In this document: positions 1 through 64,000 of the stretch, in pieces
How the letters are laid out: the number at the start of each line of letters is the position of its first letter
Numbering within the stretch: the stretch's first letter is position 1
Assembly (NCBI RefSeq): GCF_052425735.1
Contig: NC_135759.1
Location: forward strand, 30,442,001 to 30,506,000
Length of the DNA stretch: 64,000 nt
Origin: Oculina patagonica
Taxonomy: Eukaryota
Direction of reading: 5' to 3'
Made by a program: the position numbers and the translations under genes
Notes under the pieces: model-generated
Told to the model about the DNA's origin: nothing
Seen by the model: only the letters and a program-made list of their open reading frames with translations
Database searches by the model: none

Positions 1-3000
1 GTAATTCATCTTGTGAAGGACATCATACGACGGCGATTCCTGTAAATTCAATAGTTGTCTTTAGTGGATGTAAGGGAGGGACTTGAGCGCTTTTTCCATC
101 CCTCCTGTTATTGCTGAAAAACATAAGGCCCGAAAGACCGAACATTTGGAGCAAGAAATGACCCACATGCGCTCCACATGCACTCCTTTTCAAGCAAGAA
201 TGGGCCATCTCCACTCCCCACTCCCCATTTTAATACCACCTCTGGTTCCGCCTCGTATGAAAAACTATCAATTCGATATCAATGTTACCTACCTCGCTTT
301 CAGGCCACATTCTGTCAATCTCGTCTCTCAGTTTGTCTTGCACATGCGTATCAATGGCAAGATGATAACAAACAAAGCCCAGAGTGGTACTAGAAGTTTC
401 ATATCCAGCGAGAAGGAACACGACACTTTGGGCCTGAATATCTTCATTGTCAATTTTCCCTCCTCCTGTTTCCTCTTTTGCATCAAGCATCAACTGCAGC
501 AAATCTTTCCGCTGTGAACAAAAGAAAACAGTAAGCCTGTTTAGCAGCTTTTGCTTACCACGCGACGACGTGGTTTCTGCATCAGTTACAGCATAAGTTC
601 ATTGTCTGGTTACAGACACAAACCTGAAAGTATAAATCTTTATATCACTTAGCCAAAGTAAATTTTTTAAAATTATCGATTCCTGTAGGAGGGTACCAAA
701 GGGGGGTTCGTGATCCCGTTTCACGCACAAGTTTTAACCAAATTCACGTGTCACGTATACTTGAAACAGCAGAATTCACGGATCACGTTTCTTTTCTAAC
801 TACCGTATTTATTCGATTAAGCGCCCTGGGCGCTTATTAAATTTTTGGACCTAAAGAGTGGGCGCTTATTCGAGGTGGGCGCTTATTCGAGGCTGGGCGC
901 TTATTAAATTTTCGCGGTTTTCAGTAAATAGTAAGTTTATATTTGTAACAAAACAATAAATAATAACAAAACGTAAAGATGTACCAAAGCAGAATTTTAA
1001 CTGTTCATTGAAAGTTTCTGTAAAATACTAAGAAACCTCGGTCATGGGGGAAGTCTTCTTAGTAGTACTTAGTCAATTTCAATAATCAATGCTCCTCTTG
1101 TGCACTTCAGTTTTTTTGTGGGGTGGAGGGTGGGCGCTTATTCGAGGCTGGGCGCTTATTAACTTTTCTTACCTTTAGGGTGGGCGCTTATTAGAGGTGG
1201 GCGCTTATTCAAGGTTGGGCGCTTAATCGAATAAATACGGTATTTTTCACGCGTCACGGTCTAATTTTTGCCCTATTTTCACGCGTCCCGGACTAATTTT
1301 TGCCCTTTTCACGTGTCACGCATAAACCCTTTGCCCCCCTCCTGTAGCATTGGCGCCGTGTCGCCGGGCAACCTCGTTCCTGGAACGAGGTCAAAGACTG
1401 GCGGGAAAGTCGGTCTCTACAGCAGTTGAAGGCGAAGAAAGTTCAGTCTCCTCGTTTTAGGCATCAACTGGCAAGGAATTCAAAAGATAAAAAGCTACGA
1501 AACGAAAAGGTATGTTGTTAATGAAAAGATATGCTGTTAAGAAATGTGAAAGGCGTTTTCCTGGGGTATTATAAAGAAGCATCGAAAACCTTAGTGTCAA
1601 AAACAATAACGACGGCGACGCCGCGAGGAAAACATCGATAAAAAATAAGCTTGTATAAATTATCTTAACTAAGCTCATCTAGCATAATTCAACGTGTATA
1701 AGCCTATCCTGGCAGAATAATAATCCACGTGAATATGCAAAACCGAACAAACAAACAAACAAACAAACTGTGTTAAATTCCAAATAAAAACACGAAAAAC
1801 GTGTCGTGGTTCACGGCTAAGAAATATACCAAGTATGGCGCACGTGGTTACCTCCTGAACTGCTCATGTACAAACAGAACTTTTTTCTCACTTTGCACCT
1901 TTTTGGTGTGATCATTTACATCTTGCAGCACTGATTTGAGGAAACTATAATTCGCATATATTATTTTAGTAGAAACAATGTGTAGAATGATTAACTACCA
2001 TGCACTCACGGTGAAGGTATACACATACTTGAACTTTGCTGTTGCCACTTGCTTTTGTCCTTTCAGCGATAATATCTGCTGCTACCACTCCGATTTTGTC
2101 AAAGGCAAAAGTGTCTGGGAGGTACTTGAAAATATGGTCTCCAAATGGTAACAGAACTGCAAAAATGCAAAACTTAAGTTATTGCTATCAAGGGAAAAAA
2201 GTAAAGGCCTGGAAACAGGGCTGATCAAGCTATAAATTAAAATATGAATTGTCCATAATGTTCGCTTGGGAGTTGATAAAATATATGCTATTTACAAGGC
2301 TAAAAAGGTTAAAAGTTATAAAATTACAAAATTAAAACCAAACGTTTTCGGCTGTTTGCCATCATCAGGGTTGAACCCTCATGATGGCAAACAGCCGAAA
2401 AGTGGTTTGGTTTTAATATTTTAATTTTATAACTTTTAACCTTTTTAGCTTTGTAAATAGCAAAATATGAATTGTCGGCATACTTCAACGGTACATTGGT
2501 ATGTTTATGACATGCGACATGATTAGGATCAATTATTGGATTTCTTAAATAATCAAATTGTTCATAATTGCAATCAGTTGATTGCTTACCATAAAATTCT
2601 TGTAATACACTTCCCCCTCCCCCACCCACTCTGTAAAGTATACACACCCGAAATTAGCCCTCCTTAATATAATCAAGAGTTTAATTTTACATGTAGCTTT
2701 TAATAATAAAATTTCTTAATTAAATTCTGATTATAAAGACCCTACTGTAGGGGTTAGTCTAGATACATTAAAATGTACTGTTTAATCATGATACTTTGGG
2801 TTGTTTTTAAATTCTATTACATTATATTTAAGAGGCTTTTGATGACTGTACAACTTCTTGTGTGCAATTCATACTCAGGCTATGTTTAGAGAGTTTTACC
2901 GCATAGTCTTATGTATGCCTAAATTAAAAAAGTTTCAAATAAAATTATAAGCCTGACTTTTTTTGAAATGCAAATTCCTTCCAATAATAATCCCTGCTCC

Positions 3001-6000
3001 TCAAAAATAAGCCCACCAAAAGAGCCTTCTGAAAAATATAGCCCAGGGCTTATTAATGGAAATTAACAGTATTTGATTACTTTGAAACCAATGCAAGGAC
3101 AATAAATTCTTACACAATATTGCAACCAAAAGTTTTGGTGCCATGGCCTTCTTTGCTAGTTCAGTGATTGGATCATTTTGAACAGTTTGTGTTTCTGCCT
3201 TGACTCCAAATGCTGTTGTCAAAATCACTTCCATGGTCAGGCTCTGAAGCCACCTAAAAAAAAAGGAAATAAAAGAAACATGTATGCCTCTTTGTCACTG
3301 TACTTCAAGGTTGTACATTAAGCCCCAGTTGACCAAACGGTGAATAGTGCTATCTAGAAGATAATTGTAAACAAAACAAACTGTGCAATTTATCTGGGGG
3401 AGACAACAATTTAACAACTCCTTGCTAATGCAACTTTGTGAAAAAGGTAGTAAAATAAATAAGTTTAAGTGAGACAAGGTTTTGCATTCTTACAAATTAT
3501 AGCAAGACAATTTTGCTCAAAGCATTTGAAATGCGATCAGACCAGCTCCCATCAAGTGCATGACATTGGGTATCTCAAAGGGAATGGATTAATAATTTAA
3601 TGCTTATAATTAGTTAGCTCCAAAATTAAATGCTGAGTAAACATACACTAAACAATACACTGCTAAATAATACTGAACACTAAATAATATAACACCTGTG
3701 AAAATCAACAATCTCTCCTGACTTGGAAATCCTATCCACTTTTTGTATTAAAGTATCCAGTGCTTCATTCATAAAGGGCATCATCTGAAGGAGGTATTGA
3801 ATAAAAACAAAAATACTCACTGTCTTTTGCGTGATCAAAATAATAAAATTAAAAAGTTTAAATTTTAGCATTGTATTTAAACTTTATTAGAATTAGCTTT
3901 GCTTATAAGCTTGTATTTGAGCTTATCTCAATTTAGCTGTTATCAACTCAGTCTGAATTAATTTCCCAGGGGATTGGGTTAGGGGGTTTAAAGAAAGTCA
4001 ATTTTAAGATTTTCAGCCTCATTGAATTCAATAGGTATAAAGAGACATTAATAAGATGAGCCACAACTAATCATTTTCCAGGAAAATTGTTATATTTATG
4101 ATTAATAATGGAAACATAAGTAGTCATTTATTTCTAAAAAGCACGGTAATAATAGCCTATTATTATAGTTGGTTGGCACATTAAAGACCTCCAAGACTTC
4201 TTAGATCATCGTCAGCACATCTTCAGCAAGTTACCTAAATTAAAGCAAGTACTAAAACATATGCGGACAGAGCATTTAGCATAGCCGCTTTGTCACTGTG
4301 AAATACCCTACCGATGAACATCGCTTCTGCAGCTTAACTATCAAAGACTTTAAAAGTAATCTTAAGATGCATTTGTTTTGAGCATCTTTCAGCTGACTTA
4401 ATTTGTGACATTTTTAATGTTACGTATCTTTAATTTCAGTACCATAATTATTGTAAACCTATTTGTTAATTTTTAGATATTATTTTTGTAATTTAAAATT
4501 TATACTTGCCTGCTTCATTTTAGATGTGCTGAAGGTTGGAGACAATATGTTACGTATGTCCTTCCACTTCTGGCCACGTACAACTGTTAACATTTTGTTA
4601 TATGGCTTCTTGAATTCCACTAAACTCTGATAAATAAGGGAAGACTGAATATTATTTTTATGATATATTCTATTTTACACCCAATGCCTGAGGTCTTAAT
4701 GTTTTCCTTTGTTTGAAACAGGATATTCAGTGGATGTGCTAATTTTAATTAAAAGTTCAGAATTAAAAATTAAAAATGTACACTAAGACTCACATGCATT
4801 TGTTTACACCCTTAATTATTGTGTTGTAGAAATTTTCTACAACAGTGAACACAATTAAGGGTGTAAATAAACTAACAGAATATTGCTTCAGCAATATAAT
4901 ATAGGACATTGATTAACCTTTAAGCCAACATCAGACTATCCCAGATATATTTTATTGGCATGCATGCCAGCATACAATTTTGAGTTGAGTTCTTCATGGT
5001 ACCTAGTGTAATGCAACCCTCTCTCTGATATTTGTGCAGGTTTTTTTTTCAAAATTTTGAAAAGCAGATTAACTCTGTGATGCTAAAATATTCAGTAGCT
5101 TTTCAATGTGTCCCTCACAGACATTTTGATGTGTCAAATGTATGATTTTTGACATTTCCATTGGCTGCACCCACATTTTGACATGCAGGTACCATGTAGC
5201 CAAATTGTGACTTTTCTGACTTCCTTAATTCAAAATTGCAAAATTCAGGTACACTTTTACATTCCCTCCTGGATGGGATGCTATTCCATTGCAGGGTACG
5301 TTACTCCCTAGCAGTAAATTTGCTGGTACCCATTTATACACCTGGGTGGAGAGAGGCGTTTTGAGGTTAAATTGTCTTCCCAAAAACAAGTACAATGCAG
5401 TGCCCCGACCAGGCCTCGAACCCAGACTGCTTGATCTGGAGTCTGGTGCACTAACCATTGGGCCACCAAGCTTCCCCATACATAACCTTATAACCTACAA
5501 AAACACGTCATTTTTTAAAGCAAGTGTAGGGCTATCTACTTATGCAAAATATTTTTGATTTCATTGTCTTTAGTAGAGAGAAAACCTTGGGAGGGGGCAT
5601 GATCAGCCCCCCTTGTACCGGCACAGTGGAGGTTTGAATTTGCTTGTATGTCTGAGGGTCAACATGTTTTATATGTGAATGACATAAACAGTCCACCTGG
5701 CACTTGCATGCCCAGGATATCAGAGATGCCAACATGAAAAAAATTGAAATCAGGGAGACTACCAATTTTGTGTCAAGATACCTCTTCTCAACTCCCAAAA
5801 CTTTCCTAAAAAATAGAGGTCCACCAAGTCATCCACAAAAAAGTGTCAAATATCTCCAATAATTGGTTAAAATAAGTGTGAAAACACATATTTTAAGCAC
5901 TTTCCTTTGTATTTGGGAGATTTGGTGACCACTAAGGGAGACCAGGAGATTCTGCCTGTATTTGGGAGACTCCCGGATAATCCTGGAGAGTTGGTATTAA

Positions 6001-8899
6001 GATGGGATATATATATCGGCGGCACTGAAAGCCTGACCATGTATTGCATAGTATTGTGGGGATCAGCCAGCAATTAACATATGAAAATTACCACCTGCCT
6101 ATCAAAGAGTAACAGAAAATGAATATATTTTACCTTTCGATCATGAAACTTAGAAAATTCTTTGACAAGGATCTCTTTGATCATATCTGGATCAGCCACC
6201 ATGAGGAAAGGTTGACGGAAAAAATACATTCTAAAGAAAAGGGAATCAAGTTTAATAATATCTTAAACCCTGATCATCAGCAGGCTATAGCAAAATTCAC
6301 TGCTAGCTAGTCCTTCTTCAATCAAACAGATGTGTCTAAGGTTTTTTCTTTCTGGGCTGGTGGATTCAAAGGGTTTAAATTTCGTTAGCTACTTATGGGT
6401 AATTTGTAGCAGTTCACAGCTTCTTAACTTGAGTCATCGTAAATATTCAATTGCCATCAAAATTCTGTCAGGCATCGCATCACTAGTCCCCCCTTTTGAT
6501 ATCTTGTTTGCCACGGCATGAAAATTCATGCTCGCAAATGTTGCCATAACAGCTAAAATTAGATCTTCGACTACACAACTGACTGCTTCTTGTTGCCCCT
6601 AAGGCTTGTTGCTGAAAATTCAATGACCAGAATACTCTGGTTTGCAGACTCTGTATGGCGGGATTACTGGTACTTCCCGGAGAAATATTGTTTTCTAATT
6701 TTATATTATTTGCCCCCTGAACAAATTTTTGCTTGCTTTGCAAAGATATAACTTTCCTCCTGACCACAGAAGCTGCTTTTCTACATAACAAATGTAAAAA
6801 TACCCACCCAAAGACCTTGCCGTATTTCTTACACCATTCCAAGTGACGTTTTGGAATACTGTTTGGCTACAGAAAAAGATTAATCAGTAATCAGCATGAC
6901 TTATAGTGTACCAAGGAAGTGTCATATTCACATAACTGAGTATAGATTTAAGATATAGGTTGTGTTTTCACTAGGACAATTTTAGCTAGATATAAAGTTG
7001 GAAAAGTCCGGAAATACAGTGAAAACACTTTGTCTATTATGTTAAGCGAGTTAAAAATGCAAACTGTTTTCACAAGGAAAAACAGAGGGTTTTCTCGCCT
7101 TTTCTACAGGAAATTCATGCAGAGTTATACTACCTCGCAAGATGGTTTAACTTGTCCTGACAAATACTGCAGCCAATCGCATTGCGTGCAGTGACAGATT
7201 CCTGCAAATGATCTACCAAATATTACATTTTCCAGTTCGTCGGCGTCTTGCGCTTTCGGTGAGAATTGTTCAATGTTGTTTTGCTGCTGGATCAACAGCA
7301 TATCCTCGCATACTCCTCATTTGTAGAGACGTTTACTGCATCCTATAAAAAAAAGTCCTTCTCCTCCGCGTAAATATTGCACGAGAAGTCATTAAAAGCG
7401 CTTCGTCTCCTTATTTTCTGACTGTTGCGCGCTTTTGTAATTTGAATCTTCTGAGTTAGCGGCTTAAATGTTCACAGTGAAAACAGTTGCCACGTTTAAC
7501 TAATTAATGTCGGTCTGTAAACAAACACCCAGAAAGAATGTTCAGCTAGTTAATCGGCCAAGTGAAAACACAACCAAAAAGATATTACTCAGATACCATA
7601 TTCTGCCCCTTTCATCCTGACAATATCAAATTACAGAAACTTACAGAGTAAAATCTTTCGAGTGAATTTCCAAAAACTGGGAGTGGTCTTGGCCCACGGA
7701 TCCCAAGTTTCTTGAACACAGTAAACGGTGCAATGCAGTACCTGAAGTAAGGTAAATGAAAGACCATAACAAAATCTAACATCTAAATTTAACTCATTGA
7801 TTAACCTGTAAATATTTCTATTAAAGAGTAATTAACATCCGAACTCTGCACAATATTAAATGTGTTAACCAAGCAGAAGGGCCTGTGAATAATGAAAAAC
7901 ATCAACTAAGGCAGTATGTATTAGTAAATTCCCTGACAGATATTAAAAGAAATTAAGGGGCGAACAAGAACTGCAGGCAATAGGACTAGAATGGAACAAA
8001 ATAGATCGGCAAGCCCAGGATTGAGATAAGTGGAGGAGAACTGTCCATGCCATATGCTACACAGAGAAGCAAAGGGGATAAGAGAGAGTAAGGGGAGCCC
8101 CCTCCCCCCCCCCCCCTCGACCCTTTATCTGGCATGGGAGAATTAAAAATCTGTCATTTGAAGCTCCAAAATGCAGGAAATAGCAATCTTTTTTAAAACG
8201 AGGGTCCTGAAAAGGGGGGGGGGGGATAAATCCCATTTTTGCAGCCCAAATCCCATTTTTCCAGGCTATTGTTTTCTCCCAATCCCAGTTCTATTGTTTT
8301 TCTGTCTGATTCCCATTCCCAGTGACCAAATCCCAGTCCCTGTGACCCAAATCCCACTTTCCCAATGAAAGTTTGGACAAATCCCAGTTCCAATTTTACC
8401 CCCTTCAGGCCCCTCTAAAGTAGCCATTAAATCTCCGGGGGGAGGATGGGAGGGTGTATTCTACTATAGCCCCCTGTTTCTGAATTTCCTGGATCCGCCC
8501 CAGTAATCAAGTAGGATCTGTATTTAGCTTGAAACGGAAGGTGTTCAAAACGTTAACGTAGCAAAAGTAAAGCATGACATAGACAGTTTTAGATCTAATA
8601 TATCCTCGGATAAAAACTTAAACGTACGTATTTCGACTATTTCAGCTACAGTGGACGCTTTTCTTTACGAGAAGTGCGCCTTGCGTGACTGCAGAGTACA
8701 ACTTAAATTACTAGTCGACATCAGAGTCGACATTAGACGCGCGAGTCAATTAGTAATGGAAAAAATAAATCAAACAACATAGTGTATGCTTTGTTTTACA
8801 TTTTACATACCGGTAAAATAGGAGAATCAGAAATCCAACCAACAGTGTAACCCAGTGATCGTTCGCAAACTGAGCAGTTGTTTGCAGAAAACCAGCCAT
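1..8899 (-). CDS. Cytochrome P450, CYP3 clan (CYP3A-like), paralog A; 3'-truncated by the window edge
   Basis: Exons (minus): 8811-8899, 7645-7741, 6808-6866, 6134-6230, 4510-4626, 3696-3784, 3114-3253, 2029-2156, 293-511, <1-39. All in frame; introns GT-AG except intron 5 (GC-AG). N-terminal anchor [28 protein letters not shown], proline-rich GPRPLPVFGN, C-helix WKDIR, I-helix AGYETS. Confidence 0.95.
689..1341. mobile_element. MITE with GAGGG...CCCTC termini and 6-bp TSD; contains a nested element
   Basis: CTGTAG at 683-688 and 1342-1347; imperfect TIRs; repeated TCACG motifs. Confidence 0.65.
803..1240. mobile_element. Tc1/mariner (pogo-like) MITE, TA TSD
   Basis: TIR CCGTATTTATTCGATTAAGCGCCC at both ends, TA flanks, internal GGGCGCTTATT repeats. 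Confidence 0.85.
2254..2461. mobile_element. Miniature fold-back Penelope-like insertion carrying two inverted hammerhead motifs
   Basis: 15-bp direct repeat AAAATATGAATTGTC at 2239-2253 and 2462-2476; inverted arms 2286-2372 and 2374-2462. Confidence 0.75.
2336..2372 (-). ncRNA. Minimal type I hammerhead ribozyme motif (Penelope-like-element type)
   Basis: Minus strand reads AACC CUGAUGA U GGC AAACA GCC GAAA ACGU UU GGUU: stem I AACC/GGUU, intact core CUGAUGA and GAAA, stem II GGC/GCC, short palindromic stem III (AACGUU), UUU cleavage triplet. Confidence 0.75.
5261..5480 (-). mobile_element. tRNA-derived SINE, partial
   Basis: Minus strand has an A box TGGCCCAATGG and a B box GGTTCGAGGCC; homologous to 32467-32747. 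Confidence 0.8.
6958..7575. mobile_element. Non-autonomous TIR element (possibly PIF/Harbinger-like)
   Basis: 15-bp TIR GGTTGTGTTTTCACT / AGTGAAAACACAACC; TSD not clear. Confidence 0.65.
8200..8415. mobile_element. MITE with GAGGG termini
   Basis: GAGGGTCCTGAA ... TTCAGGCCCCTC; internal AATCCCA repeats; flanks TAAAAC/TAAAGT. Confidence 0.55.
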
Positions 8900-9012
8900 G
8901 ATCTTTGGTGTACTTATTAGAAACCAAGTACGTCAGCGTTGTTTGTAGAGACCTCTCTTAGGCTGGAGTAGGATAAATCAAGAACTTAGTTATCCTTTCT
9001 TCTTGTTGTTCT

Positions 9013-9274
9013 CTGCAAAAAGAAAAAATTGTACAGAAGCAACCGAGAACTAATTACAAGGGACAACTGACACGGCTGACGACTGAGTATCCGTACAGTC
9101 CGAAGAACAAGAAACAAGTTACCCGGGACAAGTTAATCTACCAGCTAAAGATTTTTACCTGAGAAAATTCAAAGCACTCTTATGCACTTGCTTCACTGAA
9201 TATTTTGGTATTGATCACCAACAGTTTTCTCTAACTGAGTACAATGACTTCAGCTTTGCACGGCAGCTTATATA
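9013..9274 (-). promoter_or_regulatory. Gene A core promoter (TATA), non-coding exon and 5'UTR intron
   Basis: TATATAA on minus at 9268-9274; Inr-like TCATTG/TCAGTT about 30-38 nt downstream; donor CAG|GTAAAA at 9159/9158; acceptor TTTTTGCAG ending at 9013. The block is conserved in B and D. Confidence 0.7.
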
Positions 9275-10424
9275 GCTGAGCTGTGCACAACGTCAGAAAA
9301 ACTTGTACGTGACTGACTTTGTAATATCTAAATTTAGCCATAGATGTAATGCCGGATGAAATGCAGGAATAGCATTACAGAACAAAACCCGTTGTTGATA
9401 GTTTTTTCCTCTAAATTCATAGCTTAGTTCAGAAAGCTAAGGTCGTAAAGGTTGTGATATTATTTAAGGTGGTCAATGAACTGGGTCAATATTAAGCTTT
9501 ATATATATCTTTTCTTTGCAAAGGTAAAACATAAAATTGCGGTTTTTGCCTCTGGTTTTATTTTGGCGTACTATACACATCATGTATAAGTACTTTAATT
9601 AAGCCTTGGCTTAACGATAAAATATCTTTAATCGTATCCATGAAATTAAATGAACCAGGTACACGATCGATCATTATTCGTGACTCAAAATAAAAATGTG
9701 TGCGTTTGATGGGACCATTTGTCGTCAAACATTTTTGCGTGACTAACATAACGTGACTAACATTTTTGCGTGATTGCGAACGTCCACTTCCGTTCACAAG
9801 AACTTATTTCGCGATTATCGCCAAACCCCATTTTAACCATGCATTGGTGCCTCCTTTACATCAATTTTCGTCAGAACTCCAGGCTCTCTCGAGTGTAAAT
9901 AGTGTCCAAAGGGTTTTTAACCGTCACGCGGTTCACGTTATACATGCACCTGTGCATGTTTGTTTTGCAAATGTCACTGGTCTGATCCGGATGTACGCAG
10001 GCGTTTCCTGTGGCACGTATCACCACCAAATCCACGTACAACGTAAACACGACAACGTGGACCCTCCTCGCATTCAAGTACGTTGCTTTTACGCCGTCGC
10101 GGATAGGTCTGGAACGAGACTGATACGTGTTTCTATAGAGTTTTGCCAATCGAAGAACATAGAATTACCGGCTAAAGACACTCCGTGTGCCCACGATACC
10201 AGACTGCAACAGGAGTGTTCTGAGTGTTAAAAATTGTTTTCTGTATTTATTCTGTACCTGTTTTATACCACCTTGTACTGACATGCAGCCCAGCTATTTT
10301 AGGCGGTATATCACTTGAGAACCTACGAACCTAAGAGAATGAGGCGAGAGTTGGCTTGATCATTTTAATACAAGATAAGTGCACAAGAATATATCTGGGC
10401 TAGAAATATATTTTGAAAAATATA

Positions 10425-10952
10425 CAGTGGAACCCCGATATAACGATCCTCGATATAACGATATTCCCGATATAACGATGAATATTCTATGTTCCGGCAA
10501 AAGTTACAGTAAAATGTATGGGACGGAACCCCGATATAACGATCTTCGATATAACGATATTCCCGATATAACGATGAGAATTTTGCAGACCGAACGTAAA
10601 ATCCTCCCGATATAACGATATTATCAGAACACCGTCACATTTCATTTGCAAAACATCGAATTTAATGCAATAACATTACGGTAATCGAGTCATCTCTTAC
10701 GTTTCTAAAAACAGCTTTGTACGATGAAATACGAAAATGATACTGTGTTCTCGGCCTTCTTATCAAAATTATTCTCTTTATCCTCCTCTATTATGCAGTA
10801 AAAAGTACTTGTTAGGTTTACCCCGATATAACGATATTTTCGGTAGTTTAACGGCCATATCGTTATATCGGGAGTTTCGATATAACGATTTTTCGATATA
10901 ACGATATTATTTTACTGCTCCCTTAGCATATCGTTATATCGGGGTTCCACTG
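10425..10952. mobile_element. pogo/Tigger-like MITE, TA TSD
   Basis: Perfect TIR CAGTGGAACCCCGATATAACGA; TA flanks; many internal CGATATAACGA repeats; absent at the homologous site upstream of D (~59390). Confidence 0.9.
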
Positions 10953-11140
10953 TACTTGAACAATAACTATGACTACTTAAAAAAGCAGGAAACACCTCTT
11001 TATTGGTTAACTTATTTACAGGAATAGTAAGTTATGTTTTGCCTTCCTTTGCCTCACTGAAAGCTGTTCAGTCTAAAACAAATACACTGATAATTTGTTT
11101 CAAAACAAATTCGGAGTTTATTACCATACCTGTGCTGTCA

Positions 11141-11303
11141 TAGGAGCGGATCCAGGATTTTTCTTAGGAGGAGGTGCGCCACTAAGGAATGGCGTTCCTT
11201 TTTTTTTTGCAGAATACCAGTTGTATAAGAAAGCCGCAGGTCATCTAAGGGAGGAGGGGAGGGGGCAGGAGGTGCGCACCCCCCCTCTCTAGATCCGCCT
11301 CTG
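11141..11303. mobile_element. Short hAT-like MITE remnant
   Basis: AGGAGCGGATCCAG ... CTAGATCCGCCTCT inverted termini; no clear TSD. Confidence 0.5.
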
Positions 11304-12337
11304 AGTCGGTTGTATGAAGGTTAAAGGAACTGTCACAGCCGAGATTTGGCTTTTTAATTGTACTGTTACTCATCAACGAACTCGCAAAGCACCAAAAATG
11401 AAGCGAATACTAACATGAAGAAACATAGGCACGCTAAGCGTGCAGGAGTTATTTTTTCAATTTATGGGGTGGCTTGGGGTGAAACTGAGTGATTGTCCTG
11501 TTGGGATGGTTTATGCCATGGGTTGAGCTTATTGTGCATGGCGCCCCACGGAGTCACTTTTTTGCACAAAGTTTGCTTGCAAACAAAATAATTTTTACAT
11601 GCATTTTGATACATCAGAACTGTTTTATTTAATACGGAAATTTTCATCATTTAATTAAAAAAACAAAACTAATTCAATTGTCAAAATGTCACAAACTGGC
11701 ACGTTCTTATTCTGTTTAAAGCGGTTATTTTGTTGCTCGCTTTGTAGCAACCGTAACGGGTTACTTTTGTTTGTTACGGAATACTTTTGGCTTTTTGCCA
11801 AACACTGTAACATGATACCGTTGTTTTTCTCACTTTTGTAACATGATACCTTTTTTTTAAACGAACGTAACACGATACCCTTGTTTTTCTCGAAAAAGCC
11901 ACGTCTCCATATAGACATTGAACGAAAAGTACTATAATAAACGAAGCAATAAACGAATCAAATGAAAAAAACACTCTCTTCGGAAAAGTTCTTTAAAGCG
12001 CAGTACACCTGGAGTATTTGTTTCCTGTCAAAACTGTTCTACAAAGATTTTCGTTCATTCACAACGTAAATTCTATTCAACAAACAAGAACTAATTGAGT
12101 TATCAAGTTGTCACGAAATGGCACGCTCTTATTCTGTTTTTGCTATCGATCGTAGTTGCTTTTAACAGTAAAGTTACTTGTACCGGTTCAATGTTTGAAC
12201 GATATGCTAAATGTTAAATGTTTGAACAAAATGTTTTACAGTTGATTTCATTTTACTTTGGCCGCCCGCTTTGCGAAGTTTGTTGGGAAATTGGAAACTT
12301 TGTTATGAAGTTGCCAATTACGGTGCGAGTTTGCGAA

Positions 12338-12910
12338 TACATACATACATACATACATACATACATACATGGTTTATTTGATAAAGCAGGTTACAAAATA
12401 ATTGGCAAGACGTTAAGTCCTGATGTGGACCTGCACTATCTAAAATAATAAATTACAATAAGATCCTATATAATCCATAATCCAAAATTTATTTACAATA
12501 TCTGAATAAATAATGATAGGTAAAATAGATGAATTAATAACAATATACAGTAAAAAGATAAATGAATGAATAAATTAAAAATATATGAAGTCCAGAGATT
12601 TGTTAGAAACGCAGCAAGACGCTTTAGTGAAACTGATAGATTTTAAGAGACTCTTATTTGCCTTAAGTTTTTTCTTGAAAGAATCAAGGTTAGAGCAAGA
12701 CTTGATGTCATCGGGAAGGATATTCCAAGAAAGTGCAGCACGATGTTTAAAAGAAGATCTTCCCACTTCTGTTCTTGGTCTATCAACCTCAACATTTAAG
12801 GATTTTCTAAAGTCATAAGTAGACTCGGGTTTCACTAGTAAGCCCTTTAGAGGATCGATGCTATTTCCATGGTAAATATTGTGCGTAATAACTAGAAGTC
12901 TCTTAATCAA
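12338..12910 (-). mobile_element. LINE (CR1/L2-group) 3' fragment with (TATG)n tail
   Basis: ORF2 C-terminus-like peptide YDFRKS...PRTEVGRSSFKHRAALSWN.LP..IK....LDSFKKKLK, then 3'UTR and microsatellite tail at 12338-12370. Confidence 0.8.
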
Positions 12911-15730
12911 ATTGCAAACATCGATACTAATTTCTCGACTTCGGCCCGACTGAACTTTCCAAGTTTGGTAGTTGAGGAGAAACAAGACATGTTGCTCGAA
13001 AGTCATGGCGATTTCTGAACTCGAAGATTTTAGAACTTGTCAAGGAAAGTAGCTTGAAGTGCAAGACAACGTTTCGCATCAGCGATCACGCAAGTGATTT
13101 GCCGATAAATAAATATCATGCATGTAGAAATTTGGTCAAATTTTAACTTTTTTGTATGAAAACACATATTTAACGATTTCTGCGAGGCATAATCTTTACT
13201 GTCTTCAACTTCAAGTCTTCTGTGTTTGTAAACCGGATGAAACTGGATGGTTTACCCATATGTAAAATTTATTTTAATCGAAGCCGACGCGACGCGACGC
13301 ATTTGTTCGAGACAACATGTTTACGGCTCGCTGAACATAAAAGTTTTTTTATTTTTATGACATTTGTTTCCATCAGTTAAGCGTAGCAAAGCCCTTTTTG
13401 ATAACATAACTACAGAAGGATTTAATAAATTCGGGCAGAAGTTGGGAACTTTGTATCGAAGCTCACAATTTGATTCGCAAACTACGAATACGTTTCAAAT
13501 CCATGATAATTCACAACTCACCAATTAATCTTTCAACGAAAACGAACTGCGACACGCTGCGACACATAATTTCGTCAGATTACTTCGCCTTTATAAACTG
13601 CAATTTGATTGGTTCTGATAGTACCTGAAATCTGATTGGTGTGACAAACAAACATACTTCACTGACCCACTGAGTCACGGAACATCGCGCCGACTAAAGA
13701 GCTATTTTGAAAAAATAACTCAAAAACTGAAGCTGCCGAAGTTTAAAATGAATTACACATCAGGGACTGGGGAAAACTTTAAGCAACAGACAGACTGGGT
13801 GTCTATTATCATAGACGTGGCGAATCACTAGGTTTATGAATAAAGTAAGGTGTATGAAGTTTCTGCTATTTGAATCTTTAATGCTTCTTTCTAGTATTTG
13901 CAATGGTAAAATGTGTGTTATAATTTCTTAAATGTAAAACACAAGCACAAATTAATTACGCAGAAAAAAAAACTAAATGAAGACAACATAGCCCCATCAC
14001 TTCAACAACTGTACACAGTACATTTTTTATTTTGCTTCAGAACAAATTCCTTGTTTATTACCAAGCCTGTGTTGTTACACATTAAGCTAAAGATTAAAGA
14101 TTTAATACAAAAATTATTGCGATACAATGGTTCTATGAAGAATAAAAGTTTACATGGTGCATGGGTGACCAGTAGCTCTAATTAAATCAGACTACACGTT
14201 CAAAGTGAGTGTTTAAAGCAAGAATCTCGTAACTAATCGGGCGGGGCCTGGGCCCGATTCATAATCTGCACGAATTTTTTTTTTTTTTTGTCGGTAAATC
14301 GATCCAGACCCACGCGGCCCAGCCGGCTCTTCTGTCACGGTCCACGGTCACGCAAGATTTAATATTTAATAGCGATCAGCCGATCACTCGCGTTTAACAT
14401 GAACACTCTGCTCTCTGAAATGTATTATTTTGTTTCATTCCATATTTTACAAGAAGAGAGGGCTGAATATAATCACATAGCGAAAACAAAGACCGCTTGG
14501 ACATGTCCAAGCTATTTAAAACTACCACTACGTCAGACCCATGTCACGCGATCTCTCACTTGTAGCTATAAAAAATCATTCACCTATTTTCTGTTTGAAT
14601 ACTCTGTGCACTGTTTGTGTGAACTATTTATTGTTGTGTTACTCAAGCGTTTGGCTCGGAGCGAGTACAAGTCGTACAATTTACCCGGAACGTGTTAAAT
14701 ATTGCAAGACGACCTATTTTCTGGATATCCCAATTTTTGTTTTGAGTTTACGGTATTTTGAGAATCGAAACGTTATGGAAACGTAAGTTGCAAGCTCAGC
14801 AAGAATGTGTCAAAGCACGGGATACACGTCATCGCGCCAGGGGAATTACCAAAAGCTTGTCGGAAGACGCTAAACGGAGAAACACAATGGGATGGCCTTA
14901 GTCTACTCTTTATTTTGGCGTGATTTGGCTTTCTTTTAAATGAACTGGTTTGGGTTTATTTTATTGAACATTCGGAACAAAATAAATATTTGCATGCGTA
15001 AAAAGGCATTTTTCCGGCTAGGCATGTGGTTTTAAAAAGCAAAAGATGACGTGGTAAAGGAAATTCATGTCACGTTCATTCCGTGACTAACGCAAACACG
15101 ACTTGTGTGTTTCTCAAGTGACTTCTTTTCTAAAGATTTTACTGTGCGGCACCGTGCCTTTAAGCCAAAGCACTGAAAGAGGTCAGGTGGTCAAACATTA
15201 CCCGCACGATTATAAACTGCTTGCAGTTCTTGTTTAGGATTTATTTCGCCACTTGTGAAGTAATAATGGTTGCGGGCTTGTGAATGCCTCTTATCGAGAA
15301 ATTGATTACATGCATCTTTCGCTTACAGTCACTTTTGGCTTCAAACAAAAGGTCTCGCATATGCAGTCTTTAAAAATATTTCTGTGAGGTGACTAATAGT
15401 GCCTACTATATGTTATGTATAACGACATCGTAATCGTCACTAAACAATAACATACTATGAATATGGAAATAAAAATATGCTCTCTAGTGACTCACAATGC
15501 CGTTTAAGTTCTATTCGTGCAAAGAGCTCCGACCAGTAAATTAAAAAAAATGGTTCCTTTCGCAAGATAGTTGCATAACACATAATTTAGCACAATCGTC
15601 ACATTAAAGACACAGTTCTTGATATCATTTTGGCCAAAGGAAGTGTGTATGATTGTCCCGCGTCTTGAGATAGACACTTCAAGGTGACTTTTTGAAGACG
15701 AATGATTACTGCTTTATATGGTTGTTTACA

Positions 15731-15741
15731 ATGAATGAATG

Positions 15742-15811
<70 letters not shown>
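15731..15811. repeat. (AATG)n/(AATC)n microsatellite downstream of the gene B stop
   Basis: Direct tandem tetramer; not present at the homologous position after D; probably a retroelement tail. Confidence 0.85.
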
Positions 15812-15812
<1 letters not shown>

Positions 15813-16083
15813 TATTTGCCCTTTTTATAATTACAAGAATTACAAGAAGAGCCCCTGGACAAGTTTACAGATTACTCAACAAACTATACTATACTTTTCA
15901 CTGAGTACAACTAGTGGTAAAAGACCCATTTCCATCAGTTTTGCCAAATTTAAGACATTCTGTTGATTTCTTCCTATCTCTCAAAACAAGAGTTATTAGC
16001 ATTTCTGAACGAATCTCTGATAGTGGTCACTTCTAGAAAATCTAGTTGTCTGCGTAGTAAATTATGGGGGTACAACCCTGATT

Positions 16084-19000
16084 TTACTCTCTTGGGGAAA
16101 CTTTAAGCATGATATTTCCTGGAAGGCAGGTGAGAACACTACCTACAGCAAATCCCAGTGGGGCCTGCAAGGAAAGAAAACAAAGTCAGTGATTGCTATG
16201 AGGCAAAAAAGATGAAGCAATCCATGTGATACAGCAAAAATTGACCTTAAATATCCGACCACAGTTATAGTCGAGTACAATCACGGGACACTGACCAGCC
16301 CACCTGAGCAAGTCTTAATGACATTTTTCACGCGTATCGTAAAGTAATACATGTAGTAATCAAATAAGCTGAAATCGTCGACGTAAAGTTTTAGGAGAAC
16401 CAAAAGCCCAAATCCCACCAAAACCCACAAAAAGGTTGGGTACATTAATTACGAAAAACGTCTACACAATAAGAATCCATGAACAATGAATGTGATGCAA
16501 ATGCTATGTACAGTACAACAAACTTACCGGCGCTGTTTTCTCGGTGCGCTCTAGCATATATTTCTTCAATAATCTCACCAGAGTCAGCTTAATTTCCAGC
16601 AAAGCAAATCTCATGCCGACACAATTGTGAGGACCATGCCCAAACGGCATGAATGTATAAGGATGACGCTTTGCTTTCTCTGCTTCAGTAAACCTGTCAA
16701 AAAACATGCGGGGAAAATTTAATCTGTTAGTAACGACAACTTTAACAAGATTTCGTTGGATAAAAAAGAATGACAATGGCCCAAACAATGATTAAATAAG
16801 ACGAAAAGAAAACAAGATGAACCAAGACGATGGAATAGAGGAAAAAAAAGAAAGAACGTCCATGGAATTTTAGGCACAAAAATGCACAGGAGGCAGAATA
16901 AACCAAAACAAAAAAATAGGTGAGATATACACCACTGGGATCGTCCCCTCACCTCTCAGGATCAAACTTTTCAGGCTCTGGCCAAATCTCTGGGTCGTGA
17001 TGAATTGCATAGCTTGGAATCATGATTGGCATTCCTTTTGGAATTGTAACTCCTTTGATAGTGCAGGTCTCGTTGCAGTCTCTCTGGAGTCTAAAGTATC
17101 ATAGGAGAAAAGCTGTCACCTACTTACAATGATGCGATGAGCCTTTCGACTAACAATAATTTCTTGAAAATATGAGTGTTGTGGTTTAAACAAAACACCT
17201 TAAATCCGTTCTTGTGGTTATTTCAACATGATACGGCTTCCCCTTATACATCTTGATCCTGCGACTTCACTGAACGAGTTAGCGTGATGAAGGACAATCG
17301 TTTGGCTGTTTTTTTTTCCTCAGGTGAACCCATGCATGCAAAGACGATTTTTTTCACGCAACGTGTTGAACAACACGAAGCAACAAAAGTAAAACGCAGG
17401 TGAAAGAAACATGACTTTCTAAACTGAGCAGTCAAATTATTTTCCAAATGTAGAGGACATTTTGCACAATTGTCAATAGGTGTTCGTATTAAACGATGCT
17501 GAGGTGGAAACCTTCAATACTAATTCAATTTCTAGTAAATCGGCCAGGCCAACAAAGCGTTAACAAATGCCCAACAGCATTACGATTAGTTGCTTCGATA
17601 CTTACGCAAAACCAGGGGGATACATTCGTAACGCTTCGTTAATAACCATGTCAAGGTACTCCATCTTGTGAAGGACATCATATGACGGCGATACCTGCAG
17701 ATTAAATAATCATTCAAGGAGATTTTATTTTTAAAGAAAATAAGGAAAGTGTTACGTGCATTTCATCATTTATACACAAAGACCACTGAGAAGAGTTCTA
17801 CACGGGCATTCGCGCAGATAGCGCAAGACCTATGACAAAAGCTTTCTGCCCTTCTTATAAAGTATGTCTCCTGTGTCCAGGAAAGTGCTTGTTTTTCTTC
17901 AAGGCATGCATCACTCCTTTAAGAGGTACGTCTTCTACAGCGGGGTTTTATTATGAACACCAGTATCTTCAACGTCAAAAGGTACCATCTTATGACATTG
18001 CTGTAATCTTTCGCGTTTTGTTCTTGCCTTTAATAGTAAAATGATTTCATAGTAAAGAGCTATTCGAAGTACGTCATCTAAATTTTTATTGCTTTTTAAA
18101 TAACCCTACTGCTGAATATTTGGAGATGAATAAAAAAACTGTTGGTATTTCTTTCGAAAGATAGATAACTCAGTAACTTTTAATCTTGTGGTAAAAAATG
18201 TGAGTCACAAATCAGAGTTGCATCAAGGCCAAAAAAGTTGCATACCTCGTCTCCAGGCCAAATACGGTCAATCTCGTCTCTCAGTTTGTCTTGCACATGC
18301 GTGTCAACGGCAAGATGATAACAAACAAAGCCCAGAGTGGTACTGGAAGTTTCATATCCAGCGAGAAGGAACATAACACTTTGAGCCTGAATATCTTCAT
18401 TGTCAAGTTTCCCTCCTCCTGTTTCCTCTTTTGCATCAAGCATCAATTGCAACAAGTCTTTCCGCTGTAAACAAGCATGTAAAAACATGGTGAGAAAAAT
18501 TGAAGGAAGTTTGATTTTTCCCCAAATTGATGAATATTGAATTCGGTCATGCATTAAAAGGCCATGGCCTAAAACAATATTGGAACTATAAGCTTTGTCC
18601 CCTTTTCACTTTGAAGTTGATGGTCACTGAGTAACAGTAACGGACGCTTCCCGACACTGACAGGGTTATCTACTTACATGATCTTTGCTGTTGCCATCTG
18701 CTTTTGTCCTCTCAGCGATAATATTTGCTGCTACCGCCCCAATCTTTTCCAAATCAAAGGGGTCTGGGAGGTACTTGATTAAACGGTCTCCAAATGGTAA
18801 AAGCACTACAAATAAAAGAGAAAGAGAGGGGGTTCAGAAAACGTTTCTGGTATAAAGAATGGTGGAAAATAATTAAAGGGCTTTAGTGGCTGAACAGTTG
18901 GGTTCCATTCCAAACAAGACAGAGCTTTAGATTGCCTGACTGTGTGTATCCGACCTCTTCCCTAAATACTTGCTTCGACCATTATTAATTTGATAAAAGA

Positions 19001-22000
19001 GTATTAATTCCCTAACATTGTATTAGTCATATGTATTAATACTAACCGAAGATCATAATAACAAGCCTTCACTGAAGCATTACAACAAAAGCAGTAATAT
19101 AATTTCTTACACATTATTCCCATAATAGGGTGTGCTCCCATGGCCTTCTTTGCTAGTTCAGTGATTGGATCATTTTCAACAGTTTGAGTTTCTGCCTTGA
19201 CTCCAAACGCCGTTGACAAAATTACCTCCATGGTCAGACTCTGAAGCCACCTAGAAAACAAATTATGGTTCATTAAATTCAGTCTACCCTCACTGAAAAG
19301 AGATGGGAGGCAGAAGGGAAGGAAGGGCTGCCAGATGTTAAAGGAAATTGGGTGAGCAGCAGGATCTCTGAGAAGGGCACAGCCAGAGCATGACAAAAAG
19401 GCGAAATTTTATTTAAATTAGTTATTAATTAATTATTTAAGTCTCAAAGTTGAAACATAAAGGGACTGAGGAGGAGTAACTTTTGACGTCTATACAATGC
19501 GTGGAACTTGATATTTACATCGATAAATACTACGTTCTCATATGTAAAAAAAGTAAAAAAAATGTATACAAAAATGAGGTAAATATTAAAGTTGTATTCC
19601 GTTCTGGACAAGGGGTTGTGGAATTATAGCCTCCGCAGGGTTTTGGCCCAGAGGCCAAAACCCGAGGAGGCATCATTGAAGTCCGCGCGTATAATATCCG
19701 GTATACCAGATTTGGTATAAAGTGGGCGCGCAAATAGTATTGGGAGTCGTGCAGAATGCTCGCAATTGGGTATCGGGAGGTGTGATAAATGCCTGTAAGG
19801 TGATTGGTCAATGATAACGATAGATGATCAAATCTCTGCGTGGTGATTGGGTGATGATGACGACAATCCATCAAGGTAAACACGTGCGCTCTCGACAACA
19901 ACGCTTCAACAAATTCTTGCAAACGTTGATTAAAAGTTTATTTCCAGCTTGGGGAAAAGACAATTTTAGGTTTTATTCGAGGCCTATTCATTTCACAAGA
20001 ACTGAAAGCCGAAAGCTGTGCAATTATTTAAACGTAAAGAATATTGGACTTCTGAGTGGTGCTGTTGAAGCCTAGAAGACGACATTTGTCTAGGAACGCG
20101 AACGATCATATCTTCAAATTTGTCCACGATTTACGATAACCAAGCCTTAGTCCAATACCGCGATTTACCAGGCACAAACTACTTGAACGGAGAAAAGTCT
20201 TGATCAGTCCACCTCTGGACGAGATTTACTAGATGATATGCAACATCAAGAAAAGAAATTTAAAAGAGATCTCGAGATAATTATTTGAGACTCGCGGCAG
20301 GCGTTTGCATTGACAGAGGTGAGAAATTCTTTCGTCATCCTTTCATTTAAGTTGATCATTCTCATGTCATTCTTCATGCTTGGGCTCTCAGCCCAAATAT
20401 ATAGAAAACAAGTGGGCTCAAATGGTAATTTTAAAACGTTTCGCTGTTTCCGAAAGTTGATCCTCGCCGAGATCTAGACTTGCCACATGGAAGCGAGTTC
20501 GAGTCAGCGAAGCGTCTTAGTGAGTGACAAAGTCGCGAAAACAAACAACGCGTGTTCTCTTTCCATCTTGAATAAGAGAAGGCCAGAAACCATTAGAAAA
20601 CACGAGCCGCCAGCGAGTGTTATATTCATAAACATCTCAAAAAGAAAATTGATTTCCAATCAATTGAATAGACATAAGAGCCAAGATATCAAGCGAAAGA
20701 ATTGACTGTAGCGGGGACAACCTAGTGTCAACTATTTCTAGTATTAAAGTAAAGTTTAAACTGAAATAACGACTCAGTGGTCAGTAATTACATCATGCCT
20801 TGAAGAATACAGCCAATCAGGAACCTAGAAAGCCGTTGCATATTCTGCGGTATCTCACGGATCGTAGACCACGGAAGTTTCCTGGCGTTCATCAGGGCCT
20901 TCACGTTTTCCCGCCGAAAGCCTAGCCGGCAGCGCGCGCCACTTATTTTTTCATTCCGCTCAGTTGAGCTCAATTTACAATTTGCGAGAAAACGTTCAAA
21001 CGTGAATGAAAAACCAAATTGTTTTCTGGAATTCGACATTCTACAGTTAAATCTTCGGAAAACCTGATACTAGGGACAGAAAACTTTATGCAGACGTCGA
21101 GGAATTTGTCAAACAGCGACCCAAAACTTGCAGAAACGGTGAAGAAAACAGCCTTGGACCTTTGTCACGTTTATGCAAAACAAATATTCTCAGTGGCTTA
21201 CCACCGCCAGAACAACTTATTTAAACTGTATGTATTCTGTTGGCTATCCGAAAAGCAGACGGAGGAATCTAAACCGGATAAGGTAACATTGAATGTTTCA
21301 CTCGAGCTTGAAGTTGTACCTTTTTGGCATGTCCTGTTTGAAAGTTGTCCAGAATCGTATGCGTATGTAAGAGGCACGAAATTAAATAGTTGTACAATGT
21401 TTTCTCGTGGCACACCGTGAATATCCCACAGATGACTTGTTTTTTTTCTTTGTATATACACACTCGCCTATTAAAAGGCTCCTGTGTATACTGAAAAATC
21501 AAGTCACTCATGGAATATTGCACAGTATGCCACTCGAAAACATTTCACAACTACATTTATACCATGCCATAGAAAATACAGCCAATCAGAATACAGGAAA
21601 GCCGTTGTATATTCGACGGTATTCAACCCAACCTCCCCATCGTGCGCTGTGACCTTATTCTCAACGAAATTTAGTAAGCATATTTTCTATGGCATGGTAT
21701 TGCTCACTATAAAAACACTACCTGTGAAAATCAACGATCTCTCCAGTCTTGGAAATCTTATCCACTTTTTGCATTAAAGTATCCATTGCTTCATTCATAA
21801 AGGACATCATCTACAACAACCAAATAACTATAAAACTTAGATACATTATAGAAATCCTTCAATGTCCCATGTTTGAAATCGATTATTATTATTCACCGAA
21901 GTGGAGAGGTGGTGAATGGTGGTGCGAGGGAAGGAAGAGAGGGAGGGAGGTAGGGAGAAAAAAATTCTCGTTATTTTTCCGTGTTTATTCTTTTCAAACC

Positions 22001-25000
22001 CCCCCCCCCCCCCAAAAAAAAAAAAAAAAAAAAAAAAATACCATGCCCCTATTTTTCACCACACCCCAAAAGATGAAAACCCTTTTCAGACAGTTGATAA
22101 ATAAACTGGTTTAAAAAAAATGAACCACTGACAAAAATTAAACCACAACATATACCTTAGTGCCAAATATTTCTCTACATGCAATGAATGAATGTAATTT
22201 ATTTTCAGTTTGAACTTAGTTACAGTTAAGGCAGATACATTGTTCCTATGCTTTTGAAATTGCATGCTTTAGTCTTTGCATTGACAAAACACTCTGCAAT
22301 GCTCATGCTGGGAGCCCACTAAATACGGACGACTGGATAATGCAGACACTTTATTCTGCCTGTCCCTTTGGTGTCCATCAAACAGGGTTCCACTGTATCT
22401 TTATTCATATGAGTTTTCTATTTGTTGTCAGTGTTTCTTCTCATTTATTTGATTACTTTTTATCACACACTGTACTCTTTGCAAATATAAAAATCACTGA
22501 AATGTGACTATACTCCACCAATATAAAACTTGCATCCTAACAATAACTCTAGACCAAAACAGTCTGCGATAGGTTAAACAAATCTGACCTGGCCCAGCCT
22601 GTGGCACATACCTATAAAGCTAAAGTATTCACCCTTTTTTTCACGTTGCAACCAACTGACCGAAATATTGACTTTAATGGTAGAAATTATTTAATTTGCA
22701 GATGGACAGTAATGTATTAACTTACAAGCTTCATTTTAGATGTACTGAAGGTTGGCGACAGAGTATCACGAATGTCCTTCCACTTCTGACCAGGTACAAG
22801 TGATATCATTCTATTATAAGGCTCTGGGACATCCACAATGTCCTGATAATCAAATTAAATGGACAGGCCGGTGTGATTCAAGATTATAAACATTATATTA
22901 TGCCATCATATTTGGGGATACTGGTACGGTCTAATAAGTATACCTTCTAAGGACAAAATTGCTTCAGTTCTCAGATTTTTGAAAAAGCATTTAAAGTGCT
23001 ACTACGATCAAATTTTCGATTTCCATTTTTTTACATTTTCGTGTACAATTTGACTTTCTTACTTACCTTGCCAATTTTCAATCCATTACGAACATCAGAA
23101 GTCGTTTTATTTTAACGTTTATTTCCGATAATTTACGGCCGCCATTAAAAAACCTTGTTCCAAGGCTTGGTTGCGAATAGGGAGAAAATGACGTCAAAGA
23201 CTCCAAATACCTCACGGGTTGAAATTATAATAACAATCAGCATAGAACATTGCACGAAAAATAAGCCCAAACTTTTTGTTGCTTTTCGCGTGATTTTCAC
23301 TACATATTGTTATTATAATTTCAACCCGTGAGGTATTTGGAGCCTTGACGTCATTTTCTCCCTATTCGCAACCAAGACTTGGAACAAGGTTTTTTAATGG
23401 CGGCCGTAAATTATCGGAAATAAACATTAAAATAAAACGACTTCTGATGTTCGTAATGGATTGAAAATTGGCAAGGTGAGTAAGAAAGCCTTCTTGTACA
23501 CGAAAATGTAAAAAAATGGAAATCAAGAATTTGATCGTAGTAGCACTTTAATTCATTGGTATCAAAGAAATAAAAACGTGGCAGGGGCATTTTCCCAAGG
23601 AGTACACCCCCTTTTCCCCTTTATTATATGATACCATTAAGTTCTAAAAGTAATAAACCCTGAACATCGAGTAACAACCCTCCCAAAATAATGACACTCT
23701 GAGATTAGCAACTTTAAACACAAACTTCACTTGGTCCCGAAATAAAATAACACATTCACCAAACTGTACCAAACTGATCTTATGTTTGTTCTTCATAAGC
23801 TTTTATGAACAACATTTTCATTAGTGTGTATACATTGCTTATAGTGGTTGAATGCACTAAGCCTCATCATCTGTTATCTCTTCGAGATAGTTAGCATGCT
23901 TAGTTTACAGGCATGCTACTGAAACAGAGGAAACAAATATTGTAAATAGACAAAACATAGTTAAAAATCCCAACTAGCAGGAGACAGACCTGAGTTGGCT
24001 ATGACAAAGGCCTTGGACTCGGAACGACCAAGAACAAATCCAGACAGTGGTAGGGTGAAGGCCTTGAAGCAATTATACTGCAAAATTTAATATGAAAAAA
24101 AAATGCTGAACAGTACATAAACCTTACCCTTCTATCATGAAACTTGGGAAATTCTTTAACTAGAATCTCTTTGATCATGTCTGGATCACCAACCATAAGA
24201 AATGGCTGACGGAAAAAATACATTCTAAAAGAAAATAAAATGAGCAAACTTGTAAATATACTATTATTAATCTATTAAACATTTAATAATATAATACTCC
24301 CTGAATTGTAACATTGCCATTGAAACTGCAATAAGCTTTGGCAGTTTTTAGTATTTTTGGCACTTATTCGAGTAAAAACGGTAATGAGATATTACAGGCG
24401 TACATACCCAAACACCTTGCCATATTTCTTGTACCACTCCAGATGAAGCTTTGGAACACCATTTGGCTATACATGTACAAAAACAATAATGATGGTAGTT
24501 TTAGTCTTATAAACTAAGAAATAACTGACCGGTGCATAAGTTGGCTCCCTTAGCTTTTTAATTCACTCTCCTTTCTTGAGATGCTGGGACAAGTGTGTAT
24601 GAATCTCAGACCAAAGTCAGTTGCTGATCTAGACCACCAGTTTACAGATATATTTCTTTCAAACGTATATTTTAAGTGTTAAAAAATGCCATGTCTCAAA
24701 ATCAGAAAAAAAAATAATGCTGTCATCCAGTTGGAAAATACCCCGAAATGGCACTTCAGGGAGTCATCATTTTTCCTGGACCTGCACTTGAAAGTGTCAT
24801 AAATTTAAGTACATGTATTCTCAGAAGAAGCTACGAAAATACTGGTATTCCTGGTGCAATCAATTTAAAACTGATCCATAAGTGAGGCCCTGCCAGGGTA
24901 AATTCCGACAAGCGACATGGCCCAAAAAGTAGTGACAGCACATAAAATAAAATTGCGACAAACGACAACGCTTATGGAAAAATTTAAATTCGGACAAGGA

Positions 25001-25987
25001 CAAGCAATTTTCCTTCAATTTAGTTACCGACAGCGACATGAAGAGCGATAAAACAGCGACACAGAACATTTTTAAATTCAGACAAGCCACACAAGAACCC
25101 CCCTGGCAGGGCCTCATAAGTAATTATTATCCCTCTTTCAGGATATTTTTTGAGGAATTTAATTATCACATGCTGGTTGCAGGGATAGACCAGGATAACG
25201 ATTCAAGTTTTATACAGGCTCTGGTGCAATATAATTATATAATGTTATACTGGAAAAATAATAATACAACTTACATCAATTAGAGAGCCTCCACTATTTC
25301 CAAAGAATGGTAGCGGTGGTGGTCCGCTTATTCCAAGTTTCTTGAACACAGAAAACGGCTTAACACAATACCTTGGAGATAATAAATGCGGGTAAGCTAA
25401 TATAAAACTAAAATATAATCAAGGAATTATCTTCTTCACATTTGATTCAGAGTTAAACAAGATCATTTCATCTGAAATTGCTAAATTAAACAATAGTATA
25501 AATCATGTATGCCAATTTTAGAATTCCCAAAAAAATTTTCCTGCACAGAAAAAAAGGTTGAAAAAAAAATTGTGCAATGGGACTGTACTATAGCTAGCCA
25601 TGGGAACAATGTTCAAGCAAGTGCATTATTGTAATTTTTTGATGCTTAAAAATAATAAAATTAATTCTTGCACAAGCTCTCGACCCAAGAAAAAATTATT
25701 GCACAATCTGAATGTGAAAAATAATATCTTGCCCAGAAAAATTACCCATTCCCCCCCCCCCCCCGAAAAAAAGAAAATAATAATGCTTCTCCCCTTATCT
25801 GATCTTGAAATTATCTGAGTGAAACGACATGTAACTTCGTCAAATCAATAAGCTGTTAACACTGTCCATCACTGGTATTACACATTTTTAATACATACCA
25901 ATAAAGCAGGAGAATCAAAAATCCAACCAAAAGTGTTACCCAGTGATCGTTCGCAAACTGCGCCATTGTTTGCAGAATGTCAGCCAT
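16084..25987 (-). CDS. Cytochrome P450, CYP3 clan (CYP3A-like), paralog B, complete, 13 coding exons, 502 aa
   Basis: Exons: 25899-25987, 25275-25371, 24408-24466, 24128-24224, 22726-22842, 21722-21810, 19111-19250, 18678-18805, 18246-18464, 17606-17694, 16953-17090, 16528-16693, 16084-16164. Motifs AGYETS, EALR (ExxR), PERF and heme loop [10 protein letters not shown]; ends ...KVSPRE*. Confidence 0.97.
20785..21650. repeat. Interspersed repeat in intron 6, shared with paralog C (two tandem copies at ~35040-36070)
   Basis: Shared blocks AATACAGCCAATCAG, GCAGACGTCGAGGAATTTG and GGCTATCCGAAAAGC; absent from introns 6 of A and D. Confidence 0.65.
22995..23547. mobile_element. Fold-back (palindromic) DNA element with TTAA TSD, Kolobok-like
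   Basis: ~240-bp near-perfect inverted arms, ~70-bp spacer, TTAA at 22991-22994 and 23548-23551; empty site in paralog C near 37645. Confidence 0.85.
24884..25115. mobile_element. MITE with GAGG termini and 6-bp TSD
   Basis: TIR GAGGCCCTGCCAGGG; ATAAGT at 24878-24883 and 25116-25121; internal CGACA repeats. Confidence 0.8.
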
Positions 25988-26090
25988 CTTCAAGCTTACT
26001 TGTATATATTAGAAACTAAATCTGTAGAGCTGCGTTTCTTGGGCTGGAGTAGGCCAAATCTAGAACTTTATCCTCTCTTCATGTTCTTCT

Positions 26091-27170
26091 CTGCAAAAAG
26101 TCACAATAATACAGTACTAACCGAGAATTAATTATGCACCTATCAATGTAAATCCCGCGAGGGGGGGGGGGGGGGGGGAGGGAGTGCGGGCCAGGGGTGA
26201 GGATTTGACAGAAAAGTAAAAATTGCAGTCAAGTTCCCGAGGGTGGGAAAATTTTTTTTGTTCAAATGTACCTAAGAAGACCCACCCAGGGGCAGAATTC
26301 TAAAACAAACTAACAAGTACTTTCTACATACCTTTATTTTCTGTCAATCCAACCGTTTCGGTATTCATATTAAAAACAATAAAAGGTCACGGACGTCTTA
26401 GATTTCCCTCAGGATTCCTACTCCAAATGTACTTGAAAGTAAAATATTCTTAAAATCGCTATTTTATGACTAAATGGCGTTAAAAGTGGCAGATAAATGC
26501 CGATGAAAAACTCAGAATCGTACCTTGCAATGAAGCATATGATTTCCAAAGCCACGAGAAGGAATAACTTGGTAATCTCGTCTGAAGATTGGATCCAGGC
26601 GCTTCCCGGTCAAAGTCAAATGTCCCAACCCCCGGGACGCGACTCGCAGTCAAATGCCCGACAGAGGGGATCGTTCTTGTTGTCAAATCCCGTGCCTTTG
26701 CCCGCACTCCTCCCCCCCCCCCCGCGGGATTTACATTGATAGGTGCATTACACGGGACAAGGCCGAACAGGCTCCCAAGTGGGGTAGGGGCCAGTAAGAT
26801 GGCGAGTGAGCCAAGCCGAGAAGGCATGGGCATGGGGGCAAAAAACAAGGGGAAGCCTGCTGACCCGCCGTGCCCCTTTCTTTCAGGAAAGGCTACCACG
26901 CAGACCAGACACGCAGACGTTCTTTTGGCTTGTCACGCAATCTTTCTTTTTTTGTGGGTCACATCTTTCATTTTTAGGGAGGAAAGTTTGGCGTTAGTCA
27001 ACAACGGACGACTACGTGCTCTGTCAAGTGTCTCTCTGTGGCGTCTACAGCAAGTCTAAAGATCTTTACTTGAGAAAATTCAGAGGACTCTAGTACTTGT
27101 TTCACTTAATATTTTGGTATGAAATCTCAAGTTGCAATGAATTCAGCTTCGCACCACTGCAGCTTATATA
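26091..27170 (-). promoter_or_regulatory. Gene B TATA, non-coding exon and 5'UTR intron (enlarged by a MITE)
   Basis: TATATAA at 27164-27170; donor CAA|GTAAAG at 27070/27069; acceptor CTTTTTGCAG ending at 26091; homologous to A and D. Confidence 0.65.
26135..26747. mobile_element. PIF/Harbinger (Tourist-like) MITE, TTA TSD, in the gene B 5'UTR intron
   Basis: TIR TGCACCTATCAATGTAAATCCCGCG; TTA on both sides; empty site AATTACACGG in paralog D at 57301. Confidence 0.9.
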
Positions 27171-27346
27171 GTGTCCATAATTTATTTAATTAATTTAATT
27201 TATATAATGTATTTAGAGGGGACCCTCTACTGATCTCTACTAACTGATGCTTGAGCCAAAAGAACGCGTCCTACATACACGGCCAATCTTTGGCTTCATG
27301 ATTCGTGTCGTTTGTCGATTTAAGATGGTTGTGCTATATCTAAAAA

Positions 27347-28589
27347 CATAGGCGTACGGGCCGGGGGGGGCAGGGGGGCTGCAGCCCCCCCCAAATTTTG
27401 GGCAACACAGTTTTTAAGAAGTTTTTTTTTTCGAAGTTTTAACCTGAAGTCGGCGTGTTAAAGCCAGTTCAATTCACAGATTTTAAATTCTTTTACTGTT
27501 GGGCACTGTACTGCAAATCTCTGTCACAGTTAAACAACTGATAAAGATAGTTTCTCCACGTTGCTAAATTTTACAAAATCGACAGCGAGATTCTGGAAGC
27601 AGAGTAGAAAATATGCGTGAGTTTTCGTAATGTGCGCGGAATAGGCTACATGACTGTTTTAGAAATACAAAATGAGAGAATGATATATTTGCTTAGTTTT
27701 CAACAGGGTTGTTTTCAGAGTTTCTTTACGTGGTTCATATCCATGCAGTGATACATCGTGTTCTGCTGAACGATCATTCAGTGCATTGTGCAGATTGAAA
27801 ACTTACCGCTGCAGCACCTGATGGGGCAACAAAGTGTCAGTAAGGCCAAGTTAAAAAACAAATGTTTCTCGTTCCGCCCGTTTCATTTTTTGAGCGGCCT
27901 CTTTTTTTTATTATCTGTTTTTGGAAAAGTTAGAACGAACAAAAACCAACACTATTTCCTTGTACTTTGTACAGAGTAAGGTATGGCTTTTGTCTGCCTT
28001 TTCATTCAAACTAAGACCAAAACTTTAAATCGATCCTTGTTACGCTAGGTCCCTATTGGATAGGTCAATTACCTTGCAGAATTTATTTTGTAAGTTCGCT
28101 TCTGGCCTGGAAAATTTGACGAGGGAGAAAAAAAATGGATATTCGAACAACACACGTATCGCTACGACAAGATAATAAATAATTAAAAAATTAAAAAAAA
28201 CGCGCCCGCCCGCTCTCTTTTTTTTTTTACAGAAATCCGGACGAGAAACATTTGTTTTTTTTTTTTACTTAAATTATTACGTGTAATCGCACTTATTAGC
28301 ATTTATGGGTATATTCAAACTCTGTAGTCAACAATAACATGGATCGCTTTGTAGATATCTACGGCCGTCGAAATGCTAGAGGCAGCTATTTCTTTTAACG
28401 TGTTTTATGAGCTCATATCATAGATTCTTATGTAAGGATTTTTCACTTCATTTGTAAGCCTATGTTAGTGCATCGTATGACCCTCGTTTCCTCTCGACTG
28501 TTTCGAAAAAAATTGGGCAACTTGCGAGAATTTTTTGGGCAAATATCTCACCGCCCCCCCCCTGGCAAAAAATTGCCCGTACGCCTATG
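27347..28589 (+). mobile_element. Internally deleted hAT transposon with a nested MITE (~27844-28270)
   Basis: TIR CATAGGCGTACGGGC; 8-bp TSD TCTAAAAA; remnant of the hAT C-terminal dimerisation domain (SCSAERSFSAL.RLKTY) at ~27755-27840. Confidence 0.88.
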
Positions 28590-30765
28590 TCTAAAAAGGT
28601 GAAAAAAATTCAAGTTAACCTATCTAATAGTTGGTTGATTGAATTATTTATAAATGATTACTTGATAAATTGCATGCCTTACATGTATGATGTAGTAGGA
28701 TGTTGGAATTCATGGAAATTTCAATAGATTTCTGCTGAGTTATATTTACATGAATAATACTTTTTCATCAAGGAAGATTGACTCCTGTTAGTGACATTTT
28801 TTTAAATTTTATTTAGTTCACATATAGCCGTAGGAGTAAGGCTGCTCTTCACATCCTGCACTTCTATTTCGTCAGACTAACTCAAGTCGGATCTCGCTTT
28901 CGAAACACAAATCTGCGCTGCTTCCCATCAACGAATCCTCAAAGTAGCAAAAATGACTCACATGAAAATAAGCTGCCAAACTTGACTGGCGACGACTTGA
29001 GTAACAGACATACTGTACTGTAATCACTGACATTGATTTATTTCCAGTGGCGAACCACTAGGGTTACGTATGATGTAGTGTGATTGAAGATTCTTCTGTT
29101 TAAATGTTTGATGCTTTTTTCCAGTAGTTGCAATTTTAACAATCCGATTATTCCCCCACATTTAGCACAAGCACAAATTTAATAACCAGTACAGAAAACT
29201 AAATGAAGACAACATAGCCACGTCACTCTTACACATGTACACAGTACACTATTTTATTTTGTTTCAGAACAAATTCGTTGTTTATTACCAAGCCTGTGAT
29301 GTTACACATTACGTAAGGGAAGTGGTCATAACAAGTGTACTCGACGAGGACCCACCTTGTGTTGGGGTATGGGGGCTATGCAAGATACCACCTCTCTGGT
29401 AAGCCAGGTGGACAAAATTTATTGGCCTTAAAATTTGAGTTGATGCTTTTATATTAGGTGTGCATGAAGCTTGCCTTGCTGGAGAAATGGCACAAGGAGG
29501 TTTGAATCTTTTTCTTAGTTTCTACTCTGATAGAGTTGGGGCTATACAAACAAGACACCATCTTTTAAGGTGGGGAAAGAGAGGTACATGAAGAGACCAC
29601 CTGTCTTTTTTGCAGAGTGATGGGTCCTGTCCGAGTACAATAGTTTTGACCATTTCCCTAACTAAAGCTCGTCTAGACGCGTATCGCGTCTTGTGCCCGT
29701 CTATATACGAGAGACGCATACCCAGACGAGCAACAAAATTTCTGCCGAAGCTCGTCCAGACGGGTAACTCGTCTCTAATATAAAAACGGCCATTATTGTT
29801 AGTGTCAAATTGATGGAAAATCAAGAAAATAATTTACGTGCAGTAGCTTAAATTCAATCATGCATATTACACGTTCAAAAATAGATTGAAGTGTTTGATA
29901 AAAGTATCTCGTATTAAATTTAAAATCTATTTCGCAACTTGTGGAGTAATAAAGGTTGTAAGCTAATGAAATCAAGAAATTTTATCTTTCGTTTGCAGTC
30001 AATTTTGACCTGAAACGTCGTTTCGTCTATACATTGTACTTTTAAAAGTATTTTTATAAGGTGACTATATATTGAAAAACTGACAAATAGTGCCTTACAT
30101 GCACAACACGTTATGTAACCGTCAGCAACAATATTTTAAATGGTTGCAGTATATATACTAACTGTACTGTATTACTATACTGTATTATCATACTATGACT
30201 TTGATAATAAATCTGCTAATTTGATTTGATAATTTGATAATAAATCTGCTTATTCGTGCAAAGAGCCGAAGCTATAAAAAACGAAAAACAAAAGGCGTAA
30301 AGTAAAATCGAATTCCGCGCGTTTTCCTCCAGGGGAAGAAGATTGAAAATGAAAGTCGGATGTCGTTTTTCATAGAGAAATAAAAAACAGATTTTGGAAA
30401 TTGAACTTTAAATTTAATTTTACAGCGCGGAAGAAAAACGAAAAATGAAAATACTTTTGAAATTCATTTTCCTACGCAATTGAAAATCTGTTGTCACTAA
30501 GGTACACGGATTCAACCCTTAAGGACTTTACGAGAAGAGCCGCTGGACTAGTTTGCAAACTACAGGTACTCAACAAACTACAATAAGTCCTGGGATCAAG
30601 ACGTTTACCACGTGGGTGATAAGGTGCCGTTTTGTTAGTTTTCACTAAGGACATTACTAGTGTTAAAAAACAACGTTTAAAGAAAAACCATTTCCATCAT
30701 TTTTGATTCCGTTAGATACCGCAAAGCACACTTTGTATGCCGGTTTACCAAATTTAAAACATTCT

Positions 30766-30998
30766 TTTAAAAATACGCGAGTAACCAGGGTAAGACATTG
30801 TAAAAAAATAGAAAATGCTATCTCTGGTTTAAAATTTAATTAAAAACGAGCTTTCGACTACCAGTCTGCAGTCTTTATTAACAAGTATAAAGCGCCGGCC
30901 CCCCCCCGGGGGAATAAAGTCTTGTTAAAGACCACAGACTGGTAGTCGAAAGCTCGTTTTTAATCAAATTTTTTAAACCAGAGATCGCATTTTCTATT
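30766..30998. mobile_element. Second miniature fold-back Penelope-like insertion with degenerate hammerhead motifs
   Basis: 13-bp TSD TTTAAAACATTCT (30753-30765, 30999-31011); the empty site is visible in paralog B near 15950; both arms carry GAC..AGACTG.GTAGTC-GAAA-GCTC. Confidence 0.65.
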
Positions 30999-31166
30999 TT
31001 TAAAACATTCTGTTGATTTCTTCCTATGTCTTAAAACAAAAAAAACTGAACTGAATAGCATTTCTAAACGAATCTCCGATAGGCCATTTTAATCAATAGT
31101 CCAATAAAGGTCAATTTTAGAACATCTAGTTGTCTGCGTAGTAAACAATGGGGCACAACCCTGGTT

Positions 31167-34100
31167 TTACTCTCTTTGGGAAACTTTAAGCATGATATTT
31201 CCTGGAAGGCAGGCAAGAACACTAGCAACAGCAAATCTCAATGGGACCTGCAAAGAAAGAAAACAAATTCAGTGATTGCATTGATTATGAGGCTTAAAAG
31301 TGCAGCAATTCATGTTCTACAGCAAAAATTGACCTTGAATATCCGACCTTATTGTCGAGTTTTGCAGAACAATCGCAGGACGCTGACGAACCCACCTGCG
31401 CAAGTCTTCATGACCGTTTTTCATGCGCAACGCAAAGTAATCAAGACATATGCTGCAATCGTTGCTTAATGCTTTAGGCGAACCAAAAACCCAAACCCAC
31501 CAAAACCTACAAAAAGGTTAGGTACATTAATTAAGAAAAACGTCCACACGATTTGAATCGATGGACAATAAATATAATACACACGCTATGTTCAGCACAA
31601 CAAACCTACCGGTGCTGTTTTCTCTGTGCGCTCCAGCTTGTATTTCTTCAGTAATCTCACCAGAGTCAGTTTAATTTCCAGCAAAGCAAATCTCATGCCG
31701 ATACAACTGTGAGGACCATGTCCAAACGGCATGAAAGTAAAAGGATGACGCTTTGCTTTCTCTGTTTCGGTAAACCTGTCAAAAAACATGCAGGGAAAAT
31801 TTAATCTGTTAGTAACGACAACTTTGACAAGATTTCGTTTGATAAAAAAACAGTGATTAAATAAGACGAAAAGAAAACAAGATGAACAAAGACGGGAGAA
31901 AAGGAGGAAAAAAAAGAAAGAACTTTCACGGGAAAGCTGAGGAGGGAGAATGAACCAAAACAACAACAAAAATACGTGAGATAAACAACATCGAAAATCA
32001 GGCATCGTCTCCTCACCTCTCTGGATTAAACGTTTCAGGTTCTGGCCAAATCTCTGGGTCGTGATGAATTGCATAGCATGGAATCATGACTGGCATTCCT
32101 TTTGGAATTGTAACTCCTTTGATAGTGCAGGTCTCGTTGCAATCTCTCTGGAGTCTAACGTTACAATAAATTGCATTTAGACAACTCGGCCATGTATCAT
32201 AGAAGAAAAGCTGTCACCTACTTACGATGATGCGATGAGCCCTCGACAAAGAATAGTTTTTGAAAATAGGAGTGTTGTGAGTTAAACAAAAACCTAAAAT
32301 CCGTTTTACTTCAACATAATATGGCTTTCTATTAAAAAATCATGATTCTGCAACTTCACCTAGTTAGCCGTTAATGAATTGACAATGGCGGCTCGTTTTT
32401 CTATTTCCATTTTTGGCTTTGAGCATGCAAACACAACGTTTTTTAACGCAACTGATTAAACAACGCTGTGGGAGGCGCGGTGGCCTAATGGTTAGCGCGC
32501 TTGACTCCGAGTCGAACGGCCCGGGTTCGAGGCCTGGCCGGGGCGCTGCGTTGTGTTCTTGGGCAAGACACTTTACTCTCACAGTGCCTCTCTCCACCGG
32601 CGAATTTACTGCTGGGGGGTAACCCTGCGATGGACTAGCATCCCATCCAGGGGGGAGTAGCAATACTCCTAGTCGCTTAATGCTACTGAAACCGGGATAA
32701 GCTCCGGCTGTATGGGCCTCATGGCTCGGAGACAGACTTTACTTTTTATTAAACAACGCGAGGCAAAAAAGTAAAATGGTAGGGGAAGAAAGCATGACTT
32801 TCCAAATCAAAATTTTCCCTATGAATGTGCACAACTGTTAGTAAAACAGATAGAAAAAAAACAGTTAAAGTTCGATATTGAACAATGCTGAGACTGAAAC
32901 CTTCAATATTCAAATTTTAGTAACCGGCCAGGCCGACAAAGCGTTAACTAATACCCAACAGCTGTAAGTGTTTCTCCAATACTTACACAAATCCTGGGGG
33001 ATACATTCTTAAGGCTTCGTTAATAACCATGTCAAGGTATTCCATCTTGTGAAGGACGTCATATGACGGCGATACCTGCAGATAAAGTAGTCATTCAATT
33101 AAAAAATTGACCACGGGCATCCGTGGAAGTAGGGCCAGACTTTTGCCAGGCTTTCTTTTCTACCTTTGTTCCAAACAAGGTCTTCAGACTCCAGGGAAAT
33201 GCTTGTTCTTCTTAAAGGCATCCATTGCATTGCCAGTTGAAGAGGTACAAAACCTTTTTATTGTGAACATCAGTTTCTTCAATGTCGGAACGGGAAGGTT
33301 CCATCTTATTATACTGCCATAATCTTTTGCGTTTTGTTCTTGAACTTCATCTTGCCTTAAATGATCATATTTCATGGTAAGGGGGGGGGGGGATAATGAA
33401 AGTACGTCATGCTTAGTACGAGATGGTTAAAAGAGCTGTTGGTATTTCTTTCAAAAGATAGATCGCTAACTTTTAATCTTGTGGTCAAAACAAGTGAATC
33501 ACAAATTAGAGTTCCACCAACACCAAAAAGTTACATACTTCGTCTCCAGGCCACATACGGTCAATCTCGTCTCTAAGTTTGTCTTGCACATGCGTGTCAG
33601 TGGCGAGATGATAACAAACAAAGCCCAGAGTGGTACTAGAAGTTTCATATCCAGCAATAAGGAACACAACACTCTGGGCCATGATATCATCATTATCAAT
33701 TTTCTCTCCTCCTGTTTCTTCTTTGGCATCTAGCATCAATTGCAACATGTCTTTCCGCTGCAAACAAGGACGTAAAAACCTGGTGTGAAAACTTGCAGGA
33801 AGTTTGCTTTTCCCAAAACTGATGAAGATTAAAAACCAGCGGGTCAAGGAATTGAAGAAGAAAATTTGTTGTGCATTAAAAGGCCATAGCCTAAAACAAA
33901 GTTAAAATATAAAGCTTGTCTGCTTTTTACTTTTAGATTGATGCTCAGTGTCAATGACACTTAGCTTCCAGACACTGACTGAGAGAAACTACTTACATGA
34001 GCTTTGCTGTCGCCATTTGCTTTTGTCCTCTCAGTGATAATATTTGCTGCTACCGCCCCAATCTTTTCCAAATTAAAAGGGTCTGGGAGGTACTTGAGTA

Positions 34101-36511
34101 AACGGTCTCCAAATGGTAAAAGCACTGTAAAATAAAGTAACAAATAAGAGCTGGAGCTGGCTTTCAACGAAAAACTTCCGGTATACGGAATAATAACCAT
34201 GATGGTGACTAGCAGGGCCCGGGGGGTACTCAAAAAAGTTCTATACCATTTTTGACAGAAATTGTACCCCTTTCGTATACCTTTAACTGAAAAAGGTACC
34301 CCTTTCATATACCTAAGCGACATGGCGTGGACTTAAAATAGGACGTTTTCTTGTCATTTTTATGTAGCGCTTAATAAATAAAAATAATACAGCCATAAAT
34401 TGCGTCTGTTCGAAATATTTTAATTAAAGGCCCTTTTAAATAGCCAAATGACATATTTCCACACCCTTTCATATACTTAAAACTCGTGAAATCCCTACCC
34501 TTTTATATACCTGAAGCCTGAAAAAGGTACCCCTTTTGGGCGGAGCCTCCCCGTATAGGCCGTTATAGGTAGTACCCCCCCCCCCCCGGGTAGCTGGGTT
34601 TCATTCCAAACGAGACAGACCTTTAGACTGCCAGTCTGTATCCTATCTCTTCATTAAATACTGGCCTTCTTCTTCTGCTTCTGCTTCTTTAAATACTGGG
34701 ATTTTTATAAATTATTTTTACCATTGAGTGTTGTATTTTATAGCATTGTATTAGTCATATGTATCAAAATCAACAAGACCATAATAACAAGCCTTCACTG
34801 AAGCATAACAACAAAAGCAGTAATTCCTTACTCATTAGTCCCCAAATTGGGTGTGTTCTCATGGCCTTCTTTGCTAGTTCAGTGATTGGATCATTCTCAA
34901 CAGTTTGTGTTTCTGCCTTGACTCCAAATGCTGTTGACAAAATCACTTCCATGGTCAGACTCTGAAGCCACCTAGAAAACAAATGAGAATTAATAGCATT
35001 AAATTCTAATTGAGTCTTCTAACCACTCAATGGTCAGTAATTACATTTATCCCATTCCTTGAAGAATACAACCAATCACGAGCCTAGAAAGCCGTTGCTT
35101 ATTCTGCCATATCCCACGGAAGTTTCCCGGCGTTCATTGGGCCTCCAAGTTTTTCCGCCGAAAGCCAAGCCGGCAACGTGCGCCATTTTTTGTTTTTCAC
35201 TCAGCTTAAACTAAAATTTGCGATAAAATGTTCAAACGTAAATGAAGAACCAAATTATTCTCTCGAATTTGACATTCTATAGTTTAAATCTTCGAAAAAC
35301 TTCATACTAGAGACGGAAAAACTTGATGCAGACGTCGAGGAATTTGCCAAACAGCGACTGAAAATATCCAGGATCGGTAGACTGAAACCTTTGTCATGTT
35401 CATGCAAAACAGTGACTTTGACTTTGCACCGCCAGAACAATTTATTTATGCTGTACATGTATTCTTTTGGCTATCCGAAAAGCGGACGGAGGAATCTAAA
35501 CCGGTTAAGTTAATACAATTTTTTTTTTCATTATGCGTAAGTAAGAGGAATGGGATAAAAAAGTTATGCAATGCTTTCTCGTGGCGTACCGTGAATTATC
35601 TCATGCCTTGAAAAATACAGCCAATCAGGAGCCTCTCCGGTATTGCACAGGTCGCAGTCTACGAATATTTTCCCGGCATTCATCACGGCCTCCAAGTTTT
35701 CCCGCCAAAAGCCGTGCTGGCAACCGACGCGCGCCATTTTTCTCATTCAGCTCAGAGAAAATTTTCAAACATGAATGAAGAACCAAATTATTTTCTCGAA
35801 CTCGATGTTTTTATAGTCAAATCTTCGGAAAACTTTACGCAGACGTCGAGAAATTAACTAAACAGCGACCTAAAGCCCAGAAACGGTGAAGAAAACAGCT
35901 CTTGACTGCAAGACGTTTGTCACGTTCATGCAAAACAAATGTTCTGAACGTCAGGGCAACTTATTTATGATGTATAATGTATTTGGTTGGCTATCCGAAA
36001 AGCAGAAGGAGGAATCTAGGCGGATACGGTAATATTAAATAAAGTTTCGTAAAATATTCACTCGAAGTTGTACCTGTAGGTTGTCCGGATTCGTCTTGTA
36101 AGCTTAATTAGCTGTTTGTGTGTATTTTGTCTATAATAAATTTAAAATAATGAGAAATAATTCTGCATCCTTGATCTGGGGCACTCGGCAACCAATTTTT
36201 TTTTACCAAAGACATGTCAAGATAATTACAAAATTCTATCACAAAAAAAAAAAACAGGGGTCAGTACAAAATTATTCAAATGCATTCATTTAATTAGTGA
36301 ATAAAATTTATTGCTCACTAAAAAAACACTACCTGTGAAAATCAACAATCTCTCCTGTCTTGGAAATCCTATCCACTTTTTGAATTAAAGTATCCATTGC
36401 TTCATTCATAAAGGACATCATCTACAACAACCAGATAACTATAAAAATTAAATTGAAATCCTTCAATGTTCGATGTTTAAAATCGATTATTATTGTTGTT
36501 GCATGATGTTG

Positions 36512-36570
<59 letters not shown>

Positions 36571-39500
36571 CATTGTAGTCACTATCTGTCTTGTCATTGG
36601 TTAAGAGCCTACAGTTAATTCTGGGATTCAACGCAACCTACGGATTATTCACTCGAATTCTGCTAGCAGATGAGTAAATGATCTGTAGGTTGCACACACA
36701 ATGCATGATTTCCAAGAGCAATGCCAAATTCACGGGTGGTGAGTGGCATCTTGCTCACAGCTAAGGTAAAAACATGGCTCATCGATAGTTTTACTTCTTC
36801 AACTGAGCAAGAAATTGAAAAATTGCTGGATGAGACTTACAAAACACAAAAAGATCAACAAAAGTTGCAAAGGAACTGTTCCACGAAAACCTTGAGAAGA
36901 AAGGTCTGTGTACCTTCTGTCCATTCAATTTTTAAGAAAAATCAAAACTTGAAAAATGAAAAATGGAAATCATCTCTCGAGAATATTGAATAATTGAGAA
37001 AAAAATCCAAATTAAATGTCTGTTTTCAATTTTTGACATTTAAAATCAGCATAAGAATTAAAAGTGGTAATTTCCTATTTCAATTTTGTTATTTTCCAAC
37101 TGAATCAAAATGGAAAATTACCACTCTTTCTCCAAATATTTCTATTTTTTTGATATTATTATTCAATGAAATGGACCCAATCCTTTACGTATCACATCTG
37201 GAAAGTCGGAAATCAAAATCGCATTTCAATTTTCGTCTTTGATGAAAATCACAAATTGACTAAAGTACCATGTGGGGAAGAGTGGGTAGACTACCAACAT
37301 GCCAGGTTGGGTTACTATTAGTAAGTTAACAAAAATATTGACTTAAATGGTAGAAATTATTTCATTTGCAGATGGAGAGTATTCACTTACATGCTTCATT
37401 TTAGATGCACTGAAGGTTGGCGACAGAGTATTACGAAGATCCTTCCACTTCTGACCAGGTACAATGTTTAACATTCTATTATAAGGCTCTGGGATATCCA
37501 CAAAGTTCTGATAATTAAATTAAATGGACATGTGTGATTCAAAATTATCAGAACATTACGACATATATTCTATCATATTTGGGGATATGTCTAACTATAA
37601 TCTTCTGAGGACAAAGCTGCTTTTTGAGATTCTTGAAAGAAGCATTCAATTCAAGGGACAAGTAACAAAAAACATGACCCCATTTCCCTGTGGGTACACC
37701 CCTTCTTAACCCCCATATTATGATACCATAAAGTTCTGAAAGTAATAACTTCTAAAAGTAACAACCCACTGAAAATTTTGACTCTATGAGATTTATACCG
37801 ACTTAAAACATAACTTCACTTGTTGCCAAGATAAAAATAAAAACAACAGATACAACAAACCATGCCAAACTGATCTTATGTTTGTTCTAGGTTAACCGTT
37901 ATTCAAAAGGCAATGTAAATGTTGTTTATAGTGGTCATGCACTTAGCACCATATCTCTTCGAGATAGCTAGTTTACAGGCCTTAAAAGGCATGCCACTGA
38001 AACAGAGAGGACNNNNNNNNNNNNNNNNNNNNNNNNNNNNNNNNNNNNNNNNNNNNNNNNNNNNNNNNNNNNNNNNNNNNNNNNNNNNNNNNNNNNNNNN
38101 NNNNNNNNNNNNNNNNNNNNNNNNNNNNNNNNNNNNNNNNNNNNNNNNNNNNNNNNNNNNNNNTAAAAGGTTGAATTATGTCATATTTACAAATTTATAA
38201 AGTGATAAAAACTAACGATAAAATGTAAAAATATTTAAAGAACTATACAAGAGTTATTAAAATCCACACTTAAGTACATTAGGGACAATAAAACTATTTC
38301 TAAATCTATTAGTCTTAAAAACAGGGTTAAACTGGCGTGACTTTCTGAGGTTATAACTACCGGTACTAAGATTCCGTGGGGGCAGTAAATTTCTCAGCCT
38401 ACTGTCATTGTTCTCTAAAATGTTGTTAAACAATTTTTCCATCAGGGCTTGACTTCGACTTGACAGAGTGACCAGACTTGCCTTGTCGACCGCTTCTTCA
38501 TACGTAAAAAACGAGTATCTTAGGTTATAAGATTTGATTGTGATAATAGGTTAGGGAAACATGTGTATTACAATTTTAATTTTAGATGCAGTTTAAAAAC
38601 TGCATCTAGAGTTACATAGATGTATGTATGTAAAAAAAGAATGTTAAAATGACAATAAAGATGATAAAAAAAGTACATCTACAGTTAAAATTTCATCTGC
38701 TCTGTAATTATTTTTAAGCTAATATTAAGGGGATCTTCCTAGAAAAGCTCAATAGAGCTTGCTAAGATCTCCTGCTATTAAATTTAAATTAGCAAACAAA
38801 AGATCAGTTTAAATGTACATGTAATATAATGGACGAATAAAGAAAGAACAAAGTAACAGGAAAGGTTGTTACTTTTAAAACTTTACAGTTAGTCAACTGT
38901 ACTTATATTAAAAGTATTAGTAATTATATGCTGCAAATGGGAAAGAAAATAGGCTGAACTGTACAACCTTACCATTCTATCGTGAAACTTGGGAAATTCT
39001 TTAATAAGAATATCTTTGATCATGTCTGGATCACCAATCATGAGAAATGGCGTACGGAAAAAATACATTCTAAAAGAGAATTTAATGAGCACACATGTAA
39101 ATTATGCACTAATTTATCCATTAAACATTTTAATTACTAATATAGAATCAAGGTACCAGATTGCATGGTCTGGGCTGATGTGCTCTGACTGTGTCATTGT
39201 ATTGCGTATTTAAGCAAGACATCTTACATCTTAAACATGGTGAGTGCAAATGAGAACTAGTGAACAGTTGGGAAAACCAGACAAAATAATACCTAGGGGG
39301 CTACAAACCTGGCATATGGACTAGCATCCTGTCCAGGGGGAGTAGAATAATAACTCCCAGAAACTGAATGCCAGCAAGTATTATTGCTATAGAAACTCAG
39401 CCATAGCTTTGGCAGTTTTATTTAGAACACACCCTCACTTGCACTTCTAAAATGTTCTTAATTTTTCATATGCTTTTATTGTTCAACAACCACAACAAGC

Positions 39501-42500
39501 AAATGACTGACTTTGCTTTTTCCTTTATAAAATGTTCAAGAAATATAACACACTTAACACACGTGCATGATGTATTTGCTGCAGCGGGCTTTGTCAAGCT
39601 AGATAACAATCTCGAACTGATCAACCCTAGCATGCACATTATTCCTAAAATAAACCTCCTCCTAATTCAAATAAACCACTTTTTAAACTATAATATAATT
39701 TAACAACGAAGTTGGTCACTGATGACTATTGAGATAATACGTACCCAAACACCTTGCCATATTTCATGTACCATTCCAGATAAAGCCTTGGAACATTGCT
39801 TGGCTGCATGTATAAAGAAATAATAATGATGGCAGTTTTATTTTTATAAACTAAGAAATAATGGGTAAATCTATTTTCACATTACTTTGAGGAAATCCCT
39901 GATATAAAAATGACAGTGTGGCTAGTGCTAATGTGTAGTTCCATAAAATATCCATATCTCCCCCATGGAAGGGATTTTTTTAAAAGAACCCCCCCACCCC
40001 TCTGGAAATTTCAGTTAAATTTCATACATTTCTTTAAAAATTTTTATCTTTGAGACCCCCACCCTCCCCCCCCCATATTTTTTTGTTTTCTGGAACTACA
40101 CAATGTCAAAAAAAAATTGAAAAGACGCCCCCTAAATGAACAATTAAATCAAGAACAAAAATTAATATAACACGTAATATATTGACACAAGTGACTGGTC
40201 ACGATTCATGCCAGTTATTCTTAAAGGCCGCTTAAAATCTCTTTTGTTCCGGTACAAAGGTATTTATTGTACAAAAATCACAAATCATTTCTTTTAAGGT
40301 TTTATACCTTACTGTTACTAATTTTTGCAGGACTTAATTTTTGCGATTTTCAAGAAAACCGCGACAGTGTTAAAAACAGCTTATTGATTTGACGTATGTA
40401 TGATTTCAAGATCAGACAAGCATACGAAAAAAGGTTCTCGCGAAAAATAACGACGCGAACTTTAATACCCATATATATACATGTAATTTGTTATAATTAA
40501 TCAATGTTACGGTCACTTTACTACATGTACATAATCAGTATCTTGGTACAGCCTCTCTCTTTCAGTGTCACTGGAAAATTAAAATCAGTTGTGCCATTTT
40601 GATACTTACTGTTTGTTAATGCAGACTAGTATTTTGACATTTTTGGCGAAAAGTAAGTTCCTTTAAGGTCATTGCCCTGTATTGCATTGCGCATCCTTAC
40701 TGCGCAGAATTTTACGCGTAATAAGCGCGCGCGCGCGCGCGCATGAACAAAATGGCGGCTTTTTCTATGTGGCTTAGCCCGCGAGAGAAGTAAAGTGTCG
40801 CTTTCTCGTAAAGAGTCTGTGACCTATCAATTTTTTCTCATATTTTGGGTGTAGTGATCTAATTCTTTCTGTAAAATGAAAACAGATCAATTTTGTGTTT
40901 GAAAAATAAATTATCGCTTAAACGTTTACTTTCTAGTACTCGTAGAGGAATTTTTAAGGAATATATGGAATATACAAGGTCTTCCTGCTACTAAACGAAT
41001 CTGGTGACCCCCTTTTTATTTCAAAATTTAAGTTCCCTTAACGTAATAAACCAGTAGGCGAAGTTTAGTTAAAAAATTTGTTCAGTTCTTTTTCAGGGCA
41101 ATGACCTTAAACATATTTTTTTGCCCAAATTGCAAAAATTATGTCCCGAAATTACAGTAAGTTCCCGCAAAAATAAGTAACAATAAGGTAGATTACTATG
41201 AACATCTTATGGGTACCAAACTTGATTTTTAAAACTGTGCTATCCCTTACAGTATCATGTACTGTATTGAGGGTTACTGCTGTCTGTAGTAATGCAGGCA
41301 CAAGTTAATCATACCTGAGGACACGATCGAAAAATCAAGGTCTTTTGACTTCACAAATGGATTTAAACATTCTATTTAGAACAATTTTGCCTTGTGAACT
41401 GCATTTGAAGCAACAAAAGATAGCGATGAGAAAAAATAAATTCATGGTGAAGCAGTTTTCGAACCTAGTTGAAGCTGAAAAAGAAGGCCACTCGAACGAG
41501 CGTTTTGGCAAAGCTCGTTTTTCTTGTCGCTGAAAGCAGATGAAAACAAAATGTAACACAGCGTTGGACAAGTATAGTTGCCTAAAGAACTATGGTGGAT
41601 GAACTTTTTTTCTTTCTTGCCCTGAATTTGATTTCTCTCCAATATCTTTGTCTTTGGAAACTTCTTCTTTGCTTTTTATTGTTACTTACATTGTATTATT
41701 TGACCATTTCATTTGTCGGGTCAGGTAGCCTCTTTGGGTTTTGACCCGAGACCCATTTCTTATCTGGAACACTGGTTCCCTAACCCCTGGGAATTAGGCT
41801 GGAAAGATTGTGCATACAGAAATTCACATCTCCAAGGGGTGCATTATGTAGGTGCCCTTTTCAATCCCTTCCTCTCTTTGTACATTATGTGTATGAATTA
41901 TCTACCACTGGTACCAAAGTCATGGAGTTTACAGAAGTAGCATGATAATACTGGTATTGCTGGTGTTGTCAATTAAACAGATCCTTAGTGACTATATGAT
42001 CAAATTTCACCCCTTGAAATTTTAGGCGTTTCATAAATTCAACAAAAGATTAAAATGGCGTTTTCCGTTTTCAAATTCTTTTTAGTTCAGAGATATTAAA
42101 GTAAAAAAAAATCTAAAATTGCAATTAGGGGATTGATGACGTCATCTACTCAACCCAGTTTTTCGTAAGTACAAAAATTGAATTCTCAGTCATTTTCTGC
42201 AAGAAGAACTGGCAGACTAATAGTTCTGCAGCTGACACACTTACATTTAATACATTATGTTACATGGTACTACTATTTTCAGTCCCCATGAATTTGTTTT
42301 TAATATAATTTTAGAATTTTTAGTTCGGAAGGCAAGACGCCTTTTCTCATATGCTTGTCACATCACGATAAAGAACGGAAATCGGAATGCCAGGGAGAGC
42401 GGGGGGAGATAGTGTTGCAGGTACATTAAAGTGCTCATGAGAGAAAAAGCGACGATGAAAAGATACGGATGTGCATTCTTCAATGTTTGGAGTGAGACAC

Positions 42501-44162
42501 AGTCATGTAAGCGGTGATCTTAGTTTTTTTAGACATGTATTTGGATCAGGAGGAAGGTTAAGAGCACATGATCAGGAGGTAGAGAGGCAGACAATTAGAG
42601 TGTATACAGGTTCTAAGTGCTGTTAGAATTCCATACTCTCCCCACAGAGGTTGTTTTGTTTAACCCCTCTTCCCTTTGTCATTCAACTGTTTTCTTTTCC
42701 CAGATTGGGGGAAGAGAGACTGTCAATCATTGTACCACGTGATTGGAAGTCAAGGTGCGAAAAAAGGCAATCAAATAAATATTCACCAATCCTCAACTAT
42801 ATGAATCGAATGCTTTACCATTCTCGCTTCCTAGATAATATCTAGCAGAGTTTACTAAGAAAAGGCAATCATGAAGGTTTAGGTCGGGTAAAAATTTTAT
42901 TTGATTAAAAAAATTGTTCATCGGCGGTTACATGCAATGTCTGAGACATGCTAGATTTTATGCAAATTTGATCCGGTCACATAATCAAACGTAAATATTT
43001 TACGGCAGATCTCTTTTTTAAACATCGTTATTGTTTGAAATGGCTTTATAAATTATGCTACAAAGAACTAAAACGAAATCTTCTTGTCTTTTGAGGCGGA
43101 CTGTAAACAACGAAACATCCCAAAAATGAATATATTATGATTGCGTGCATGATCTATAATTTGCATAAAATACAGACATTGAATTCCCTTGGGGCCGCAT
43201 GGCACGTTCAAATTTTAGCGCTGTGACAGCCATGCTTTGAAAGAGCCAAATGAATCAAAAAAATTGAATTTTCTTGCTTGGCCAGATCTTGCCTTCCAGC
43301 TTCGTCTAGAACCCGCGAGATGTGGGAACGAGATTACTGGTTATTAGACCAGACCTTTTCCCCCTTTGAATTTCTATGATCCTCCAGAGGCAGGGTATTG
43401 ATATTTTATGGAACCACACAATACAAGCTTGTACTGGAAAAATAAAGAACAACATACATCAAACATTGTCCGTGCACTATTTCCAAAAAATGGTGTCGGT
43501 GGTGGCCCAGTGATTCCAAGTTTCTTGAACACAGAAAACGGTTTAACGCAATACCTTGAAGATATAAATTAATAAATGCATGAGTATTAAAGCTAGTTTA
43601 ATAAATTAATCAAAGCATTATTTTCTTCAAATTTGATACAAATATAAATAGAATCATTTCATCTAAAATTGCTAAAGAAAAAAATAGCATAACAACTTCA
43701 ATAATTTTACTGGAGTGGGTTTTTATCGGTGGTCACGCTACATCCGGTACAGTATGCTTGTCTGATCTTGAAACCATACATACCGTATTTTCTCAATTAA
43801 ACGCCCCCGGCGTTTATTTTTAACTTCGCTTGGTGAACCCGGCGTTTATTTGAAGCCGGCGTTTAATCGGGGCCCGGCGTTTATCAAAGGACTGCAGTTG
43901 ATTATCACCCAAAGGTACATTATAACGGATTGAATAGTTTATGTTGCAATCAAGATTTGTGACAAACAGAATATCTACTTGTTAGCTTGACCTCCGAGAA
44001 AGTACGGTACGTCAAATCAATAAGCTGTTTTTAACAATGTCCATCGCTGGTATCGCACATTTTTGATACATACCAATAAAGCAGGAGAATCAAAAATCCA
44101 ACCAAAAGTGTAACCCAGTGATCGTTCGCAAACTGAGCTATTGTTCGCAGAATGTCAGCCAT
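31167..44162 (-). CDS. Cytochrome P450, CYP3 clan (CYP3A-like), paralog C, complete ORF, 13 coding exons, 502 aa
   Basis: Exons: 44074-44162, 43458-43554, 39745-39803, 38973-39069, 37391-37507, 36333-36421, 34832-34971, 33997-34124, 33539-33757, 32987-33075, 32017-32154, 31610-31775, 31167-31247. [24 protein letters not shown]. An assembly gap lies in intron 4. Confidence 0.94.
32467..32747 (+). mobile_element. Apparently full-length tRNA-derived SINE
   Basis: A box TGGCCTAATGG, B box GGTTCGAGGCC, CORE-like TTGGGCAAGACACTTTACTCTC, ACTTT tail, 12-bp TSD ATTAAACAACGC; empty site in B near 17365. Confidence 0.9.
34218..34590. mobile_element. MITE with CCCGGGGGGTACT termini; related partial copy at ~53478-53690
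   Basis: Inverted termini and internal GGTACCCCTTT repeats. Confidence 0.65.
36516..36570. repeat. (TTA)n microsatellite
   Basis: Direct tandem trimer. Confidence 0.9.
36575..36905 (+). mobile_element. Crypton-like element fragment
   Basis: Frameshifted peptide [13 protein letters not shown]...[14 protein letters not shown] resembles the N-terminus of animal Crypton tyrosine-recombinase proteins (recalled similarity, not searched). Confidence 0.5.
38013..38163. other. Assembly gap (151 N)
   Basis: Run of N inside gene C intron 4, next to a LINE 3' fragment. Confidence 1.
38164..38515 (-). mobile_element. LINE (CR1/L2-group) 3' fragment
   Basis: Peptide LRNLLPPR...YNLRKSR...[11 protein letters not shown], typical of a LINE ORF2 C-terminus. 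Confidence 0.75.
39932..40102. mobile_element. Short MITE
   Basis: TIR TGTGTAGTTCCA / TGGAACTACACA. Confidence 0.6.
40307..41188. mobile_element. TA-TSD MITE containing a nested TTAA element (40667-41106)
   Basis: Outer TIR CCTTA(C/T)TGTTACT with TA flanks; inner TIR GGTCATTGCCCTG with TTAA on both sides. Confidence 0.8.
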
Positions 44163-44559
44163 CTTTACGATCTTTACTTGTATTTTGTATTTATAAAATC
44201 GGGCACGGCCGATTCATGTTTTCATGTTTTATAGTCTCCTACCGGCCAAAAAAGACGGGGATAGCCTGGGCCTGCTACAAACCCGCCGAACATCGCGCGC
44301 GCGCATCATTTCAGTTTTTGCACACTCCTTTTGCGGTCCCGAATCTTTGAGGAAATTGAAATTTTTGTTTGACAGTACTGCATAAAAGCAGTTTATAGAA
44401 CTGAATAAAAAAAAAATAGTTGAAAAAGGAAATTTTAAATCTTTATTTTGCCTCATTTTGATGGGATTTAGGGTTTTCAAAGACTGCCGGTAAACGGGAG
44501 TATCTTGTCTGTCTTGCGGCTGTGGTTTCGAACGCTCTAATTTTTCAACATGAACAACT

Positions 44560-45464
44560 CACAGGCAGACCACCCTGGAAATTACATATCTAAACTACAT
44601 TTCGCTCTAAATATCTCAATAAAGTTTAATGAAACGTTTATCGACTCAATTGTCAGTATTTCTTCGCCTGCGCGGCCCGTTTTTTAAGAGCGCCTTTTTA
44701 ACTGATTTAGCCGGCCGAAGGCCGGTTAAGATAGAAAGAGGCTAAATCAGTTAAAAAGGCGCTTGAAACGGCCCGCGCAGGCGAAGAAATACAACAATTG
44801 AGTCGATAAACGTTTCATTAAACTTTATTGAGATATTTAGAGCGAAAAGTAGTTTAGATATGTCATTTCCAGAGCTTTATTTCAGTAACCCGTATAAATT
44901 TCAAAATTTCTTTTGTTCGTCTCATGTCAACAACAATAATAAACCACGAACACATAGGGTGGCGCGATAGACATCCCCCGTCGCACCCCAGAGAGACGTC
45001 GAAACTGGCCTGCGTCGGTGACCACACACGGAGGGAGCGCGAGCAGAGGAAGACGCAAGGAAAGGGACAGAGACAGAAGACGCGAAGAGAGTCGACGCAG
45101 GCAACACTGACGAGCGAGACAGACAGAAAGGACGAGGGAAACACACCCGAGACAGAGACGGACGGGAGACGGAAACACGACCGTGGGACGAGAGATCACT
45201 GGAGAGGGAGGACAAGCGTCGAGTGGCGGAAGAACTGACAAAGGACCGAGTGAAGCGACGAAGCGCCAGCACCCGAGACAGACGGAATGACAGCTGGGTG
45301 CGAACTCTCAACGCAATCCTCGCGGGAATCAGTATATCACTATGCAACAACACAAATCACACGGTGTAGTGACGTCACGGACGCAAGAGCAAAGTGTAGA
45401 CGCTCTCGGGAGTAGGCGACCAAGGAGGGAGTCTGAAATTCAGGCTAAGGGTGGTCTGCCTGTG
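44560..45464. mobile_element. P-element-like non-autonomous element containing a ~280-bp palindrome (44585-44862)
   Basis: TIR CACAGGCAGACCACCCT (CANRG-type terminus); near-TSD AACAACT/AACAAGT. Confidence 0.7.
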
Positions 45465-46901
45465 AACAAGTGTTGCGCTTTGATATCATGGCAGCAGGCA
45501 TACGTCAGTTCGCTCTAAATTTGTCAATATACAAGTTACAGATCAATAAACAGACCCTCTGTAAAGTAAAAAAAAAATTCGAACAAAACCGCTGCGGTGA
45601 AATTATTACAGTTCTATGCTGATTATAGTAAAAATCTTTAGTACGGGGAGGTGTTTGTTATCGAGTACGTTTAAAGTACGTCAGTACTGCACAGTTTATA
45701 ACACAGGAGATTTATTATCAAGTGTGTTCTGTTTTATTAGCGCGCGGTTTATACGCTAAGGGCATATCGTACTTGCCTGGCAGATCAAAAACAAGAAAAA
45801 TTTCCCTTATTCTGTAATTGCTTGGTACCTAGAAAAATGATACTAAAACATGCAGCAAATGTAAACAATCTTTTTATCAAAAATGCCGAAAAAAGCATTT
45901 TCAAGTATCTATTTTTTCAAATTTTTCTGGTGGGGGCATATCCCCCTAGAGGGCTTGCGCCTTGAGTGCTAGAAAAGTAACCTGCCACCTACTTTCCTAC
46001 AGCCCTTAACGCTTCTTTATTATATACAGGTAGGGTGAAAGGCAAAAAGGGAAAGGGAGGGAAAATAAAAATTTGGCTTTATTATACCACGCAACCTTTG
46101 ACTTCTGTTGTTTTCTCACAAGAATAAAACTTAAGGTGGGCCGGGTCTACCTGAATTTGAATGTATTTTTAAGAGTTTAAAGAAGGGATTGAAGAAAAAA
46201 TAAAAACATCATCAGACAGTTGACCCCCATGCAAGAGCACTCCAGGTTGTCGGGTGACTGTTCGGTGGCCGTCTATCACTTTGTAACTTGAAATTCTAAT
46301 TTTTTAAATCACATTCAATATTTCCCAAACATCCCCAAAAATAACCCCAAAATTTACAAAACACCGCAATACATAGATATATGGGATAAGTGAAGCTTTG
46401 GATTTCATAAAACGCGAACGGGAAATTTCGTTAGGTGGCTGATAATGGGTTTCAGTGTTTCCCTGCCCTTATACTTTGGGTCAGTACTACAATTCTTCTT
46501 CAATCACTTGCTATTACAGTAATGGTATATACAAAACAAATGTCCAATCCGGCATTGGTCAACAAGTTGTGATCATTTTCGTGACAAAAGTAGTTACCCG
46601 ATAAAGTGTTGTAGTACTGTCACATCAAAGTGTAATGGCTGGAAAATACGGAAAAGCGTGCGACCTTCAGGTAATACCCCGCCTTAATTAGTATTGCGAA
46701 AGGAGTGCACTTGGCTAAGTGTTAAAAGTTTATATTTTCTAGTCGTCTAGTTTAATCGTTTATTTGTATTGTGTGAAATATACTTACAAATTAAGATCAT
46801 TATGTCATTAAGTGATAATGCAATCTTGACAACAGATCTAGACTACAAGCAGTCCCTATTTTTTCGAAGAGCAATTTTTTTTCGCTGCTCGCCCCGCCCA
46901 A

Positions 46902-47700
46902 TATGATGTAATTGCCCTGTTCACCAATGTTCCTGCTCACGAAACTATCAACTATTTCAACTTTATGGCACGCTCTAACCTATAGCTGATGACACGCTCC
47001 ACGAGCAAGTTGAAGGAGTAGCAATGGGTTCTCCACTCGAGCCACTATTAGCCAACACTGGTTCATGGCTTTATCGAAGAAACACTGGACGAGAGAAACG
47101 ACCTCCCCTCTTTCTATAAGCGCTACGTGAATGATACCCTGACAATTATGCCTGACCTCAATGCAATGAAGGCAACATTTTCCTTGTCAAACTGAACTCT
47201 TGCCACGTAAACCTAAAATTCACCATGGAGATAGCCGATGAAAACACCAACGCTTTTGTTGGCACGATAATCACTAAAAGTGGCAACAGGCTCGAAACAT
47301 CAGTCCACAGAAAGACCACGAACACTGGGTTGCTCCTCCGCCATCACAGCCATGTTGATAAGCGATACAAAAATTGCCTGCTCGCCGCTATGATCCATCG
47401 CGCACATCAACTGTCATCAACTCCTGCTGCTTTTTCTGAGGACTGCAACAAACTCCGTTCTATTTTCATAAACCTTGACTACCCGATCAATTTAATCAAT
47501 GCGTCGATCAACAAGTTTCTCCGCAGTATCGATAACATCAATGCTGCCAGGAATACAACTAAACAGCCCTACCATCATGGTTCCACTCCCTTTTAAAGAT
47601 CAGCAATCAGCCAATTCAGTGAAGAGACAAATGCAAAATTTGAGCGTCAACATCGAAACGTCGTCGCCTTTTTTAATTTATAACTTTTAACCAAGATGGT
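46902..47700 (+). mobile_element. Degenerate Penelope-like retroelement reverse transcriptase fragment
   Basis: Translates (with frameshifts) to YDVIALFTNVP, EQVEGVAMGSPL.PLLAN, YKRYVNDT (YVDD-like), KFTME, RKTTNTGLLL.HHSHVD; ends in a CGAAACGTCGTC hammerhead-like half motif and a T-rich tail. Confidence 0.85.
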
Positions 47701-48577
47701 TTTAAGTTTAACTATGTTATCGCAATGTTTTATAGTCAAATTGTTCAACAAATCTCTTCTACATAAGCTAGTGAAATCGAGAAATTAATTGCATCTCTCG
47801 TTTGCAGTCACTTTTGTCTATACGTTTAAAAGTACTTCTATAAGGTGACTACGTATTGAAATATTGACAAATCAGTAGTGCCTTATATGCTCAACACGTT
47901 ATGCAACCGTCAGCAACAATATTAAAATGCTTGCAGTATATATACTAACTGTATTGTATTACTATACTTTATTATCATACTGTGAATTTGATAATAAATC
48001 TGCTCTCCAGTGACTTGCAATAACCACTGATTGAAAGTTATTCGTGCAAAGAGCTAAAACCATTAAGAGGAAAAAATTCCTTTGGCTAGGTAGTTGCAAA
48101 ACACATGATTTAGCACACGACCTCTCCCACACTCGTCACATGCAAGACATAGTTCATGCTACCATTTTGGCCAAAGGAAGTGTGTCAAATTCGATTGTCC
48201 GACCAAGAGTTGTCTTGAGAAAGACACTTAAAGGTGTCTTTTTTTTTTAAAGATGAATGATTCCTGCTTATAGTTGCTTTCACTCAGTGAACAAACTAAG
48301 GGATTTCCTGGGATCAAGACGCTTACCACATGCCTGAAAAGGTGCCGTTTTGTTAGATCTAACTGACCTAATTTCATCAGTTTCCGATTAATACCCTAAA
48401 AACACACTCAGTATGCTAGTTTACTAAATTTAAACCTGTTGATTTCTTCCTGTTTCAAAACAAGAAATTCGTTTCTAAACGGATTTCTGAAAGACCATTT
48501 TAAACAATAGACCAGTAGAGGTTAATTCTAGAAAATATAGCTATCTGCTAAGTAAATGATGGTGCGCAATCTTGTTT

Positions 48578-51500
48578 TTACTCTCTTGGGGAAACTTTAA
48601 GCATGATTTTTCCTGGAGGGCAGGTGAGAACAGCACCAACAGCAAAACCCAATGGCATCTGCAAAAAAAAAGAAAACAAATTCAGTGACTTGAATATCAT
48701 TATCCGACCACAGTCGTTGTCAAGCCTCGCAGAACTGGGCATTGACGAGCCTAACTGAGCACATTTCATGACATTTCTACACGCATCCGCCATCGTAAAG
48801 CAAACAAATAAGCTGCACTTGCAATCTGACATTGTCAGTGTAGCGCACGTACGGCCCAGAACATCCAAAATATCTTAAACTTGTACCAAAAGCCACACAA
48901 AAAAATTGGTACGTTAATTACGAAAAACGTCTCCATGAACAGTGTAATGCAAATGCCATGTGAAGTACAACAAACTTACCGGAGCTGTTTTCTCAGTGCG
49001 CTCAAACTTGTATTTCTTCAGTAATCTCACTAGAGTCAGCTTAATCTCCAGCAAAGCAAATCTCATGCCGACACAATTGTGAGGACCATATCCAAACGGC
49101 ATGAATGTATAAGGATGACGCTTTGCTTTCTCCGCTTCGGTGAACCTGTCAAAGTCAATGCAAGGAAATCTATAACTGACAACGTTTTTGGTGGATAAAG
49201 TAGAATGATAATGGCTGAAACGATGATGAAATAAAAAAAAAAGCTGAGATAAACATCAGGTTCGTCTCCTCACCTCTCTGGATCAAACTTTTCAGGTTCT
49301 GGCCAAATCTCTGGGTCGTGATGAATTGCATAGCATGGAATCATGATTGGCATTCCTTTTGGAATTGTAACTCCTTTGATAGTGCAGGTCTCGTTGCAAT
49401 CTCTCTGGAGGCTAAGGAGGCAATAAATTACAGTTCAGTAGACAACTCATGAATCATAGGAGAAAACCTCTTACCTATCAGTACTGTGATGTGATGGAAC
49501 ATGTAAAGTTATGACAAAATGTGAATTTTTTTAGAAAACAAGTAAAAAGCAATACGTCATCAGAATTTCATTGCTCTTTACACAATAAATCTCGATCCTG
49601 CTACTCCAACTTCAGTCTTAGCGTGATGAACCGACAATAGCTCGTTTCTCTTTCTCCATTTTTCTTTCGTATTAGGTGAACCCACCGCTTGCTATAACAT
49701 CATTTTTTTTTTCACAAAAATGATTTAACAAAAGGGAGCAACTACAGTAAAATCTGAAATGGCAGGTGAAAGAAACTTGACTTTCGAAAGCAATCGTTAT
49801 TGTTCCCAATGTAGAGCAGTTTGCACAACTGTCAGTAAACCAGTTATTATAAAACTGAAGATGGAAACCTTCAATGTCCAAATTTTAGCAATCTGAACAC
49901 GGCCGACAGTGTTATTAACTACCCAACCGCATTATATATGCCTAGTCAGTGTTGTATTTCTTCGAAACTTACACAAATCCTGGGGGATAAATTCTCATTG
50001 CTTCGTTAATGACCATGTCAAGGTATTCCATCTTGTGAAGTACATCATATGACGGCGATACCTGCAGATGAAATAGTCATTTAACGACATTAAATAAAAA
50101 CACTAAGAAAAAAACATGTTAAGAGAACATCATCATTTACTTAAAATTTAAAACCAGAAGAGTTCTACACAGAAGTGCGCAAATAGGGAAAGACTTGAGA
50201 CATAGCTTTTCTGTCCTTCTTATAAAAATAGTGTCTCCAGTTTCCAAGGAAATGCTTGCTGTTGTTAAAAGCACCCAACGCCAGACGTTACGGGGTTTAT
50301 TAAATTATAAACACCAGTTTCTTCAATGTAGGAAGGTACCTGCATGTTATCACATTGCTTAAATCCTTGCTGTTTTGTTCTTGAACTCCATTATGCTTCA
50401 AATGGTCAAAAAATTCATAGGCAAGGGGTATTCAAAGTACGTCATCTGAATCTCATTGCTTTTGACTTCTTCAAGTTAATTAAATCAACCCTGGTGCTGA
50501 ATATTTTGACGATAGTTAAAAGAACAGTTGTTTTTTTTTTTCAAAAGATAGTTTGCTAACTTTTAATCTTGTGATGGAAAAAAAAAGTAAGTCAAACACC
50601 ATTCTCGTCCCAGAGCCATTTCCCTCAGCCGACAACATGATTTGATTGCCTAGATTAACAAAGGGAGTTTCAAATCTAGTCAATCAAATAAATCGTTTCT
50701 AACTCTCGTATAACAAAGGGATTTTAAAATGGTTCATTTGATTAGCTGTTCGTTTTGTTTAAATCCAGCCAATCAAATCGTGTGTCTGGGATCACCAGAG
50801 CCACTTGTTTCTCTTGCGCAGGCTCCACTGGCTAAGAGGGACAGGCAGCTCTGGAACCAACACCAAAAAAGGTACACACCTCGTCTTCAGGCCACATACG
50901 GTCAATCTCGTCTTTCAGTTTGTCTTGCACATGCATGTCCGTGGCGAGATGATAACAAATAAAGCCCAGAGTGGTGCTAGAAGTTTCATATCCAGCGAGA
51001 AGGAACACAAGACTTTGAGCCAGGATATCATCATTATCAATTTTTCCTCCTCCTGTTTCTTCTTTAGCATCTAGCATCAATTGCAACATGTCTTTCCGCT
51101 GTAACCAAAGGACGTAAAAACATGGTGTGAAAAATTGAAGAAAGTCTGATCTCCTTTAAAATTGACAAAGATTGAAATCAAGCAGGCCAAGGAATTACAG
51201 AACTAACAATAATAATAATAATAATAATAATAATTAATATATATATATATAATTAAAAGCATCATGGCTCATGGCGCTAATGTTGTTAGTGAATAATACT
51301 AGTGAGGACCAAAAGGGAAGGAAGACAGAATAACGACACTCCAACTACTCTACTACAGTGACACTACTGTCCACAACATCATTACTGGACTGACTCAAAG
51401 TCTTATAAATTGTAAAGGTATGTCAACAAGTCTAAAATCTGATAGCGAGCCGCTCTCTCTTAATATATTTTCTCTCTTGATATAATTTGTGCATTTGAAG

Positions 51501-54500
51501 GTCATGGGGTCAAACAAAGTTAAACTATAGGCTTTGTCTCCTTTTCACTTCTCACTTAGTGTCAACAACGAACGCTTTGAATTCCAGGTACAGACACTGG
51601 GGCATGACTGGCCACGGATAATCTACTTACATGAACTTTGCTGTCGCCATTTGCTTTTGTCCTCTCAGCGATAATATTTGCTGCTACCGCCCCAATCTTT
51701 TCAAAATCAAAAGGGTCCGGGATGTACTGGAGTAAACGGCCTCCAAATGGTAAAAGCACTATAAAAAAGAGTTACAAATGACATGGTGTAGTTAAAACAC
51801 CGTTCAAAGCTGACTTAATTCAAATGAAAAACTATAAAAAACTTAAGTGGTTTAGAAAACGTCTTCTGGAATGCAGAATGGTGCATGGTAATTAAAAGGT
51901 TTATTGGCTGGCCAGCTGGGTTCCATTTCAAACAATTATAGCCTCTAGCTTTAGATTGCCTGTAAGCATCCGAGCAATACAGCATTGTATTGGCTATATG
52001 TATCTGTTGTGGTTTCGGGTCCGTGGTATCAGGATTTACGAACAAACATAAGGAGAACAAACCCAGATCAACACAAGGATTTTTTTTCTCTACACACGAG
52101 AGAAGGCACATAGTGCACAATGTACATATAGGTCAGCAGAACATGCCCAGAAATTAAATGGCATTACAAATTAAACTATAACAGTATCAAACCTAGTAAG
52201 ATCTCAGAAAGATCATTACTACAAGCATTCAAGATAGCATGAACAGAAACAAAAGCAGTAATTTCTTACTCATTAATCCAACAATGGGGTGTGCTGCCAT
52301 GGCCTTCTTTGCTAGTTCAGTGATTGGATCATTTTCAACAGTTTGTGTTTCAGCCTTGACTCCAAACGCTGTTGACAAAATTACTTCCATGGTCAGACTC
52401 TGAAGCCACCTAGAAAACAAATGAGAGATTAAAAGCATTCACAGTAAGTCTTTTACAAAGCCATTTATTACCAAAACGTCTACCCTGGCCGGCCTAAGGC
52501 CACTGAAAAGAGATAGGAGACAGAAGGGCAGGAAGGATGGAGGGAAATTGGGTTGGCAGCAGTTTCTCTGAGAAGCATCAGAAAAAAAAAGCATGATAAA
52601 AAGCAAAATTTTCATTAATTAAATAAATAAGTTACTGTATTAATCAACTTTTAAAACCTCCAAGTTGAAAGAAAATTAGGGTAAATGAGGAAGAACTTCT
52701 CAATCTGACCCATAGGGTGCCTTAATTATAATGACATAAAGAGTTGTGGAATTCACATCAGCCCTGGACTGTCTTTTTTTAATCGTTATTTTTCAAATAA
52801 AGTTTTTGTTGTATCCTATTAGCGTTACATGTAAGTATAAAGGTTAAACTACAATTACCAGTCAGTGGTCAAAATTACATACATTAACAATCTTGCATTC
52901 TCAATCTAGAACAAATCCACAGCCAATTTTAGCTTAAACCTGATTAAGAATGTGAAAGTAATTTACAAAATTCTTATCATGCACAAGTGGGAACAGTAAA
53001 GAAATGCTACATTCGATTTAGTGATCACGAGTAAATGTAATTGCTATATATACCTGTGAAAATCAACAGTTTCTCCTGTCCTGGAAATCCTATCCACTTT
53101 TTGCATTAAAGTGTCCATTGCTTCATTCATAAAAGTCATCATCTGAAAAAATCAAAGACCTTTAAATTAGATATGTATTCGTGGAGATCCTTCATCTTCT
53201 TTGTTTTCGGATTATGATTAGGTAAGCATTTTTTTTCAAAGTTTTACTCTGGGTTTTCTAAGTGGCCCACAGAGAAAGTTAAGAAAGTTTAATCACACAC
53301 ACATCACACAGCCACTAGTGCATATTTCCAATCCCTGTTGATGGGAATTATTAGTCCTTTGCAGGCCTAGCCGTACCTATCTGTTACTTAATAATTTAAT
53401 GTTATTACAATATAATGACGTTATATCATCAAAAACTGCATCCTGTACTTCAATAAGCAAAATATTGTCATGGAAAAGGGGGGGAGTACTCCCTTATATA
53501 ATGGTCTATACGGGGAGGCTCCACCCAAAAGGGGTACCTTTTTTCAGGCTTCAGGTATATAAAAGGGTAGGGAATTCACAAGTATAGGTATTTGAAAGGG
53601 TATGGAAATTTATCATTTAGGTATTTAAAAGGGCCTTTAATTATAATATTTCGAACAGACACATGTACAATTTACGACTGTATTATTTTAATTACTTTAA
53701 ATTGGTAGAAACAACCTCTCACCTCAGAACCGGAAGGAGAACGAGGCGGAGTCGAGTACGGAGACCTGACGGACAAAACCAGATGCAAAGAAGAGTCCTG
53801 GCAACAAACGAGGCAGGGAGGCGAGACCGGGAGGTGGACGCGAGAGACAGAGACAGGAAGAATGCCCGACAGAGCAGGGAGCCGGGAAGCAGGCCGGGGA
53901 CTGACCCGAGAGCGCCCGGCACAGACCGCATGTCCGTCCCCTCACGAGACCAGGCGAGGAGAGGGGACCCGTCGGCGGCTCGCCCGGTGCGGGGGGAGGG
54001 GGGGAGAGGAAGCAGAGGACGGAGGCCGGGGAGGCGGGACACGGACCGGCCCAACGTGGGGGAGAGCGGGACAGAGATGGACGGGGGGACGGTGGGGGGG
54101 CGGGGCGGGGCGGGGAGACGAGAGACGAGGACGCGGGCCGGGGCCCCCCCGAAAAGGAGGCGGGGAGGGGGGCACGCCCACACACAGTGGAGGACGGGCG
54201 AGGAGAGGAGAGACGGAGACGAGAGGCGAGAAATGATTCAGTTGCTACTCAGGTCCTAAAGATTTTATCCTTCTTTTTTTCTACTGAAGTGAAAAAACTG
54301 TTGTGGTAGCTGATGAGACAATTAAAAAAGAGAAAATCTATGGAACCAGCTGGGTATCAATAAATTTGCAAATGAATATTAATGAATTTACTTACATGCT
54401 TCATTTTAGATGCACTGAAGGTTGGCGACAGAGTATTACGAAGATCCTTCCACTTCTGACCAGGTACAATTGTTAACATTCTGTTATAAGGCTCTGGGAT

Positions 54501-57159
54501 TTCCACAATGCTCTGATAATCAAATTAAATAATGATTGAAGAGAAATTTATGAACATAAATTTGCACCAAGTGCAGCTACATGTGGATAAATATGTATGT
54601 ATTTGGGAGTACATCTAAGACTGCATGATATATACCTTAATAAACTACGTTTTTAGATTCTTTGAGTCCTGCAGTTAAGTGACTTTAAACATAACTTCAC
54701 TTGTTGGCAAGGGTCAAGCCAACCTGAATTGCCACCCTCTGAGAGTGATATGAAAAGGCTGCTAAATCCAAAAGTAATTAACAAGGGCATCACTTTCAGA
54801 AGGACGTATACAAAACATGGACCCGGGTCCATGGACCACCCCTGTGGACCCATTTCGTTGTTTTGGTTTTTGGTACCTGCCGTCAATTAATACCCTGTCC
54901 CCATTCTACACTTTTTTGATTTTCTTTTGAAAATTAGGGGTGGTCCACAGGGGTGGTCCATGGACCGGGTCCACAAGGTGGTCCATGGACCGGGTCCACA
55001 GGGGTGGTCCATGGACCCAGGTCCATGTTTTGTATACGTCCCTTTCAGAACTAGTTAGGTATAAATTGTACTTTAATGCTTGTAATTTTTAACCTAGAAC
55101 TTAGTTTTTAAAAATTTTAGTTTTAAGCTGTAATTTTAACTTTTTGTTTTTTGTAATGCGCATTTGAACATTTACGTATGGAATTTGCGCAAACAAATTC
55201 GTAATTATTATTATTAACTACCTAAGTCAACTGCACAAGTTTATAATGCATGTATTATGAAATAGGTAGAGCTGTACAACCTTACCCTTCTATCGTGAAA
55301 CTTGGGAAATTCTTTAATAAGAATCTCTTTGATCATGTCTGGATCACCAATCATGAGAAACGGCTGACGGAAAAAATACATTCTAAAAGAAAACAAATTT
55401 AAATTATCTATTTAACATTTAATAATGAACCTGAATAAGATACCAGTCACACTGAAGGGGAGATGTGGCATTTGCCTATATACTAATGGTTTAAATAAGT
55501 GTGTGAAATTCGTGATTGAATGGTCGTGAACAATTAGGGAATCTAGACAAAATGCAGGCGCTCATAGAACCAGCTGTGGACTAGCATCCCAAGGGAAACT
55601 GCCAACACTCCCTGAGTGGTATCATGCTATGGTAACTGCGGTAGGATTTTGACATTTGTAGGTGACACCCTGACATTTATATTGCTTAACAATCTGATCA
55701 AGCAGCTTTGCTATTTCTTTTAAGCAAAATGTTCAAGAAGTTGTGCATATGCATGTTGTAGGCTGCGACATGCTTTATCTCATACTAAACAACCCTAGCA
55801 TGCACAATTCCTAAAATGAACATTATTTTATAACAAATTCTATTAATAATCCACATTTTTTAACTTAAACAAGGAAATTGGGCACTAATGTTTATTGAGA
55901 TAATACATACCCAAACACCTTGCCATATTTCTTGTACCATTCTTTATGACGTTTTGGGACACCGTTTGGCTACATGTATAAAAAAAAAATAATAAGATTT
56001 CATGGCAAATAAACCATGAACAGTGCCAACCCAATTAAAACTATTAACTGGGAAACAATAATAATAAAAAAAATTATTGTCTGCAACCATAGCCATACAA
56101 AGCGGTGGGGGGGGGGGGGAATGCTCCTCTTGCAAATTGCTATAATCATGTTTGATTTTTTCTTGCAAATTCTATGTGACCCCTCAGTTTGATTCAACTG
56201 CAAACACTTTGAAGTGATGAGTGGGAAAAAGTTATTGGAAAGAGTGACCAGAAGTAAGACTTTTGCAGAGCTTGAGCATTTATTTGCATGCAGTGGATCA
56301 AATGCCGCAATACTTTGAGGGTCCAAAATAGGCTTGGCGGGATGCGGGATGGGGCTAAAAATCAAGGCAGGATGCTGGATATGAAAAATTTGAATGGCTG
56401 GGTACAGGATCAATATACACTGGAAAAATAAAGAACAACTTACATCAAATATAAACCCTCCTGTATTTCCAAAGAATGGCAGCGGTGTTGGTCCATTTAT
56501 TCCAAGTTTCTTTAGTGCAGTGTATGGTGCAACACAATACCTTGGAGATAAAGATTGATCAAAGCATTATTTTTCTTTAAATTCAATTTCAAATGTAAAT
56601 AGGATCATTTCATCTAAACCTGCTAAAGAAAACAATAGTAAAACTTAATTCTTGTACGCCTCTTTTTTGCGGAGGGTTGCGTGACCACCGCAAAAACCGT
56701 TCCTATCCACGTGCACTCTCGGTATGTAAACATTAGAGACAACGTCATATGGCTGATTCTGTTAATATTTTCTTAATTATTGAATAAATCTATCATGAAA
56801 TGAAAAATAATCTATTCATCATTCACACCAAACATGAAAGTTCTCACTTTGAAGAACAACGACAATTCGACAATGGTGATGGGGGTTGGTGACGTTGCGT
56901 TACCTTTTCGGGCGTGTTACATATACGTTGACAGTGGTTGGAGTGTTTTGCCGTTCGCAGGAAAATTATAACAAACGAGATTGAAGTAACTGAACGCTAT
57001 ATCATCAGTAGTCAAATCACTGAGCTGTTTATACTGTACATCACTGATTCTATACATTTGTAATACATACCAATAAAATAGGAGAATTAGAAATCCAACC
57101 AAAAGTGTAACCCAGTGATCGTTCGCAAACTGAGCTATTGTTTGCAGAAAGTCAGCCAT
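48578..57159 (-). CDS. Cytochrome P450, CYP3 clan (CYP3A-like), paralog D, complete, 13 coding exons, 502 aa
   Basis: Exons: 57071-57159, 56444-56540, 55911-55969, 55286-55382, 54396-54512, 53054-53142, 52270-52409, 51631-51758, 50880-51098, 49973-50061, 49274-49411, 48980-49145, 48578-48658. AGYETS, EAMR, PERF, FGYGPHNCVG. Confidence 0.97.
54802..55041. mobile_element. Mutator-like MITE, 9-bp TSD
   Basis: TIR GGACGTATACAAAACATGGACC; CTTTCAGAA at 54793-54801 and 55042-55050. Confidence 0.88.
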
Positions 57160-57269
57160 CTTTACTTGTATTTATTAGAAACTAAATACGTCAGTTCTGT
57201 TTGTAGAGCTGCGCTTCTTCGGCTGGAGTAGGCTAAATCAAGAACTTTATCCTCTCTTCTTGTTCTTCT

Positions 57270-57508
57270 CTGCAAAAAGACAAAATTGTACAGTTACACT
57301 AATTACACGGGACAACGCGTACGGGCACGGACTACAGTTGATATATCCGAAGAACGATAAGTAAATTCTACCTTCTAATTTCGATTTTTACCTGAGAAAA
57401 TTCGAAGCACGCTTATGTACTTGCCTCACTGAATTTGTGGTATCAAATACCAACAGTTTTCTCTAACTGAGTGCAATGCCTTTCCAGCTTTGCACGGCAG
57501 CTTATATA
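57270..57508 (-). promoter_or_regulatory. Gene D TATA, non-coding exon and 5'UTR intron
   Basis: TATATAA at 57502-57508; donor CAG|GTAAAA at 57392/57391; acceptor ending at 57270; closely similar to the gene A block. Confidence 0.7.
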
Positions 57509-60197
57509 GCTGAGTTTTGCATAATTTCAGTGAATTTGAAATATCTAAATTTAGTCACAGATGTAATGCCGGAATGGCGGTGTCACGTCAGGCAAGAATA
57601 AGTTAAAATTTTTATCTGTGTACTGAAGGTTTTGTAACTATTTTAGTTACTTCAGAGATAATACGGTAAATGCATTCTAGAGAAGAAAAGAAAAGCGTTT
57701 TTCTCTCTCAAAACAGTTCGGCATCTCACACTGAGTTGCATCAGTTAGTAGTTGATGTAATCACCGGACGTGCGTAACAGGTAAACATCAAGAGCAAAGC
57801 TTTTACCATAATTGGGTAAATTGTAGATATTTCAATAGTGAAGCCATTTTTTTGGGCTAATTGTATAATTTCTAAAGTGGTCTGAACTTGGATCTTCGAG
57901 GAGGTGATGCAACATGTTCAATTATGGCAGATTGATCGCTTTTAATCCTAATGTATTGAAATACAGTAAACTGTTCAGAGTTGATAATTTTTCCCCAGCT
58001 TATTTCAATTAGTTTAGTTCTAGAGGTGGGGATATTATTTAAGGTGCCAACGAACTGGGCCATGTTCTCAGCTTTGCACAAAGCAATTTTATACTCAACT
58101 ATAAAATTGTGTTTTAGGCTGTTTGGCTTTTATTTTGCTGTGCTGTACACTTCTGTATTTTCGTGCGTTGGTCATGTAAAACGGAACTGACCTGACATGA
58201 CGGTATTTATTTTTGTTGGGATATAAATAAAGCTAAAAGTGATCTCTTCAGGAAAAAATAATTGTGATATTGCTTATAGCAGCAATATGACAGCTAACAA
58301 TTCATCAAAATGAAAACACAATATTCAGAATATTATTTGATGGTCCCAAATGATTCCAAGCTGATTTTCGATTTCTTTTGTTCGACAACGTTCACACACT
58401 TGTTAGCTGTACAACAAATTATCAAAAGACATAAGAGATCATTGAAGTAGTTAAGAAAGAAATGTTTATAAAGTGGTTATCCTTCCTAACTTAACTTTTG
58501 CCTTAAATACATACAGGAAGAGACTTTTAATATCAGACCCTATCAACTGAGAAGTACTGTCAATTGCGTCATTCCTCGAGTAAGCTCCTGCATCATGTAG
58601 ATCACTGGCCTCGGCTGAACGATAAAACATTTTTTATCCAAGACATGACGCTTAATGAACCGGCTACACGATCAAACGTTATTCGTGACTCAAAATGTTA
58701 GACAAAAATGTCCAACACTTTGCGTGACTGACAATGTTTGATTGGGAACGTCCAACCGGTGCATTCGTGACTTACACTTCCGTTCGCAAGAACTTGCTGA
58801 CTTCGCGATTACCACGCGCCAAAATAAACACAAATTTTATCGCACTCCACTCTATACGTTTCACGAGTTGGGAAGGGACCCTAAAGATAGTAAGCCACAA
58901 ACATTGGTTATTCCTTTACATCCATAGCTTTTTTTAAAAAAGAATTTCTCGAGTGTATGCAGTATCCAAAGGGTTTTCAACTAATCACGGCGCGCGGTAT
59001 TTCTGTTTTTATTTTCTAAATGTCACTCGAGTATGCAAGTGTTTCCTGTGATGCATGTATCACTTTCAAGTCTACTGAAGGGTCCACGTAGGAGGGTCCA
59101 CGTTGTCGCTTTTGCGTTGTCACTTAAAGTACGCTGTCGCGGATAGGTCTGGAACGAGTCTGTTAGATTAATACAAACGTATTGCCAATCGAAACACTGT
59201 ACGCAAAAAGATTCTGGAGAGTGACTAAAGTTTTCAAGTTCTGTTTTTATTGTGAGGTTTCTGTTATTTAACCGCCAGGTATTGGCATGCAGTCCAGCTA
59301 TTTTAGGAATATATATAACGTGTCAAGCTACGAAACTGAGAAAATGAAGGGATATTTATTGAAAACAAAACCATTTCTGGCCAGAAATAAAAGTTCACTT
59401 CAATAATAGCTACAGGTATGACTACTTACACAAGCCGGGAAGATTTCTTTAGTTATTGGTTAACTTATTTACAGGAATATTACCTTACTTTGCCTAAAAG
59501 CTGTTTTGAAACAAATGTACTACTGATCGTGATAATTTGTTTCAGAACAACTTCGTTGTTTACTGCCAAGCCTGTGCTTTATACGAGTTACATAAGTGCT
59601 CGCTCGTTGTAACGGATAAGTTTGGTCCTTTTATTAAGTATAATTTTGCAAAATATTCGCTATTAATCTTGAACAGACTTTATGTTAGCGAAACAATTCC
59701 TTTTATGGATCTAAATGGCAAAATCATGGCTTCATTACAAACAAAGAGAGCAACCTGGAAAACTGTTCAGCCAACCAGTTTCTTAAACCCCGCGGGTCCC
59801 GGGCTCAAAAACCCATACAGCAATCCGTTTAAATCCTTTATTTTTGTCCATTGTACCGTCCTCTAGTTTCCTCTACGACAGTTCTCAGAATACAGTTCTT
59901 TACTCTTAATTTAAGTTCTCCAAGTTACTCTGCCGTTTTGTTACTTCTCATTGCACGTGCTCAATAAGTGAAAAGTATGTTGAGAACACACTGAGTACAC
60001 CCAGTTTCCCGATTTGATTCCGGGGACGATTACTATGAACTGCACAATCAATATAATGTAGATTTAGCAAGACCTAAAACCGGAGCTCGACTCCTTTTAT
60101 ATTTCTTGACCGTGGTGCTGACTTGTAAATAAAGGCAATAACTTTTAATTATCGTTCGAATTATCGCGTAATGCAAACAAGAAAGTACTGGTAGTGA

Positions 60198-60481
<284 letters not shown>

Positions 60482-60977
60482 TGACTCTTAGGCCGTGTGG
60501 GCTCCGTCTGCGGGAGCCCCGCAAATAATACATTTCATGATCATTTATAGAGAGCCAAAATCCGGAAGTTCAGTGGCTCTTAAAGGCCCCTAGTCAGCCA
60601 CATCTTTGTTTTTGTTTACATACGAGAATTTCGGTATTACGTTTTACCCAGAGCGTGTCGCTAAACCAAAGAGTCCACTGTGAAACTGTTTAAGGTAATT
60701 AAACAGATATCCAGTAACACAACTTACAGCAAAGCAATAAGATTTCGCCTCACCATACAATTTTCATAATTTCGATGGCTAACTAAGGTCCTTTAAAGTT
60801 ACTAACAACAGAATAAAACGACGCAGTACACTAGTTCACTAAATTTAATTTATATTTCTGGTTCTACAAAACAAACAAGCTTTTCCAACGAACCTCTGAT
60901 AAACTATTTTAAAAAATAGACCAATAGAGGTTAATTCTAGAAAGTCTAGTTATCTACTTAGTAAATGATGGCGCACT

Positions 60978-63617
60978 TTACTCTCTTGGTGAAACCTTGA
61001 GCATGACTTTTCCTGGAGAGCAGCTAAGAACAGCAGCAACAGTAAAACCCAACGGGGCCTGCAGAGAAAGAAAACAAATTAAGTGATCTTCGTTACACAA
61101 AGAATGAAGCAAACAGCTACATGACTACAGCAAAAACGACCTTGAATGGTCGGATCGGCCGTGATTGTTGTCGAGACTAACAGAAAAATTAAAGGCAAGC
61201 AAGCCTTTGTGACATTTCGTACACGGCACGCATCGTAAGTTGTAATAAATAGTATAAAAACCTACCGGCGCTGTTTTTTCTGTGCGCTCCAGCTTGTATT
61301 TCTTCAGTAACCTCACCAGAGTCAGCTTAATCTCCAGCAAAGCAAATCTCATGCCGACACAGTTGCGTGGACCATATCCAAACGGCAAGAATGCATAAGG
61401 ATGACGCTTTGCTTTCTCTGCTTCGGTAAACCTGTCAAAGACCAACTAAATTTAATTAACAAAACGTTTTAAAAAGTCGGGAAGAAACCATCACTTACAA
61501 TGCGACGCGCCTTACCGTGCTCTCGTAATATTATTGTTTGACGAACACGTCTCCTTGCAAAGTTGAATGCAATCAAATAGATACTTTTACATCGTTTTTA
61601 TCAACAAAACGAAGTGAAAACGTAAACTTTTCCAAGATGACAGTTGTAAAAAAGTTTGTTCGGTGGCCACGGTAAGGCGCGTCGCACTGTAAGCCCCATG
61701 ACCACTTTACATAGAGCTACATAACATAAAGTACGATTGAAAAATATAGAACTAAAATATAGTCTGCTTGTCGAAATGTTATTTTAGTCAACGAGCCACA
61801 GCCGAGTTGGCTATGGCTCACAAAGAAAGAGGACGAGTAGTCAAATTGTTCTAGTAGAAACTCTATAGAATTGCATTCCAAAAACATACAATTTTAAGTA
61901 GGTTTAGACAAAAACCAAGATAAACTGTCCTTTTGAAGACCAACCCTGGCGTGGTCGTGTTCTATTTAACAATTAGACGGCAAGCTCGAGGTTTCTACCG
62001 GCTGATAGTTGGCGAGGGGCGAAGCCCCGAGCCAACTATCAAAAGCCGGTAGAAACCGAGAGCGAGCCGTCTAATTGTGTTAGCATAACCCACTGACCGA
62101 TCTATTAAACTCAGAATATCGCTAGAATTGATTTATTGAAGGTTTTGATTGATAAAATTCAGCGAAGACTACGCGCGGGCTCCGAGAGCCTTCTACGGAT
62201 CGATAGTAGGCACCTGTGTAGCCAATCAGATTGCGCGATTACCAATAGTAGGTCAGTGTGGTTATGCTAACAGCGAATAGAAAATAATGGGATTACTAAT
62301 CAGATTCGCGGATTTCCAATGGACACGGCTGAGTTTCTACTACTGAATACCGTAAGGTTACTATTGTTAGCGGCTACTAATTTTAGCGATTTTTTCTGAG
62401 CAAGATTTAGCTACTATTTATTTTAGCGATTTTCCGAAAATTTAAAAAATTAGCGATATCGTGTAAACCAGTTCTTAATGAACATCTAGCTAAGATGGAA
62501 ATAAATGTTCAGTAAAAGAACAAACTCACTTGAATTTGAACGAACACTTGCATTGGCAGAAGAACAAAGTTAACAAAAATGACAGAAAATGGGCCCGGCA
62601 TCCATTTCTTTAAAGAATGTTCAAGTCAGCTTTATTTAATTTTGTTTTCCTTTGGGGTGGGAGGGGGTATTTAAATTTAACGCGTATTAAATTTGACCGA
62701 GACAAAATTTAGCGATTTTCGTCCAACTCGCTAAAATCGCTAAAATTAGTAGCCACTTACATAAAGTAACCTTAAGGTGAACAACAAACCAAACATAAGA
62801 GCAATTACCGCTTACTCATGTCTTAACAATTATGCTGGAAAAAGTATAATGGCAGTGGTAGCAACGATGATAGCCTAAGACAAAAGAAGACAAGTTAAAC
62901 GAAGACGTCTGTCATGAGACGAAACAGAAGAGAAATAGAAAGAACGATGATGGAATCTTATGCACATAGCAGCCGAGATAAACACCAGGGATCGTCCCCT
63001 CACCTCTCTGGATCAAACTTTTCGGGCTCTGGCCAAATCTCCGGGTCATGATGAATTGCATAACATGGAACCATGATCGGCATTCCTTTTGGAATGGTAA
63101 CTCCTTTGATGGTGCAGGTCTCGTTGCAATCTCTCTGTTGTCTAGGGTGGTAATGAGCACAATGAGAGAAACGTTTATAGTTAAAAAGCTGTTACCTACT
63201 GCTTGCAATAATATGTTATCCTGCCTTTCGATTAACAATAATTTGCTATTTCTAAGAAAACAACGTGTCTCGGGCAATTCACTTCTCGATTTATTGGCTC
63301 TTTCGAGCAACTCTCAACCTGCACTTTCAACTAGTACGTAGAGCATAGATTACACAAACGACAGTAAACCAGTTGTGATAAATGTTCGATAGTGAACCGA
63401 TTCTGAGATGGAAACCTTCAATTTCAGAATTCTAGGCCGACAAAAAACCTTCAATATTAAAATTTAGGCCGACAAAGCGCTAGCAAATACCCAACCTATT
63501 ATTAATGCCGTCTTTCTCCCATACTTACGCAAACCCTGGGGGATACATTCTCATTGCTTCGTTAATAACCATGTCAAGGTATTCCATCTTGTTAAGGACA
63601 TCATATGACGGCGACAC
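60978..63617 (-). CDS. Cytochrome P450, CYP3 clan (CYP3A-like), paralog E; last four exons only, 5' part beyond the window
   Basis: Exons 10-13: 63529-63617, 63004-63141, 61266-61431, 60978-61058. EAMR, PERF and canonical heme loop [10 protein letters not shown]. Confidence 0.94.
61494..61693. mobile_element. MITE in gene E intron 11
   Basis: TIR CTTACA(A/G)TGCGACGCGCCTTACCGTG. Confidence 0.75.
61969..62272. repeat. Twin-hairpin repeat (Crypton-like non-autonomous element)
   Basis: ~110-bp palindrome centred on GGGGCGAAGCCCC, immediately followed by a second inverted pair TGTTAGCATAACC...GGTTATGCTAACA. Confidence 0.6.
62350..62778. mobile_element. TA-type MITE related to 40307-41188
   Basis: CCGTAAGGTTACT...AGTAACCTTAAGG termini; internal TTAGCGA repeats. 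Confidence 0.65.
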
Positions 63618-64000
63618 CTGCAGATAAAATAGTTATATTCAGCGAAATAGAGCTAAGACATAATTTTCTGTCTTCGTTATAAAATATGTTTTCGGACGCA
63701 AGGGAACTGCTTGTTCTTCGTAAAGGCACTAATCGCCATTTAAAGACCTACTCCAACGGGGTTTTATTATGAACACCAGTATATTCAATTTCGGAAGGTA
63801 CCATCTTATTACATTGCTATAATCTATTATAGGCAGAACTTTATCCTGCCTTTAATGGTCAAATAGTTTTATAGTTAAGGGGTAGTCAAAGTACGTCATT
63901 TGAATCTCATTCCTTTTCATGTAGAACACTCTCTAGTTTCAAGGCACGCATACGCGGGAGACACATTACCGCACTGTTGATGAATGTAACGGTTGTCACA

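Follow-up and report, generated by a model that had tools for sequence, protein, structure and literature searches.

The window, i.e., the whole 64-kb stretch of DNA analysed here, contains a 208-bp insert (2254-2461) bracketed by perfect 15-bp direct repeats, and this insert seemingly lies in an intron of a cytochrome P450 gene. We placed the gene on the minus strand because the exon at 230-502 matches Pfam p450 there. Exon-like minus-strand ORFs, read by eye, are compatible with seven exons upstream of the insert, in agreement with the first-pass annotation, which had located the insert in intron 7 of a minus-strand P450 gene. The only splice-like joint was found in one contig of a possible RNA run, where sequence at or before 2151 continues, after 32 other letters, with sequence at or after 3141, skipping the insert; it may represent a paralogue. 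The features of the locus are as follows.

230-502, minus strand: P450 exon of the host gene, downstream of the insert (match to positions 242-310 of the Pfam p450 profile, E=4.7e-14)
2239-2253, no strand: left copy of the target-site duplication, AAAATATGAATTGTC, 100% identical to 2462-2476
2254-2372, minus strand: long arm, ~119 nt from the 3' terminus of a Penelope-like retroelement (PLE); in BLAST it matches the 3' end of L044, a family copy that bears an ORF
2254-2285, minus strand: tail of the long arm, 32 nt, one-sided; the right arm has no counterpart and the inverted repeat begins at 2286
2336-2372, minus strand (read 2372 to 2336), which is the P450 pre-mRNA strand: intact minimal type I hammerhead, by sequence and descriptor match
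2373, no strand: head-to-head junction base, 1 nt between the arms
2374-2412, plus strand: degenerate hammerhead copy with CUCAUGA (G5C) and with ACGUUU replaced by AGUGGUUU, so that the palindrome is gone and helix III is broken
2374-2461, plus strand: short arm, 88 nt of the PLE 3' end, stopping at about +52, with no tail
2462-2476, no strand: right copy of the target-site duplication, AAAATATGAATTGTC, a perfect 15-nt direct repeat

Numbered from the predicted hammerhead cut, the long arm spans about -36 to +82. The insert had been described at first pass as a fold-back element that folds into a hairpin of ~87 bp. Inverted arms are indeed present, as an outer pair (2286-2343/2405-2462, 95% identity) and an inner pair (2345-2372/2374-2401, 96% identity) separated by the one base at 2373; compared with each other, the window arms show 91.6% identity across 178 nt. 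The minus-strand RNA is predicted to form a single long hairpin of ~88 bp with an MFE of -115.2 kcal/mol (z = -19.4, 200 shuffles). The fold-back is not symmetric, however, as 2254-2285 is a one-sided extension of 32 nt. The perfect 15-bp target-site duplication claimed earlier needs a similar correction: the repeats are 100% identical, but GTC, with which the left repeat ends, is also what the PLE family has as its own terminal bases (...ATGGAC on the opposite strand), the long arms of the family terminating in ...CATTATGGAC. Because GTC could equally be the terminal GAC of the element, the duplication in the window is 12-15 bp and not a fixed 15.

The empty site is expected as a single AAAATATGAATT[GTC], where the bracketed GTC marks the ambiguous bases. 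No empty-site allele was among the joints listed for the contigs of four runs, and these give no evidence of fixation. The insertion was found in contigs of other samples, one of them under a different species label.

The hammerhead on the minus strand reads AACC-CUGAUGA-U-GGC-AAACA-GCC-GAAA-ACGU-U-U-GGUU. It has a short helix I, a bulged U before helix II and a helix III of 1 bp that the palindromic loop ACGU closes, and its predicted cut falls after UUU, between 2340 and 2339. The catalytic core C3-U-G-A-N-G-A9 plus G12-A-A is present on this strand (CUGAUGA, GAAA) and fails in the plus-strand copy (CUCAUGA). Both the complete type I motif and its degenerate mirror were thus correctly recognized at first pass. 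A custom minimal-hammerhead descriptor, run along the two strands of the 64-kb window, matched this motif and nothing else, and gave no match in 50 mononucleotide shuffles. The same sequence is the commonest hammerhead of the family, with 38 occurrences among the loci examined, some of which overlap one genomic place. The hammerhead search suggested at first pass was positive with our own descriptor but negative with the Rfam hammerhead models, which gave no match at the gathering score in the window nor at E<=10 in 2200-2520. This is expected because the motif has no closed helix III, yet we still count it as a miss. Also counted against the motif are a helix II of only 3 bp and the cleavage triplet UUU. 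As a cleavage triplet, UUU is permitted but weak. A type III register using an upstream GUC was considered and rejected, as it leaves no space for helix I. A miRNA precursor was likewise rejected: MIR8562, MIR8007, mir-3660 and others in Rfam all scored far below the gathering score, and sub-threshold miRNA/sRNA matches of this kind are explained by the fact that any long A/U-rich hairpin yields them.

The further genomic copies anticipated by the first-pass annotation are numerous. At least 84 matches to the insert were found, a lower bound on the size of the family, and an 18-nt marker from the arm has 373 matches, compared with 4 for a control. Elsewhere in the genome, the same arm as in the window terminates ORFs that encode a reverse transcriptase (RT) and a putative GIY-YIG domain. 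The copy L044 consists of two 1,051-nt arms, 100% complementary, both with an ORF bearing YVDD and VVY...YIGET.R...E. Pfam GIY-YIG scores E=0.0047 and 17.6 bits, below its cut-off of 22.6, which we count against our best explanation. The complete ORFs are 779 and 814 aa long and match RVT_1 at 31.1 bits (E=2.5e-7), above its cut-off of 29.6. The nearest Atlas clusters bear RVT_1 and GIY-YIG, which we take as a lead only. The element unit is 2,481 bp. It occurs with a direct pseudo-LTR of ~541-548 bp in L060 (period 2,481 bp) and in inverted pairs in L044, L055, L056, L058 and L059. Within the unit, the hammerhead is located 34 nt past the stop codon and ~77-80 nt upstream of the next ATG; the ORF of L060 starts at 3627, within the tail, and in complete elements the ORF ATG lies in ...CATTATGGAC. 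Some copies have inverted arms that are 100% identical up to 2.5 kb, and the ORFs are uninterrupted, for which reasons the PLE family looks recently active. Judged by sequence, the derivation of the insert from a PLE, with a hammerhead of PLE type, is right.

Three diverged PLE families in this genome have the hammerhead; their ORFs share 50-69% identity between families. The core (CUGAUGA, GAAA) and the ACGU are invariant in 10 sequences from the 3 families, and compensatory pairs are seen in helix II (GGC/GCC, GAC/GUC, GAUC/GAUC) and, as a change from C-G to U-A, in helix I. Paired cells amount to 92.8%, against 8-46% with slid partners, and 3 pairs are altered on both sides. With three lineages only, covariation lends modest support to the predicted helices I and II. 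Helix III and the cut site read A-[ACGU]-U, followed by U in the window family or C in family C. The Penelope origin proposed at first pass is in line with this covariation across three PLE families and with the RT and putative GIY-YIG ORFs that the arm terminates.

In the metazoan PLEs studied by Cervera & De la Pena (2014), the minimal hammerheads have a helix II of 6-8 bp; motifs on opposite strands were noted there at distances of 100-700 bp, and dual minimal hammerheads on opposite strands were seen in S. mansoni PLE remnants (PMC4209133). The motif in the window resembles the published ones in its type I topology, its helix I of 4 bp and its one-pair helix III with a palindromic 4-nt loop, so that a dimer would be needed. 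It differs from them in a helix II of 3-4 bp, in the distance of 1 nt between the window motifs, and in the triplet, which is UUU in the window family and UUC in a sister family. A type I hammerhead whose palindromic helix III requires a nearby second copy, in a unit of small size, would also fit a retrozyme-like element, i.e., a hammerhead-bearing repeat that gives circular RNA. Metazoan retrozymes are tandem direct repeats. The window motifs, in contrast, are on opposite strands, 1 nt apart, with only one of them intact, and the arm is contiguous with the PLE ORF in longer copies, so we consider a retrozyme hardly credible here and keep to a PLE origin.

The fold-backs of the family follow a common pattern. 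In 25 of the 28 insertions examined, one arm reaches the reference end (+78/79, which becomes +81/82 once the 3 terminal bases left out of the reference arm are added) and the other stops at +51 to +66 from the cut; the same one-tail asymmetry is found in 5 long copies, two of which are the same insertion fetched twice. Tails are 24-32 nt long, and target duplications of 12-15 nt (mode 12) were found in 19 of 25 insertions. These data bear on the possibility that the insert is a MITE, i.e., that a cut-and-paste DNA transposon, one with long terminal inverted repeats, gave rise to it by deletion. Like MITEs and fold-back DNA transposons, the insert forms a hairpin, is small, multi-copy and intronic, and is flanked by direct repeats, and Rfam yields only generic sub-threshold hairpin/miRNA-like matches. 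Its arms, however, come from the 3' end of an RT-encoding retroelement unit which occurs with direct repeats too; the outer ends are systematically unequal owing to the tail, the inner ends differ from copy to copy, and the duplication, at ~12-15 bp, is variable in length. We give the MITE reading practically no weight.

The central junctions bear on how such insertions arise. Fold-backs with arms 98-100% identical to the L044 3' end have differing central junctions and fillers (L006, L010, L013, L017, L027 and L030), and because near-identical young copies differ in this way, we regard each fold-back as a separate insertion event, doubly 5'-truncated, of the 3' end of its parent. The earlier suggestion of a distinct non-autonomous unit is not upheld by this observation. 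Such a unit would be a self-propagating mini-retroelement, its ~200-bp hairpin being transcribed, recognised by the PLE enzyme via hammerhead and tail, and copied whole. Short fold-backs do account for much of the family (of 27 marker pairs, 16 are <170 bp apart), the arm 5' ends at -32/-33 are such as a discrete short template would produce, and a short 3' RNA module suffices for a PLE enzyme in vitro (PMC11167929). Copying as a unit, however, would pass the junction on, which the variable junctions and fillers do not reflect; the sizes form a continuum, all from 49 to 167 bp being represented, and the window junction (-36/-36 plus 1 nt) is unique among the copies examined. A self-propagating unit is therefore improbable.

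The insert is very probably a dead-on-arrival PLE insertion made of two head-to-head 5'-truncated copies of the 3' end. In our model, the PLE nuclease would nick the two strands of the P450 intron at an AT-rich site, with a spacing of about 12-15 bp, and both nicks would prime reverse transcription on PLE RNA. A distal RT start would give the tailed arm 2254-2372 on the minus strand and a proximal start the tailless arm 2374-2461; both cDNAs would halt on reaching the hammerhead's 5' edge, to be joined head to head. The hammerheads would be passengers, being part of the PLE terminal repeat.

Evgen'ev and Arkhipova in 2005 and Arkhipova in 2006 reportedly described PLE insertions in which a 5'-truncated copy stands inverted and a tail of 30-40 bp is present on one side. 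An inverted 5'-truncated copy with a tail at one end is the standard architecture of PLE insertions (Craig et al. 2021, PMC8557442), the tail being described both there and in PMC11167929. What we observe is like the published insertions in the parent ORF (RT with a putative C-terminal GIY-YIG), the direct or inverted pseudo-LTRs, the heavy 5' truncation, the tail at one end, the hammerhead in the terminal repeat and the AT-rich or microsatellite targets. It is unlike them in that the window copies are cut to 119 + 88 nt, i.e., to hammerhead and terminus only, in that the tail measures 24-32 nt and in that the ORF start codon is inside the tail. The insert is very probably a known kind of insertion, neither a new mobile element nor a ribozyme switch.

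The closest biochemical parallel is PAc (Poseidon of the lizard Anolis carolinensis; Frangieh et al. 2024), which in vitro uses two RT start sites and extends both target strands (PMC11167929). By analogy with this lizard PLE (PMC11167929), we infer two-strand priming and two RT start sites for the window family. The insertions here end at two adjacent internal sites, with the tail as the stretch between them, an AT-rich cleavage preference would be shared, and both-strand extension fits the head-to-head pairs. The two systems are different in their layout: in PAc the hammerhead contains the ORF start, and RT initiates 111-118 nt downstream of it, within the ORF (PMC11167929), whereas here the cut is ~77 nt upstream of the ATG, and of the two insertion ends one precedes the ATG by ~20 nt and the other follows it by ~3 nt. 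Twin priming of L1/LINE elements also yields two cDNAs from the two strands of one target, head to head, with a target duplication; L1, however, inverts one continuous sequence, with no doubled 3' end, no tail asymmetry and no ribozyme.

A function for the host gene is a separate question. The host might have co-opted the insert in one of two ways: the P450 pre-mRNA could contain a switch that cleaves itself conditionally, or the hairpin could give rise to small RNAs directed against the PLE family. In its favor, the pre-mRNA strand bears the intact hammerhead and the opposite strand the mutated one, the near-perfect duplex of ~88 bp is long enough for a dsRNA substrate, and the insertion is present in the other samples' contigs mentioned above, including the one with a different species label. 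The predicted energies speak against a switch. The hammerhead fold is at about -4 kcal/mol as a monomer and -13.1 kcal/mol as a dimer, and would be outcompeted by the full hairpin at -115 kcal/mol. Published single PLE minimal hammerheads gave no detectable cleavage, and dimers little (PMC4209133). The arms have diverged by 8% with core positions hit, matching neutral decay, and hundreds of similar insertions exist elsewhere. Co-option is highly improbable in our view, and none of the results lends support to conditional cleavage of the P450 transcript. The first-pass annotation had noted that the adjacent antisense copy could keep the ribozyme inactive, and the energies agree with this: because the -115 kcal/mol hairpin outweighs hammerhead folds of -4 to -13 kcal/mol, the ribozyme in the P450 pre-mRNA is most likely inert, held in the modelled ~88-bp duplex by the other arm's antisense sequence. 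On this view, what looked like a pair of back-to-back ribozymes in the P450 intron is ordinary retroelement debris, most likely with no effect on the gene.

The value of the locus is rather in its family, which offers a clean natural data set with a near-universal one-tail rule, a duplication of ~12 bp and hammerhead covariation in sister families. What was reported in vitro for the lizard PLE, i.e., two RT start sites and both-strand extension, fits these patterns in the genome. One feature is left unexplained, i.e., a hot spot of arm 5' ends at the ribozyme edge. The ends cluster at -32/-33, which is the 5' edge of the hammerhead and the first base of helix I; simple random 5' truncation does not account for this, and we count it against our best explanation. 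The ribozyme cut site (+1) is not preferred as an arm end. A stable RNA hairpin abutting -33 and able to stall RT was sought and none was found, and position -33 has no AG and hence no 3' splice site such as the Penelope element of D. virilis is said to have at a comparable position. It is conceivable, though rather doubtful, that the PLE family makes or prefers a discrete template RNA of ~115 nt starting exactly at the ribozyme. The -32/-33 end might then stem from a transcription start or processing at ...UUCA|ACC, or from a strong stop of RT. If so, the ~200-bp fold-backs would be "full-length" double copies of a mini-RNA made by an enzyme priming on both target strands, and the genomic fossils would record an undescribed step of PLE replication in which the hammerhead module is the 5' boundary of the template.

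The 15-nt sequence AAAATATGAATTGTC is perfectly duplicated at 2239-2253 and 2462-2476 and brackets a 208-bp insert (2254-2461), whose parts are as follows.

Parts of the insert
2254-2285, unpaired left extension with no partner on the right side
2286-2343/2405-2462, outer inverted arms, 95% complementary
2345-2372/2374-2401, inner inverted arms, 96% complementary
2373, central single base between the inverted arms
2372->2336, minus strand, hammerhead, AACC CUGAUGA U GGC AAACA GCC GAAA ACGU U U GGUU
2374-2412, plus strand, mirror copy of the hammerhead, CUCAUGA in place of CUGAUGA, ACGU palindrome lost

The fold-back between perfect direct repeats that the first-pass annotation described is thus present, with 15-nt repeats and inverted arms of 95% and 96%. 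RNA folding of the minus strand (host-gene sense) of the 2239-2476 region predicted a single hairpin of ~88 bp with an MFE of -115.2 kcal/mol vs -35.4 +/- 4.1 in 200 shuffles (z = -19.4). The target duplication of the window copy is 12 nt (AAAATATGAATT) plus GTC, three letters with which the element itself also ends. The two arms show 91.6% mutual identity, and the copy shares 79-85% identity with other genomic copies; judged by sequence, it is a member of an older subfamily.

Our own hammerhead descriptor (CUGANGA box, optional bulge, helix II of at least 3 bp, GAAA, U-H, helix I of at least 3 bp) gave a single match, 2372->2336, when both strands of the 64-kb window were scanned, and none in 50 mononucleotide shuffles. 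Sequence and descriptor therefore agree with the earlier description of a complete minimal hammerhead on the minus strand and a degenerate plus-strand copy, whose core-position decay is compatible with neutral drift. The Rfam hammerhead models gave no match to the motif at the gathering score or at E<=10; the sole Rfam matches were sub-threshold ones of the whole hairpin to miRNA/sRNA hairpin models.

There are at least 84 matches to the insert in the 529-Mb genome, and an 18-nt arm marker occurs 373 times vs 4 for its reversed control. Copies take two forms, i.e., ~200-bp fold-backs and single arms (query 1-122) paired in inverted orientation, the latter enclosing 0.3-2 kb of internal DNA. 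At one genomic locus, L044, two arms of 1,051 nt are 100% complementary, each with a 335-aa open frame in which YVDD, an RT motif, and a block resembling GIY-YIG, VVYKGDCSCGVDYIGETVRNL, can be read (Pfam GIY-YIG E=0.0047, below the cut-off). Searching the genome with the L044 protein found uninterrupted frames up to 815 aa, and ORFs beginning with ATG reach 779 and 814 aa; several in the range of 779-814 aa are uninterrupted. The 814-aa one passes Pfam RVT_1, and the ESM-Atlas clusters closest to it unite RVT_1 with GIY-YIG, which we consider a lead only. Locus L060 contains a direct pseudo-LTR of about 541-548 bp that recurs with a 2,481-bp period, and head-to-head pairs of the element occur at L058, L059, L055, L056, and L053/54.

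The window element's arm corresponds to the terminal ~115 nt of this 2,481-bp-period unit, in which the stop codon is followed by 34 nt, the hammerhead, ~80 nt and finally ...CATTATGGAC. The start codon of the next unit's ORF is the ATG within this final block, in the unit's last six bases, ~77 nt downstream of the predicted ribozyme cut; therefore, the tail, a one-sided stretch of 24-32 nt on the long arm only, carries the ORF start codon. Leader and hammerhead lie upstream of the ORF only in the tandem/pseudo-LTR arrangement. EN+ Penelope-like elements (PLEs) are defined by the combination of RT and C-terminal GIY-YIG in one ORF, direct or inverted pseudo-LTRs and a hammerhead in the repeat (PMC8557442, PMC4209133). 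The proposed Penelope origin is confirmed, the arm being the end of an RT-ORF unit with pseudo-LTRs and a hammerhead, and the family appears to have been recently active in this genome.

Sites in the parent PLE family
L060:3622-3632 and 6103-6113; L058:6270-6276, terminal ATG
L044:3120-5271, inverted pair, 100% identical arms of 1,051 nt
L058:3814-9025, inverted pair, 100% identical arms of 2,486 nt
L059:3644-8199, inverted pair, 100% identical arms of 1,979 nt

One inverted PLE insertion has a perfect 134-bp tandem duplication in its internal region (L043:3377-3644).

Hammerhead conservation within the family is weak as proof because the copies are young. A hammerhead was found at the same position in two further PLE families of the genome, whose ORFs are 50-69% identical.

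Hammerheads of the further families
Family B, ..ACU CUGAUGA U GAUC GAACA GAUC GAAA ACGUUU AG..
Family C, AACC CUGAUGA U GAC AACAA GUC GAAA ACGUUC GGUU

Across an alignment of 10 hammerhead sequences neither the core nor the bulged U nor ACGU varies; standard pairs fill 92.8% of the pair cells vs 8-46% after sliding the partners, and two-sided changes occur at three pairs (helix II, G-C/A-U and C-G/U-A; helix I, C-G/U-A). In the metazoan PLE minimal hammerhead, helix I spans 4-5 bp, helix II has an unpaired base at its 5' end, and helix III is reduced to a palindrome, so that a dimer is needed (PMC4209133). The insert family's motif matches this architecture except in helix II, which at only 3-4 bp in the Oculina families is shorter than published. 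The same-place motif in three PLE families, the covariation and the published architecture together confirm a Penelope-type hammerhead motif. Please note that single motifs of this kind are reported to show no detectable cleavage and dimers to cleave poorly, and that truncated PLEs have been noted to carry pairs of motifs lying 100-700 bp from each other on opposite strands (PMC4209133).

The insert had been proposed to be a miniature non-autonomous element, and this part was not supported. In the fold-backs L006, L010, L013, L017, L027, and L030 the arms match the 3' end of L044, which bears an ORF, at 98-100% identity, and their centres, in nt relative to the predicted cut, are -32/-32 (no filler), -28/-34, -32/-38, -27/-32, -35/-29, and -32/-19, respectively; that of L008 is -32/-32 with a 12-nt filler. 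Genome-wide junction-pattern searches found equally varied centres, and the distances between paired markers cover the whole range from 49 to 167 bp. Were the hairpin copied as a unit, its junction would be passed on unchanged; the fold-backs therefore arose independently of one another, and the differing centres and spacings speak against a replicating non-autonomous unit. A DNA-transposon (MITE) reading was rejected as well. Insertions of the kind seen here are well described, and the insert adds one more example.

The outer ends, with arms counted from the predicted cut, are more regular. In 25 of the 28 insertions examined one arm reaches the unit's end (+81/82, equal to +78/79 on our reference arm, which was cut 3 nt short) and the other ends at +51 to +66, most commonly +58/59; five long copies show the same one-arm-to-end pattern, two of them being one insertion fetched twice. 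Such a tail has been traced in vitro to two adjacent internal RT start sites; the enzyme concerned both cleaves and extends the two strands of the target (PMC11167929). Target duplications are AT-rich and 12-15 nt long in 19 of 25 insertions (mode 12), and some target sites are (ATA)n. Two insertions, L026:172-371 and L033:2573-3192, lie within (ATA)n/(TAA)n microsatellites, so their duplications cannot be delimited; they fit the reported PLE bias to AT-rich/microsatellite targets.

Among short fold-backs, a sample biased towards the query, all 35 arms start between -19 and -38 and 13 exactly at -32; -32/-33 is the first base of helix I (clustering seen in fold-backs L006-L030 and, in the genome G000, at C8:1122467, C9:15110701, and C4:52621850). 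A marker census, which is independent of the arm 5' end, placed 16 of 27 inverted pairs 49-167 bp apart, seven of them at 138-167 bp (with both arms at -32 the distance would be 150 bp), and 11 at 392-3,000 bp, with none of the 27 at 168-391 bp. In junction searches the end ACCC/AACCC recurs beside varied fillers or beside a partner arm cut at -21 to -28. The 5' ends of long insertions are scattered. No stable RNA hairpin abutting -33 was found, a splice acceptor at -33 is absent, and the ribozyme cut site is not favoured as the arm end. The clustering could be explained by transcription starting, RNA being processed or the RT stopping strongly at the hammerhead 5' edge, and we regard this hot spot as a modest lead on the PLE mechanism.

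The host P450 gene is read from the following minus-strand segments.

Segments of the host gene
230-502, minus strand, P450 exon (Pfam p450 E=4.7e-14, profile positions 242-310)
~8750-8899, 7612-7782, 6483-6530, 6074-6229, 4480-4620, 3680-3871, 3001-3234, minus strand, exon-like ORFs, by eye

The seven exon-like ORFs, read by eye, resemble CYP3-type exons 1-7 and lie before the element, which places it in the next intron, consistent with the earlier assignment to intron 7. In one contig, from a possibly-RNA run, <=2151 is joined to >=3141 with the element left out; given its mismatches and 32 unmatched letters, this contig may derive from a paralogue. Both insert/flank junctions are spanned by DNA-run contigs (X16: 1340-2325 and 2420-2660), which shows that other samples carry the insertion too. 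Elsewhere in this P450 gene region, 680 is followed immediately by 1340 in DNA contigs from two other samples; the intervening 681-1339 (core ~770-1320), which this assembly contains and those contigs lack, is a high-copy repeat of enormous summed depth and likely an insertion polymorphism.

The 2372-2336 hammerhead folds at -4.1 kcal/mol as a monomer and -13.1 kcal/mol as a dimeric double hammerhead, vs -115 kcal/mol when paired with the other arm's antisense as a hairpin. From these energies it is reasonable that the antisense copy would hold the ribozyme inactive in the host transcript, as had been suggested; the accompanying suggestion of a conditional ribozyme is not supported. We infer that such sequestration would be a trivial outcome of the insertion geometry, with no sign of regulation.

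A second fold-back in the window (30753-31011) has the same design and a sequence unrelated to the insert, with a ~12-nt duplication (TTAAAACATTCT), a ~35-nt one-sided extension on the left arm, and a GC-rich centre; a scan with our descriptor gave no canonical hammerhead. This fold-back is multi-copy (94 matches), occurring among others as single long arms (query 1-112) and as short arms (157-236), and two of the long arms, 2,616 bp from each other, point the same way (G000 C4:42523658 / C4:42526274). It is probably a doubly truncated stub of another PLE family.
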